From: Eledone cirrhosa
Lineage: Eukaryota
Length of the DNA: 64,000 bases
Direction of reading: 5' to 3'
Assembly: GCA_964016885.1 (NCBI GenBank)
Contig: OZ024741.1
Span: 102,548,001 to 102,612,000, forward strand
A program made the translations under genes and the position numbers. Under the pieces are notes generated by a model that was not told the origin of the DNA, searched no databases, and saw nothing but the letters and a program-made list of their open reading frames with translations. Position 1 is the first letter of the stretch; every line of letters begins with the position of its first letter. Shown piece after piece: positions 1 through 64,000 of this stretch.

Positions 1-1
1 T

Positions 2-461
2 GCAATCAGAAAACCACTACTTTCAAAAACAAACGTTGCAAAGCGTTTAGAGTGGAGTAAAAACCTACACAATTGTAACCTAGAGCAGTGGAAAAATGTT
101 ATTTTCTCGGACGAGTCATCCTTTACCTTATTTCGGACCACCGGCCGAATATAGGTGTGGAGACAGCCAAAAGAATCATTTGACCCAGACTGCCTTCTTC
201 CAACTGTTAAACATGGAAGAGGATCTGTGATGATCGGGGGGAGGGGGCGGGAGTTATATCTTGGAAATCCGCCTGCCCAATGGTTTCCCTTCATGGCAGA
301 ATTAATAGTCAAGACTATTTAAGCATTTTATCTGATCAAATTCATTCTATGGTTGCGGAACTCTTTCCGGGGGGAAACGCAATCTTTCAGGATGATAATG
401 CACCAATTCACACAGCTAAAGTTGTTACTGAATGGCACGAGGAACATTCTAGTGAAGTTGA

Positions 462-462
<1 letters not shown>
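2..462 (+). pseudogene. Tc1/mariner-family transposase remnant
   Basis: Translation gives RKPLLSKTNVAKRLEW..WKNVIFSDESSF..PTVKHGRGSVMI, then IFQDDNAPIHTAKVVTEW (first two catalytic D motifs of Tc1). It has an internal stop and a frameshift and is truncated at (AT)n. Confidence 0.9.
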
Positions 463-496
<34 letters not shown>

Positions 497-499
<3 letters not shown>

Positions 500-745
500 A
501 GAAAAAAGAGAATCAGTGTTGCGACGAAAGGAATTTATTGGACATATTACAAATGTTTCTTGAACGATCAGCTCGAGGCACGATCGATATGGTGATCATA
601 CCTGACTCTGAAATCAACACGGTCGTCAGATATGTCTCGATTCTACGAAGCAGATGTTCTTATAGTCCTTTAACATCGAATTTTTTCGATGTAATGTGTC
701 CAATAAATTCCTTTCGTCGCAACACTGATTCTCTTTTTTCTGTGA
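497..745. mobile_element. Small palindromic repeat element in (AT)n; second copy at about 1257-1530
   Basis: About 50-bp inverted arms (CACAGAAAAAAGAGAATCAGTGTTGCGACGAAAGGAATTTATTGGAC) flanked by (AT)n. The internal sequence recurs inverted at 1257-1478. Confidence 0.7.
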
Positions 746-754
746 TATATAAGG

Positions 755-971
755 AACGATCGACTTTCGTCAAATCGGACCGAGGGAACAATGTTTCCGT
801 TGGTCTTTCCAATTGCTAATTCTATCTATCGGTCGCAACTCCAGGTAGAAGGAGCAACGTGAAATAAAGTGTCTTGCTCAAGGACATAACGCATCGCCTG
901 GTCCAAGAATCGAACTCACAACCTTACGATTGCGAATCCAATTCTCTAACCACTCAGCCACACGCCTTCAC
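755..971 (-). mobile_element. tRNA-derived SINE
   Basis: Minus strand GTGAAGGCGTGTGGCTGAGTGGTTAGAG..GTTGTGAGTTCGATTCTTGG contains Pol III A and B boxes, followed by GTCCTTGAGCAAGACACTT. A near-identical head lies at 4251-4330. Confidence 0.8.
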
Positions 972-974
972 TGT

Positions 975-1789
<815 letters not shown>

Positions 1790-2080
1790 TGTAGGTGTGT
1801 GACTCAGTGGTTAGGGCGATGGGCTTACGATCCTGAGGTTATGAGTTCGATTCCCGGATCGGGTGGTGGGTTGTCAGCAAGGCACATTATTTCTTGTAGC
1901 TCCAGTTCACTCAGCTGTAGAAATATGTTGCGTTGTCACTGGTGCCAAGATTTATCGCATTTGGATTGCCCTTGAACAAAAGTGGTGGTGGGAGATGGGG
2001 GACTGGTACAAACTTGCCGGACTTGTACCTCGAATGGGGAACTTTCTAGGTCATTCATGACAAAGGGGTTCTTTACCTAT
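1790..2080 (+). mobile_element. tRNA-derived SINE
   Basis: GTGACTCAGTGGTTAGGGCG..GAGTTCGATTCCCGG gives A and B boxes, followed by a CAGCAAGGCAC core. Confidence 0.75.
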
Positions 2081-2239
2081 ACATTCAATGAAGCGAGATG
2101 TATTTCTTTGCAATTCGTTTTTTTTTTTCTTTAACTGGTTGTGATTTAAACTGGCTATGAATTCAAGATATAATTTATTTTGAATTTGTCGCTGTTAGCG
2201 AACATGCATGATGTTATTGCAGCAGCAACGAACTCCCTC

Positions 2240-2850
2240 TTGCACCAATGGCCAGCCAACACATATAGGAGTAAGATGTCCATGTCCAGAAGCTAGTTCC
2301 CGCCCTCAATGCTAGCTGACACCTCATCACAGGCTGTCTGAAATCTACACCTACGGATCATCCGCATATCCTGGAAGGCATAGCCCCACCAGAGATACGA
2401 CGAAGTGCAGCAAGCAAGAAAGAGCGTCAACAACAAGCTACAGATAAAAAACATCAGTCTGTTCGGCCAAAAGCCGCCTTAAATCTAGGAAAAGTTTCTT
2501 AAAGAGTGTCACATCCCTTGGAACATCAACAATAAGTAGTGAAAGAGTCACTCGCTGAGAAGAAAAACTTAACAACCACTCATCTGTAACAACAATGGAG
2601 CTAAAGTTGAGCGAGGCACTGCCCCCCCCCCCCCCCCCCCCTTCGGGATTAAGATCTCGTGTTGGTCGTGCAAAAGCCAATCTGACAAAATGTGGATATA
2701 TAAAGGATGGGGAGATTGTGTGTGACTACGACATGGAACCATAGACTACGCAGCACCTTCTGATATGCCCCCTGCTGGAACACACAACTGGATTTAGCCG
2801 AGTTTAATGATAAAGGACAGCAATGTTTTCAGTTGTGGCGGAACCATATG
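2240..2850 (+). pseudogene. Non-LTR retrotransposon (RTE-X-like) 3' remnant
   Basis: LITGCLKSTP..ILEGIAPPEIRR and LRSRVGRAKANLTKCGY..VCD..TTQHLLICPLL (C-terminal Cys/His knuckle), with stops and frameshifts. Confidence 0.7.
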
Positions 2851-3335
2851 TGGCCAATCTTTTTAGCCGACACTCTTGTGGAATATGATAGAAAGAAGCA
2901 TAATGCTTTGTGTTGTATTTTTGTAATAATAAACTATAATATTGTTGATTTTTGTGTATTCTAATTAACGTGCTTCAGGGAGATTACATTAACAAATATA
3001 TGACCGAAATTCTTTATTCAGGATATCATAATTTTATTTTACCAGTTGATGATTAGACAAAGTATGTAAAGACCTATATATTATATTTAACATGTGTAAT
3101 CGCAAACGTATATAAAATTAGTTGTTTAAATAATACTGTGGAGAAATGTACGCTTATAATATATTCTTCTTTTTCTTATTGGTTTTTGTGAACACGGTAA
3201 TTGAAATCCCAAGTTGTGAGCCAAGCAATCTAAGCACTAAGCCAATCTCGAGATGTGTATATTCCGTCAGTCTGTTTTACTCCAGAAATGAGACAGACTT
3301 AGACACTCCACTCGCCATAATATTACACACACCCA

Positions 3336-3432
<97 letters not shown>

Positions 3433-4250
3433 AATTAGCTTTTGAATCATTTTTAATTCGTTATACATTTTCAAGAGTTATATATCAAATTATTGGGACA
3501 ATCTTACGTGAAAATTCGTATAATCAAGATCTATACATACAAAACGATATGCAGATATAGTTTGTACTTCTCCAGCTTCAGAAGATTAAAAAATACGTAT
3601 ATATATCTATAGTGATCGGTTTAGCCATTTGTCGGTCTATGTATGACTCTATGTGTGTAATGTATGAGTGTATGTATATTTGTTCATATGTATGTATTCC
3701 AACAACTTGAATACTCGTCGTCGGAACAACATATTTCAGTTTAAACGTTGATAAAAGATAGCACAACTTAAATACTGAACCACAAATCACACCGTGTTGC
3801 CACTGTTCGGAGCAACGAGTTGTTCTACCGACCGTTGTTTATTTTCAGTGATATGTGTACAAGGTTGTTTCTGTAATAAACTTCCTAGCCAGGAATACAA
3901 CAGTTTTTCTATCAGTTATTCAATAGAAGAAGAGCACTGCGCATGAAGGTTCTAGATTTTCAGATTTAGGATATTGATGTAGTCCATACCCAGCCTCAGT
4001 AGAGTGGCCAAATCCATAAAACGCGGGATAAAATATATCGTGCAGTGTAAAGTTATAGCACTTTAAAGTTCTGATTTCAAATCGCATCAAGCTCAACGTT
4101 TCTGTCCCTCATTCCGCGGTCGATTAAATAAAGTATTAGTCAAGTGTGAAGTCGAATTACTGATGTTGTATTTAAATTAGAAACTATTACAATTAAGGGC
4201 AATATCGGTAGGGATTCAGAGAAAATTCTTTGCGATATTTAATTAGGACT

Positions 4251-4330
4251 CATCGCCTGGTCCAGGAATCGAACTCACAACCTTACGATTGCGAATCCAA
4301 TTCTCTAACCACTCAGCCACACGCCTTCAC
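4251..4330 (-). mobile_element. tRNA-derived SINE head
   Basis: Nearly identical to 892-971. Confidence 0.75.
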
Positions 4331-4344
4331 AAAAATGGGTAGAA

Positions 4345-5223
<879 letters not shown>

Positions 5224-5328
5224 AAATAAATTTAGTTAAATTAAATTAAAGGAGTCATGTCCGAGACATGCGCCATATCCACTGTAGAATAAGCCCAAAG
5301 ATTCCACTGAATAGATCCGAGCATTTTA

Positions 5329-5687
5329 TATCACCTAGAAATTGATTGACATATATATATATATTTAAAATAAACACATGAAACAATCCCAGGGGATAAT
5401 TTGTAAAGTGTGTAATCACACACAGCTAGGTAGGTAACTAATTAAAGTTTAACTAGATCTTCAAATATTACCTTTTAAAAAATGATTTTTTAGTGAAATA
5501 TATTTCTTTCATGAAATATATACAAGGAGGATTAATCATTTTTTAAAAGGTAATATTTGAAGATCTAGTTAAACTTTAATTAGTTACCTACCTAGCTGTG
5601 TGTGATTACACAATTTACAAATTATCCCCTGTGATTGTTTCATGTGTTTATTTTAAATATATATATATATGTCAATCAATATCTAGT

Positions 5688-5692
<5 letters not shown>
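5329..5692. repeat. Inverted repeat with arms of about 160 bp
   Basis: 5329-5487 is the reverse complement of 5534-5692, with a spacer of about 45 bp. Confidence 0.85.
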
Positions 5693-5721
<29 letters not shown>

Positions 5722-5816
5722 GTAGAAGACTGGAAGGTAATATCCGTAGTGGTAGAGCACTCAGTCCATGGGACGAGTTAGGTAGAAGTGGTTAGATAAC
5801 AGTTAGTTCACCATAC

Positions 5817-5854
5817 TGAGAACAATTGTTTCATCTTAGCGGATCCTCAGCTCG
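5817..5854 (-). ncRNA. Minimal type I hammerhead inside a small palindrome (about 5787-5915)
   Basis: Minus strand CGAG-CTGAGGA-TCCGCTAAGAT-GAAAC-AATT-GTT-CTC, with palindromic stem III ACAATTGT. Same family as 23847-23880. Confidence 0.65.
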
Positions 5855-5932
5855 TAATCTGCTAAGGTTAAATAATTGTTCTCGGTATGGTGAACTAACT
5901 GTTGTGTAACCACTTATATATATATATGCACA

Positions 5933-6722
5933 TTTTAGCACAGCATCAAAGAAGCTTTTGGCAGCAGCGAAGCTAACGAATGCAGATTCAGTGTACAGCT
6001 AAGCACTCAATGGAGGATATTACCCCAGAGTTATAACATTACGTTTAGACAGCTTTGCAAATCAAATACAGCGACTGATAGCCGTGCCGCATTGCCATAG
6101 CGACGATAAAAACTGAACTCAGGAAAAATCTTTGACTGACCTGGATCGTGACGTAGACATCAAATGCAACACATAACGTATATCATACAATATACATCAC
6201 ATATAACATATAACATCTCCGCTAGGTTTCTGTAAATCCGAGATCGACAAATTCCACTTGCAGGTGTCTACAAGTTAATGGATTTTGACGTCAGAACAAA
6301 GGAGTTTACTTTGTCAACAAGTTTTTTGTTCTATTCCTCAACGGGTGTATTTTCTAGCAGTAAACTTCGCTAGAGACACGTGGTTTTCCCAAAAGGAGAT
6401 ACCCCCGTTTTGGCGGTCAATTCGAAATTTGGGGCAGAGGAATAAAATTCCTTTAGACAAACCGAATTAAGCACTCAACTAGAAGTTATCAAACAAACAT
6501 AAACAATTAATCAATCAATAGAATTGTCTAATTAAATTAATCAGTTAATCGTTAATTCTAGGAGTTAATAATACAAATTTTAGTACAGCATCATCGAAGC
6601 TTTTGGCAGCAGCCAAGCTAACGAATGCATATTCAGTGTACAGCTAAGCACTCAATGGAGGATAATACCCCAGAGTTATAACATTACGTTTAGACAGCTT
6701 TGCAAATCAAATACAGCGACCG

Positions 6723-6725
<3 letters not shown>
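5933..6725. mobile_element. Element with direct terminal repeats of about 147 bp between (AT)n tracts
   Basis: 5933-6079 matches 6579-6725 (period about 646 bp). No coding signature. Confidence 0.65.
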
Positions 6726-6774
<49 letters not shown>

Positions 6775-6779
<5 letters not shown>

Positions 6780-8887
6780 TCAGGTTATCAATAATGTAGT
6801 GATAATATATCGTTACGTTAGAGATGAACAGCGTACGTGCAGGTTTGCTCAACGAGTATAAATTATATTCTGGAGAAAATGTAGAAAGGATGAATATAAA
6901 ATGAAAGTGCTTTTTTTAAAAAAGGAATTTATTAGGTATTGACATATGTTTCTGTAACAGACTGAATACCTATGTATCGCTGCTTGCGTAATCATATAAT
7001 GTTAGCAAGTATTCGATAGCAAATGTATAATCAGTTATCACTTCTTCAGAGATTTTGGATAAATTGGATAAAATCAGAAACATTGAAGTATTTATATTAG
7101 TAATAGAGGAAGAAACAGAGGGGATAGTATATGACAGATGGTAAATTAATTTACTGCTAAACAAGTATATAATGGGTTTCTAATGAGAATACCATGAGTA
7201 AATCTAAATAAGAATGTTGGGAGTGCCAATTTTAATCTCTACTTGACCAACTGGACAGTGGACAGGGCTGGTCATTTGGTGCAGTAGTATTAATTATAAA
7301 GTGTCAATTGGGGAAGGGGGAGATTTCGATTGCTACTAAATAACATCAATGCTAGTAGCCAGCTGGTATATGCATTAGGGAATTGAATCAAGAAATCAGA
7401 AATCTCATTTTATCTATAGCAGTTTGTATTAAAAGGTAAATAATAGAAGAGTTGATAGAATTAAGACTAATAAAGAATGTTAATATCTATTTTGACAATC
7501 AAACGGGGATAGAGACAGGCGTTCAATCCTGGTAGTATTTATAATATGAAAATGTAGATTTTAAGCGATGGTTACAGTATAACGATCGCTCTATTCTGTT
7601 ATTTAATAAAATGTTTTTGGATTTCATAATACAAAATAATTCTACATTACATAATTTACAAAATTCCTGTCCATGGGAATATGGGGGAGCATAACCCATT
7701 TTAGGTGAAATTGTTGGTTATTTTCACGCAGCTGCCAAGCCTTGTCTGCGAGTGTTGTTACATAACGCTGGTTTTCATGTTTTATCGAGTAACGATGTCT
7801 ATAAAGGCGTGATTTGAAGGAGGTGGCTGTAGATCCCACATAGTACCACTTCTGTCTATCCGATTCGATAGTACATTTGTATACGATGTTGCGTTCAAGA
7901 CACTGATTGTTCAATGGACACATTCCTGGTTGGACACAGTTGCAATTATAATTTTGCGTTGTTGTATTGCCATGGATGGGTTGATGAGGTTGCTTATGTA
8001 GGACAGCGTTATGTAACAACACTCGCAGACAAGGCTTGGCAGCTGCGTGAAAATAACCAACAATTTCACCTAAAATGGGATATGCTCCCCCATATTCCCA
8101 TGGACAGGAATTTTGTAAATTATGTAATGTAGAATTATTTTGTATTATGAAATCCAAAAACATTTTATTAAATAACAGAATAGAGCGATCGTTATACTGT
8201 AACCATCGCTTAAAATCTACATTTTCATATTATAAATACTACCAGGATTGAACGCCTGTCTCTATCCCCGTTTGATTGTCAAAATAGATATTAACATTCT
8301 TTATTAGTCTTAATTCTATCAACTCTTCTATTATTTACCTTTTAATACAAACTGCTATAGATAAAATGAGATTTCTGATTTCTTGATTCAATTCCCTAAT
8401 GCATATACCAGCTGGCTACTAGCATTGATGTTATTTAGTAGCAATCGAAATCTCCCCCTTCCCTAATTGACACTTTATAATTAATACTACTGCACCAAAT
8501 GACCATCCCTGTCCACTGTCCAGTTGGTCAAGTAGAGATTAAAATTGGCACTCCCAACATTCTTATTTAGATTTACTCATGGTATTCTCATTAGAAACCC
8601 ATTATATACTTGTTTAGCAGTAAATTAATTTACCATCTGTCATATACTATCCCCTCTGTTTCTTCCTCTATTACTAATATAAATACTTCAATTTTTCTGA
8701 TTTTATCCAATTTATCCAAAATCTCTGAAGAAGTGACAACTTATTATACATTTGCTATCGAATACTTGCTAACATTATATGATTACGCAAGCAGCGATAC
8801 ATAGGTATTCAGTCTGTTACAGAAACATATGTCAATACCTAATAAATTCCTTTTTTAAAAAAAGCACTTTCATTTTATATTCATCCT

Positions 8888-8892
<5 letters not shown>
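6775..8892. mobile_element. Neptune-type PLE family C, palindromic insertion
   Basis: Inverted arms at about 6888-7770 and 8004-8892 with a GIY-YIG fragment in the centre. Both 3' ends abut (AT)n. Confidence 0.9.
7523..7990 (-). pseudogene. PLE GIY-YIG endonuclease remnant (family C)
   Basis: CNCVQPGMCPLNNQCLERNIVYKC..YYVGSTATSFKSRLYRH..TLADKAWQL, then after a frameshift FCKLCNVE..LLNNRIE..CNH. Confidence 0.9.
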
Positions 8893-8935
<43 letters not shown>

Positions 8936-9993
8936 CCCGGACTAACTGGGTCTTTAAAATAATTATAGTCTATTTGCACTCTTTATTGAGTTTTGCTACC
9001 TTTGATTGATGTGGTGGCTTTTCCCGGCTGCGCGATGGGCGCTCGGAAATTTCTGCCTTCCTTGAGTGCTTGGAAAAATAAATTTCCCCTCTTTCGGTAA
9101 ACGAAATTAGTCGCAGCGGTTTGCTTTGCCCCGGGCCCCCCGCGCCGCCTGTTTTGACCGCCATATTATACTTATACATATAAACTCTAGGCTTAGGCAC
9201 AACTGTTAGCTGTATCATGCCTCTACTGGCAGGTAAATAAACCCCTCATGTGTGAATTAATAGTATTCGTTTGGTATTGACGATGGCCTGTCGAAATTGT
9301 AGACTTCCCGCTAGCACACCCGGGGCCTAGTGTAGCTATGTTCCTAGAGTACTCGGAAAAATTAATTTCCATTTCTTTCGCTGGACGATCCCACTCGAAA
9401 CTGGCTGACACGTGGTTAGGAGGTGCTGGCTGGGCCTCACATTCGAAGGCTTTAATCTTTATCTCACCCTGATATCTTATCGAGATTAACTTTTTCATAT
9501 AAGACTCTCTCTGTAAGTTCATTAAATAATGTTTTTATTTATTTTCCAATCGTCAATTTTTTAATTCAATTTCATCCTATAACTCGTAACATAAGTTTAA
9601 CGTTCCAAATTTCTGTTCACACATTAGACCATACAGACATCCATTATATATGCCTTTGTTAAAATATAGATTCTTTAGAATAACGTTTTTCGCGGCGTTT
9701 TCTAGCTTGACTGTAGTGTGACCTTTACGCTGACTTCTTTCTTTCTCTTTTTTCTTTTTCTTTCTTCTCTCTTTCTTTCTTTCTTTCTTCCTCTTTTTTT
9801 AATTTTTATTCTTTGACGGAGAGTGGTAATACATTATCGACCCCTCACCAGATGGTCATTAGCAGATCGAGTTGCCATCACTTTGAGGGTGACTGGCCGA
9901 GGTGAAGACAGCTAGTTGGTCAGTCGTCCTCTCTGTCTCTGATTTTTCGGACCCATGCTTTTTACATATACATATTCCTTTGTTAAATTTCAA

Positions 9994-10051
9994 ATATCTG
10001 ATGATATCACCGGATTCATATGGAACCCGGTCATTGAAATGATCATAGTAT
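9994..10051 (+). ncRNA. Type I hammerhead ribozyme
   Basis: ATAT-CTGATGA-TATCACCGG..CCGGTCATT-GAAA-TGATC-ATA-GTAT, with palindromic stem III ATGATCAT. It lies about 48 nt upstream of an (AT)n tract. Confidence 0.7.
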
Positions 10052-10090
10052 AATAAACCTTTCAAGGATTTACACTAGTCCAGCGTCCTG

Positions 10091-10176
<86 letters not shown>

Positions 10177-11361
10177 CGAAGAGATGGTTAGATAGATGTA
10201 AAATGTAAAACTCCCCTGAGACTAACTTTTCATCTATCCATATTTATGACTACATATACATGCATTTAGCGAACCGGCTTCAAGACTTTTCCAAAACATG
10301 TGATATTGTTCTACCTAAAATTGAGAAATTATTATTACTTACAATGTCCCTGTATTATAATTACTATATCTTTGCACCGAAATTAGATGAAATGCAATGT
10401 TATATACACATCTAATTTTCTCAACCAATTTGCACTAGTCGAAATTCACACACTTTCTCTCTCTCCGCCTCCTCTCTCTCTTACATTCCTTCCTATCATT
10501 TTAAAGATCTATAGAAGGCAGTATGGAATCGACTAATTCTAGAGCTTTGGCCACCGTTTCTTTCTCTAGGGGTACTTTCCCCGATTTCCTTAACTATTAT
10601 TTGTAGTGATTGACTATTATCCAATTACATTGGAACGTATACATTTCACACATACACACACATACACACACGCACACACACACACACGCGCACACACACA
10701 TATACCCCCCCCCCCCCCCCGTACACACCCACATATACATATATATCACATCACACGAGTGTCTTATGCCTGCAAACATTTTCTGCTCAATTTGACATTT
10801 CATTCATCATGAATTGATGAATCTTATAGGTCAAATATATATATCCATTACTACTGTCATTCTGCGCATTATATGTAGATATAGCGGAGCACAAGCAGCA
10901 GTTATCTCACTCAATGGATATTGTATCATAAATATAATATTGATTATGAATACACAAGATGTTTCTTTAAAATACTTTTATTTCATAACATATTTTGATT
11001 TCGTTTCATACTTCTCTTGTTAGTTTTCTTTTCGTATTTTTCATCCCACGGATCAGTGAATCATTGTAGAGTCTCAGTTTTATTTAGACTTTTGCTAATG
11101 AGTTGGCAATTTGTGATTTTACGCATCTCTATGGAAACCTTCTGTAATTACCTTAGTGGCTATTTTTCATCTTCAATCCTGTAATAAAGGTCACAGTAAC
11201 AACATTGATTATGAACTTTCTTTGAAGATTAGAGATACAACAGTTTTCTTTAGATTAAAACAGGAAATAATTTCATTAAAACACATAAAACACTGTATTT
11301 CTTCTCAATCAATAATCGAGCAAATTGTAATCAGCATTAATTGGACGACTTTTTGTAACAA

Positions 11362-11620
11362 AAAATGTTGTTATCAAGTTTTGGAGAGAATCATTTTATT
11401 AGTATCTACATTTATTAAGAGTGGAAACAAAAGTGATGAGTAACGTTATGTATCATAAATTATTACATAGCTATCATCAACATTTTATATTAAAAAAAAT
11501 GTTGATGTTAGCTATGTAATAATTTATGATACATAACGTTACTCATCACTTTTGTTTCCACTCTTATATAGCTGTAGATACTAATAAATTGATTCTCTCC
11601 AAAACTTGATAACACATTTT
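11362..11620. repeat. Fold-back inverted repeat with arms of about 125 bp
   Basis: ..CAAAAGTGATGAGTAACGTTATGTATCATAAAT.. and its reverse complement flank a spacer of about 12 nt near 11490. Confidence 0.85.
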
Positions 11621-14248
11621 GAGAAAATTGTTACTTGTGTCTGTGCCTATACGATTTCTTCTAACGGAAAATACATGCTTCACATATAAATACCATATTA
11701 ATCTTAATAGAACTCATTCAAAGAAAGTGAGTAGATTAATATTTTTAAAATATGCTATTTTGTATGTCATATACACATACAATATAATTTGTACCATGTA
11801 GTACTATGTTCCATTCAACCGTTCTTGTGGGAAATAGAATTAGCCTTTAAGCAAATTGGTCGTGAAGCGAATTCTCTGTAGCAGACACTGCTTTGGCAAA
11901 GGTCATTCTTAAATAATAGACTTTTAATATAAATATACCTCCCTGGTATAGCAGTGGTGTATTGGGAACAAATACACTACCTTGACATCAAGATCAAAGT
12001 CATCATAATGTGGAAGATACTCAGTGCATTATCAATATCTGTTGGTAGTATTGTATTATAATCGTCATAAATGTATACAGATTTTAAACAAAATGATCGT
12101 TAAGTGAGGAGTAGCTGGCTCTACGGTTATTGTTGCCTGTCTATTCTGCTGAGGTTAATGTTGACATCTACGGGCGCCAACATAAAACACCCATCAAACA
12201 CTGCTGTTGATCGAATAACCTATATTGTCCCAGTAAAATTTGTTCAATTTTACCTACGTTAAACATCATGGATAATATTACGCTTGGTATTAGCATACTG
12301 CAGAAAGCTGGGTTTTGAAGGTACTTGTTCCACCTTCCCTGTAATACGTTGGTTCCTTACATGTGTTTATTTAACTGAGTTGATATTACTTGTTCCACCT
12401 TAGCTGCAATAATATACGTTTGTTCCTTACGTGTATATATTTAACTGGAGTTAAAATCTTAATCGTTCTTTTAATGCCAGATAACGAAAAACAAACGATT
12501 AGGCGAGTGATTGGTTTTAACTGTCTCAACCCACATATAGTCCCGTCTAATGTAAACTGACACAATCGCTTTAAGCGATAAGTGGGACCTCTACTTGATA
12601 TCTAATTTCAATAAAGAATACTGAGCTAGAGGATATATAAGTGTCTTGGTGTTGAGAACAACAAGATATTTATAAGTGATAACGTAGGAAATGTCGGCAA
12701 ATGGGCGGTGGTTCGACAATGTGACGTCTCAATTAGCTGAGACTTTTCATAAATAGGATATTTAACCAATATTATTTTGACATGGAGTCAAGAGGAATAT
12801 GATATCCCGGAGTATTCTATCTGATATAAAAGGATTTTTTTTTTAATACAAAAAAATAATTCAGCAAATTGATGTCAATGTCAGCGTTAAAGGATTGAGA
12901 ATGATAAATTAATAAATTATTCGCTCAAAACAGATTTCCCCGCTGCTAATTTGATTTCTTCCTGTTTAAAAGAACCTTGACTGGCAGCAGTTCTTAATAA
13001 AATTTCTACAACGGTTTAATTTTATGTTTTCTTTTACGTCTAATTAATCAATTAATCAAAAGAGTAAATGCTACTTTAAAGCTCAAGTTGTATAGGTCCC
13101 CTAAAAAGAAGCTACCTGCTTACATTTTTTGTTTATTAAATAGATCTGAAGTTAGTAGTAGTATATCCCACATAGTGAGTTGTCATGTATGTAAACGTGT
13201 TTTGCAAGCAGAATAACGAAGGACTGTGATGAATTATGTAGCCAGATTTTGTATAAAGAACATATATTTCATTTGGGAAATTACGTTGTATTCAACAAAA
13301 CAAACAATAGAGGAAATTTGAGACAATAGTCTTTAAAATAGATAAAATATGCATTAATGATATATCAAACCATTTTTCATGTGCGGCTTAATGATAGCCC
13401 AATGAAGATTAAATTGTTAATTATAATCGCTAATGTGAATTTTGATAAAAGAATTAATTTGATACGAAGAGTAAATTGTCTTCCACGCATGTATATTTCT
13501 AATCAGTTGGCTACATAACGTATTCTGGCGGTCTTGAACCGTTTCAGATTGTAAGTGAATTTATAACATTGATGTTCAAGGTGCCGGGAAAATGAAACAT
13601 GTTTTTCTCATTTTAAAATAATTCAAGCGCATGCATAATTATGTTGTTGAGGTGTTCGCTTCTCAATCAGATGTTTCAGCGTTCTGACTCACTCCGAGAC
13701 ACGTTGAGCGTCTTCTAGCATAGTCACGTGTTGACTAATGAGTTGTGAGTGGAATTGTGTAGACGGAAACTGCAGAAGCGTTTCTTCTTCTTCTTCTTGC
13801 TCGTGGTCTATCTCTGGGGCTCCTACCAGTTGACTTTGTCTGTAAAATATGTACAACTGTTCTTTCCTTTAACATTCTTACCACATGTCTGCAGTAACGG
13901 AGATGTGATCTCTCGGTTCGGAGGAGTGGTGGCTCTACCTAGAGCGACTCTCTAATCTCCGAGCTACCCAAACTATGGGTAACGTTACACAAAAGATCCC
14001 CCGAAGGAACCCTATTTCAGTCACTTTTATTTCTGATCGTATTCTTTCGGTTATTACTCAAGATTGGGGACCATAGATAATTGTAGGTAAGTTTGCGCAT
14101 TCTTCAAATATTGGTTTTTTCCAATGATTTCTTCTTCCGCAAATGAAACCATGGTAGGGAAATCGATATATAGTGACATTGGATAAAATTAGTTTTGGTC
14201 TGTCTGGCTTATACTCCCATAAACAGAGTTTTTTTTAAACTTAAATTT

Positions 14249-14326
<78 letters not shown>

Positions 14327-14335
14327 AAATTTAAG

Positions 14336-14684
<349 letters not shown>

Positions 14685-14685
14685 G

Positions 14686-15826
14686 GAGAGATGCGTTGAT
14701 AGTTAAGGTCGGAATTATTTATTGCCCCAGAGGGCAGGTTCATAGATGTGGAGAGGGAGGTAGGCCAAAGGCAAGAGAGAGAGTGTAATGGATGTAGCGA
14801 GAGAGGTAGAGAGGGGACAGACGAAGTTTATGTGGTGAGTGAACTTTGGGTTTGTAGTAGTAATCTACGAATTGCACTGAGTTACCATTTATAGTGATAA
14901 GCAGTGTATTGTCTTGTAGTGTGGGGGAAGAGAAGGTGGTTAGCTAGAAAGCGATGTTATAGTTACGGGTTCGAATGTTAAGTTATTTTATAGTGAGAGA
15001 ATTTAGCTTTTAGTTTGTGGTTGCAGTATAATGATCGTTCAATTCTATCGTTAAGTAGTTTGTTTTGGGATTTTAATATGTAAAAGAGTTCAAGGTTACA
15101 TAACCTGCAGTACTTCAATCCACTCCGATATGCACTTGCGCTGGAAAGTATATCCCATTTTAAGGTGAACTGTTGGTTGTGTTCACGGAGTTGCCAGGTC
15201 TTGTTGGCGAGCGTGGTCACAAAACGGTAATTAGGATGTTTGATTGAGAATCGATGACGGTACCTACCTCCCTCTCCACATCTATGAACCTGCCCTCTGG
15301 GGCAATAAATAATTACGGCCTTAACTATCAACGCATCTCTGCAAAAGTAACCAGTATAATAAAACCCCTACCATAACATTTTGATTAAGATATCTACAAA
15401 CCACTCTCTCCTACTTCTCCAACCCCTGCATATCTTTCTCTCTCTCTCCCTCTCCCCTACTTTTCTCTCTTCCTTTTCTACTCTATCTTCCCCAACAACC
15501 CCACTTAAGGGTATTTACATTGTACATTTTACCATTCTGCTCTGAAGATACAGTGGCCACAGCATTGGATATTTGAGTTCTGCAAATACTTGTAAATTTG
15601 CACATAGTACCACCGTGGAAACATTTGTAAGCACACGGAATAAATTACCTTTTTATGATGTCTACCTGTTATTATTCATTCTTTATATACACTCCGGAAT
15701 ACAGAAGGATCAGGAACTAAGTTTCTTCAACAATTCTTCCATAACTCGTAGAGTAACCTCTCACCGTACGTCAACCATATCCAGTGTAGTAATTAACCAT
15801 TACTACATCTTGGATAATCCTATACT

Positions 15827-15829
<3 letters not shown>
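14686..15829. mobile_element. Neptune-type PLE family D with inverted 5' part
   Basis: Minus-strand GIY-YIG C-terminus at 14978-15260 (TTLANKTWQL..YCRLCNLE..LLNDRIE..CNH). An inverted duplication of about 78 bp (14686-14763 vs 15263-15340) is present, and the plus arm continues to an HHR and (AT)n. Confidence 0.85.
15538..15633 (+). ncRNA. Type I hammerhead ribozyme with long stem II (family D)
   Basis: TGCT-CTGAAGA-TACAGTGG..CCACCGTG-GAAAC-ATTT-GTA-AGCA. Stems I and II pair, with one A.C mismatch consistent with CpG decay. Confidence 0.75.
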
Positions 15830-15864
<35 letters not shown>

Positions 15865-15870
<6 letters not shown>

Positions 15871-17961
15871 ATACTTTGGGAGGGTCATGTTGCCAATAAG
15901 AAACACACGCACCAGTTGCTTTCACTTCAATTTATTATAATAAATTTATAATAAATTTATAAATTTATAAATTTCTGGTTGGTTCCACAACCAGATAGTT
16001 GTTTATATATAGTCATAGTTCTTTCGTCACACACTCTGTGACCTCTTCAGTGACTGGGATTCCTTTCTTTGTTTCTGTGCCTCTCCTTTGTTCTGTCCTA
16101 CGCCATTTTGTTTCTGTGTGTGTGTTGTGTGCTCAGTCTGCGCATGCGCCACATCCGGGTGTCTGTGTGTGTTTATGTTCATTTATTTATTTGTTTATTT
16201 ACATGTTACTGGTTGGTTGTTTGTTCTATGTGTGTGCGTGTTTTCATTTTGTCCTTAATTGTAAGTTGTGATGTTGCTGTTCCACTCATATTTTCTATTT
16301 AATTTTGGTTGTAATTCTTTTATGTTTATTGCCTCTGTAATTTGTCTAAACATTGCGTCTTTTCTGTGTGTAGATTCTATTTTTATTTCTATGTTCTCTA
16401 ATTTACCCTTGTGTTCTATTTTAGTTGGTAGAGTACAGATGATTCTTTACTATCTTGAAGGTCTCGCCAGTGTTCATTTATCCGTTCCCCTACACTACGA
16501 ATTGTCTCACCCATGTACACTATATTGTTGTCTCTACATTGTCCTTCAGTACATCTTATGCTATACACTACATTTCTAGTTTTACAGTTAATATGGGGGC
16601 TTATTTTACAGGTTATACATTTCTTATCTATACATGAGGGTCTTTGAAAAGGGTATGTCTTGCTAATAAGTGTTTTTACGGAGGTACCTGGTCTTTCTAC
16701 TATCTTAATATTGAGTTTATGTTTATTTAGGGCCCTTCTAAATTTGTAAGCTAATTCACCTCTAGGGGTTGTATCGATGAACATTACACTCTGGTATTTA
16801 TTGCTATCATACCATGAGTTTATTCTATTAGCCTTGTTCCTAGTTCTTTCTATTCTATTCCAAAATTTGCTCCTATACAAGGGGCAGGTCCCATTTATGT
16901 CATTATTTACCATTTTTTCCCATTTAGTTCTGGCTCCTCTATACACTCTGATTTTATCTCTCCGATTGTAGCCAGAGAACTGCATACGGTGGATGAAGTG
17001 TTGTATGTGTCTCTCTAGTTCTTCGGGGTTGCACATGCGGGACACGTTTCTCATCACTCGGACCAAATCCGCAATCAGTATGTTGATTTTGGTATGGTCC
17101 AAAACGGCCGAGTTTCGGTGGATCAGATGTTTGGAAGTCATGGGTTTGGCATAATGGGAATGGAGGATTTGTTTTTTGTTATTAATGGTATCTAACCAGA
17201 GCTCTGTGTCTAGTGCAGGTAATCGATGGTTGGGGTGTTTACTTGGGTAGTCTATAGTAACTCTAATGCTCTGGTGGATGGACTTAGCTATTTGCTGGAT
17301 GCTTTCCATTGTGTTCTTCTCTAGTTCCTGACTGTTCTCTAGTGGGGGTGTCTTAACTACGATGTTTATATCATCAACGTAGCGGGAGTACATTATCAGG
17401 GTTAAGGGGTCTTCTAATTGTTCTTTAAGTTTAAGTTTAAGTCTACTGTCCCACCATACCATGAATAAGTTAGCTATGTCGCCTGCAATGCTAACACCAA
17501 TGGCTGCTCCTTCCTCTTGGGCATATGTTTTTCCATTAAATTTGAACATATGTTCCTTAAGGGTTAGTTTTATGCTGGCCCCTACCGCATGTGCAATCAT
17601 TTTCTTCAGTTCATCGTGGTTTTCGGGTGTCCGTATGGCTCTGGTCCACCCGTTCCACCTATCTGTGTGGGTTTTCTTGGCCATTGAGGTAATGGTAGGT
17701 GGTCTGCCTCTTGCTGGTCTTGTAGGGCACAGGTTGCTAAGGTCATATGTGTCTAGGTAATTATTACTATAGGTAAGTTTAAGTAGGAGTCCCAGCTCAC
17801 TGGTATCAATCCCACGGAACTCAACATTGCTCTCACTGATCATTTCTACGCATTTCTCCACAGCAAAATCCACGTCAATAGATGGATACATGGACACATC
17901 ATCCATACTACCTATTATGCAGTTTGTTAGGTCCTTAGATCGGTTACCCACGCCGATTCTG
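15865..17961 (-). mobile_element. Inverted 5'-truncated copy of the Naiad-like PLE (RT, GIY-YIG and pLTR)
   Basis: ORF 16416-18011 is nearly identical to the C-terminal half of the 1170-aa ORF and has a 4-nt deletion near 16424. The pLTR hammerhead lies at 16011-16055. Confidence 0.95.
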
Positions 17962-18025
17962 CACAGAAACAAAATGGCGTAGGACAGAACAAAGGAGAGG
18001 CACAGAAACAAAGAAAGGAATCCAC

Positions 18026-18070
18026 AGTCACTGAAGAGGTCACAGAGTGTGTGACGAAAGAACTATGACT
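18026..18070 (+). ncRNA. Minimal type I hammerhead in the 5' pLTR
   Basis: AGTCA-CTGAAGA-G-GTCACA-GAGTG-TGTGAC-GAAAG-AA-CTA-TGACT gives a 5-bp stem I, 6-bp stem II, 2-bp stem III and a CUA site. Confidence 0.8.
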
Positions 18071-18176
18071 ATATATAAACAACTATCTGGTTGTGGAACC
18101 AACCAACCAACCAGAAATTTATAAATTTATAAATTTATTATAAATTTATTATAATAAATTGAAGTGAAAGCAACTG

Positions 18177-21100
18177 GTGCGTGTGTTTCTTATTGGCAAC
18201 ATGACCCTCCCAAAGTATAACAATATCGGTTTCAACACACGATTTCAGATAAAGAATCTTGCTAAACAAATTCAGAAACGAAATATCGTAAGCCTTAGCC
18301 AGGCTAACAAGATACTGAAAACCACCATGTTCTGTTGTATACGAAAAACCATAACATCTCGACAACTACACTTCATAAAAGAATGTGCCTCGTCCCGCGT
18401 TTACACCAACACCATCAACACCGACGTAAGAAGATTACAACTCACCAAAAAACAAGCAGATAGGCTAAAACGAACACTAATTCTAAACATAAAAAAGAAG
18501 ATCTATAGAGAATTAAGTCATCAAGAAAAACATAAGCGTAACCTAATACAAGAAATAGCTAGGATCACCACACCAAGAGAGAAACTAATATTTATAAGCC
18601 TTATACGTCCTGAAGAACAGTACATTACTCAAGAATGTGATAAGCACTTTAACAAGAAACTAAAGTGGCTTAAGCAGATAAAGCTAAATCAGGATACTAT
18701 AGAGAATACCAATAGATATCCCGACAAAATTGACGGTATAAATATGGCCGACACCTCATTAACGGATGAGTTCAACAACAACAACAACACAAATATATAC
18801 GGTAACACAATAATAGATGACGATGAGTTATCGGTATTATGTCTGCCCCCGCGGTTTGCGACATTCAAGAAGGTAAATATGATTAGTTATCTGTCAGAAA
18901 TAGAAAAATCATTTACAAAACTACGCTGGAGCCTCAAAAACAAAAACAAAAACAAAAGCAACAATATACGCACACACATATACAACACACATCCCAACAA
19001 CAACAGACACACAGACACAAACAACAATAACAACAACACACACACCAACAACATCAACAATAATAACATACCCAGAAACAACAACAACAGACACGCAGAC
19101 ACAAACAACAATAACAACACACACAACAATAATAACACACACGGAGACAACAACAACACACATCAACAACAGCACACATCAACAACAACAACACACACAC
19201 ATTCAATGCCTCTCACCACCACCACAATCTTAACAAACACACAGACACAGAAAACAAGTAATGAGAGTAGCACAGAAATCACAGAAATAAGGGAAATTAA
19301 TAGGATTAAAAGGAGTAGGGAGACTAAGGACAAAGAAAATAACCAAGACGAACACACAGACACACAAAATAGGGTAGATAACAACAATGAGCCAGTGGAA
19401 AGAGACAGGAGTAATTATGAGAGACATAGAAATAACCACGAGGCTGTTGGTGGAAATAGAAATAGAAACAACACAACTAACAATAACAATAGCACTAGTA
19501 CACATAAAGCAGCAGCCTGGAACTCTACGTTTTATAATCCCTCCGATAAATCGTTCGACCTGCGACGAGTCCACGCCATGACTCTACCATTTAACAAACG
19601 CACGCAATTGCCGTCGCAGGTCGATGAACAAACAGAAGCACAATTTAGTATAGCTAGATCCGAACTTAGAAATATTATAGAACAGTATAGCAAGAAGCAT
19701 AATAGAATGGAGGCCCAGCAACTGGGAGAAAAATTTGCAAATGGCTTGCGTAAGCTCATGCAGCGCTCGCGTAATGGAGAGATAGCATGCTTTCCAACAG
19801 ACAAGTCTGGCAGAATGTCGGTTGACAGCCTGCCAAACTACATCCAGGCAATGCAACCCCACATCACTAACACAAGAGAGGTAACACCACAGGAGCATGA
19901 GGATAGAGAAAAAGCCCTCAATGCCCATATGGTGATGTGGACGAATATAATGCAGCCCAACAAAAGGACTGCCAACAACTTCCAGGCCTGGAACAATGAC
20001 GTGCCGGCGTTGTATGGGCTTCGAAAAGACCATAAAACGGGCAGTGACCCTGTCGCGGGACCACCAACACGGCCAGTCTGTGGAGCTAACATTGCTAGTA
20101 ACTACAGACTGTCCTACTTCCTCTCCCTGATCATACGCCCCATCATTGAAATGTCTCCAGATGTATGTGACAGCACGGAGGACCTCCACAGCAGAATCGG
20201 CGTGGGTAACCGATCTAGGGACCTAACAAACTGCATAATAGGTAGTATGGATGTTGTGTCCCTGTATCCATCTATTGACGTGGATTTTGCTGTGGAGAAG
20301 TGCGTAGAAATGATCAGTGAGAGCAATGTTGAGTTCCGTGGGATTGATACCAGTGAGCTGGGACTCCTACTTAAACTTACCTATAGTAATAATTACCTAG
20401 ACACATATGACCTTAGCAACCTGTGCCCTACAAGACCAGCAAGAGGCAGACCACCTACCATTACATCAATGGCCAAGAAAACCCACACAGATAGGTGGAA
20501 CGGGTGGACCAGAGCCATACGGACACCCGAAAACCACGATGAACTGAAGAAAAGGATTGCACATGCGGTAGGGGCCAGCATAAAACTAACCCTTAAGGAA
20601 CATATGTTCAAATTTAATAGAAAAACATATGCCCAAGAGGAAGGAGCAGCCATTGGTGTTAGCATTGCAGGCGACATAGCTAACTTATTCATGGTATGGT
20701 GGGACAGTAGACTTAAACTTAAACTTAAAGAACAATTAGAAGACCCCTTAACCCTGATAATGTACTCCCGCTACGTTGATGATATAAACATCGTAGTTAA
20801 GACACCCCCACTAGAGAACAGTCAGGAACTAGAGAAGAACACAATGGAAAGCATCCAGCAAATAGCTAAGTCCATCCACCAGAGCATTAGAGTTACTATA
20901 GACTACCCAAGTAAACACCCCAACCATCGATTATCTGTACTAGACACAGAGCTCTGGTTAGATACCATTAATAACAAAAAACAAATCCTCCATTCCAATT
21001 ATGCCAAACCCATGACTTCCAAACATCTGATCCACCGAAACTCGGCCGTTTCGGACCATACCAAAATCAACATACTGATTGCGGATTTGGTACGGGTGAT

Positions 21101-21689
21101 GAGAAATGTGTCCTGCATGTGCAACCCCGAAGAACTAGAGAGACACATACAACACTTCATCCACCGTATGCAGTTCTCTGGCTACAATCAGAGAGATAAA
21201 ATCAGAGTGTATAGAGGAGCCAGAACTAAATGGGAAAAAATGGTAAATAATGACATAAATGGGACCTGCCCCTTGTATAGGAGCAAATTTTGGAATAGAA
21301 TAGAAAGAACTAGGAACAAGGCTAATAGAATAAACTCATGGTATGATAGCAATAAATACCAGAGTGTAATGTTCATCGATACAACCCCTAGAGGTGAATT
21401 AGCTTACAAATTTAGAAGGGCCCTAAATAAACATAAACTCAATATTAAGATAGTAGAAAGACCAGGTACCTCCGTAAAAACACTTATTAGCAAGACATAC
21501 CCTTTTCAAAGACCCTCATGTATAGATAAGAAATGTATAACCTGTAAAATAAGCCCCCATATTAACTGTAAAACTAGAAATGTAGTGTATAGCATAAGAT
21601 GTACTGAAGGACAATGTAGAGACAACAATATAGTGTACATAGGTGAGACAGCTCGTAGTGTAGGGGAACGGATAAATGAACACTGGTGA
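18177..21689 (+). CDS. PLE polyprotein: reverse transcriptase plus C-terminal GIY-YIG endonuclease, prematurely stopped in this copy (first ATG at 18201)
   Basis: Motifs: PTDKSG, LYGLRKDHK, RPVC, GSMDVVSLYPSI, QEEGAAIG, RYVDD, a CxxxxCxxC..C linker, and VVYSIRC..YIGETAR..ERINEH. TGA at 21687 is CGA in sister copies. A further TAA at about 21741 and a 1-nt deletion at about 21851 follow. Confidence 0.93.
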   Translation: MRVFLIGNMTLPKYNNIGFNTRFQIKNLAKQIQKRNIVSLSQANKILKTTMFCCIRKTITSRQLHFIKECASSRVYTNTINTDVRRLQLTKKQADRLKRTLILNIKKKIYRELSHQEKHKRNLIQEIARITTPREKLIFISLIRPEEQYITQECDKHFNKKLKWLKQIKLNQDTIENTNRYPDKIDGINMADTSLTDEFNNNNNTNIYGNTIIDDDELSVLCLPPRFATFKKVNMISYLSEIEKSFTKLRWSLKNKNKNKSNNIRTHIYNTHPNNNRHTDTNNNNNNTHTNNINNNNIPRNNNNRHADTNNNNNTHNNNNTHGDNNNTHQQQHTSTTTTHTHSMPLTTTTILTNTQTQKTSNESSTEITEIREINRIKRSRETKDKENNQDEHTDTQNRVDNNNEPVERDRSNYERHRNNHEAVGGNRNRNNTTNNNNSTSTHKAAAWNSTFYNPSDKSFDLRRVHAMTLPFNKRTQLPSQVDEQTEAQFSIARSELRNIIEQYSKKHNRMEAQQLGEKFANGLRKLMQRSRNGEIACFPTDKSGRMSVDSLPNYIQAMQPHITNTREVTPQEHEDREKALNAHMVMWTNIMQPNKRTANNFQAWNNDVPALYGLRKDHKTGSDPVAGPPTRPVCGANIASNYRLSYFLSLIIRPIIEMSPDVCDSTEDLHSRIGVGNRSRDLTNCIIGSMDVVSLYPSIDVDFAVEKCVEMISESNVEFRGIDTSELGLLLKLTYSNNYLDTYDLSNLCPTRPARGRPPTITSMAKKTHTDRWNGWTRAIRTPENHDELKKRIAHAVGASIKLTLKEHMFKFNRKTYAQEEGAAIGVSIAGDIANLFMVWWDSRLKLKLKEQLEDPLTLIMYSRYVDDINIVVKTPPLENSQELEKNTMESIQQIAKSIHQSIRVTIDYPSKHPNHRLSVLDTELWLDTINNKKQILHSNYAKPMTSKHLIHRNSAVSDHTKINILIADLVRVMRNVSCMCNPEELERHIQHFIHRMQFSGYNQRDKIRVYRGARTKWEKMVNNDINGTCPLYRSKFWNRIERTRNKANRINSWYDSNKYQSVMFIDTTPRGELAYKFRRALNKHKLNIKIVERPGTSVKTLISKTYPFQRPSCIDKKCITCKISPHINCKTRNVVYSIRCTEGQCRDNNIVYIGETARSVGERINEHW

Positions 21690-22006
21690 GACCTTCAAGA
21701 TAGTAAAGAATCATCTGTACTCTACCAACATGCTAAAATATAACACAAGGGTAAATTAGAGAACATAGAAATACAAATAGAATCTACACACAGAAAAGAC
21801 GCAATGTTTAGACAAATTACAGAGGCAATAAACATAAAAGAATTACAACCAAATTAAATAGAAAATATGAGTGGAACAGCAACATCACAACTTACAATTA
21901 AGGACAAAATGAAAACACACACACACATAGAACAAACAACCAACCAGTAACATGTAAATAAACAAATAAATAAATGAACATAAACACACACAGACACCCG
22001 GATGTG

Positions 22007-22055
22007 GCGCATGCGCAGACTGAGCACACAACACACACACAGAAACAAAATGGCG
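22007..22055 (+). promoter_or_regulatory. Candidate pLTR promoter motifs: NRF1-type GCGCATGCGC and YY1-type CAAAATGGCG
   Basis: Both consensus matches lie 50-100 nt upstream of the HHR. A variant copy has AAGATGGCG (52921), which still fits YY1. Confidence 0.4.
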
Positions 22056-22101
22056 TAGGACAGAACAAAGGAGAGGCACAGAAACAAAGAAAGGAATCCA
22101 C

Positions 22102-22146
22102 AGTCACTGAAGAGGTCACAGAGTGTGTGACGAAAGAACTATGACT
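22102..22146 (+). ncRNA. Minimal type I hammerhead in the 3' pLTR
   Basis: Identical to 18026-18070. Confidence 0.8.
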
Positions 22147-22356
22147 ATATATAAACAACTATCTGGTTGTGGAACCAACCAACCAACCAGAAATTTATAA
22201 ATTTATAAATTTATTATAAATTTATTATAATAAATTGAAGTGAAAGCAACTGGTGCGTGTGTTTCTTATTGGCAACATGACCCTCCCAAAGTATAACAAT
22301 ATCGGTTTCAACACACGATTTCAGATAAAGAATCTTGCTAAACAAATTCAGAAACG

Positions 22357-22390
<34 letters not shown>

Positions 22391-22427
22391 CAAGTAAGTA
22401 TGTTTTGAAACAGTGAGCAGGTTTGAA

Positions 22428-22643
22428 ATTAGAAAATAGAATAGCTTTCACCGTATTTTTGACTAAAGGAATTTTAGCCTGATAATGGGGTTTAGAACCC
22501 TCAGATAAATGGAAAAATATGAGTATTGACGTACATGTACGTCAATACTCATCTTTTTCCATTTATCTGAGGGTTCTAAACCCATTATCAGGCTAAAATT
22601 CCTTTAGTCAAAAATACGCTGAAAGCTATTCTATTTTCTAATA
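22428..22643. repeat. Spacerless palindrome with arms of about 108 bp
   Basis: Centre TTGACGTACATGTACGTCAA at about 22535; it lies next to (AT)n. Confidence 0.9.
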
Positions 22644-22684
22644 TATATATATATGTGTGTGCGTGCGTGTGTGTGTGCGTGTGC

Positions 22685-22743
<59 letters not shown>

Positions 22744-23699
22744 CACCACTTAAGCTGCCAAGTTTCACAATCCCATAAAGCTACAGTCCGTTATCATTTT
22801 TTATAATCTTTAGTTTAATCGATGTTAAGGTTTTGTAATGAGGATCCCAGTTGAGATATTCCTCTAGACTTCCGATTGATGGTAAGTAAAGATTATTTCT
22901 GGCTTAAAACCATGTCTATTTCTCTTACATGTTCAACAACTTAGTTGGTATCTAATTTCTATGTTCCAGAAAATGCCAGTGGCTGGTTATATATGCAAGT
23001 TATCAAACACTTTAGAGTAAGTTGTTTCAGATATTACTATAGAGTAACGTTATTAGTTACATCATATAAGTCCTACGCTGTCTGGACGGTGAGCTTGTAC
23101 AATAACTACTCTGTTATTGACATATCTAAATACATTACATGCTTGGAGAGATGCGCATAGTGGGCAAGTATCAACAACTGTATCGTTTATTGTTTAACAT
23201 ACTATGTCCCTGTATTGAGCTCCGTACGATATGAAGCCTAACTGATGCATTTCATTTCGAGAAGAATTGAAGAATTATAATTAATATATTCCTCCCATAA
23301 TATAATAAAACTATCGTAAGGCAGTGTAAACTATCAAAATCAGGGTGTTTTGGTCTTTAGCTGACACTTATAATCAGTGTATTATTTCTTTCCACTTTCG
23401 TGCAATCATATCTGACAATTCCTAGTCTAGATAATTTGCAAAATGAATATGCTGAGCAGATCGAATAAGATCGAAACATATCCGTTGCTTTTACAAATAT
23501 AGACTGCATTGCCTTGTTCCAAAATCTAGGGCCTGCACAAGCTATAGCAATTCCCCCCTTCTTTCCTACGCCTTCAGCTTGTTGGGGTGACCGGTTTAGT
23601 CTCTAACGAGCGACCATGTGACAGATTCTAGTGGCTTACATATCAACTGTAGCATTAGAGCGTGACTCTAACATCATATATATATATATCATTTTCTTA

Positions 23700-23909
23700 T
23701 CAACTAGAAACTTTTCGGACTTTCGCAGTTATCTCCCTTACACCTCTCGCACGCTTTTTAGTATTGCCTGTGTGAAGTGACGGTTTCTGCGCATGCGCGC
23801 TCGTACGGTTGCCCTTCCTGTTCCGTATAACCATGTCCATTAAGAACTGAGGATCCGCTAAGGTGAAACAATTGTTCTCGGTATGGTGAACTAACTGTTG
23901 TGTAACCAC

Positions 23910-23912
<3 letters not shown>
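23700..23912 (+). mobile_element. pLTR-like fragment with hammerhead (23847-23880) ending at (AT)n
   Basis: CTGAGGA-TCCGCTAAGGT-GAAAC-AATT-GTT-CTCG. The tail is shared with 5866-5915, and GCGCATGCGC lies at 23789. Confidence 0.6.
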
Positions 23913-23957
<45 letters not shown>

Positions 23958-24314
23958 ACACACATATATATATATGTCTATATATATATAAACACACGCC
24001 CGCACGCGCGCCCACACAACGTACCAACATAAAACATTCAATATTTTATCTATTTTCTATCGCTGACGGATGTATTATAAATGAATCTTAGAATGAACTT
24101 GATAGAAATAATTGGCTTTACTTATGTCATGTCTGGCTTACAATTATATTTTTGTTGTAAATCTATTGTGGAGGCCCGTGGCTTAGTGGCTGGTATATTT
24201 AAATTTTGATTATAAGATTATAGTGTCTATTGCTAGACAGGATAAGTACGTGTGTTCTGAAATAAGACACATTACCTTAATATACATATATATACCTTTC
24301 TATACCTTTCCTGT

Positions 24315-24374
<60 letters not shown>

Positions 24375-24409
24375 ATATAAGATCAAAAGATGGTTAAAGG
24401 AGTTCCATG

Positions 24410-24480
24410 TATTTTATTATGCGCATTTCAAAAACAAACATCATCAAGCAATAATATTTGTGTTTTCATCAGATAAAACA
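24410..24480 (-). ncRNA. Type I hammerhead (family A)
   Basis: Reverse complement of the 26826-26896 motif. Confidence 0.75.
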
Positions 24481-26825
24481 GGAGAACATGATATGAAGGC
24501 TAAAAAAACACTTGTGGATAGTGCAGTTTTAAATCAACATATGAAAAGTGGTTTTAGATTGATGTGTGATATTGGGAAAAAATATTTTATTTAGAGAGGG
24601 GGGGGTTGGAATGGATGAAAAGGGAAGGAGATGAGAGGGAGAGATGGGTGATAGAGAGAAAGAGATAGTTTTTATAACTGAGAGGAGATATATTTTTTAC
24701 ATAGAGAGGTTGAAAACCGTTGGAAGATACTGTATAAATTAAAAATTTTGAAAATTAACGAAGGGAGGATATGTGCGAGGAAAAAATATTTTATTTAGGG
24801 AGGGGGGGATGAAAAAAGGGGGAGGAGATGAGAGTGAAGGTGGAGAGGGAGAGATGGGTGATAGAGAGAAAGAGATAGTTTTTATAACTGAGAAAAAGAT
24901 ATATTGTTTTAACATAGAGAGGTTGGGAACCGTTGGAAGATAATGTATAAATTAAAGGAATTTGAAAATTAACGAAGGGAAATTATGTATGAAGATAGAG
25001 AGAAAAAAATAATAATTGTGGATGAATATTCTAACGTCAAAAAAAGAAATGTATATATTGTGGCAATTTCAAAATTAACGAAGAGAAAAATTATTAAGGT
25101 TTGTGTGTAGAAGGATTTGAGAAAAATAATGTGAAGTTAAAGTTTGTATATTGGTTGAATTGATAATATATGCGAATAAAGAGTTAATATGTATTAATAA
25201 TGAGTTCGTTGATGGGGAGAAAAAAATAATAAATTAAGGATGAAATTGAGATTAAAAAGATTTATGATAGAGAGAAAAAATAATAATGATTGCGGATGAA
25301 TATTGTTTATGTTATGATTTTACAAGGTGAAGATAGAATGAGGGTAATGAGTAAACAAGTATTATAGAGTGTATAATGCCCTTTAAAGTAAGGTAGATGG
25401 GTATATTTTAAAGAGGTGTATGTATATGTGCCTTTGAGAAAAGATTCTAAATTGATAAAGAATTGAATATTAACTGTATACTTTGTGAAAAGTTCTATGG
25501 AATTTATGCAGGCAGATAGAAAACAAATCTGTGCGTCTATTTATTATAGAATCTAGGTTAGAGATAATGGTAAATTTTTCATTTAGGCAGAGATTACAGA
25601 TTTTAGATAGAGAGCTGTTCAAGTATGAGGATGCAGAAGAAATCTTCTTCCAAAAGATGGTATATTTAATGTTTTTGTCTTTTAAGGACCATATGAGTTC
25701 TGAGAGAGCAGTGTTAGTTCTTTTAAGTTTGTATTTGAAAGATGAATGATGATTATAGAGACGAGCTTTAAAAGAGATTTGTTTTCTATCTGCCTGCATA
25801 AATTCCATAGAACTTTTCACAAAGTATACAGTTAATATTCAATTCTTTATCAATTTAGAATCTTTTCTCAAAGGCACATATACATACACCTCTTTAAAAT
25901 ATACCCATCTACCTTACTTTAAAGGGCATTATACACTCTATAATACTTGTTTACTCATTACCCTCATTCTATCTTCACCTTGTAAAATCATAACATATAC
26001 AATATTCATCCGCAATCATTATTATTTTTTCTCTCTATCATAAATCTTTTTAATCTCAATTTCATCCTTAATTTATTATTTTTTTCTCCCCATCAACGAA
26101 CTCATTATTAATACATATTAACTCTTTATTCGCATATATTATCAATTCAACCAATATACAAACTTTAACTTCACATTATTTTTCTCAAATTCTTCTGCAC
26201 ACAAACCTTAATAATTTTTCTCTTCGTTAATTTTGAAATTACCACAATATATACATTTCTTTTTTTGACGTTAGAATATTCATCCACAATTATTATTTTT
26301 TTCTCTCTATCTTCATACATAATTTCCCTTCGTTAATTTTCAAATTCCTTTAATTTATACATTATCTTCCAACGGTTCCCAACCTCTCTATGTTAAAACA
26401 ATATATCTTTTTCTCAGTTATAAAAACTATCTCTTTCTCTCTATCACCCATCTCTCCCTCTCCACCTTCACTCTCATCTCCTCCCCCTTTTTTTCACCCC
26501 CCCTCCCTAAATAAAATATTTTTTCCTCGCACATATCCTCCCTTCGTTAATTTTCAAAATTTTTAATTTATACAGTATCTTCCAACGGTTTTCAACCTCT
26601 CTATGTAAAAAATATATCTCCTCTCAGTTATAAAAACTATCTCTTTCTCTCTATCACCCATCTCTCCCTCTCATCTCCTTCCCTTTTCATCCTTTCCAAC
26701 CCCTCCCCTCTCTAAATAAAATATTTTTTCCCAATATCACACATCAATCTAAAACCACTTTTCATATGTTGATTTAAAACTGCGCTATCCACAAGTGTTT
26801 TTTTAGCCTTCATATCATGTTCTCC

Positions 26826-26896
26826 TGTTTTATCTGATGAAAACGCAAATATTATTGCATGATGATGTTTGTTTTTGAAATGCGCATAATAAAATA
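26826..26896 (+). ncRNA. Type I hammerhead (family A)
   Basis: TGTTTTAT-CTGATGA-AAAC GCAAATATTA..TGATGTTTGT TTTT-GAAA-TGCGC-ATA-ATAAAATA gives an 8-bp stem I and palindromic stem III ATGCGCAT. Confidence 0.78.
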
Positions 26897-27138
26897 CATG
26901 GAACTCCTTTAACCATCTTTTGATCTTATATTATGCATACTCCAGTCCTACAAACTGTAGAGTGCTTCTTATCCGATATCTGCATTGCTTTATTGTACTA
27001 CAATAAAACTCACCTCCTACATATATATATATATATATGAAGTAATTCCATCGGAAAAGTCCAGGAAAAAAGAGTGCTCTATGTATGCAACAGAGCTTAA
27101 TTATTATTATTATGTAATAAACAACATAAGGCAATTAT

Positions 27139-27196
27139 TCCATTTACCAGTGGTTTCTTAAAAGCAAAAGGTTTTGCTTTCAATCTTCAGAATGAA
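27139..27196 (-). ncRNA. Type I hammerhead (family B, distal, GUA site)
   Basis: Minus strand TTCATT-CTGAAGA-TTGAAAGCAAAA-CC-TTTTGCTTTTAA-GAAACC-ACT-GGTA-AATGGA. Confidence 0.85.
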
Positions 27197-27483
27197 AAAT
27201 CCTGGTTTGTTTATTGAATATGGATTCTAAAAACAAAAATGCAATCTATATGAAAGTGAGGCTGGAAAAGGGAGAAGGAAAGGAAAAATAAAATAAAACT
27301 ACACATGCAAACACACACAAAAAAACACAAAAGCATACTTACACACACATACATATATACACATATATATAAATGCACGCATACACATATACATATACAC
27401 ACATATATATATATATATATAAAGAGCGTACACCTACACACACATACACATATATACACACATATACACATACATACATTCAT

Positions 27484-27521
<38 letters not shown>

Positions 27522-27599
27522 ACACACACACACACACACATACACACACACATACATATCCATACATATATATATATATATATACATATATACATATAT

Positions 27600-27630
<31 letters not shown>

Positions 27631-28012
27631 TGTGTGTGTACAAGCATACACATACACACACACATATATATACACACATACATACATTCACACAAACATA
27701 CAACGTACATACATACACATACATGAATGCACTCCACTACATATTAACACACGCAAATAAATATAAGAAAAAAATATATAAATATATATTAACAAATTTT
27801 TGACAGCGATACATGCCCCAGCTAACAGGACAGACACGCGTGGTAAGTAATACACACAAAAGCACATATACATACGTACGAAATAGTAAACACATACACA
27901 CACTCTCACACATAAATATACATATACAAATACATAAACACGTACATACACATACATACACAAACACGTACACGTATACAATATAAACACACACATGTAT
28001 ATGTAATTATAT

Positions 28013-28059
<47 letters not shown>

Positions 28060-28505
28060 CAAAAATATAAAAATATAAATGCACACACACATATAAATAC
28101 GTAAACACACATATACATACATAGCTAAACAATTATACACATGCAAATACGTATATATCAAAAGAACGCACAACCAAATACAAACACACACACATACACA
28201 CCCACACACAAACCCACACATACATAAAAATAAATAAATACACACGCACACATATACATACATACACATACATATACACATATATACAAATACATATATA
28301 CATATATACATATACATATATATATACACATATATATATAAATAGATATATATACACACATACACGTACACATACACACATGCATACACATACACACACA
28401 CATATACATGTGTGTATGTGTAAAGCTCAGTATTAGATAAGACAAATGAACCTTACATAAACGTATATATAGTAGTAAAGTAATAAAGCCATACAAGGCA
28501 ATTAA

Positions 28506-28563
28506 TCCATTCACCAGAGGTTTCTTAAAAGCAAAAAAAGTTTCCTTCAATCTTCAGAATGAA
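28506..28563 (-). ncRNA. Hammerhead paralog (family B, proximal, GUG site)
   Basis: Same fold as 27139-27196, but the triplet is GTG and stem II is degraded. Confidence 0.6.
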
Positions 28564-28695
28564 AAAAAAAAAAAAAAAAAAAGCCTGGTTTATCCACATA
28601 TACATACATATACACACACAAATATACAAATATATACACACATACAGACACGCACACACACATATATATATATACATATATATATATATACAGAC

Positions 28696-28728
<33 letters not shown>

Positions 28729-28860
28729 TATACATACATACATATATATATATATACATACACAAACATATACGTACATATATACATACGTACACATATA
28801 CATATATACACACAAAAATACATACACATACACATAGGTATGTGAAGGGCAAAACAAAAC

Positions 28861-29362
28861 AGTTCAAACCGTACGAGGATAAATCCAGGATGCAGTTGCA
28901 GGAAGCCGGATGAATGCCCATTGCAGGGTAAATGTAACACAAAATCTGTCGTTTATGAGGCTAAGATAACGCCAGTTATCAACAACCAGCCAGCCAGAAG
29001 CGAGCGATATGTCGGTATGACCCAGGACAGGTTTAAAACCAGATTTTACTCACATGTCGCTTCTTTTAAACACTCAGATAAACGAACATCAACGGCCCTC
29101 GCAAGTAAGGTATGGGATCTCAAGGATAGTAATATCCCGTACTCCATTGATTGGTCTATATTAGACCATTCGAGGGAGTACCAAAGGGGCACAAAGAATT
29201 GTTCTTTGTGTACCACAGAAAAGTATAGGATTTTTGCTAAACTTGAGAGCCACTTCCGCTTGCCTTAACTCTAAGACTGAGATCTTCAGATGCTGTCCTC
29301 ATCTGAAATCGCATCTGATCTGTAACTGGATTGACACTCCTACGATAAATCAACCGCCTTGA
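28861..29362 (+). pseudogene. PLE GIY-YIG endonuclease remnant (family B)
   Basis: GCSCRKPDECPLQGKCNTKSVVYEA..RYVGMTQDRFKTRFYSH..ALASKVWDLK..CSLCTTEKY, then after a frameshift LNSKTEIFRCCPH. Confidence 0.92.
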
Positions 29363-29634
29363 ACTCCTTCTCTGCTCTTTACTTTTGCTACGGTTTTTAT
29401 TTTGCTGCTTCTACCTTCTGTACTCTTGTATATTTAAAATTTTTTTTATCCCTTACCTCCCCTTATATTTTTACCTCCTCTTAGCCCCCCCCCCATATAT
29501 TCTTTTTGTTTTGCCCTTCACATACCTATGTGTATGTGTATGTATTTTTGTGTGTATATATGTATATGTGTACGTATGTATATATGTACGTATATGTTTG
29601 TGTATGTATATATATATATATGTATGTATGTATA

Positions 29635-29665
<31 letters not shown>

Positions 29666-29792
29666 GTCTGTATATATATATATATGTATATATATATATG
29701 TGTGTGTGCGTGTCTGTATGTGTGTATATATTTGTATATTTGTGTGTGTATATGTATGTATATGTGGATAAACCAGGTTTTTTTTTTTTTTT

Positions 29793-29850
29793 TTCATTCT
29801 GAAGATTGAAGGAAACTTTTTTTGCTTTTAAGAAACCTCTGGTGAATGGA
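29793..29850 (+). ncRNA. Hammerhead paralog (family B, proximal, GUG site)
   Basis: TTCATT-CTGAAGA-TTGAAGG..CTTTTAA-GAAACC-TCT-GGTG-AATGGA. Confidence 0.6.
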
Positions 29851-31892
29851 TTAATTGCCTTGTATGGCTTTATTACTTTACTACTATATATACGTTTATG
29901 TAAGGTTCATTTGTCTTATCTAATACTGAGCTTTACACATACACACATGTATATGTGTGTGTGTATGTGTATGCATGTGTGTATGTGTACGTGTATGTGT
30001 GTATATATATATATTTATATATATATGTGTATATATATATATGTATATGTATATATGTATATGTATATATGTGTATATGTATGTGTATGTATGTATATGT
30101 GTGCGTGTGTATTTATTTATTTTTATGTATGTGTGGGTGTGTGTGTGTGTATGTGTGTGTGTTTGTATTTGGTTGTGCGTTCTTTTGATATATACGTATT
30201 TGCATGTGTATAATTGTTTAGCTATGTATGTATATGTGTGTTTACGTATTTATATGTGTGTGTGCGTTTATATTTTTATATTTTTGTATGTATGTATATA
30301 TATATATATATAATGTAGGAGGTGAGTTTTATTGTAGTACAATAAAGCAATGCAGATATCGGATAAGAAGCACTCTACAGTTTGTGGGACTGGAGTATGC
30401 ATAATATAAGATCAAAAGATGGTTAAAGGTGTTCCATATATTTTATTATGCGCATTTCAAAAACAAACATCATCAAGCAATAATATTTGCGTTTTCATCA
30501 GATAAAACAGGAGAACATGATATGAAGGCTAAAAAAAACACTTGTTGATAGTGCAGTTTTAAATCAACATATGAAAAGTGGTTTTAGATTGATGTGTGAT
30601 ATTGGGAAAAATATTTTATTTAGAGAGGGGGCGGGGGGAAGGATGAAAAGGGAAGGAGATGAGAGGGAGAGATGGGTGATAGAGAGAAAGAGATAGTTTT
30701 TATAACTGAGAGGAGATATATTTTTTACATAGAGGGGTTGAAAACCGTTGGAAGATACTGTATAAATTAAAAATTTTGAAAATTAACGAAGGGAGGATAT
30801 GTGCGAGGAAAAAATATTTTATTTAGGGAGGGTGGGGTGGAAAGGATGAAAAAAAGGGGGGAGGAGATGAGAGTGAAGGTGGAGAGGGAGAGATGGGTGA
30901 TAGAGAAAAAGAGATAGTTTTTATAACTGAGAAAAAGATATATTGTTTTAATATAGAGAGGTTGGGAACCGTTGGAAGATAATGTATAAATTAAAGGAAT
31001 TTGAAAATTAACGAAGGGAAATTATGTATGAAGATAGAGAGAAAAAAATAATAATTGTGGGTGAATATTCTAACGTCAAAAGAAGAAATGTATGTATTGT
31101 GGCAATTTCAAAATTAGCGAAGAGAAAAATTGTTAAGGTAGAAGGATTTGAGAAGTGTAGAAGGATTTGAGAAAAATAATGTGAAGTTAAAGTTTGTATA
31201 TTGAATTGATATGTATTAATAATGAGTTCGTTGATGGGGAGAAAAAAATAATAATAAATTAAGGATGAAATTGAGATTAAAAAGATTTATGATAGAGAGA
31301 AAAAATAATAATGATTGCGGATGAATATTCAAAATGTCAAAAACAAATGTTATTATTTTACGAGAAGATAGAATGAGGGTAATGAGTAAACAAGTATTAT
31401 AGAGTGTATAATGCCCTTTAAAGTAAGGTAGATGGGTATATTTTAAAGAGGTGTATGTATATGTGCCTTTGAGAAAAGATTCTAAATTGATAAAGAATTG
31501 AATATTAACTGTATACTTTGTGAAAAGTTCTATGGAATTTATGCAGGCAGATAGAAAACAAATCTGAGCGTCTATTTATTATAGATTCTAGGTTAGAGAT
31601 AATGGTAAATTTTTCATTTAGGCAGAGATTACAGATTTTAGATAGAGAGCTGTTCAAGTATGAGGATGCAGAAGAAATCTTTTTCCAAAAGATGTTATAT
31701 TTAATGTTTTTGTCTTTTAAGGACCATATGAGTTCTGAGAGAGCAGTGTTAGTTCTTTTAAGTTTGTATTTGAAAGATGAATGATGATTATATAGACGAG
31801 CTTTAAAAGAGGTGGAAGTGGAGCCAAAATAGGTGAAGGAATTGGTGCTAGTTATAATTTTACATTCATAAATTAAGTTTTTATCGAGGCAC

Positions 31893-32264
31893 TTAATTTA
31901 TGAATGTAAAATTATAACTAGCACCAATTCCTTCACCTATTTTGGCTCCACTTCCACCTCTTTTAAAGCTCGTCTCTATAATCATCATTCATCTTTCAAA
32001 TACAAACTTAAAAGAACTAACACTGCTCTCTCAGAACTCATATGGTCCTTAAAAGACAAAAACATTAAATATAACATCTTTTGGAAAAAGATTTCTTCTG
32101 CATCCTCATACTTGAACAGCTCTCTATCTAAAATCTGTAATCTCTGCCTAAATGAAAAATTTACCATTATCTCTAACCTAGAATCTATAATAAATAGACG
32201 CTCAGATTTGTTTTCTATCTGCCTGCATAAATTCCATAGAACTTTTCACAAAGTATACAGTTAA
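31893..32264 (+). pseudogene. GIY-YIG endonuclease fragment (family A), mirrored at 31505-31891 on minus
   Basis: LIYECKIITSTNSFTYFGSTSTSFKARLYNH..ICNLCLNEK..INRRSDLFSICLH. The frame is open but has no start codon, so it is absent from the ORF track. Confidence 0.88.
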
Positions 32265-33256
32265 TATTCAATTCTTTATCAATTTAGAATCTTTTCTCAA
32301 AGGCACATATACATACACCTCTTTAAAATATACCCATCTACCTTACTTTAAAGGGCATTATACACTCTATAATACTTGTTTACTCATTACCCTCATTCTA
32401 TCTTCTCGTAAAATAATAACATTTGTTTTTGACATTTTGAATATTCATCCGCAATCATTATTATTTTTTCTCTCTATCATAAATCTTTTTAATCTCAATT
32501 TCATCCTTAATTTATTATTATTTTTTTCTCCCCATCAACGAACTCATTATTAATACATATCAATTCAATATACAAACTTTAACTTCACATTATTTTTCTC
32601 AAATCCTTCTACACTTCTCAAATCCTTCTACCTTAACAATTTTTCTCTTCGCTAATTTTGAAATTGCCACAATACATACATTTCTTCTTTTGACGTTAGA
32701 ATATTCACCCACAATTATTATTTTTTTCTCTCTATCTTCATACATAATTTCCCTTCGTTAATTTTCAAATTCCTTTAATTTATACATTATCTTCCAACGG
32801 TTCCCAACCTCTCTATATTAAAACAATATATCTTTTTCTCAGTTATAAAAACTATCTCTTTCTCTCTATCACCCATCTCTCCCTCTCCACCTTCACTCTC
32901 ATCTCCTCCCCCCTTTTTTTCATCCTTTCCACCCCACCCTCCCTAAATAAAATATTTTTTCCTCGCACATATCCTCCCTTCGTTAATTTTCAAAATTTTT
33001 AATTTATACAGTATCTTCCAACGGTTTTCAACCCCTCTATGTAAAAAATATATCTCCTCTCAGTTATAAAAACTATCTCTTTCTCTCTATCACCCATCTC
33101 TCCCTCTCATCTCCTTCCCTTTTCATCCCCCCCCCCCCCTCTCTAAATAAAATATTTTTCCCAATATCACACATCAATCTAAAACCACTTTTCATATGTT
33201 GATTTAAAACTGCACTATCAACAAGTGTTTTTTTTAGCCTTCATATCATGTTCTCC

Positions 33257-33327
33257 TGTTTTATCTGATGAAAACGCAAATATTGTTGCTTGATGATGTT
33301 TGTTTTTGAAATGCGCATAATAAAATA
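33257..33327 (+). ncRNA. Type I hammerhead (family A)
   Basis: Same motif as 26826-26896. Confidence 0.75.
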
Positions 33328-33411
33328 TATGGAACTCCTTTAACCATCTTTTGATCTTATATTATATATATATATATATATATATTTGCTAAAACAATCT
33401 CTATACGTCTC

Positions 33412-33465
<54 letters not shown>

Positions 33466-33885
33466 ATATAATTACATATACATGTGTGTGTTTATATTGT
33501 ATACGTGTACGTGTTTGTGTATGTATGTGTATGTACGTGTTTATGTATTTGTATATGTATATTTATGTGTGAGAGTGTGTGTATGTGTTTACTATTTCGT
33601 ACGTATGTATATGTGCTTTTGTGTGTATTACTTACCACGCGTGTCTGTCCTGTTAGCTGGGGCATGTATCGCTGTCAAAAATTTGTTAATATATATTTAT
33701 ATATTTTTTTCTTATATTTATTTGCGTGGGTTAATATGTAGTGGAGTGCATTCATGTATGTGTATGTATGTACGTTGTATGTTTGTGTGAATGTATGTAT
33801 GTGGGTATATATATGTGTGTGTGTATGTGTATGCTTGTACACACACATGTGTGTGTGTGTGTGTGTGTATATGTGTATATATGTA

Positions 33886-33929
<44 letters not shown>

Positions 33930-33961
33930 GATATGTACATGTATATATATGTGTGTGTGTA

Positions 33962-34007
<46 letters not shown>

Positions 34008-34283
34008 AATGTATGTATGTGTATATGTGTGTATATATGTGTATGTGTGTGTACGCTCTTTATATATATATATATATATGTGTATATGTATATGTGTATG
34101 CGTGCATTTATATATATGTGTATATATGTATGTGTGTGTAAGTATGCTTTTGTGTTTTTTTGTGTGTGTTTGCATGTGTAGTTTTATTTTATTTTTCCTT
34201 TCCTTCTCCCTTTTCCAGCCTCACTTTCATATAGATTGCATTTTTGTTTTTAGAATCCATATTCAATAAACAAACCAGGATTT

Positions 34284-34341
34284 TTCATTCTGAGGATTGA
34301 AAGCAAAACCTTTTGCTTTTAAGAAACCACTGGTAAATGGA
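34284..34341 (+). ncRNA. Type I hammerhead (family B, distal, GUA site)
   Basis: TTCATT-CTGAGGA-TTGAAAGCAAAACCTTTTGCTTTTAA-GAAACCACTGGTA-AATGGA. It differs from the 27139 copy at the free N7 position. Confidence 0.85.
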
Positions 34342-34377
34342 ATAATTGCCTTATGTTGTTTATTACATAATAATAAT

Positions 34378-34413
<36 letters not shown>

Positions 34414-35949
34414 CGTGTGTGCGCGTGCATGCGTATTGTTTTTCTCCCGCTAGGTTTTCACCTGTCCTAAATTTGTTGATTCATTTAAATATTTTATCGT
34501 ACAAATTCAAATGAAGAAATATTTACTTTCATACCAGTCTACAGTAATAGTGGAACGGTACAGTATTATGATGCGGAGGTTCTATAAAGGAAGCGGGGAA
34601 TTAAGAACTAGCAATATACACCACCCCTTTCAAAAACACTTCTAAAATATAAACCTACTTCAGTTCGTTTGTCAGTCTTAGACTGACATATATCGTCAAA
34701 CATATATAAACTTGCTTTTATCACCTGCTGAATCAATACTGATTCAAATGAAAATTTCGTTACAAACGTGTTCAACTCAAGACTCCCCTGCCATATCTCA
34801 AACTTAATTCTCTTTCTTTATATTTAATTTTTGTTGAGTATTTAACTAATAATCATCATGTATTAAGTTATCAGCAGGAGGGTTTATAACCAAATAATTT
34901 ATTTCAAATTTATCTCTCGTAAAGTTGTTTAAAATATTTAGACTTAATACGCCTGTCTCTAGGGTACGTTTTAGCAATGCTCACTCTGTTGCATTCGGTC
35001 TGAAAAGTGTCATGGGTTCTGTTTTCTCCTTGACTAAAGTTTAAAATAAGGGAAAATAGATTGATATAGTTTCCGTGCAGTGGGATCGAACTCGGAACGA
35101 ATTCTTCAAGCAGTCATATACACATTTTATCAAATTATGTTTGTTTATCTTTTACGTTTATTTAGCTGTTGTTGCTATCACTGACGTGTATAGTCCGTTC
35201 TTTTCTATGATATATATTAATTAACTGACCTATATGTACGTCAAGTGATGCGTAGGTTACTATAACTTATTTTTTGTGTGTGCTGTTCGAAGTTCACCTT
35301 TTTTTCGTTCTATTCAATCAGATAAACGCGGGGCTGGTAAACGTTTGGTAGAATATTGCAATATTGAGAGGAGTGGATGGCAATGGAGAGGTGTGTCGTA
35401 TTAGTTAGCAATGCTTCATTGAAAAGGACACCGCATTATAAGGTGTAGAGGAGGAGGAACGCATTGGGGAGGTGGGCCAAATTGGGACTATTTTTACATT
35501 TTGCTGGTCAATACAAATACAAAATGAAAGTTTGAACATTTAAGGCAATAGAAATCACTTCGGCTTTTAAAATTACTTTAATGCGTATCTTTATAAGCGT
35601 TTAACATAACATAAAATAAATGCTTTTCAGATTGAGGAACACTACTGTTTCAAATGTTGAATTAAGAATTAATACAAAAAATATGAAACATCCTTAATAA
35701 AAATGATCCAACTAGGATACAGTCGTATTCTTAATGAATCATGTTTGAAGGAAAAGCTGTTCACACGCACCTCTTTCTTTCTCTATATATATATTCACAC
35801 ATCTCTTTTTCTCTCCGAATTTCTCTCTCTCTTTATATATATGTGTGTGTGTGTATATATATAACAAAGGAAGTATGGTAAGGAACCAGATGGACCATAG
35901 CGCACCAGAGTACTTAATACTTAGGGTAGTAGAGTGGGTAATAGGAACA

Positions 35950-36050
35950 GTTCAAGACCCCGACGGCAGAGCTCAAGCCGTTTCGATGGCTATTTCTGGA
36001 CGTCCATAAATAGCCGTCGAAACGACTTGAGCTCTGCCATCGAGGTGAAC
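35950..36050. repeat. GC-rich spacerless hairpin
   Basis: CGACGGCAGAGCTCAAGCCGTTTCGATGGCTATTT..GGACGTCC..AAATAGCCGTCGAAACGACTTGAGCTCTGCCATCG. Confidence 0.85.
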
Positions 36051-36125
36051 TTTTTCCTATATATATATATATATATATATTGGAAAATGTGTGAGATCCT
36101 TGGTACAGTTAGGTATATTTGAAAA

Positions 36126-36390
36126 AAAGGAAAAGAATGACTTCACTTGTAGTTCTAAACAATTTGATTTAATTTTATAATTTAATATTATGAGTTGGTA
36201 GATCTAGTAAGTTCGTTCTTTGTTAACTTCAGTGGGAAGATTTTTAAAGATTCCTTGTTAACCAGGAATCTTTAAAAATCTTCCCACCGATGCTAACAAA
36301 GAACTTACTAGATCTACCAACTCATAATATTATATTATAAAATTAAATCAAATTGTTTAGAACTACAAGTGAAGTCACTCTTTTCCTTTA
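36126..36390. repeat. Spacerless palindrome with arms of about 130 bp
   Basis: Centre GTTAAC at about 36259; it ends at (AT)n. Confidence 0.88.
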
Positions 36391-36979
36391 TATATATATA
36401 TATATATATATATACCTTGATTACAGCTCCTAGTGTGATTCTTGGCTCTCCAAGGAGTTACTTCCCTTGAAACCCATCTCTATACAATAAGATAGTTTTC
36501 CTACAAGAAGCCATTTTGGTATGTGATAGGCACCAGTGTTTACCTTCAGCCTCGACAGACATCTAATGTTTATTTATACCATACACATGAAATTCTCCAG
36601 TGCCAAGGTGCCCCATCTAGGGAGTTGCTAATCTGAGGATTCTTTACGAACACGTAACCCTCCCATTTTATTTTTATTTTTATTTTTATTTTTATTTTTA
36701 TTTTTATATGATCTCATTATCTTTCCCCAAGTTCCGAAGATCTGCTCCATAATATTATTCTATGTTACTTATATTTCTCTGCACCAAATCAATAACTTTC
36801 TTACCGTCGATTGATCCAGAAACATTATATGGAGTAGTGAAACAATTGTAAACTGACATTACTATCCCCTTTCTATATTAAACTGCACTTAATGTTGATA
36901 CTCTGTGACTAATGTCTTCTATGTGAATTTGTGGTCTTGATTTGCTTAACTACTGAATATATATATATATGTTGTGATA

Positions 36980-38720
36980 AGCAACTTTCAAGAGAGCTGG
37001 GTATGAGAAGGCCTTCAGAGAAGAAGCCCCGCTCAAGCAAATGAACTTTGAGAGGTTTCGGCCAGTGTTGGCGCAGGACATGCGTAACTTAATAGCACCA
37101 GCAGGCGATGTCTTTCAAATCATGATTTACAGCTCACTTCTATTTTAGACACTATGGTTCCCTCCAGTAAAGAGATATTGTTTGTGAAGTTATGTCAGGG
37201 TGTAAGGAGTTTATCAGCGATTTCTTGGAGGAATTTATTCAGAGACCTTTTGAATTTTATAGGATATTTTTTTGTCTTAATATATTTTGGTTTGATATTA
37301 AAGAGAGCTGGAAGGGATATGATGAAATAGTTTTGTCGTAATGTTGTTATCAACTGCAAGATCTATATTTGGAGTGAGTCGATAGCATGGAGACCAAGCT
37401 TTGAGCGGATTATTCCAACATCATTTGGGTAATGTTGATGTAATATTTTTCACATCATATATATAATGTTGCTCAAGGTGGCGTTGGAGAGTGTTGAGTA
37501 TGAGTTTTCTAGGCCTATGAGTTTTCAAGGCCTATCTCTTTTGCAACTGACCTCTGTGGTGCTTCAATTTTCATAATACTTTGGTTCATGTAAGGGTGAC
37601 CATAACTAACAATATTATTCAAGGTGGGGTCGGGTAAAGGAGAAGGATAATAGTGCGAATATCTCAAGACCGTAAGGGTCTACGAATCCAGGAAGAAATC
37701 CTGCTGGCCATGTCAATGTTCTTGTTTATGTAGATACGTCAGCTTATTTGCTATCGACAATTGCCCTAAGATCTCTGGTCTTGTTGGATGCCATACAGAT
37801 TTGCTTGAATATAGAGAATAGGGTAACTTGGGTGTATCTTCTTGGATTAACTCAATTTCATGCTAAATATAAATAAATTAAAATCTATGAACTTATCAAC
37901 TTCCCACCACAGCACTCACACCTCAAAATGTACTCCTGTTCCTTAGTCAACAGGTTATGCATACGCAGTGACTGCAACCACCCTCTCTATCAAGGAAAGA
38001 GACGAATAATTTGTCAGGGGTGCCGAAAATCATGATATAAGTCTTCTGAATGTACAAAGAGAACACTGGGATTGAGTTTAATGTTTTCATTAGCTCATCC
38101 CTCTTATTCTGTTCTATGGTTATTGATAATAGTTATCATGCCGTTCTGAAGATTACTTTTATTCTAGCAATGCTATAGCAGTCGAATGGGTGAGCTGCTG
38201 CACACAATATTTTAGATGGTTGATTTTGTTTTATTAAGTCTTAAGTTATTACATCCAAAATGATTTTGAGACATCTTGTTGGTACTAACGCAAGTTAGTA
38301 TAGAAAAACCTCATTGATAATTGAGACTACAGCTACTTTGCCAGGGGTCTGAGATAGAAACACCTAGTGCCAAATAAATCTTCCATCATGAATATGTTAC
38401 CCGAGTGGCACCTCTGGATAAAACAATTAATACTATTGAGGTATTCCTTGACGAACGGTAGGGAAGTTTGGGATGGCATATAGAGTCCAGATATACTTAA
38501 ACCATTGATTTTGTTGCGCATAAATAGTTGCAAAATTAATCACTCTCATTTCAGCCTCCAAACGGAAGTCGTCGAGGTGGGTCATGGTTAGAGTAAAAAA
38601 TAGATGTGGGATGGATGGTAAACAACTCAATCCTGAATAAACTGAATCATCCATTTTTTTGCATTGGTAGTAGGCCTGATAACTTGTGCATTAAAGAAAA
38701 ATGTTTGAGGCTAGAATAAT
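36980..38720 (-). pseudogene. Degraded CR1-clade LINE (APE endonuclease and RT C-terminal fragments)
   Basis: Minus strand LTMTHL..EAEM and GLYMP..NIFMMEDL (APE-like), TRPHLE.YC.LWSP and LNTLQRHLE..IY. A related copy lies at 44560-45450. Confidence 0.65.
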
Positions 38721-39115
38721 GGCTTAGATTGTTTGAGTATATAATTGAATACTTTAATATTCAATATCCTATGCTTCTGCTTGTTCACGGTAAAAACAGC
38801 CTACTAACCTATATTTCAGATAGAAGTACATGCGGTTTTACAATGTATCGAACCAATGTGAAAAATGTTTGTAAAATATTTAGTTTTTGATTTCATCGAA
38901 TAATTAAAAATATTTGCATACATCCACTCTAAGTGTATCGTATTTCTTACCTTTCAATTTGCATATGTCGTTCAGTAAATTAATCCTTGTCGTAGAATCA
39001 GGCCAGGTTACTGGATAAATCTAGATATATTCAGTTGGTATTTCTCCGTGCAGCATAACATAGAAAAGCAAGGAATTCTTTATTTAAGTTTGCTGAACAA
39101 TCGTAACTTGGAACC

Positions 39116-39538
39116 ATGCCTGCCATGAACGTCCTTCACATATTGGACAATAATGAAAACCAAGGTATTGAAAGTATCCAAAATATGCTTCCAGCACCTA
39201 CTTCTAATATTCAAAGAGTCACCCGACCAAATACCCTGATCAGTATGTGTCGTTCCTTAGTAGACTGTTATATTTTGGGTTTTTTAAGGTTCATCGTATG
39301 TAATTGGCCAGACTTTAGATGCACACACCACGATAAGCATAACATCAAACGGGCTACAAAAATGGTGGTAGTATTGATCATCGGTATCCTCCTTTCAGCC
39401 TGTGCAATCTATGTAATTATTGTAGTGTGTCTAATGAGCTGCCAATTTTCGGAAGGAAGGTTATGTGCCTTCACCAAATCTTTCCAATCTCACATGCACC
39501 GATTGTTCTACGTTTATTTCTATAAATCAGCGATTTGA
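39116..39538 (+). CDS. Hypothetical 140-aa ORF with a predicted transmembrane helix
   Basis: Non-repetitive sequence, ACCATG start context, and hydrophobic MVVVLIIGILLSACAIYVIIVVCLM preceded by basic residues. No family recognised. Confidence 0.25.
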   Translation: MPAMNVLHILDNNENQGIESIQNMLPAPTSNIQRVTRPNTLISMCRSLVDCYILGFLRFIVCNWPDFRCTHHDKHNIKRATKMVVVLIIGILLSACAIYVIIVVCLMSCQFSEGRLCAFTKSFQSHMHRLFYVYFYKSAI

Positions 39539-39956
39539 TTTGATTAATCTTCACAAATGGGGCATCTGGATATGACGCTTATGAGCTGTTTAATCAACAT
39601 TATCCTTCACAATTGTTTCACTGATTGTTTATACGAAAGGATTGTGATGGAAATGCAGTTAGTCAACATGTTATCTTATTTGGCAGTTGTTTCTGTCATT
39701 CGATTTGGCTTCCGGCATCTCATGAACACATCTTAACATTTAAAAAACTTCAAATTCATTGTCTGTGAAACTTAAATATACTCTTGAAATTGCAGCTACA
39801 TTGGATGTTCAAATTTTTAAATTAATTTCTATCATTTTATTTTTATTGTATTTGTGAATGTTTAATCGAAAAAAAAACAAATTTTAGTCGATTTATAAAT
39901 TGTCCACTAATGTTTTTAGATAAATTGTCCACTTTCACCTAATACTTGCATTGTTT

Positions 39957-40002
<46 letters not shown>

Positions 40003-41602
40003 CTTATTATCTGTATTTAATTCTTTAAAGTGTTTTGCGTTTCCTTTCTGATATTTAAATAGCACACGGCATCGTAAATGTTTGACTTTCCTTTTTGGTG
40101 AAGCAGTTTATACCACTCCATAATCCCCCGTTTCACAGGCATTTCTAATGCTTGTAACATTTAAATATTTGTACTGTACTATTTTCCACGTTATGCATTT
40201 GTCCATTACAGTAATCCACTTTGATTATTTTTAATGTGGTTGTCTGGTCATTGCTTAAGCTAGAAAATGTAATTTTAACTTGAGCCTCTGCTATAATAAA
40301 TATCTTGGAATTTAGTCTAATGCAATATAATCGTTTGGGTAATTTTATAAAATTATTACATGCATTTGTGAATAATAATCTCATCGTGTTACATACGAAT
40401 GCTAAATACGCTGGAAATATTTTATAGTTGTCGCTTAGAATCGGCGTGTCTTCAATAATGGTATAATGATGACCATAGCAAAACATATTTAGAACAATCA
40501 AATATGTCTCAAATAAGCATCACGATGCTAGTTGCTTGGGGGAGAATAACTCTGCTTAGTGGGCCATTTTAAGTGAATTTCTTTTTTTTTTTTTTTTTTT
40601 TTTAATCTGAAAGAAATCCACATATTTGGACCCTTTTTCTAACGTACAATTCACGCAAAAATCAATAGAAATTTTGGCCTTTTAAGCAGTAATAATTGAT
40701 ATGTAACGCAATAATACATATGGTTCCTGTTTATTAGCCACAAGTGCTCAATTAAGTATTTGCTTCCTCTACTCAACCAAAATACTTAGAATTTAGGTAT
40801 GTAATAATGCTTTCCAATTTAGACACAATATTTCTTTTTTTCGGAAGTGAAAATTGACCATAGTACTTGATTGGTACTTTATTTTATTGACCTTGGAAGG
40901 TTGAAAAACAAGGTTGACCTGGGTAAGGTTTCAACTAGGAACCTAAACAGTAAAAATAAATACTGGTAAGCATTTGTTTGTTCAACTCTTTGATGGTACT
41001 GCTAATCCAATGAAACAAATTAGAACATAGCAAAGGCGTTCCGTTAGTAACTATCGTACTCTAAACCTCCACAGGTTGGATAGGGGAGATGTTTCAACTA
41101 GATTGACATAGTTCGTCTCCACTAAATACTCATTACTCTCGCAAAGGAAATCGTCACTCTCAGATCAATTATTCACAATTAAAATTCTCTAACGTTTCGC
41201 ATAATAGACCTCATTTACCCTGTCGGCAACATTAGGCTATATCGACCTAAACTTTGAGAAGTGGACAAAATTCATCCGCTTCCCATTAGTCATTCTCGGC
41301 GTACAAACCCTTCTCCCAAGTGTTCCTTCCCTAATTGTAACATTTTGGAAACTCCCCACAATTCTAAATTGTTCAAATTTAATATCCCTTAACTCTCACA
41401 AGTATGGAAAGGGCTACGGGATCTGGTTCTCTTCCTTGGACTACAATACAACTAAAATGAAATTGAACTCCATAGTGTTTGCGTCCTACACAAATATTTC
41501 ATTGTTAATAAAACAGTAATTCTAATAAGAATTAGCCCCACAAATTTGGTTAAGTTGCTTAGTCATCTGGAATAAAATCCTAGTGGCAACAACTGTCGTC
41601 AT

Positions 41603-41634
<32 letters not shown>

Positions 41635-42924
41635 GAAGAAGAAAAAAATAAGCACTACTCATAAATTGATTTGTCATCAATTCTGCCCGCAGAAATACAA
41701 TATATAATAATGTAAAGCTCAACTGACTCGCATCTGAGTATTGCTCTCTCACATTTAGGACTGGGATCTAACTACACATGCAGTCGTCATGAAGCGTTTC
41801 GCATGCAAACGAATAGTAATCAGATTAATCTGAAATCCCTACTGAGTAAATTACGTCTTATCCTCGAGTATACTTTTTCCCCTCTATTTTCTACCACTTC
41901 TACACTGGCCACAGCTCCTCGAAAGTCAGACACACGCAACATACACGTCTCTCCTCATACATATACGTGCACCTCCAGCTACGTTCCACTATAATCACTA
42001 CGCTTAGTTTACCTCGCCTTCTGGAATTTTCTGCAACCAACAATTAAATCTAAAGAAATAGGGCAGCCCTCTCTCCATACTAAACATAGGGTGAAAAAGC
42101 CCTTTATGCATTTCATCCCAGCGGAAGTGTTAAGCGATCTTTCATCAATTTAGTTTAGATTACAGTGTTTTCTACTTTCATATCCTTTACTATTAATACT
42201 GCAGCAGCGGCAACTCTGTGGGAGACTTCAAATCAGATTAACTAAAAAAACGTGCTTAGCATGTTTAAGTAAGTTGTATTCATATTTTGACGTGTTGGTT
42301 TTTTTTTCACAATTTCCTGTTTACGTTATGATTGACTTGAACAGTATATTATTAAATACTGGTTACAGCTTTTCATCGGATCCCCAAATAATTTCACTTC
42401 TCTTCTCATTAAATGTTTGTGTGTATTATATACTTGTTTAGGGCGGTGGATTGGCATTTTGTGTTGAAAGAGTTAATGGTGTATTGATTAATGGTGATTG
42501 TAATAGTAGGACACCTGTAGGCGGTTGGAGTTTGAACAATTTTACTAATAGTGTAAATGGTTGAGTGTTCTTAGAAGAAGCAGTTAGTGGTGTAGAAAGG
42601 AATGTTATGGCCAGAGGCTGGAATTGCATTGTATTATTCCAGGGTTGATTTTAAAAATAAGAACCATTCAAATACTGTGAGGGGCGGTTTATTGAATTAC
42701 GCTCTTTCTCTCTTCCAATTTTCAGGCTTGTGGTTATGTTAAAAACAATTATAAGACTGTTTAAGTGATTGTGAGAAAAGGACAGATTTAGATGAGTAAT
42801 TGTTGGATGGACTTCCATAGCTTCAGTCCATTTAAAAAAAAAAAAATTATATGATTAAACATTTGAAAGACATATGTTCCTTTCCCACAATTCTCAGGGA
42901 TATTCAGCGAAACACAGTGCGTGT

Positions 42925-43088
42925 CGAGGCTGATCCTTGGAATTACAGATACAACTCAGTTTTTCATCTAAATGAAATGGGACAGAGTAAAATAACGTGT
43001 CAAAGATGTGGCGCCTCGCTGGGAAACGAACTCACAACCTTACCATCGTGAGCTGAACATTCTAACCATTAGGTCTCGCGCCTTCACA
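42925..43088 (-). mobile_element. tRNA-derived SINE
   Basis: Minus strand GTGAAGGCGCGAGACCTAATGGTTAGA..GTTGTGAGTTCGTTTCCC; same family as 755-971. Confidence 0.7.
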
Positions 43089-43423
43089 ACAATTTTATGT
43101 TGGATATCGAATTGCAGGCTCGCAACAGAACGACAATTCACTAGATTTTATTTTTGAAAATATAGTTATCTGTTTAGATGAAATATGGAAAAAAAAGAAA
43201 GATTGTATTTTTTTTTCTTTTAAAGTCAAAATTGCGTTGATAAAGCTTTAACATTTCTGTTTGATTTCATAAATTATAATGTTTAATGTGCGTCTAGTTC
43301 GCAAGTTCAATTTCCGGATTAGACAATGCGTTATCTCCTAGAACAAGACAATTTATTTCAGGTCGCTCTAATCTATTCAGTTGGCAAACATTAGTTGCAA
43401 TGATACAGGTGTGTCGCTGTATC

Positions 43424-43465
<42 letters not shown>

Positions 43466-44559
43466 CTTTCCCTTGGACAACATTGGTGTCGTGGAGAGGT
43501 AAAATTTACATGCAATGATGACTGCGGCTTTGGGAGAAACTTTCCAAGTGCAAACCTATGATCAGTAATATATTATATTATATATGTGCTAAAGTGCATA
43601 CCACTAAAATGTTTAATACTCACGTGTGAAATTTAATCGCATCTTTTTCCTTCATGTTAGAAAATGTTTTTCGTCACCCCTGGTTCACTAGACTATTTGG
43701 TTGCTTTTAAACGACTACATGGTTACATCACGTATACATGCGTGTCACCCGAGTAAGTTTGTGATTATTATCGCTATTATTTTGGAAGAAAATCATATGA
43801 TGTAACCCCAACAGACTAAATACAGCTAAAATAATTTTCGAATAAATCAATTCTCTTCAACAGAACATGACTATCAAGAATATTATCAGTGTCCAAGATG
43901 GAAGTGGTAGTTATTGATAATTGATATGTATGTGTCTATCATATGCACTAAACTCTTACAAATTTAATTATAGTCTCGATAATATGTTAGTAGTATTATT
44001 GCTTAAAGTGTTAATGTTTGTGTTGCTGGTGTGGTTGTAGTTATCAAGTATTTTACACAGCTTTTGTTGATCAATTTTGTTGTTTTTCTTGCTGTTGTTC
44101 TTATTACGAATTATTGATGATTGCCGTTTGTATCGAGTTGGAGTTGCTGGCTGTGGAGTTTATATTAAAGGTTGCAGTGGTTATCACCAGAAGACGCAAT
44201 GAGGTGTGTTTCAGTGGCTTGGGTTGAAGGATGTTTGAATCCTGTTTTCGGGTAAGAGTATATAAGATTTTCTTACATGAAATTACTACATCACCAGCCT
44301 TCCACAGTGAACTGAAAATACAATTTTTCTATATAGTCATTACAATAACATTCCCTATACTTTCGAACATTTACACCAGTAATATAAACAGCAACAGTTA
44401 ATTTGCTAGATATAACGGTAACACACATACATACGTCGTATATCAATACGGTGCTCTTACGACTCCCCCAGGGGTTACAGAACCATGCATGCAATGAAGA
44501 TAAGTTTCGGCAGTATTACCTCAGACCATGCTTAACGTAATAGCACCCTATTTCAAATC

Positions 44560-45450
44560 ATGTTTCACACATCAGTCATGTTTTGGCCTAGTTCAGTAAA
44601 CGGTTATTGTTTGTTGAGATATATCCTAGCTTATCGAGAATTTCCGGGAAGGATGTATCTAGTAACCGTTTGAGTTTAATGGGATCTTTTTCTGTCTTGA
44701 TATATTTTGGCATGATATTGAAGAGAGCAGGGTCAGTTGAGGTTAATTAGTTGTGTCGTAATGTTAAACGATGCCAGGTCGATTTTTATAGAATGCAGTT
44801 AGCACGGAGACAAAACTATGGATGGATTATAAAGTCGATGCCTACATAATTTGGGCAATGTTGATGGAATATTTTTCACATTCTACAAATATTGGAGAGA
44901 GTACAGTGGAGATATTATTAAGTTAGCCTCAATAATCAAGGCCTGTCAAGCCATCTACCTGTTTTTTAATTGATCTCTAGATTGATTCTGTTTCTATAAT
45001 ATTTCGATTAGTGTCAGCAGACCTCAGCAGGAAACATTAGGACGTTGTAAAAGTAGAAAGATAACAGTGAATATCCCTAGATTGAAACGTTCTAAGAATC
45101 CAGGAACACATGCTGCGGGTCATGTCAACTTTGTTATGTAAATGGGTATTTCAATTTAGGTTATTATTGATCTCGGGTGCTGTTGGATTCTACGAGTGTT
45201 TCAGCCAAGAGAAGAGAATATGCTAACTTAGGTACATCCTCTTTTCCAATTTGGATTAATTCAATTTTATGCTAAATATAAACAAATTAAAATCTATGAA
45301 CTCTCAACTCCCTATCACAGCACACACAAATATATCCTAATATATCCTCCTATGCCCTGGGCAACAGGCTATGCATACGCAGTGACTGAAACTGCACTCA
45401 TCTACCAAAGAAAAGACGCATAGTTTTCAGGGCACTGAACATCACGATGT
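44560..45450 (-). mobile_element. Degraded CR1-like LINE fragment
   Basis: Colinear similarity with 37180-38060, for example TGCTAAATATAAA.AAATTAAAATCTATGAACT and TATGCATACGCAGTGACTG. Confidence 0.6.
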
Positions 45451-46879
45451 AAGTCCTCCGAATGTACAACCTCTCTTTTAGGTTTGCTGAATCCCCGGTC
45501 ATTGTATAATCATTTATAATGTTTCTGAAGATATAACATATTTAATAAGGTTTTATCATACTGAATATTTTTTCACTTCATATTTCACGAATGTATGTAT
45601 GGTGAGGAGGGTGATTTTTGGACACCCTGCGGGATGAAAAACAAAACCCGTCAAAGGGCGAGGGAACTCAGGAGAGTCAATGGCTATCCAATAAAGATTT
45701 TCGTGGAGTGAGAGACTCCTAGTCTTCATTAAGACATCTCTCTAGGAGAAGGTCACTCTGAGATAAAACCTGCGACGTCGTTTACATCCAACAATGTAGA
45801 CCAGTTCTTCTTTTTGGGCTAAGGCATTCGTTATTCCTCGCTTAAAACATCTTCATGCACAAGCATAGCTGGATGATATAACATTTCTTTGCGATGCATG
45901 GTATTGCTGGCCATTGGCAAGACTTAGCAGAACTAAAAAACCACGTCTGTGATGCTCATGCTTAAGTATCAAGCGATGGCTTTACTCGAAATCGATTTGC
46001 AGCCATCATGTATGCATGTATGTATGTCGTCATAATGTAAATGTTTTTGGTCATGCAATTATACAGTAACAAACTGTATTTTCAGTGTATGCAATTAAAA
46101 ACAAAAAAAACATTGTAAAGCTAGAAATATGGTTGGTGGTTACTGTTGTATATTTAGAATATAGACTGATATAATATATATGTGTGGGTGGGAGGTGTTG
46201 TGTGCTCAAAAAATATACATATAAGCACATACACATACATTCATATATACAAAGAAGTCTGTAATCTATGTATTTATAAAAAGGAAGTTTGTTTGATTCT
46301 ACGTCGACCGCTAATGACATTAAATAAAATTGATTATAATTAAGTTTTTTTCGTGTTTTCAACTAATCTGAGCTCCAATAAACTCATTGTCCACTTTTTT
46401 TTCCGGAAATGGAATTGTAGGGGGTGGGGTTAGTTCGGGAAGATTTACTGCTCCTTCTAACATTCATGTACTATCTGTTCATCTGTCATATTATCTATAT
46501 TTAGTGTGGGAAACTACTCGATCCACCTCCTCCACTTTCTAACTAACTAAAACTTTTCTAGGTGTTTTCGTTTGTTGTCGGCCGATCTGATATCTGACTC
46601 AATCGCTAACGACTCCTTTTTCCGAGAAAGGGAGGGAAGGGGACCATTGGAGTTACGAATAAGCACATCTCAGCTGTTTTAATTCAGAGAAAAGCACTCG
46701 CTGTGGATCGCAAAGAATTTTTTTTCTTCCTGGGTCTTTTCATATTTTCAATTAATTTGACCTTCGACATGTTCGCAACCACCTTGTTTTCTGAAAACTG
46801 AATTGGGTGGGGAAAAACCGCGAGTTTCCCTAGCCTCGAAAATTTCTTCAGTTAGAATAACAGAGGCAGGATGGGAAGA

Positions 46880-47080
46880 GGACCCTCGGAATTACAGATA
46901 AGCACCTCTCAGCCGTTGAAATTTATAGAAAAGCAATCCCTTGATTCTGAAAGATGTTTTGATCCTTCATCCTTTTCCACTGTTGTGGAAAGCGTTGTAA
47001 ACTTAATTAATGAAGTGTTCCCTAATTTTGAAATCTACCATTCCAATGAGGAGTGGCTATGTGAAAGAATAATCCGTGCC

Positions 47081-47113
<33 letters not shown>

Positions 47114-47600
47114 ATAGTGAATGCCATCAACAAAATATCTCACAAATAATCCCTGGAGGAAGCTAGACTAATAAATATATCGATAAAGTTGTCGACGAGG
47201 ACGAAGCTGTTCATTATCCTGTTGAATTTCTCAGTGTGGAACAATCGGGTATGCTACCATACAACCTTGAATTGAAGAAGGGAACAGCCATCATGCTTCT
47301 CAAAAACCTGGGTCAGCCATGATTGTACAATGGGATGTGTATGGTTGTGACTGAACTATGGCCTCACATTATCGAAGCCAAAATATTCACTGGGTGTGGT
47401 AAGGGGGACATCGTATTTATACCTAGAATGCTGATAATACCAACAGATATCCCCTTTCATTTCAAATTATTGCAATTCCCAGTGTGAGTCAAATACGCAA
47501 TGATCAAATCCTGAAGCTTGTCGGTTCCATCTAGAAGAGGGCTGTGTCTCAAATGTTCCATTGTATGTAGGTTATTTCAAACCAGGAAGACCCCACAATC
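46880..47600 (+). pseudogene. Helitron PIF1-like helicase remnant
   Basis: LINEVFPN..EWLCER, VNAIN, EAVHYPVEFL..SGMLPYNLELKKGTAIMLLKNL..LYNG..IIEAKIFTG..GDIVFIPRM..PFHFKLLQFPV, with stops and frameshifts. Confidence 0.88.
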
Positions 47601-48714
47601 TCTTCATATATGCTCCAAAGAAAAAGTTTAAAACATTGTGTATACTGACGTTTTGTAAATGATGTACAATTTTCGTAGAATACATTTTTAAAATTATTTT
47701 CTTTATTACTTTTTGTATTTAGATATTCTAAATAAATTAAAAAAAGACATGCAATATTTAAATACATTTCAACATATATTATTTCAATGAAGATGGGCAT
47801 TACGATAAATGGCAATAGGTGCCTTATGAATAGATTTGAGCACAGCACAGACTGGGATGAAGGCCGGGAGGCCTCTAGTAAGAAGCAAAATTTTATATAT
47901 TTTTCTGTGTTTGTGCTATGTGTAAGCTTTGCGTGTCATTGTTTGTGTAAGCACTCGTGTCAATATGAGTGCATTCCTGTGTGTGTATATATCTTTATGT
48001 CTGTCTGTATGTATGTTTGCACAGAGTTTTACATCTGTATTTTTGCACGGTGTATGTATGTGTCTGTATGCGTGCATTCGCAAGTGACAAATAAAATAGC
48101 GTGCCAATGAATACGTTCAGCTCTGGGGCTTTTGTTTCTACGATGAAGTTTTAATTACTCTCAAATAGCTTTAACTTGGAAATGTAAATTATCAAAACAC
48201 CTGGGAATGTAAGTCATTAAATAGTTCCATATTTCCCAAAATATTCCTCCACATGAACCGTCGCTATTTTAAAGAATGAGAAATATATATGTGCGTGTAA
48301 CGTTGCTTCCAGTTCTAAATGGAGGAGAGTCTCTCTCTCTCTCACACACACGGGGGGGGGGGGGGATATATATTGCATACATATTTATTTTAATGTGTTG
48401 TCATGATAAACTTTCATCTGTCACTGTATTTACATTACATTAAACTAGCTTATTTTATATTATACATACTCTATTATTAATATATGGGTTTCATAAGAAT
48501 TTGATGTAATATATTAATTTATCGAGTTTTTTGGTAAAATGTGCACAATGGTAGTCATTTTGTATGTTGTAACATCTGTCCTTAAGGAGTTCGCTTCGCC
48601 ATCACGTGGTTTTGGAGTTAGTTCCGTTGTGTGGCACCTTGTGCTAGTGTTTTCTATTATAAATGCTTGTGAGTGAAATGTAGTAAATGTGAATTGGAGA
48701 AACCTCTACATTCG

Positions 48715-50515
<1,801 letters not shown>

Positions 50516-50608
50516 TAATAATAATAATAATAATAAAATTGAAGACTAAAATCCAAAGAGGGCTCGATAAGGAAAATATATATCAAATATATAAGAACCG
50601 TAGAACAA

Positions 50609-52226
50609 ATATTTATTAAAATAACAGATTAAAGTTTAAGCAAAGAATCGCTGCTTTCACCCTTAACGGGATCTTCTGAAACTAACAAAGTCAATCTGTA
50701 AACGCAGAACTGGATATTTCAAAAAACGTTGCAGCCGGAGGAAGACAGGAAGACGATACTTTGGTTCGTGGTAACGCTCGCTAGCAAAGAACGGGAAAAA
50801 ACGAATAATACGTCATTAATAGGAGCGGTGAAAAACAATTACGCGCAAAGACAGAACCACGTTTATGGTATAAAAGAGGTCGTAGACTAATGTTCTCTTA
50901 GGTAGTGCATAGAGACGTTCTCTGGCAATGAACGAAAAAACGAAGATAATAAGTCGTATGTGGAGCGTGGAGGACGTCACTTTCAGCTTATATCTGGAGT
51001 CTAAAAGATAACCACACCCAATATAAGTTACACTGGGAGATCCTAGCTAGGGCTAAATCGTATAACGGAAATAAAAGACCATGTGACCTCTGCGCCGCTG
51101 AGGCCCTGGAAATACTCTACGCCACAGACCACATCTTAAACAAAAAATCTGAGGCAATTTCGGCTTGTAAACATAAATTGCACAAAACTTTCCTGTATTA
51201 CAGCCCCACGTTATACACTAACGGATAGCACGACCTATACGTGGATATTTTACGTCTTGATGTGGGAGCTAAGTATATGTTTTGTTTATTCCTTTACTTA
51301 TTTGCATAGGTAAGTATATATTACCCGTATGTTTTGTGAAGGTATGTATACTTTCTCGTACGTATATTTGACTGTTATGGCGTATAATTTTTACATAGTC
51401 TGGTATTTAGGGTTTGGCTATGTGTATACGGGAGTTTCGCGTCTGCGTGAGTATGCAGGTTCGTACGTATGGTGGGTGTGTGTATATGTGTACTTCTTGT
51501 TTTAGTTGACTTACGTCTCCGATCATTCGTGTATTTATATGTAGGTATGCGTGTGCGCTTGTTATATACGTATTTATTTACTTATATACATTGATATAAT
51601 TATTTATTTATTTGTACACAAGCATACACACACACACATATTTATATGTGCGTGGTTTTGTATACTTATGGTAAGGTTTTGCGTATGCTTGTGTATGTAC
51701 GTATCTGTATGTACGTATCTGTTTGCATGTATGTATTTATTTGTTTCTATTACTTCTGTATTGTATTTATTTACTTTCTTCTTAACTCTGTAGCGGAGAT
51801 TAATTTTAGTCTACGACTTCTGCTATACCATTTACGTGGTTTTGTCTTTGCGTGCTATTGTTCTCCACGCTCCACATACGACTTATTATCTTCGTTTTTT
51901 CGTTCATTGCCAGAGAACGTCTCTATGCACCACCTAAGAGAACATTAGTCTACGACCTCTTTTATACCATAAACGTGGTTCTGTCTTTGCGCGTAATTGT
52001 TTTTCACCGCTCCTATTAATGACGTATTATTCGTTTTTTCCCGTTCTTTGCCAACGAACGTTACCACGAACCAAAGTATCGTCTTCCTGTCTTCCTCCGG
52101 TTGCAACGTTTTTTGAAATATCCAGTTCTGCGTTTACAGATTGACTTTGTTAGTTTCAGAAGATCCCGTTAAGGGTGAAAGCAGCGATTCTTTGCTTAAA
52201 CTTTAATCTGTTATTTTAATAAATAT
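50609..52226. mobile_element. Neptune-type PLE family E, palindromic insertion
   Basis: Inverted arms at about 50609-50972 and 51863-52226. Plus-strand GIY-YIG C-terminus at 50974-51228 (TSLSAYIWSLK..WEIL..CDLCAAE..LNKKSE..CKH). Confidence 0.88.
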
Positions 52227-52229
52227 ATA

Positions 52230-52273
<44 letters not shown>

Positions 52274-52362
52274 ATGTATTTTGCAATACACTTTATGCTT
52301 AATTAAAAGCATTTTGAAGACCGTAAGCTATTGTTTTAAAGTAGTGACAAATTCACTCACTT

Positions 52363-52457
52363 TGATCTCAGCAAACAGGGGAGATAAGCCGACAAGACTT
52401 GTTTCGCTTTGGTTGAAGCTTATCAAGGCCAACTACCCCACCTGTCTACTGAGATCA
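52363..52457 (-). ncRNA. Extended type I hammerhead, U3-A8 core variant
   Basis: Minus strand TGATCTCAG TAG ACAGG TGGGGTAGTT GGCC-TTGATAA-GCTT CAACCA AAGC-GAAACAAG T CTTGTC-GGCT TATCTCC CCTGT TTG CTGAGATCA. The G.U pairs work only on this strand. Confidence 0.8.
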
Positions 52458-52678
52458 TTGATGTTATATTCTTATAGAAATCTAGTAAATAATCAGGAGC
52501 TGATTATGCAGAGCGGTTGTTGGTCAGGCAGAAATTAAAAATTAGAATTGGAGCTCTGAAATACCAATATATATATGGATGTATATATAATGTATTTTGC
52601 AATACACTTTATGCTTAATTAAAAGCATTTTGAAGACCGTAAGCTATTGTTTAAAAGTAGTGACAAATTCACTCACTT

Positions 52679-52772
52679 TGATCTCAGCAAACACGGAGAT
52701 AAGCCGACAAGACTTGTTTCGCTTTGGTTGAAGCTTATCAAGGCCAACTACCCCACCTGTCTACTGAGATCA
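52679..52772 (-). ncRNA. Extended type I hammerhead, U3-A8 core variant (second unit)
   Basis: Same core as 52363-52457. The predicted GUC cleavage sites (52706/52705 and 52391/52390) are 315 nt apart. Confidence 0.8.
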
Positions 52773-52907
52773 TTGATGTTATATTCTTATAGAAATCTAG
52801 TAAATAATCAGGAGCTGATTATGCAGAGCGGTTGTTGGTCAGGCAGAAATTAAAAATTAGAATTGGAGCTCTGAAATAGCAATATATATATGGATGTTTT
52901 TGTGTGT

Positions 52908-53233
52908 CACACAAAAAAACAAGATGGCGTAGGACAGAACAAAGGAGAGGCACAAAAAACAAAAAACAGAGAAAAGAATCCCCAGTCACTGAAGAGGTCA
53001 CAGAATGTGTGACGAAAGAACTTTGACAATATATAAACAACCATCTGGTTGTGGAACCAACCAGCCAACCGGAAATTTATAAATTCCTAAATTTATAAAT
53101 TTATTATAATAAATTGAAGTGAAAGCAACTGGCGCGTGTGTTTCTTATTGGCAACATGACCCTCCCAAAGTAAAACAATATCGGTTTCAACACACGTTTT
53201 CAGATAAAGAATCTTGCTAAACATATTCAGAAA

Positions 53234-53236
<3 letters not shown>
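52908..53236 (+). mobile_element. Solo pLTR of the Naiad-like PLE (diverged variant) with hammerhead at 52984-53027
   Basis: Aligns with 22036-22360. The HHR has a CUU triplet, and the 3' end abuts (AT)n. Confidence 0.9.
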
Positions 53237-53276
<40 letters not shown>

Positions 53277-53285
53277 TATATATAT

Positions 53286-55590
53286 ATTTCGTTTCTGAAT
53301 TTGTTTAGCAAGATTCTTTATCTGAAATCGTGTGTTGAAACCGATATTGTTATACTTTGGGAGGGCCATGTTGCCAACAAGAAACACACGCACCAGTTCC
53401 TTTCACTTCAATTTATTATATATTTCTGGTTGGTTGGTTGGTTCCACAACCAGATAGTTGTTTATATATAGTCATAGTTCTTTCGTCACACACTCTGTGA
53501 CCTCTTCAGTGACTGGGGATTCCTTTCTTTGTTTCTGTGCCTCTCCTTTGTTCTGTCCTACGCCATTTTGTTTCTGTGTGTTTGTTGTGTGCTCAGTCTG
53601 CACATGCGCCACATCCGGGTGTCTGTGTTTGTTTATGTTCATTTATTTATTTGTTTATTTACATGTTACTGGTTGGTTGTTTGTTCTATGTGTGTGTGTG
53701 TTTTCATTTTGCCCTTAATTGTAAGTTGTGATGTTGCTGTTCCATTCATATTTTCTATTTAATTTTGGTTGTAATTCTTTTATGTTTATGTAATTCTTCT
53801 AATTGTTCTTTAAGTTTAAGTCTACTGTCCCACCATACCATGAATAAGTTAGCTATGTCGCCTGCAATGCTAACACCAATGGCTGCTCCTTCCTCTTGGG
53901 CATATGTTTTCCATTTAATGGAAAAACATATGCCGAAGAGGAAGGAGCAGCCATTGGTGTTAGCATTGCAGGCGACATAGCTAACTTATTCATGGTATGG
54001 TGGGACAGTAGACTTAAACTTAAACTTAAAGAACAATTAGAAGACCCCTTAACCCTGATAATGTACTCCCGCTACGTTGATGATATAAACATCGTAGTTA
54101 AGACACCCCCACTAGAGAACAGTCAGGAACTAGAGAAAAACACAATGGAAAGCATCCAGCAAATAGCAAACTCCATCCACCAGAGCATTAGAGTTACTAT
54201 AGACTACCCAAGTAAACACCCCAACCATCGATTACCTGTACTAGACACAGAGCTCTGGTTAGATACCATTAACAACAAAAAACAAATCCTCCATTCCCAT
54301 TATGCCAAACCCATGACTTCCAAACATCTGATCCACCGAAACTCGGCCATTTCGGACCATACCAAAATCAACATACTGATTGCGGATTTGGTACGGGTGA
54401 TGAGAAATGTGTCCCGCATGTGCAACCCCGAAGAACTAGAGAGACACATACAACACTTCATCCACCGTATGTAGTTCTCTGGCTACAACCAGAGAGATAG
54501 AGTCAGAGTGTATAGAGGAGCCAGAACCAAATGGGAAAAAATGGTAAATAATGACATAAATGGGACCTGCCCCTTGTATAGGAGCAAATTTTGGAATAGA
54601 ATAGAAAGAACTAGGAACAAGGTTAATAGAATAAACTCATGGTATGATAGCCATAAATACCAGAGTGTAATGTTCATCAATACAACCCCTAGAGGTGAAT
54701 TAGCTTACAAATTTAGAAGGACCCTAAATAAACATAAACTCACTATTAAGATAGTAGAAAGACCAGGTACCTCCGTAAAAACACTTATTAGCAAGACATA
54801 CCCTTTTCAAAGACCCTCATGTATAGATAAGAAATGTATAACCTGTAAAATAAGCCCCCATATTAACTGTAAAACTAGAAATGTAGTGTATAGCATAAGA
54901 TGTACTGAAGGACAATGTAGAGACAAAAATATAGTGTACATAGGTGAGACAGCTCGTAGTGTAGGGGAACGGATAAATGAACACTGGCGAGACCTTCAAG
55001 ATAATAAAGAATCATCTGTACTCTACCAACATGCTAAAATAGAACATAAGGGTAAATTAGAGAACATAGAAATAAAAATAGAATCTACACACAGAAAAGA
55101 CGCAATGTTTAGACAAATTACAGAGGCAATAAACATAAAAGAATTACAACCAAAATTAAATAGAAAATATGAGTGGAACAGCAACATCACAACTTACAAT
55201 TAAGGACAAAATGAAAACACACACACACATAGAACAAACAACCAACCAGTAACATGTAAATAAACAAATAAATAAATGAACATAAACACACACAGACACC
55301 CGGATGTGGCGCATGCGCAGACTGAGCACACAACACACACACAGAAACAAAATGGCGTAGGACAGAACAAAGGAGAGGCACATAAACAAAGAAAGGAATC
55401 CCCAGTCACTGAAGAGGTCACAGAGTGTGTGACGAAAGAACTATGACTATATATAAACAACTATCTGGCTGTGGAACCAACCAACCAACCAGAAATTTAT
55501 AAATTTATAAATTTATAAATATATAATAAATTGAAGTGAAAGCAACTGGTGCGTGTGTTTCTTGTTGGCAACATGGCCCTCCCAAAGTAT

Positions 55591-55598
<8 letters not shown>
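53286..55598. mobile_element. Second composite Naiad-like PLE insertion: inverted 3' end, fold-back, then 5'-truncated forward copy
   Basis: Minus pLTR and 3' end at 53286-53790, a short inverted RT piece at about 53791-53915, then forward RT-GIY-YIG and pLTR. HHRs lie at 53470-53514 (-) and 55404-55448 (+). Confidence 0.93.
53914..55203 (+). pseudogene. PLE RT C-terminal part plus complete GIY-YIG domain
   Basis: ORFs 53896-54474 and 54508-55203 are in the same frame, separated by a CAG>TAG stop. This copy supplies the intact C-terminus (..EHWRDL..LYQH..RQITEAINIKELQPKLNRKYEW). Confidence 0.93.
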
Positions 55599-55671
<73 letters not shown>

Positions 55672-55763
55672 ACTGGGATAGACCGACACGTTCGCTTTGT
55701 AGGTAGTTCTCTAGTATGTCCACAATCTGACTGATTCCAGTATGGAATATTTACACACACACT

Positions 55764-56598
<835 letters not shown>

Positions 56599-56617
56599 AT
56601 ATATATATACACACATA

Positions 56618-56696
56618 TAGGGTCTCCCACAAAAATGTATACACACTTCAACAACATTCTACTGAACGCGTGTATACAGTTTTTGGAGACACCCTA
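56618..56696. mobile_element. Tc1/mariner-type MITE
   Basis: TAGGGTCTCCCACAAAAATGTATACAC..GTGTATACAGTTTTTGGAGACACCCTA form terminal inverted repeats in a TA context. Confidence 0.6.
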
Positions 56697-59035
56697 TGTA
56701 TATATATTGCATGTATATACACATATATAGGGACATTGTGATATACACAAATATACATCATATCAAGTAATTACATCTGAAACTACGAAGGCATCTTCTT
56801 TGTGGTCAATGGATCTAAATCTACTAGAAATAGCTACCACTTATCTCTCATATCACACACTAGTATCTAAACCTTTGTATAACGCAATCATGAATGTACA
56901 AATAGATGTGATAGTTCAAAATGGATTATATTTCACAATAGTTCTCCTTGATCAGGGTAATGGTGCAGATAAACAACAAAGCCTGCATCTCTTGGTTGGT
57001 AGATCAATCTATTGCCCAGTTTAACACCAACAGCTGGCGCTTGGGTGTCTTTAACCATGTCCCCTCTAAAGCAAGCATTTGTGTCAGGTCTCTAAATTGG
57101 AAATACTTTCTTTTCATACAAAGTCTTCGTTTTGAGTATACTTTCCTCACTCCATCTCATGTGGCCTCCATTAAAAAAGATGAAGTCATATAGTTTATAA
57201 CATAAAATATATTGATCAATATATAAATGACTTTTCAATGACAGTTATATAAGTTACATCTGTTGTTACTAATGAACAGTAAACAGAATTGAGACCACCT
57301 CCGTCATATTTGATATATAATCACATCCTTATTTACAAGTATTTTAATAAAACGAACATAAAACTATCTTTACAGCTAATGTATTTCATTAAAAAGGTGC
57401 CAGTGTTTTTACGGAATCACGCTCGTTTACTAAAGTTTAGCTCAGTAAACAAATAGACGAAACCTTTCATAAAATATTTCATTGAATTTCAGAGAATGGA
57501 ACCTTTGTCAGTAATCCTTCAATTTCCAAATGAATACATTAAGTGAACTTAAATCTGTTTTTGTAAGTTTGAATATCCGGCATTTAGAATCAACGTAAAA
57601 CTGATTTATTGTTATTTAATGTTTCTGTAAAGTGTATATTTCTGCATTTAAAATATTTCTAATTCACAGGCTTCGGGATTAGCCTACAATGAATGGAAAA
57701 AAAATTAAACATGCGATCAACAATTATTAAAGCACCAGAAATAGAGATAAGACAAGAAAAAAAAAAAGACAAGATGACAAAATGTGTTGAATGAAACCTG
57801 CAATCTTCTGTATCAACTGTAATTATATTTAAGTAAATAAATTTCTGAGAAAATGTTTCCTGTTAAACAAAGTTTTGCAAATTAAATACCGAAAAAGGAA
57901 ATACTGTGTGAGCTGTTGTATTTTCAGTACAACGTATGATACGATATAAAACATCGATATTATTAAGTTACAGATATAATAATAAACGTTTTCTTTTTTC
58001 AACTATTATTCATTGTGAAACGAATTTATACAAACAAGATTCATTATAATTTCCATTTCATATATTTCCTCAGTGAAGAATTGTCCCCTTCACCACCACC
58101 ATTTTCACATGAATTATATTTAGTATCATTTATTGAATATCACAAATCCAATGAAATGAATATATTTATTCGTTGCTTATTCGACCACTTTGCAATGCCT
58201 GTTATATTGTACAACTTAAACACACCCAACACTGATTTTATTTTTCTCTCACTTTCTAAACATTACAAATTATATCAAAATAATTTTAAAACGAAAGATA
58301 TAATATCGATATGATTTTTGAACCTTAAGAAAAACATATTCTATTCTTCTTTTGGAACGGAATAGAATGTAACGGACAAGAGGCGATCATACGATCGCAT
58401 CAAGGAAACACTGTTTCTATTGATCTTTTCATTGGTCATAGTATGTGACGGTCACAAATCCTGACAGAATGAGGCGAGATTTAAACTCAAAAGACACAGA
58501 ATCGGATCAAATGCTGCAAGACATCAGTTTAGACTCTTTATCAATTCCATCAAACCACCAACATGGACTGGTATATTTTTTATCGGCCAGGAGAGGATAA
58601 AAGGTAAAGTTGATCACGGCGGGGTTTTAAACACAGTAAGAGCCTGAACAAATGCCGAGACATTTAATCTAACGCTCTCACGTCTCTGGCAATTCTCCGC
58701 CGATAGAATTAACATTTCTGTCTAAAGGAACCCGTATTCAACAAATGGGAAGTAAATTTAAACCATTTCCATATTGCCATTGGATATTCTTTAGTGAAAT
58801 GCATCCTATTGCAAGTATTTGAACAAAGTCTCCCATCAGAGGATCATTTCTTTCTTTGCCTTTACATGTTACCGTCTATATGAAAAGCGTCCTCTTTGCC
58901 GCTTACCCTTGTGGTTGATAAAAATATGCATAAAATATTAAGGTGACGAATTATCAGTATCATCAGAACTTCAGATAAAATGCTTTGCAGTATTTCCTAA
59001 CATTTTAATTACTTTTCATCAGGAAATGTATGTGT

Positions 59036-59070
<35 letters not shown>

Positions 59071-59489
59071 TACATACACACTGTCAAGTCGCTCTTGAGC
59101 GCTACATGTAACATTGTAGCCAAGTACAATCTATCACATGGTCGGGTCACCGGCGATAAAACCTGGAACCCAACCAAGCTTGCTTTGGAGGAGAGGGATG
59201 AAAATCAAAACCCGTTAAAAAGGGAAGAACTCAAAAGAGTCAACGGTCATCGAATAGTGTGCAAAAAAGTGGGTAGACACAGCTTGCTAATCTTGGCTGG
59301 ACGTCTATCTAGAAGAATCTGATTTCAAATTCGGGGTAGATGGGACTCCCTAATCACCTTCGTGACAACCTATCAAATGACCTACAACTTCATCCTCGTG
59401 ATGAAGGTGAGTGAACTGCAGCCCGATAGTTAACTTCCGAGTAATGGTTGGACGAGGATTAGGGACCCACTTACGTCACTTTTTCTCAA

Positions 59490-60035
59490 TGAGATTTATA
59501 AACTTACGGCATCATATAAGTTAACATTGCTACTATAGTCCATGGTCCCCGACACCCAGTAATACGAATAGGAAGAGACCAAAATCATACACACACACAG
59601 AGAGAGATACGCAGTGATATACATATGGAAAATCCTGGAGGAACTAGCACCAAACTTTAGCATTAGGAGCTGGACCAATCTCCGAACAGGACGCCACTGT
59701 GTGGTACCAAAGGTCCAGTATTTCACATCTACAATAAGGAGCAGATATTGCAATAGCCTGGGGGTTCAAAAGCCCTCAAATCTCCAATAAGCTGCCAAGA
59801 AATTTGAGACATCTGCATGGTGTGGACGTGGATGTTTTCAAGAAACATCTTGACACTCTGTTACCCAGGATCCCGGATGAGCGAGCCCACAGCATGCTAC
59901 GAAGGTAACCTAAGGGCAGCAGCAATGAACTCCCTCGTACACCAATGACCAGTCAACACAGGCTGGAGATAGAAGGTGTAACAACAAGGGCGGTGCCCTA
60001 GCATGGCCTCAGCCAGATGGCTGGAACAGGTAAAA
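59490..60035 (+). pseudogene. CR1-clade LINE 3' remnant
   Basis: ERYAVIYIWKILEELAPNFSI..RTGRHCVV..RYCNSLG, followed by FKKHLD.L...IPDE. Confidence 0.75.
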
Positions 60036-60799
60036 TAGTAAAAGAGTATGTTTAATATAGAAATGGCTTCTACAACACTAGAACTGTTTCATTCGAAGAA
60101 AATCATCAGGAAAGCCGACAGTCAATGTGATATGGCGGTATTTATACGTTTTCTGGAGGTAGGGAAAGGTGGTGATTGGGATGGTTGGAGGTCATTGGCC
60201 GATGGATTTAAAGAATGGGGATTCTTTGAAAGGACTATATTTAGAGAAAAACACATAGTGATACAAAGGCAAAAGTAAATATTATAAATGATTTAGATAG
60301 CCCTAATAGCATTTATTTAAAAAGGAGAGAATTGCAATTGCGTGTGACGAAAGCGCTTCTATACGTCTTGGATATCGGCAAACTCAATTTCTTATAGCGG
60401 TTCCTATCTGGAAGATATTTTCTTTTCTTTTTACTTAACAAAAACTTTCTGTAACTTAAAAGAGAGGCAAATCAAAATGTGATTCACAATGTGCGTTGTT
60501 ACGACACATTTGGCGTTTTGGGGCACATAGGTCTTTGATGTAAACTTGTTTTTGAATAAACTGAGCTTTTAAACAAAAGAAAAAAAGAATGCAGTTTACT
60601 GTAAAGAAATAACGCTCACACACATAACGTCTCATACACATAATGTAGAAACATACATAAAGTACATGCAGAAATGTTTGTGGAAAATTAATAATATATG
60701 AGCTATTACGGTGTGTAATATTCCTCAGAAAATATATTTACTTATATATGACAAATGTAAATGTATATTTTCATTAGCTATATATTTTTTCTTATATGC

Positions 60800-61085
60800 T
60801 CCAGGTTCGATCCCACTGATTGGCATATTGGACCAGTGTCAGTCATTGTGGCTTCATGTTGACCGATGCCTTGCGAATGAGATTGAATAGACCGAAATTG
60901 TTTGGAAGCCCATCGAATAGGCTGTACCTGCTATTCAAAAATCCAACCTTGTCACTCATTCTGTCACGCTGACAGAAGTACGTGATAGGTACATATATCT
61001 GTTAAATGTTCAACCCTTTACTCGTAAATATCTCTCGCAGGTTGTTCCCTTGATCGAACAATTGGAACACTTACTGTCAAAACGT
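60800..61085 (+). mobile_element. Degenerate SINE
   Basis: GGTTCGATCCC B box, then a body with GTTGACCGATGCCTTG.GAATGAGATT..GAAATTG..GGAAGCCC. Confidence 0.45.
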
Positions 61086-63093
61086 CCGTGATGATTAACA
61101 AAGTTAGGAACGTTTGAAATGTAAGCATTTTGGAAGTTTTTGGAAGTGAATTATGAAATATGTTCTATTTGTATCCATGATTGTATCATATTTATGACAG
61201 TGTTTATATCAGCGATTTGCTTTTCAAGAATATTGTTATAAGTATTTATCAGATTAGCTATTTTATGTTGTATATTTATAGCATCAATTACAGATACTAC
61301 TGTTGGTGTCTGCGATATATTAATATTCAAACGTAAAAAAAATATTGATATTATAACATTAAACGTTTCACAATTTTAATAACAAAGAATTAGGAAAATT
61401 ATGTTTTATTGAAAATATTGATGAATGAATTAAATATATAACCAAATATTATTTCCAAAATGGATTGCTTATGGAATATTCGTCGGCATATTTACTGTTT
61501 AACAACTTTGACATTTTTCTATGACCTTCAAGAAAATGTAAAATAATCTGAGAATATGTTGAGTGGAAATATCGAATAAATAAGTAAACATACTAATACA
61601 TAAATATCTGAAATCCAATAAAGGATTCCAGTTATATCAAATATAGATGCTTTATGTCATATTTCAGCCTGTATTCGATTTTGTTCATAAAAATCAACAA
61701 CGGAATAAATAAATGTAAAATTTTAAATTTTTTTACTATCTGCAAACATTCTATCGTATGATATATAATGACACAAATTATTTAGTAATCGTTTTATAAC
61801 ATCACTATTCATTAATGTTTATAACTCCAGAGAAAACAAAACATAAACGTAGTCAGAAATAATTTAAAAGAAGCATATGTATAAACGCTTCCACAGATAG
61901 GAGAGTTCAAATATCGAACGTTCGAAAAGGGAACGTCCAGGTAGCGAACGATCGAGTTACGATCTGTAAAATGTGACCATTTGATTGCGTATTTAAAAAA
62001 AAATAAATGTGTCTTGTTTTTGTGTTGATTACTCCGTCCTGTTTAACCTCTTCCTCCCCACTCTCTAACTCATGCTCCCTATCCCTCTTCTCTTTATTCT
62101 ATACAATTGCTCTCTATCTTGATTGTTTCTCTATAAACAGATGATGTTTAATGATTCTTTGCTTTCAATAACGGAATTGTTTGATTAAACAGATCCTGTT
62201 TTGTTTTAATTAATATCAACTATTAGCTGAAATTTCAACATGTTTTCTTCATATTTTCTTCCATCTTCGTTATTGATGCTCCCATCAGGTTCTTCATTTG
62301 ATACTGGCATTGCCTTTGTTTCTGTTGTTTTTGCTGCTATTGCTGTTGTTCTAAATAATGATAAATAATAATTAATAATATCATGATGATTGTGATCATG
62401 TTGCCATCTGCTGCTGATGTTGTTGTTATTGCTGCTATCGTTGTTATTATTGTTGCTATTGTTCTCGTTGGTGTTGTTTTTACTGGCGTTTTTGTTGTTC
62501 AGTATTATTCTTTTTCTAAATAATGATGTTAATGATCATATTGTGGTTGCTCTTGGTCTTGGACTTGTTGCCATAGCGAACATTTTTGTTGGCATTCAAT
62601 GTAATTCTTATTGTGTTTGCCTCCATTCTATGTTATCCATTTGATATGGTAGCTTCTATCTCAAAATTTATTCTCCTATTTTTGTTTTTACATCTTTAAT
62701 TTCTATTCATTGTTGTTGTGATTATTATTATCATTGGTTTCTGGCAAGAACTGGGAAAAGACACTTGCGTTGAGTAGAATGTTAATCTGGGGTTGTGTAA
62801 TTAAGTGTTCACAATCACCTTACAAAGTAGTTCTTAATCTTGCTGTATTACTTTTTCTATATTGGCATTGCTGTTATTATGTATCACAACCCCTTTAATC
62901 AGAATAATTCTTTCATTATTCTAATATTTTACGTATCATGTTTCGTTTTGGTAATAGTATTTTGTTCTTCTATTGTCCCCAACACCTCGGGCCATTTGAA
63001 GAAGAAAAGAAATGATGACTAATATTCTTATTATTACTATTAATATTATTGTTATTGTTTTTATGCAAACTGTTGTATTTAACAGAACTTCAA

Positions 63094-63156
<63 letters not shown>

Positions 63157-63200
63157 AATATATATATATATATATACATTTATATATATATATACACATT

Positions 63201-63283
<83 letters not shown>

Positions 63284-63287
63284 ATAT

Positions 63288-64000
63288 CTAAGGCGGGTAA
63301 AATTCCCGAGATCCATGGATGAGTTCTCTCCAGCGGTCTCTGTCCCTCATTATCGCTGCCATATCCTGCATCTCCAACAGACCAGTGTCTGTCCTTAGGG
63401 CATCAACATATGTTAACCTTGGTCTTCCTCTTCTAGTGTGTCCATGTAGGGGCTCCCAAAGGAGCACTGAGTGCAATGTCAACTCTGGATGTCGGTGAGC
63501 ATGTCCAGCCAACCTCAGTCTCCTCTGTGTCACTTTTGAGCTGACTTTTGGGATGCTCCCATACAGCTCCGAGTTTTTCATCCTCAGTGTATACTGATTA
63601 ATGTTCAGAGCCATCCTCAGCATTCTCGTGTAGCACCCATCCACCATCTGAGTGAGTCTCTTGGTCAGTGTCCAAGTCTCAGACCCATACAGCAGCACAG
63701 ACTCCACTACAGCAATGAAGAGGCGGATTTTCAGGTCTCTACGAAGGTCCGACTTCCACACCGATCTCAAGCTGTGACACGCCGCCCAGGCATTGCTCTT
63801 CCTCTCAACCACATCATCTTCCGTATTCCCAATCTTTGCTCCCAAATACAGGAAGTCCTCAACCAATTCCAGCGGCTTCCCGCCTACATTAGTGATCCCC
63901 TCTGGCTTCTCAACATTCTCTACCAGATATTTTGTTTTAGTCTCATTCATTCTCAGCCCCACACTCATCGACACAGTCTCAACCTCCCGCATCAAATCCT
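63288..64000 (-). mobile_element. RTE-clade LINE, RT C-terminal region (open frame running off the window edge)
   Basis: GLRMNETKTKY, VEDFLYLG, KIRLFIAVVESVLLYGSETWTL, RRLRLAGH and RRGRPRLTY. The stop codon directly abuts (AT)n. Confidence 0.93.

Follow-up and report, generated by a model that had tools for sequence, protein, structure and literature searches.

Penelope-type insertion footprint of a retrozyme family in Eledone cirrhosa and the probable origin of a retrozyme/pLTR chimera

A retrozyme family in the genome of Eledone cirrhosa carries a PLE tail at one outer end, is arranged in two opposed arms and is inserted in (TA)n, and on this family-wide footprint it is very probably mobilised by machinery of the Penelope-like element (PLE) type. 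The initial annotation had drawn PLE mobilisation from a single locus in the window (the whole stretch of 64,000 nt analysed here; contig OZ024741.1, positions 102,548,001 to 102,612,000), where a retrozyme dimer is fused to a pLTR. The proposal stands on the family as a whole, in which 32 of 32 intact insertions are tailed at one end, and not as a deduction from the chimera junction, which alone is weak evidence for PLE mobilisation and, as a single junction, is no proof of copying in trans by a PLE. The chimera itself was probably produced by two separate Penelope-type insertions into one (TA)n tract, joined with loss of the intervening bases.

Results

Copies of the retrozyme were located with a hammerhead-derived 26-mer, which has 687 exact matches in the 3.0-Gb host genome compared with 0 for a control. 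The first 100 matches, which all fall on contig C1, yielded a 50-locus set (48 newly taken plus L019 and L020, with the duplicates L017 and L021 left out) that omits copies mutated in the 26-mer. Head-to-head two-arm arrays account for 35/50 loci and one-armed copies for 15/50 (7 untailed, 7 tailed and 1 broken). A PLE tail is present at exactly one outer end in every one of the 32 intact two-arm loci (p=2e-10); in each of them the two outer ends lie at unit positions ~305 and ~272-279, the second being 26-33 nt (up to ~40) further along. The exception, L053, is untailed at both ends and comes from a similarity-selected set outside the 50 loci. Most canonical outer ends are flanked by (TA)n or AT repeats. 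A tail at one end has been described as unique to PLEs, for which in vitro work identified the tail as the stretch between two RT start sites, with both strands cut and extended (PMC11167929).

The centres of two-arm loci are random and asymmetric and mostly overlap by 0-9 nt, indicating that the arms are two separately primed cDNAs. Fold-back copying was rejected as the usual source of the second arm, since only 2/35 centres lie within 5 nt of symmetric. The first 30 loci had suggested that arm ends accumulate immediately ahead of the predicted cleavage site, an idea that was likewise discarded because the unbiased set did not show it, its centres being evenly spread. Over all available two-arm loci, both arms share the same haplotype in 424/427 site comparisons, against a between-locus discordance of 26%, so the arms normally derive from one RNA or source, or else have been homogenised. 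One-armed loci are no older than two-armed loci (p=0.32), and slow later deletion is therefore not the main route to a single arm. Their inner ends fall in the AT-rich segment of the unit in 8/15 cases versus 16/70 two-arm centres (Fisher p=0.023, post hoc), a preference that annealing of the cDNA end to (TA)n would produce. Long arrays also occur, among them a one-armed array of about 26 units and 8.2 kb (L150:1237-9480) and a single-haplotype arm of 2.9 kb (L145).

The description of the repeat in the window as a retrozyme dimer was confirmed: it comprises two tandem 316-nt units of a non-coding, dispersed repeat, 98.75% identical to each other and both on the minus strand. Unit 1 (52263..52578, 316 nt) differs from its nearest relatives by one rare substitution, while unit 2 (52579..52897) carries two rare substitutions and one 1-nt deletion and terminates within the AT-rich segment of the unit. 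Constrained folding predicts a type I hammerhead in each, with the core UUGAUAA..GAAA..UC and stems I-III; the motifs lie on the minus strand at 52370..52440 (U3:A8 core variant, predicted cut 52391/52390) and at 52689..52755 (predicted cut 52706/52705). The fold costs about 6 kcal/mol relative to the local minimum. U3:A8 replaces C3:G8 in 88/88 loci and is a natural variant known from Schistosoma PLEs (PMC4209133), and a compensatory stem III swap (AU to UA) is present in 5 loci, probably of a single lineage. Rfam returned a weak HH9-like match in each unit on the minus strand (E about 0.1, under the gathering score); all its HH9 matches were sub-threshold, and its miRNA matches were palindromes and microsatellites. 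The circular monomer is predicted to be highly self-paired (z -6.2), and multi-unit arms of one haplotype fit a predicted circular RNA template. A search of public runs turned up no RNA data set containing the repeat. We conclude that the repeat is a credible retrozyme, for which self-cleavage and circles are predicted. An older family, RZ2, is 69% identical to it and retains the identical U3:A8 core; a first look for RZ2 gave 2761 candidates.

The chimera's PLE had been called Naiad-like, and this assignment does not agree with its coding sequence. The long copy of the family in the window, of subfamily 'a' (17963..22360, plus strand), has an open frame at 18168-21689 of 1173 codons in which RT is followed by a C-terminal GIY-YIG domain, with stop codons within the EN end. 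The frame contains DKS at 545, YVDD at 869, CIDKKCITC at 1118 and its single YIG at 1157, after the YVDD; its only CxC, at 983, is downstream of the RT core. A minimal hammerhead core is present in all six pLTRs of the family found by motif scan. Naiads have an N-terminal EN, a CxC linker that connects it to RT, a DKA motif and no canonical hammerhead (PMC8557442). Since the EN follows RT, the motif is DKS and not DKA, no CxC lies between EN and RT and the pLTR has a hammerhead core, the element is not a Naiad, although it has (TA)n preference, inverted arms and a tail in common with them (PMC8557442). By motif it appears to be Neptune-like, with a C-terminal EN and a CX2-5CxxC linker (C-IDKK-C-IT-C). 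A Pfam search of the long ORF gave no match, and comparison with the Atlas returned only RT/GIY-YIG look-alikes. Other PLE fragments in the window carry the Hydra linker CxCx5C; Hydra PLEs, to which that linker belongs, also target (TA)n (PMC8557442).

The chimera pLTR is about 90% identical to the long copy by BLAST. The long copy was nevertheless rejected as its source, being of a different subfamily and separated by 13 substitutions from the majority sequence of the chimera's subfamily. Subfamily 'b', to which the chimera pLTR belongs, has longer coding copies of its own, and the nearest relative of the chimera pLTR among the best 40 of 2018 candidates is 5-6 substitutions away.

The chimera block, known from the assembly, consists of the retrozyme dimer (minus strand) and the pLTR (plus strand) placed back-to-back. 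The sequence check bore out that (AT)n is lacking between them and that both outer ends enter AT repeats. On the left, the untailed ('short') outer end of the retrozyme, at unit position ~305, merges with a (TA)15 target tract at 52234..52263. On the right, the pLTR enters (AT)18 at 53236, within a target tract spanning 53236..53286. Sequence comparison assigns the pLTR arm (52908..53236, plus strand) to subfamily 'b'; a motif scan places its minimal hammerhead core from 52989 on the plus strand, and the arm has an untailed end site at ~53181 followed by a 55-nt tail reaching the tailed end at 53236. Unlike the head-to-head norm of the family, the locus has a single retrozyme arm. L146, a near twin of this arm, likewise begins untailed and extends over two units and a further 29 nt; it is flanked by (AT)n left and right.

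The chimera sits in a pile-up of insertions comprising, in order, AT satellite, element F, chimera and two-armed PLE. The left neighbour 'F' (50609..52226) is a separate palindromic element with 367-bp arms, judged Hydra-type from a coding copy in L167. The right neighbour (53285..55598) is a separate two-armed insertion of PLE subfamily 'a', whose left arm runs from the centre through a ~118-nt stub and then jumps to the 3' end. The degenerate AT satellite (48805-50539) at the left edge of the cluster contains a 200-base N gap (49287-49486). Additional palindromic PLE insertions in (TA)n are found in the window at 24374-27022, 30313-33364, 6774-8895 and 27039-30294; these contain C-terminal GIY-YIG fragments, whose linker is of Hydra type wherever it was read. 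Two of the families have hammerhead cores, and the tails are longer, at about 90-115 nt.

The fold-back GTTTTTGTGTG-T-CACACAAAAAAAC lies exactly at 52896-52920, and its likeness to other PLE palindrome centres was borne out, as it is the ordinary centre of the pLTR family. It had also been taken for the retrozyme/pLTR junction itself; the position is right, but the fold-back lies entirely in PLE sequence. A query of 52850-52960 matched end to end at the chimera locus only, and from 52895 onward it matched many pLTR-only palindromes (both among the best 40 of 682 candidates). Because pLTR copies elsewhere match from 52895 onward, the retrozyme/PLE boundary is placed at 52895-52897, and because pLTR-only palindromes have the fold-back as their standard centre, we regard it as wholly a PLE property. 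What the retrozyme abuts, with an overlap of 1-3 nt, is the remnant of an inverted pLTR arm, a stub of 9-13 nt; junction and stub together span 52895..52907 on the minus strand and form part of the family-standard palindrome centre. The stability of the junction hairpin is no better than that of shuffles (z -0.51). On the retrozyme side the junction falls in the AT-rich segment of the unit.

Stubs of ~7-66 nt are joined straight to other DNA or to (AT)n in further pLTR copies (L032, L034, L035, L037, L039, L041, L042, L095 and L100), the first seven of which came from a query that selects stubs; in L035 the stub is followed by (AT)n. Selection on the right arm alone gave 29 pLTR-b loci. Counted by hand, 25 of them could be read: 14 are two-armed, 3 have a stub and then a jump, 6 are one-armed against other DNA and 2 are one-armed in (AT)n. 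The normal left arm is thus missing in 11/25 readable loci.

Additional independent retrozyme/pLTR chimeras were sought, and two, L125 and L229, were found. A combined retrozyme and pLTR query gave no second chimera among the best 40 of 3178 candidates, which reflects a limit of ranking because gapped patterns recovered the two further fusions. These patterns, which cover the genome for exact motifs no more than 420 nt apart (fusions with wider gaps lie outside), identified 3 fusions with the chimera's PLE family (the chimera locus, L125 and L229) and 1 with a Hydra-type pLTR (L253). In the 50-locus set, one-armed retrozymes are joined to the pLTR of the chimera's PLE family (L125), the RT regions of PLEs X and Y (L132, L143), the hammerhead repeat G (L114, L118, L019), (AT)n (L138, L146) and 7 other partners, and a LINE is the partner in L025, from the similarity-selected set. 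A known family lies within 600 bp of 20/100 retrozyme sides, and 6 of these are the chimera's PLE family. A rough estimate using guessed landing fractions gives 1.3-3.7 fusions expected by chance versus 3 observed.

These results do not single out the chimera's PLE as the helper, as had been proposed, since the same type of fusion occurs with Hydra-type, X and Y PLEs, repeat G, a LINE and other DNA, and since the retrozyme is without detectable similarity to that PLE: compared with 13 element sequences from the window and the loci, including the chimera's PLE family, it gave no match at E<0.1. The possibility that the retrozyme is itself the pLTR of PLE family X was rejected at L132, where X terminates in its own terminal sequence. 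Repeat G, likewise a (TA)n element, is arranged in tandem and inverted copies, has a tail of ~50 nt and possesses a canonical hammerhead core (for example L019:1-1390, L169:8100-8690 and L170:7520-7805). Several loci join it to the retrozyme or to the pLTR.

The outer ends of the fusions show a bias. Complementary ends, one tailed and one untailed, were found in 5/5 fusions with a PLE partner (chimera, L125, L132, L229 and L253), a count that leaves out L143, where the partner end is unclassifiable. The chimera combines an untailed retrozyme end with a tailed pLTR end, an arrangement expected 50% of the time by chance. Taking in three G fusions (L149, L039 and L118) brings the count to 7/8 (p=0.03-0.035, post hoc), the like-ended case being L118 with both ends tailed, and when the ambiguous L019 is counted it is 7/9 (p=0.09). 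Neighbouring insertions have random polarity (6 like and 5 unlike by hand count), and polarity determined by the site is accordingly not supported as the cause of end complementarity.

Individual loci differ in how the parts are joined. In L229:1326-1855 (C12, ~9.2388 Mb) a tailed retrozyme arm meets a 5'-truncated PLE arm with an untailed end through 6 nt of microhomology after a 10-nt retrozyme-derived insert, and the PLE stub is absent; we regard it as the cleanest candidate for use of two templates. L253:1350-1897 (C3, ~154.78 Mb) consists of a retrozyme arm, a near-symmetric 79-nt retrozyme stub, a perfect fold-back stub and the Hydra-type pLTR. In L114 a complete G palindrome is joined by its outer end to the retrozyme centre, and in L106 the pLTR centre is joined to a retrozyme outer end. 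The pLTR-arm/retrozyme block of L106 occurs twice, about 2.45 kb apart (L106:808-4900), by local or assembly duplication. L163:903-1995 contains a pLTR-b arm nested in an older RZ2 retrozyme; the site shows a duplication of 8-9 bp and lacks (AT)n.

Rare substitutions were used to compare the ages of fused parts. At the chimera the retrozyme carries 3/631 (0.48%) and the pLTR 4/327 (1.22%; p=0.19). Rare substitutions are fewer on the retrozyme side in 4/4 fusions (four loci, p=0.10), including L125, where the parts are near equal (2.15% vs 2.24%). The ages of the families overlap (0-4.6% for retrozyme loci and 0.9-3.8% for pLTR-b). An apparent difference between family medians (0.63% vs 1.87%) was discarded as a selection effect, the unbiased retrozyme median being 1.6%.

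Discussion

Metazoan non-LTR retrozymes are tandem, non-coding units of 150-450 bp with one type I hammerhead each, and PLEs were proposed as their helpers by Cervera & de la Pena in 2020 and by Li, Clavereau & Pollet in 2026 (PMC7229834; 10.64898/2026.07.22.740005). The evidence so far has been co-occurrence and pLTR similarity, with the mechanism called open (10.64898/2026.07.22.740005). The Eledone repeat resembles these retrozymes in being tandem and non-coding, with a type I hammerhead per unit and coexisting PLEs. It departs from the published retrozymes in that its copies lie in (TA)n as two arms placed head to head, one of them ending in a PLE tail. The word 'inverted' is absent from the main text of PMC7229834, and 'tail', 'palindrom' and 'head-to' are absent from the available part of the 2026 preprint (10.64898/2026.07.22.740005). 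In titles, abstract openings and portions of main texts we found no description of retrozyme insertions with inverted arms or a tail, and none of retrozyme/PLE fusions. Unlike in the Xenopus cases described in that part of the preprint (10.64898/2026.07.22.740005), no pLTR homology to any PLE of the window was found for the Eledone retrozyme. Its U3:A8 core is a further difference from the published retrozymes.

The PLE of the chimera is similar to C-terminal-EN PLEs in its order of RT then GIY-YIG, its CX2-5CxxC linker and minimal-hammerhead pLTR, and in its inverted 5'-truncated arm, tail at one end and (TA)n targets (PMC8557442). It differs from the PLEs in the available portion of Craig et al. 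2021 in having a tail of 55 nt instead of 30-40 and in the abundance of pLTR-only palindromes (PMC8557442). In target-primed reverse transcription by the Poseidon element PAc, studied by Frangieh et al. 2024, two RT starts match the tailed/untailed end pair of the retrozyme (PMC11167929). The portion of that report available to us describes a cis template only, with no retrozyme template or two-RNA product (PMC11167929). That all 32 intact insertions are tailed at one end and have arms of a single haplotype is evidence, direct and genomic, of the class of enzyme, and the defined start sites at unit positions ~305 and ~272-279 can be used in the existing in vitro assay.

Our preferred explanation of the chimera is sequential insertion. 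In this scheme a PLE endonuclease would have cut (TA)n beside a pre-existing pLTR insertion, and RT, primed at the left end, would have copied two unit lengths from retrozyme RNA, the template probably being circular or multimeric. The resulting cDNA would then have been joined at its end to the resected far side through 1-3 nt of microhomology within the stub of the pLTR left arm. The same product would be expected had the insertions come in the reverse order, or had two complete palindromes later lost the sequence between them, and the helper would be some C-terminal-EN, (TA)n-targeting PLE of the Eledone cirrhosa genome. Sequential insertion is favoured because one-armed loci are common for both parts (15/50 retrozyme and 11/25 readable pLTR-b loci), because fusion partners are varied (X, Y, the Hydra-type P2, G, LINE and other DNA), because the structures of L114 and L253 are hard to make from two cDNAs and because the number of fusions is near chance (3 vs 1.3-3.7). 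It is further favoured by the single haplotype of normal arms (424/427), by L146 and L035, in which a twin of the retrozyme arm and a pLTR stub each border (AT)n, by the nesting of a pLTR-b arm in an older retrozyme in L163 and by the smaller number of rare substitutions in the retrozyme part (4/4 fusions). Complementary ends in fusions, where neighbours have random polarity, speak against it, and it is less well supported in that the age differences between parts are not significant and the family ages overlap.

The initial annotation had proposed that two templates were used at one target break, and the evidence on this is divided: the end complementarity (7/8, p=0.035) supports it, while the stubs, the one-armed precedents, the single-haplotype arms and the chance-level count speak against it. 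We consider such a single integration possible but doubtful. A PLE protein, predicted to be dimeric, would break the two strands of (TA)n; one RT would copy retrozyme RNA from the untailed start and the other pLTR RNA from the tailed start. The cDNA ends would be joined, and the stub would arise by self-priming of the pLTR cDNA, as has been proposed for inverted junctions of Penelope (PMC3846280). The end counts (5/5 with PLE partners, 7/8 overall) have a likelihood of 0.26-0.39 if half to three quarters of the fusions are single events and 0.03 if none are, although the test is post hoc and covers 8 loci. Parts of each fusion do not differ significantly in age, and L229 is a clean case with 6-nt microhomology and no PLE stub. 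There is also precedent, as a PLE, predicted to act as a dimer, cuts and extends both strands in vitro from two RNA start sites (PMC11167929), and L1 yields insertions of opposite orientation from two different transcripts at one break (PMC11702581). The L1 cases are de novo insertions by an unrelated enzyme with a known empty site, whereas the chimera is known from the insertion-bearing assembly. Against two templates, no two-arm retrozyme locus has two haplotypes, the 3/427 discordant sites being best read as point mutations, with the caveat that the retrozyme family contributes little to the RNA pool and that arms could be homogenised. In addition, both ends of L118 are tailed, the joins of L114 and L106 involve an outer end, and a near-identical source for the pLTR was not found among the 40 best candidates described above. 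It is tentatively conceivable that a PLE protein dimer loads two RNAs and writes them from both sides of one break, always one tailed and one untailed; if so, the chimera, L125, L132, L229 and L253 would be fossil two-template integrations, and retrozymes would ride PLE particles of several clades. With the fusion loci it can be tested cheaply whether two RNAs are open to use by a single PLE particle.

A template switch, in which RT moved from the retrozyme RNA to a pLTR RNA at its 5' end, or else worked from a chimeric RNA that already existed, would give a left arm of retrozyme plus stub. This would account for the stub, the 1-3 nt overlap and the complementary ends, and jumps within arms do occur in pure retrozyme arrays (L002, L123 and L137). 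We consider it improbable, as identical stubs on unrelated DNA (L032, L034, L037, L041, L095 and L100) make a second RNA unneeded and the junction was found once among the best 40 of 682 candidates, which also argues against a chimeric master that has spread. An assembly error in this palindrome- and (AT)n-rich cluster is very unlikely. The N gap in the AT satellite of the cluster would fit an error, as would the lack of a junction-bridging record in four public runs, but those runs are unitigs or RAD-seq, maybe from other individuals or species, and are uninformative on the junction. Four other retrozyme/PLE fusions have different breakpoints, and both parts of the chimera have private substitutions and clean target ends.

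Two minor observations concern relatives of these elements. A low-depth 284-nt contig of run X5 (organism C) is one letter off the retrozyme (window 52300-52583) and may represent a close relative, contamination or transfer. The frame of the long PLE contains an Asn/Thr/His-rich low-complexity insert at about 18900-19200, which recalls the N-rich inserts reported for rotifer Penelopes (PMC3846280).
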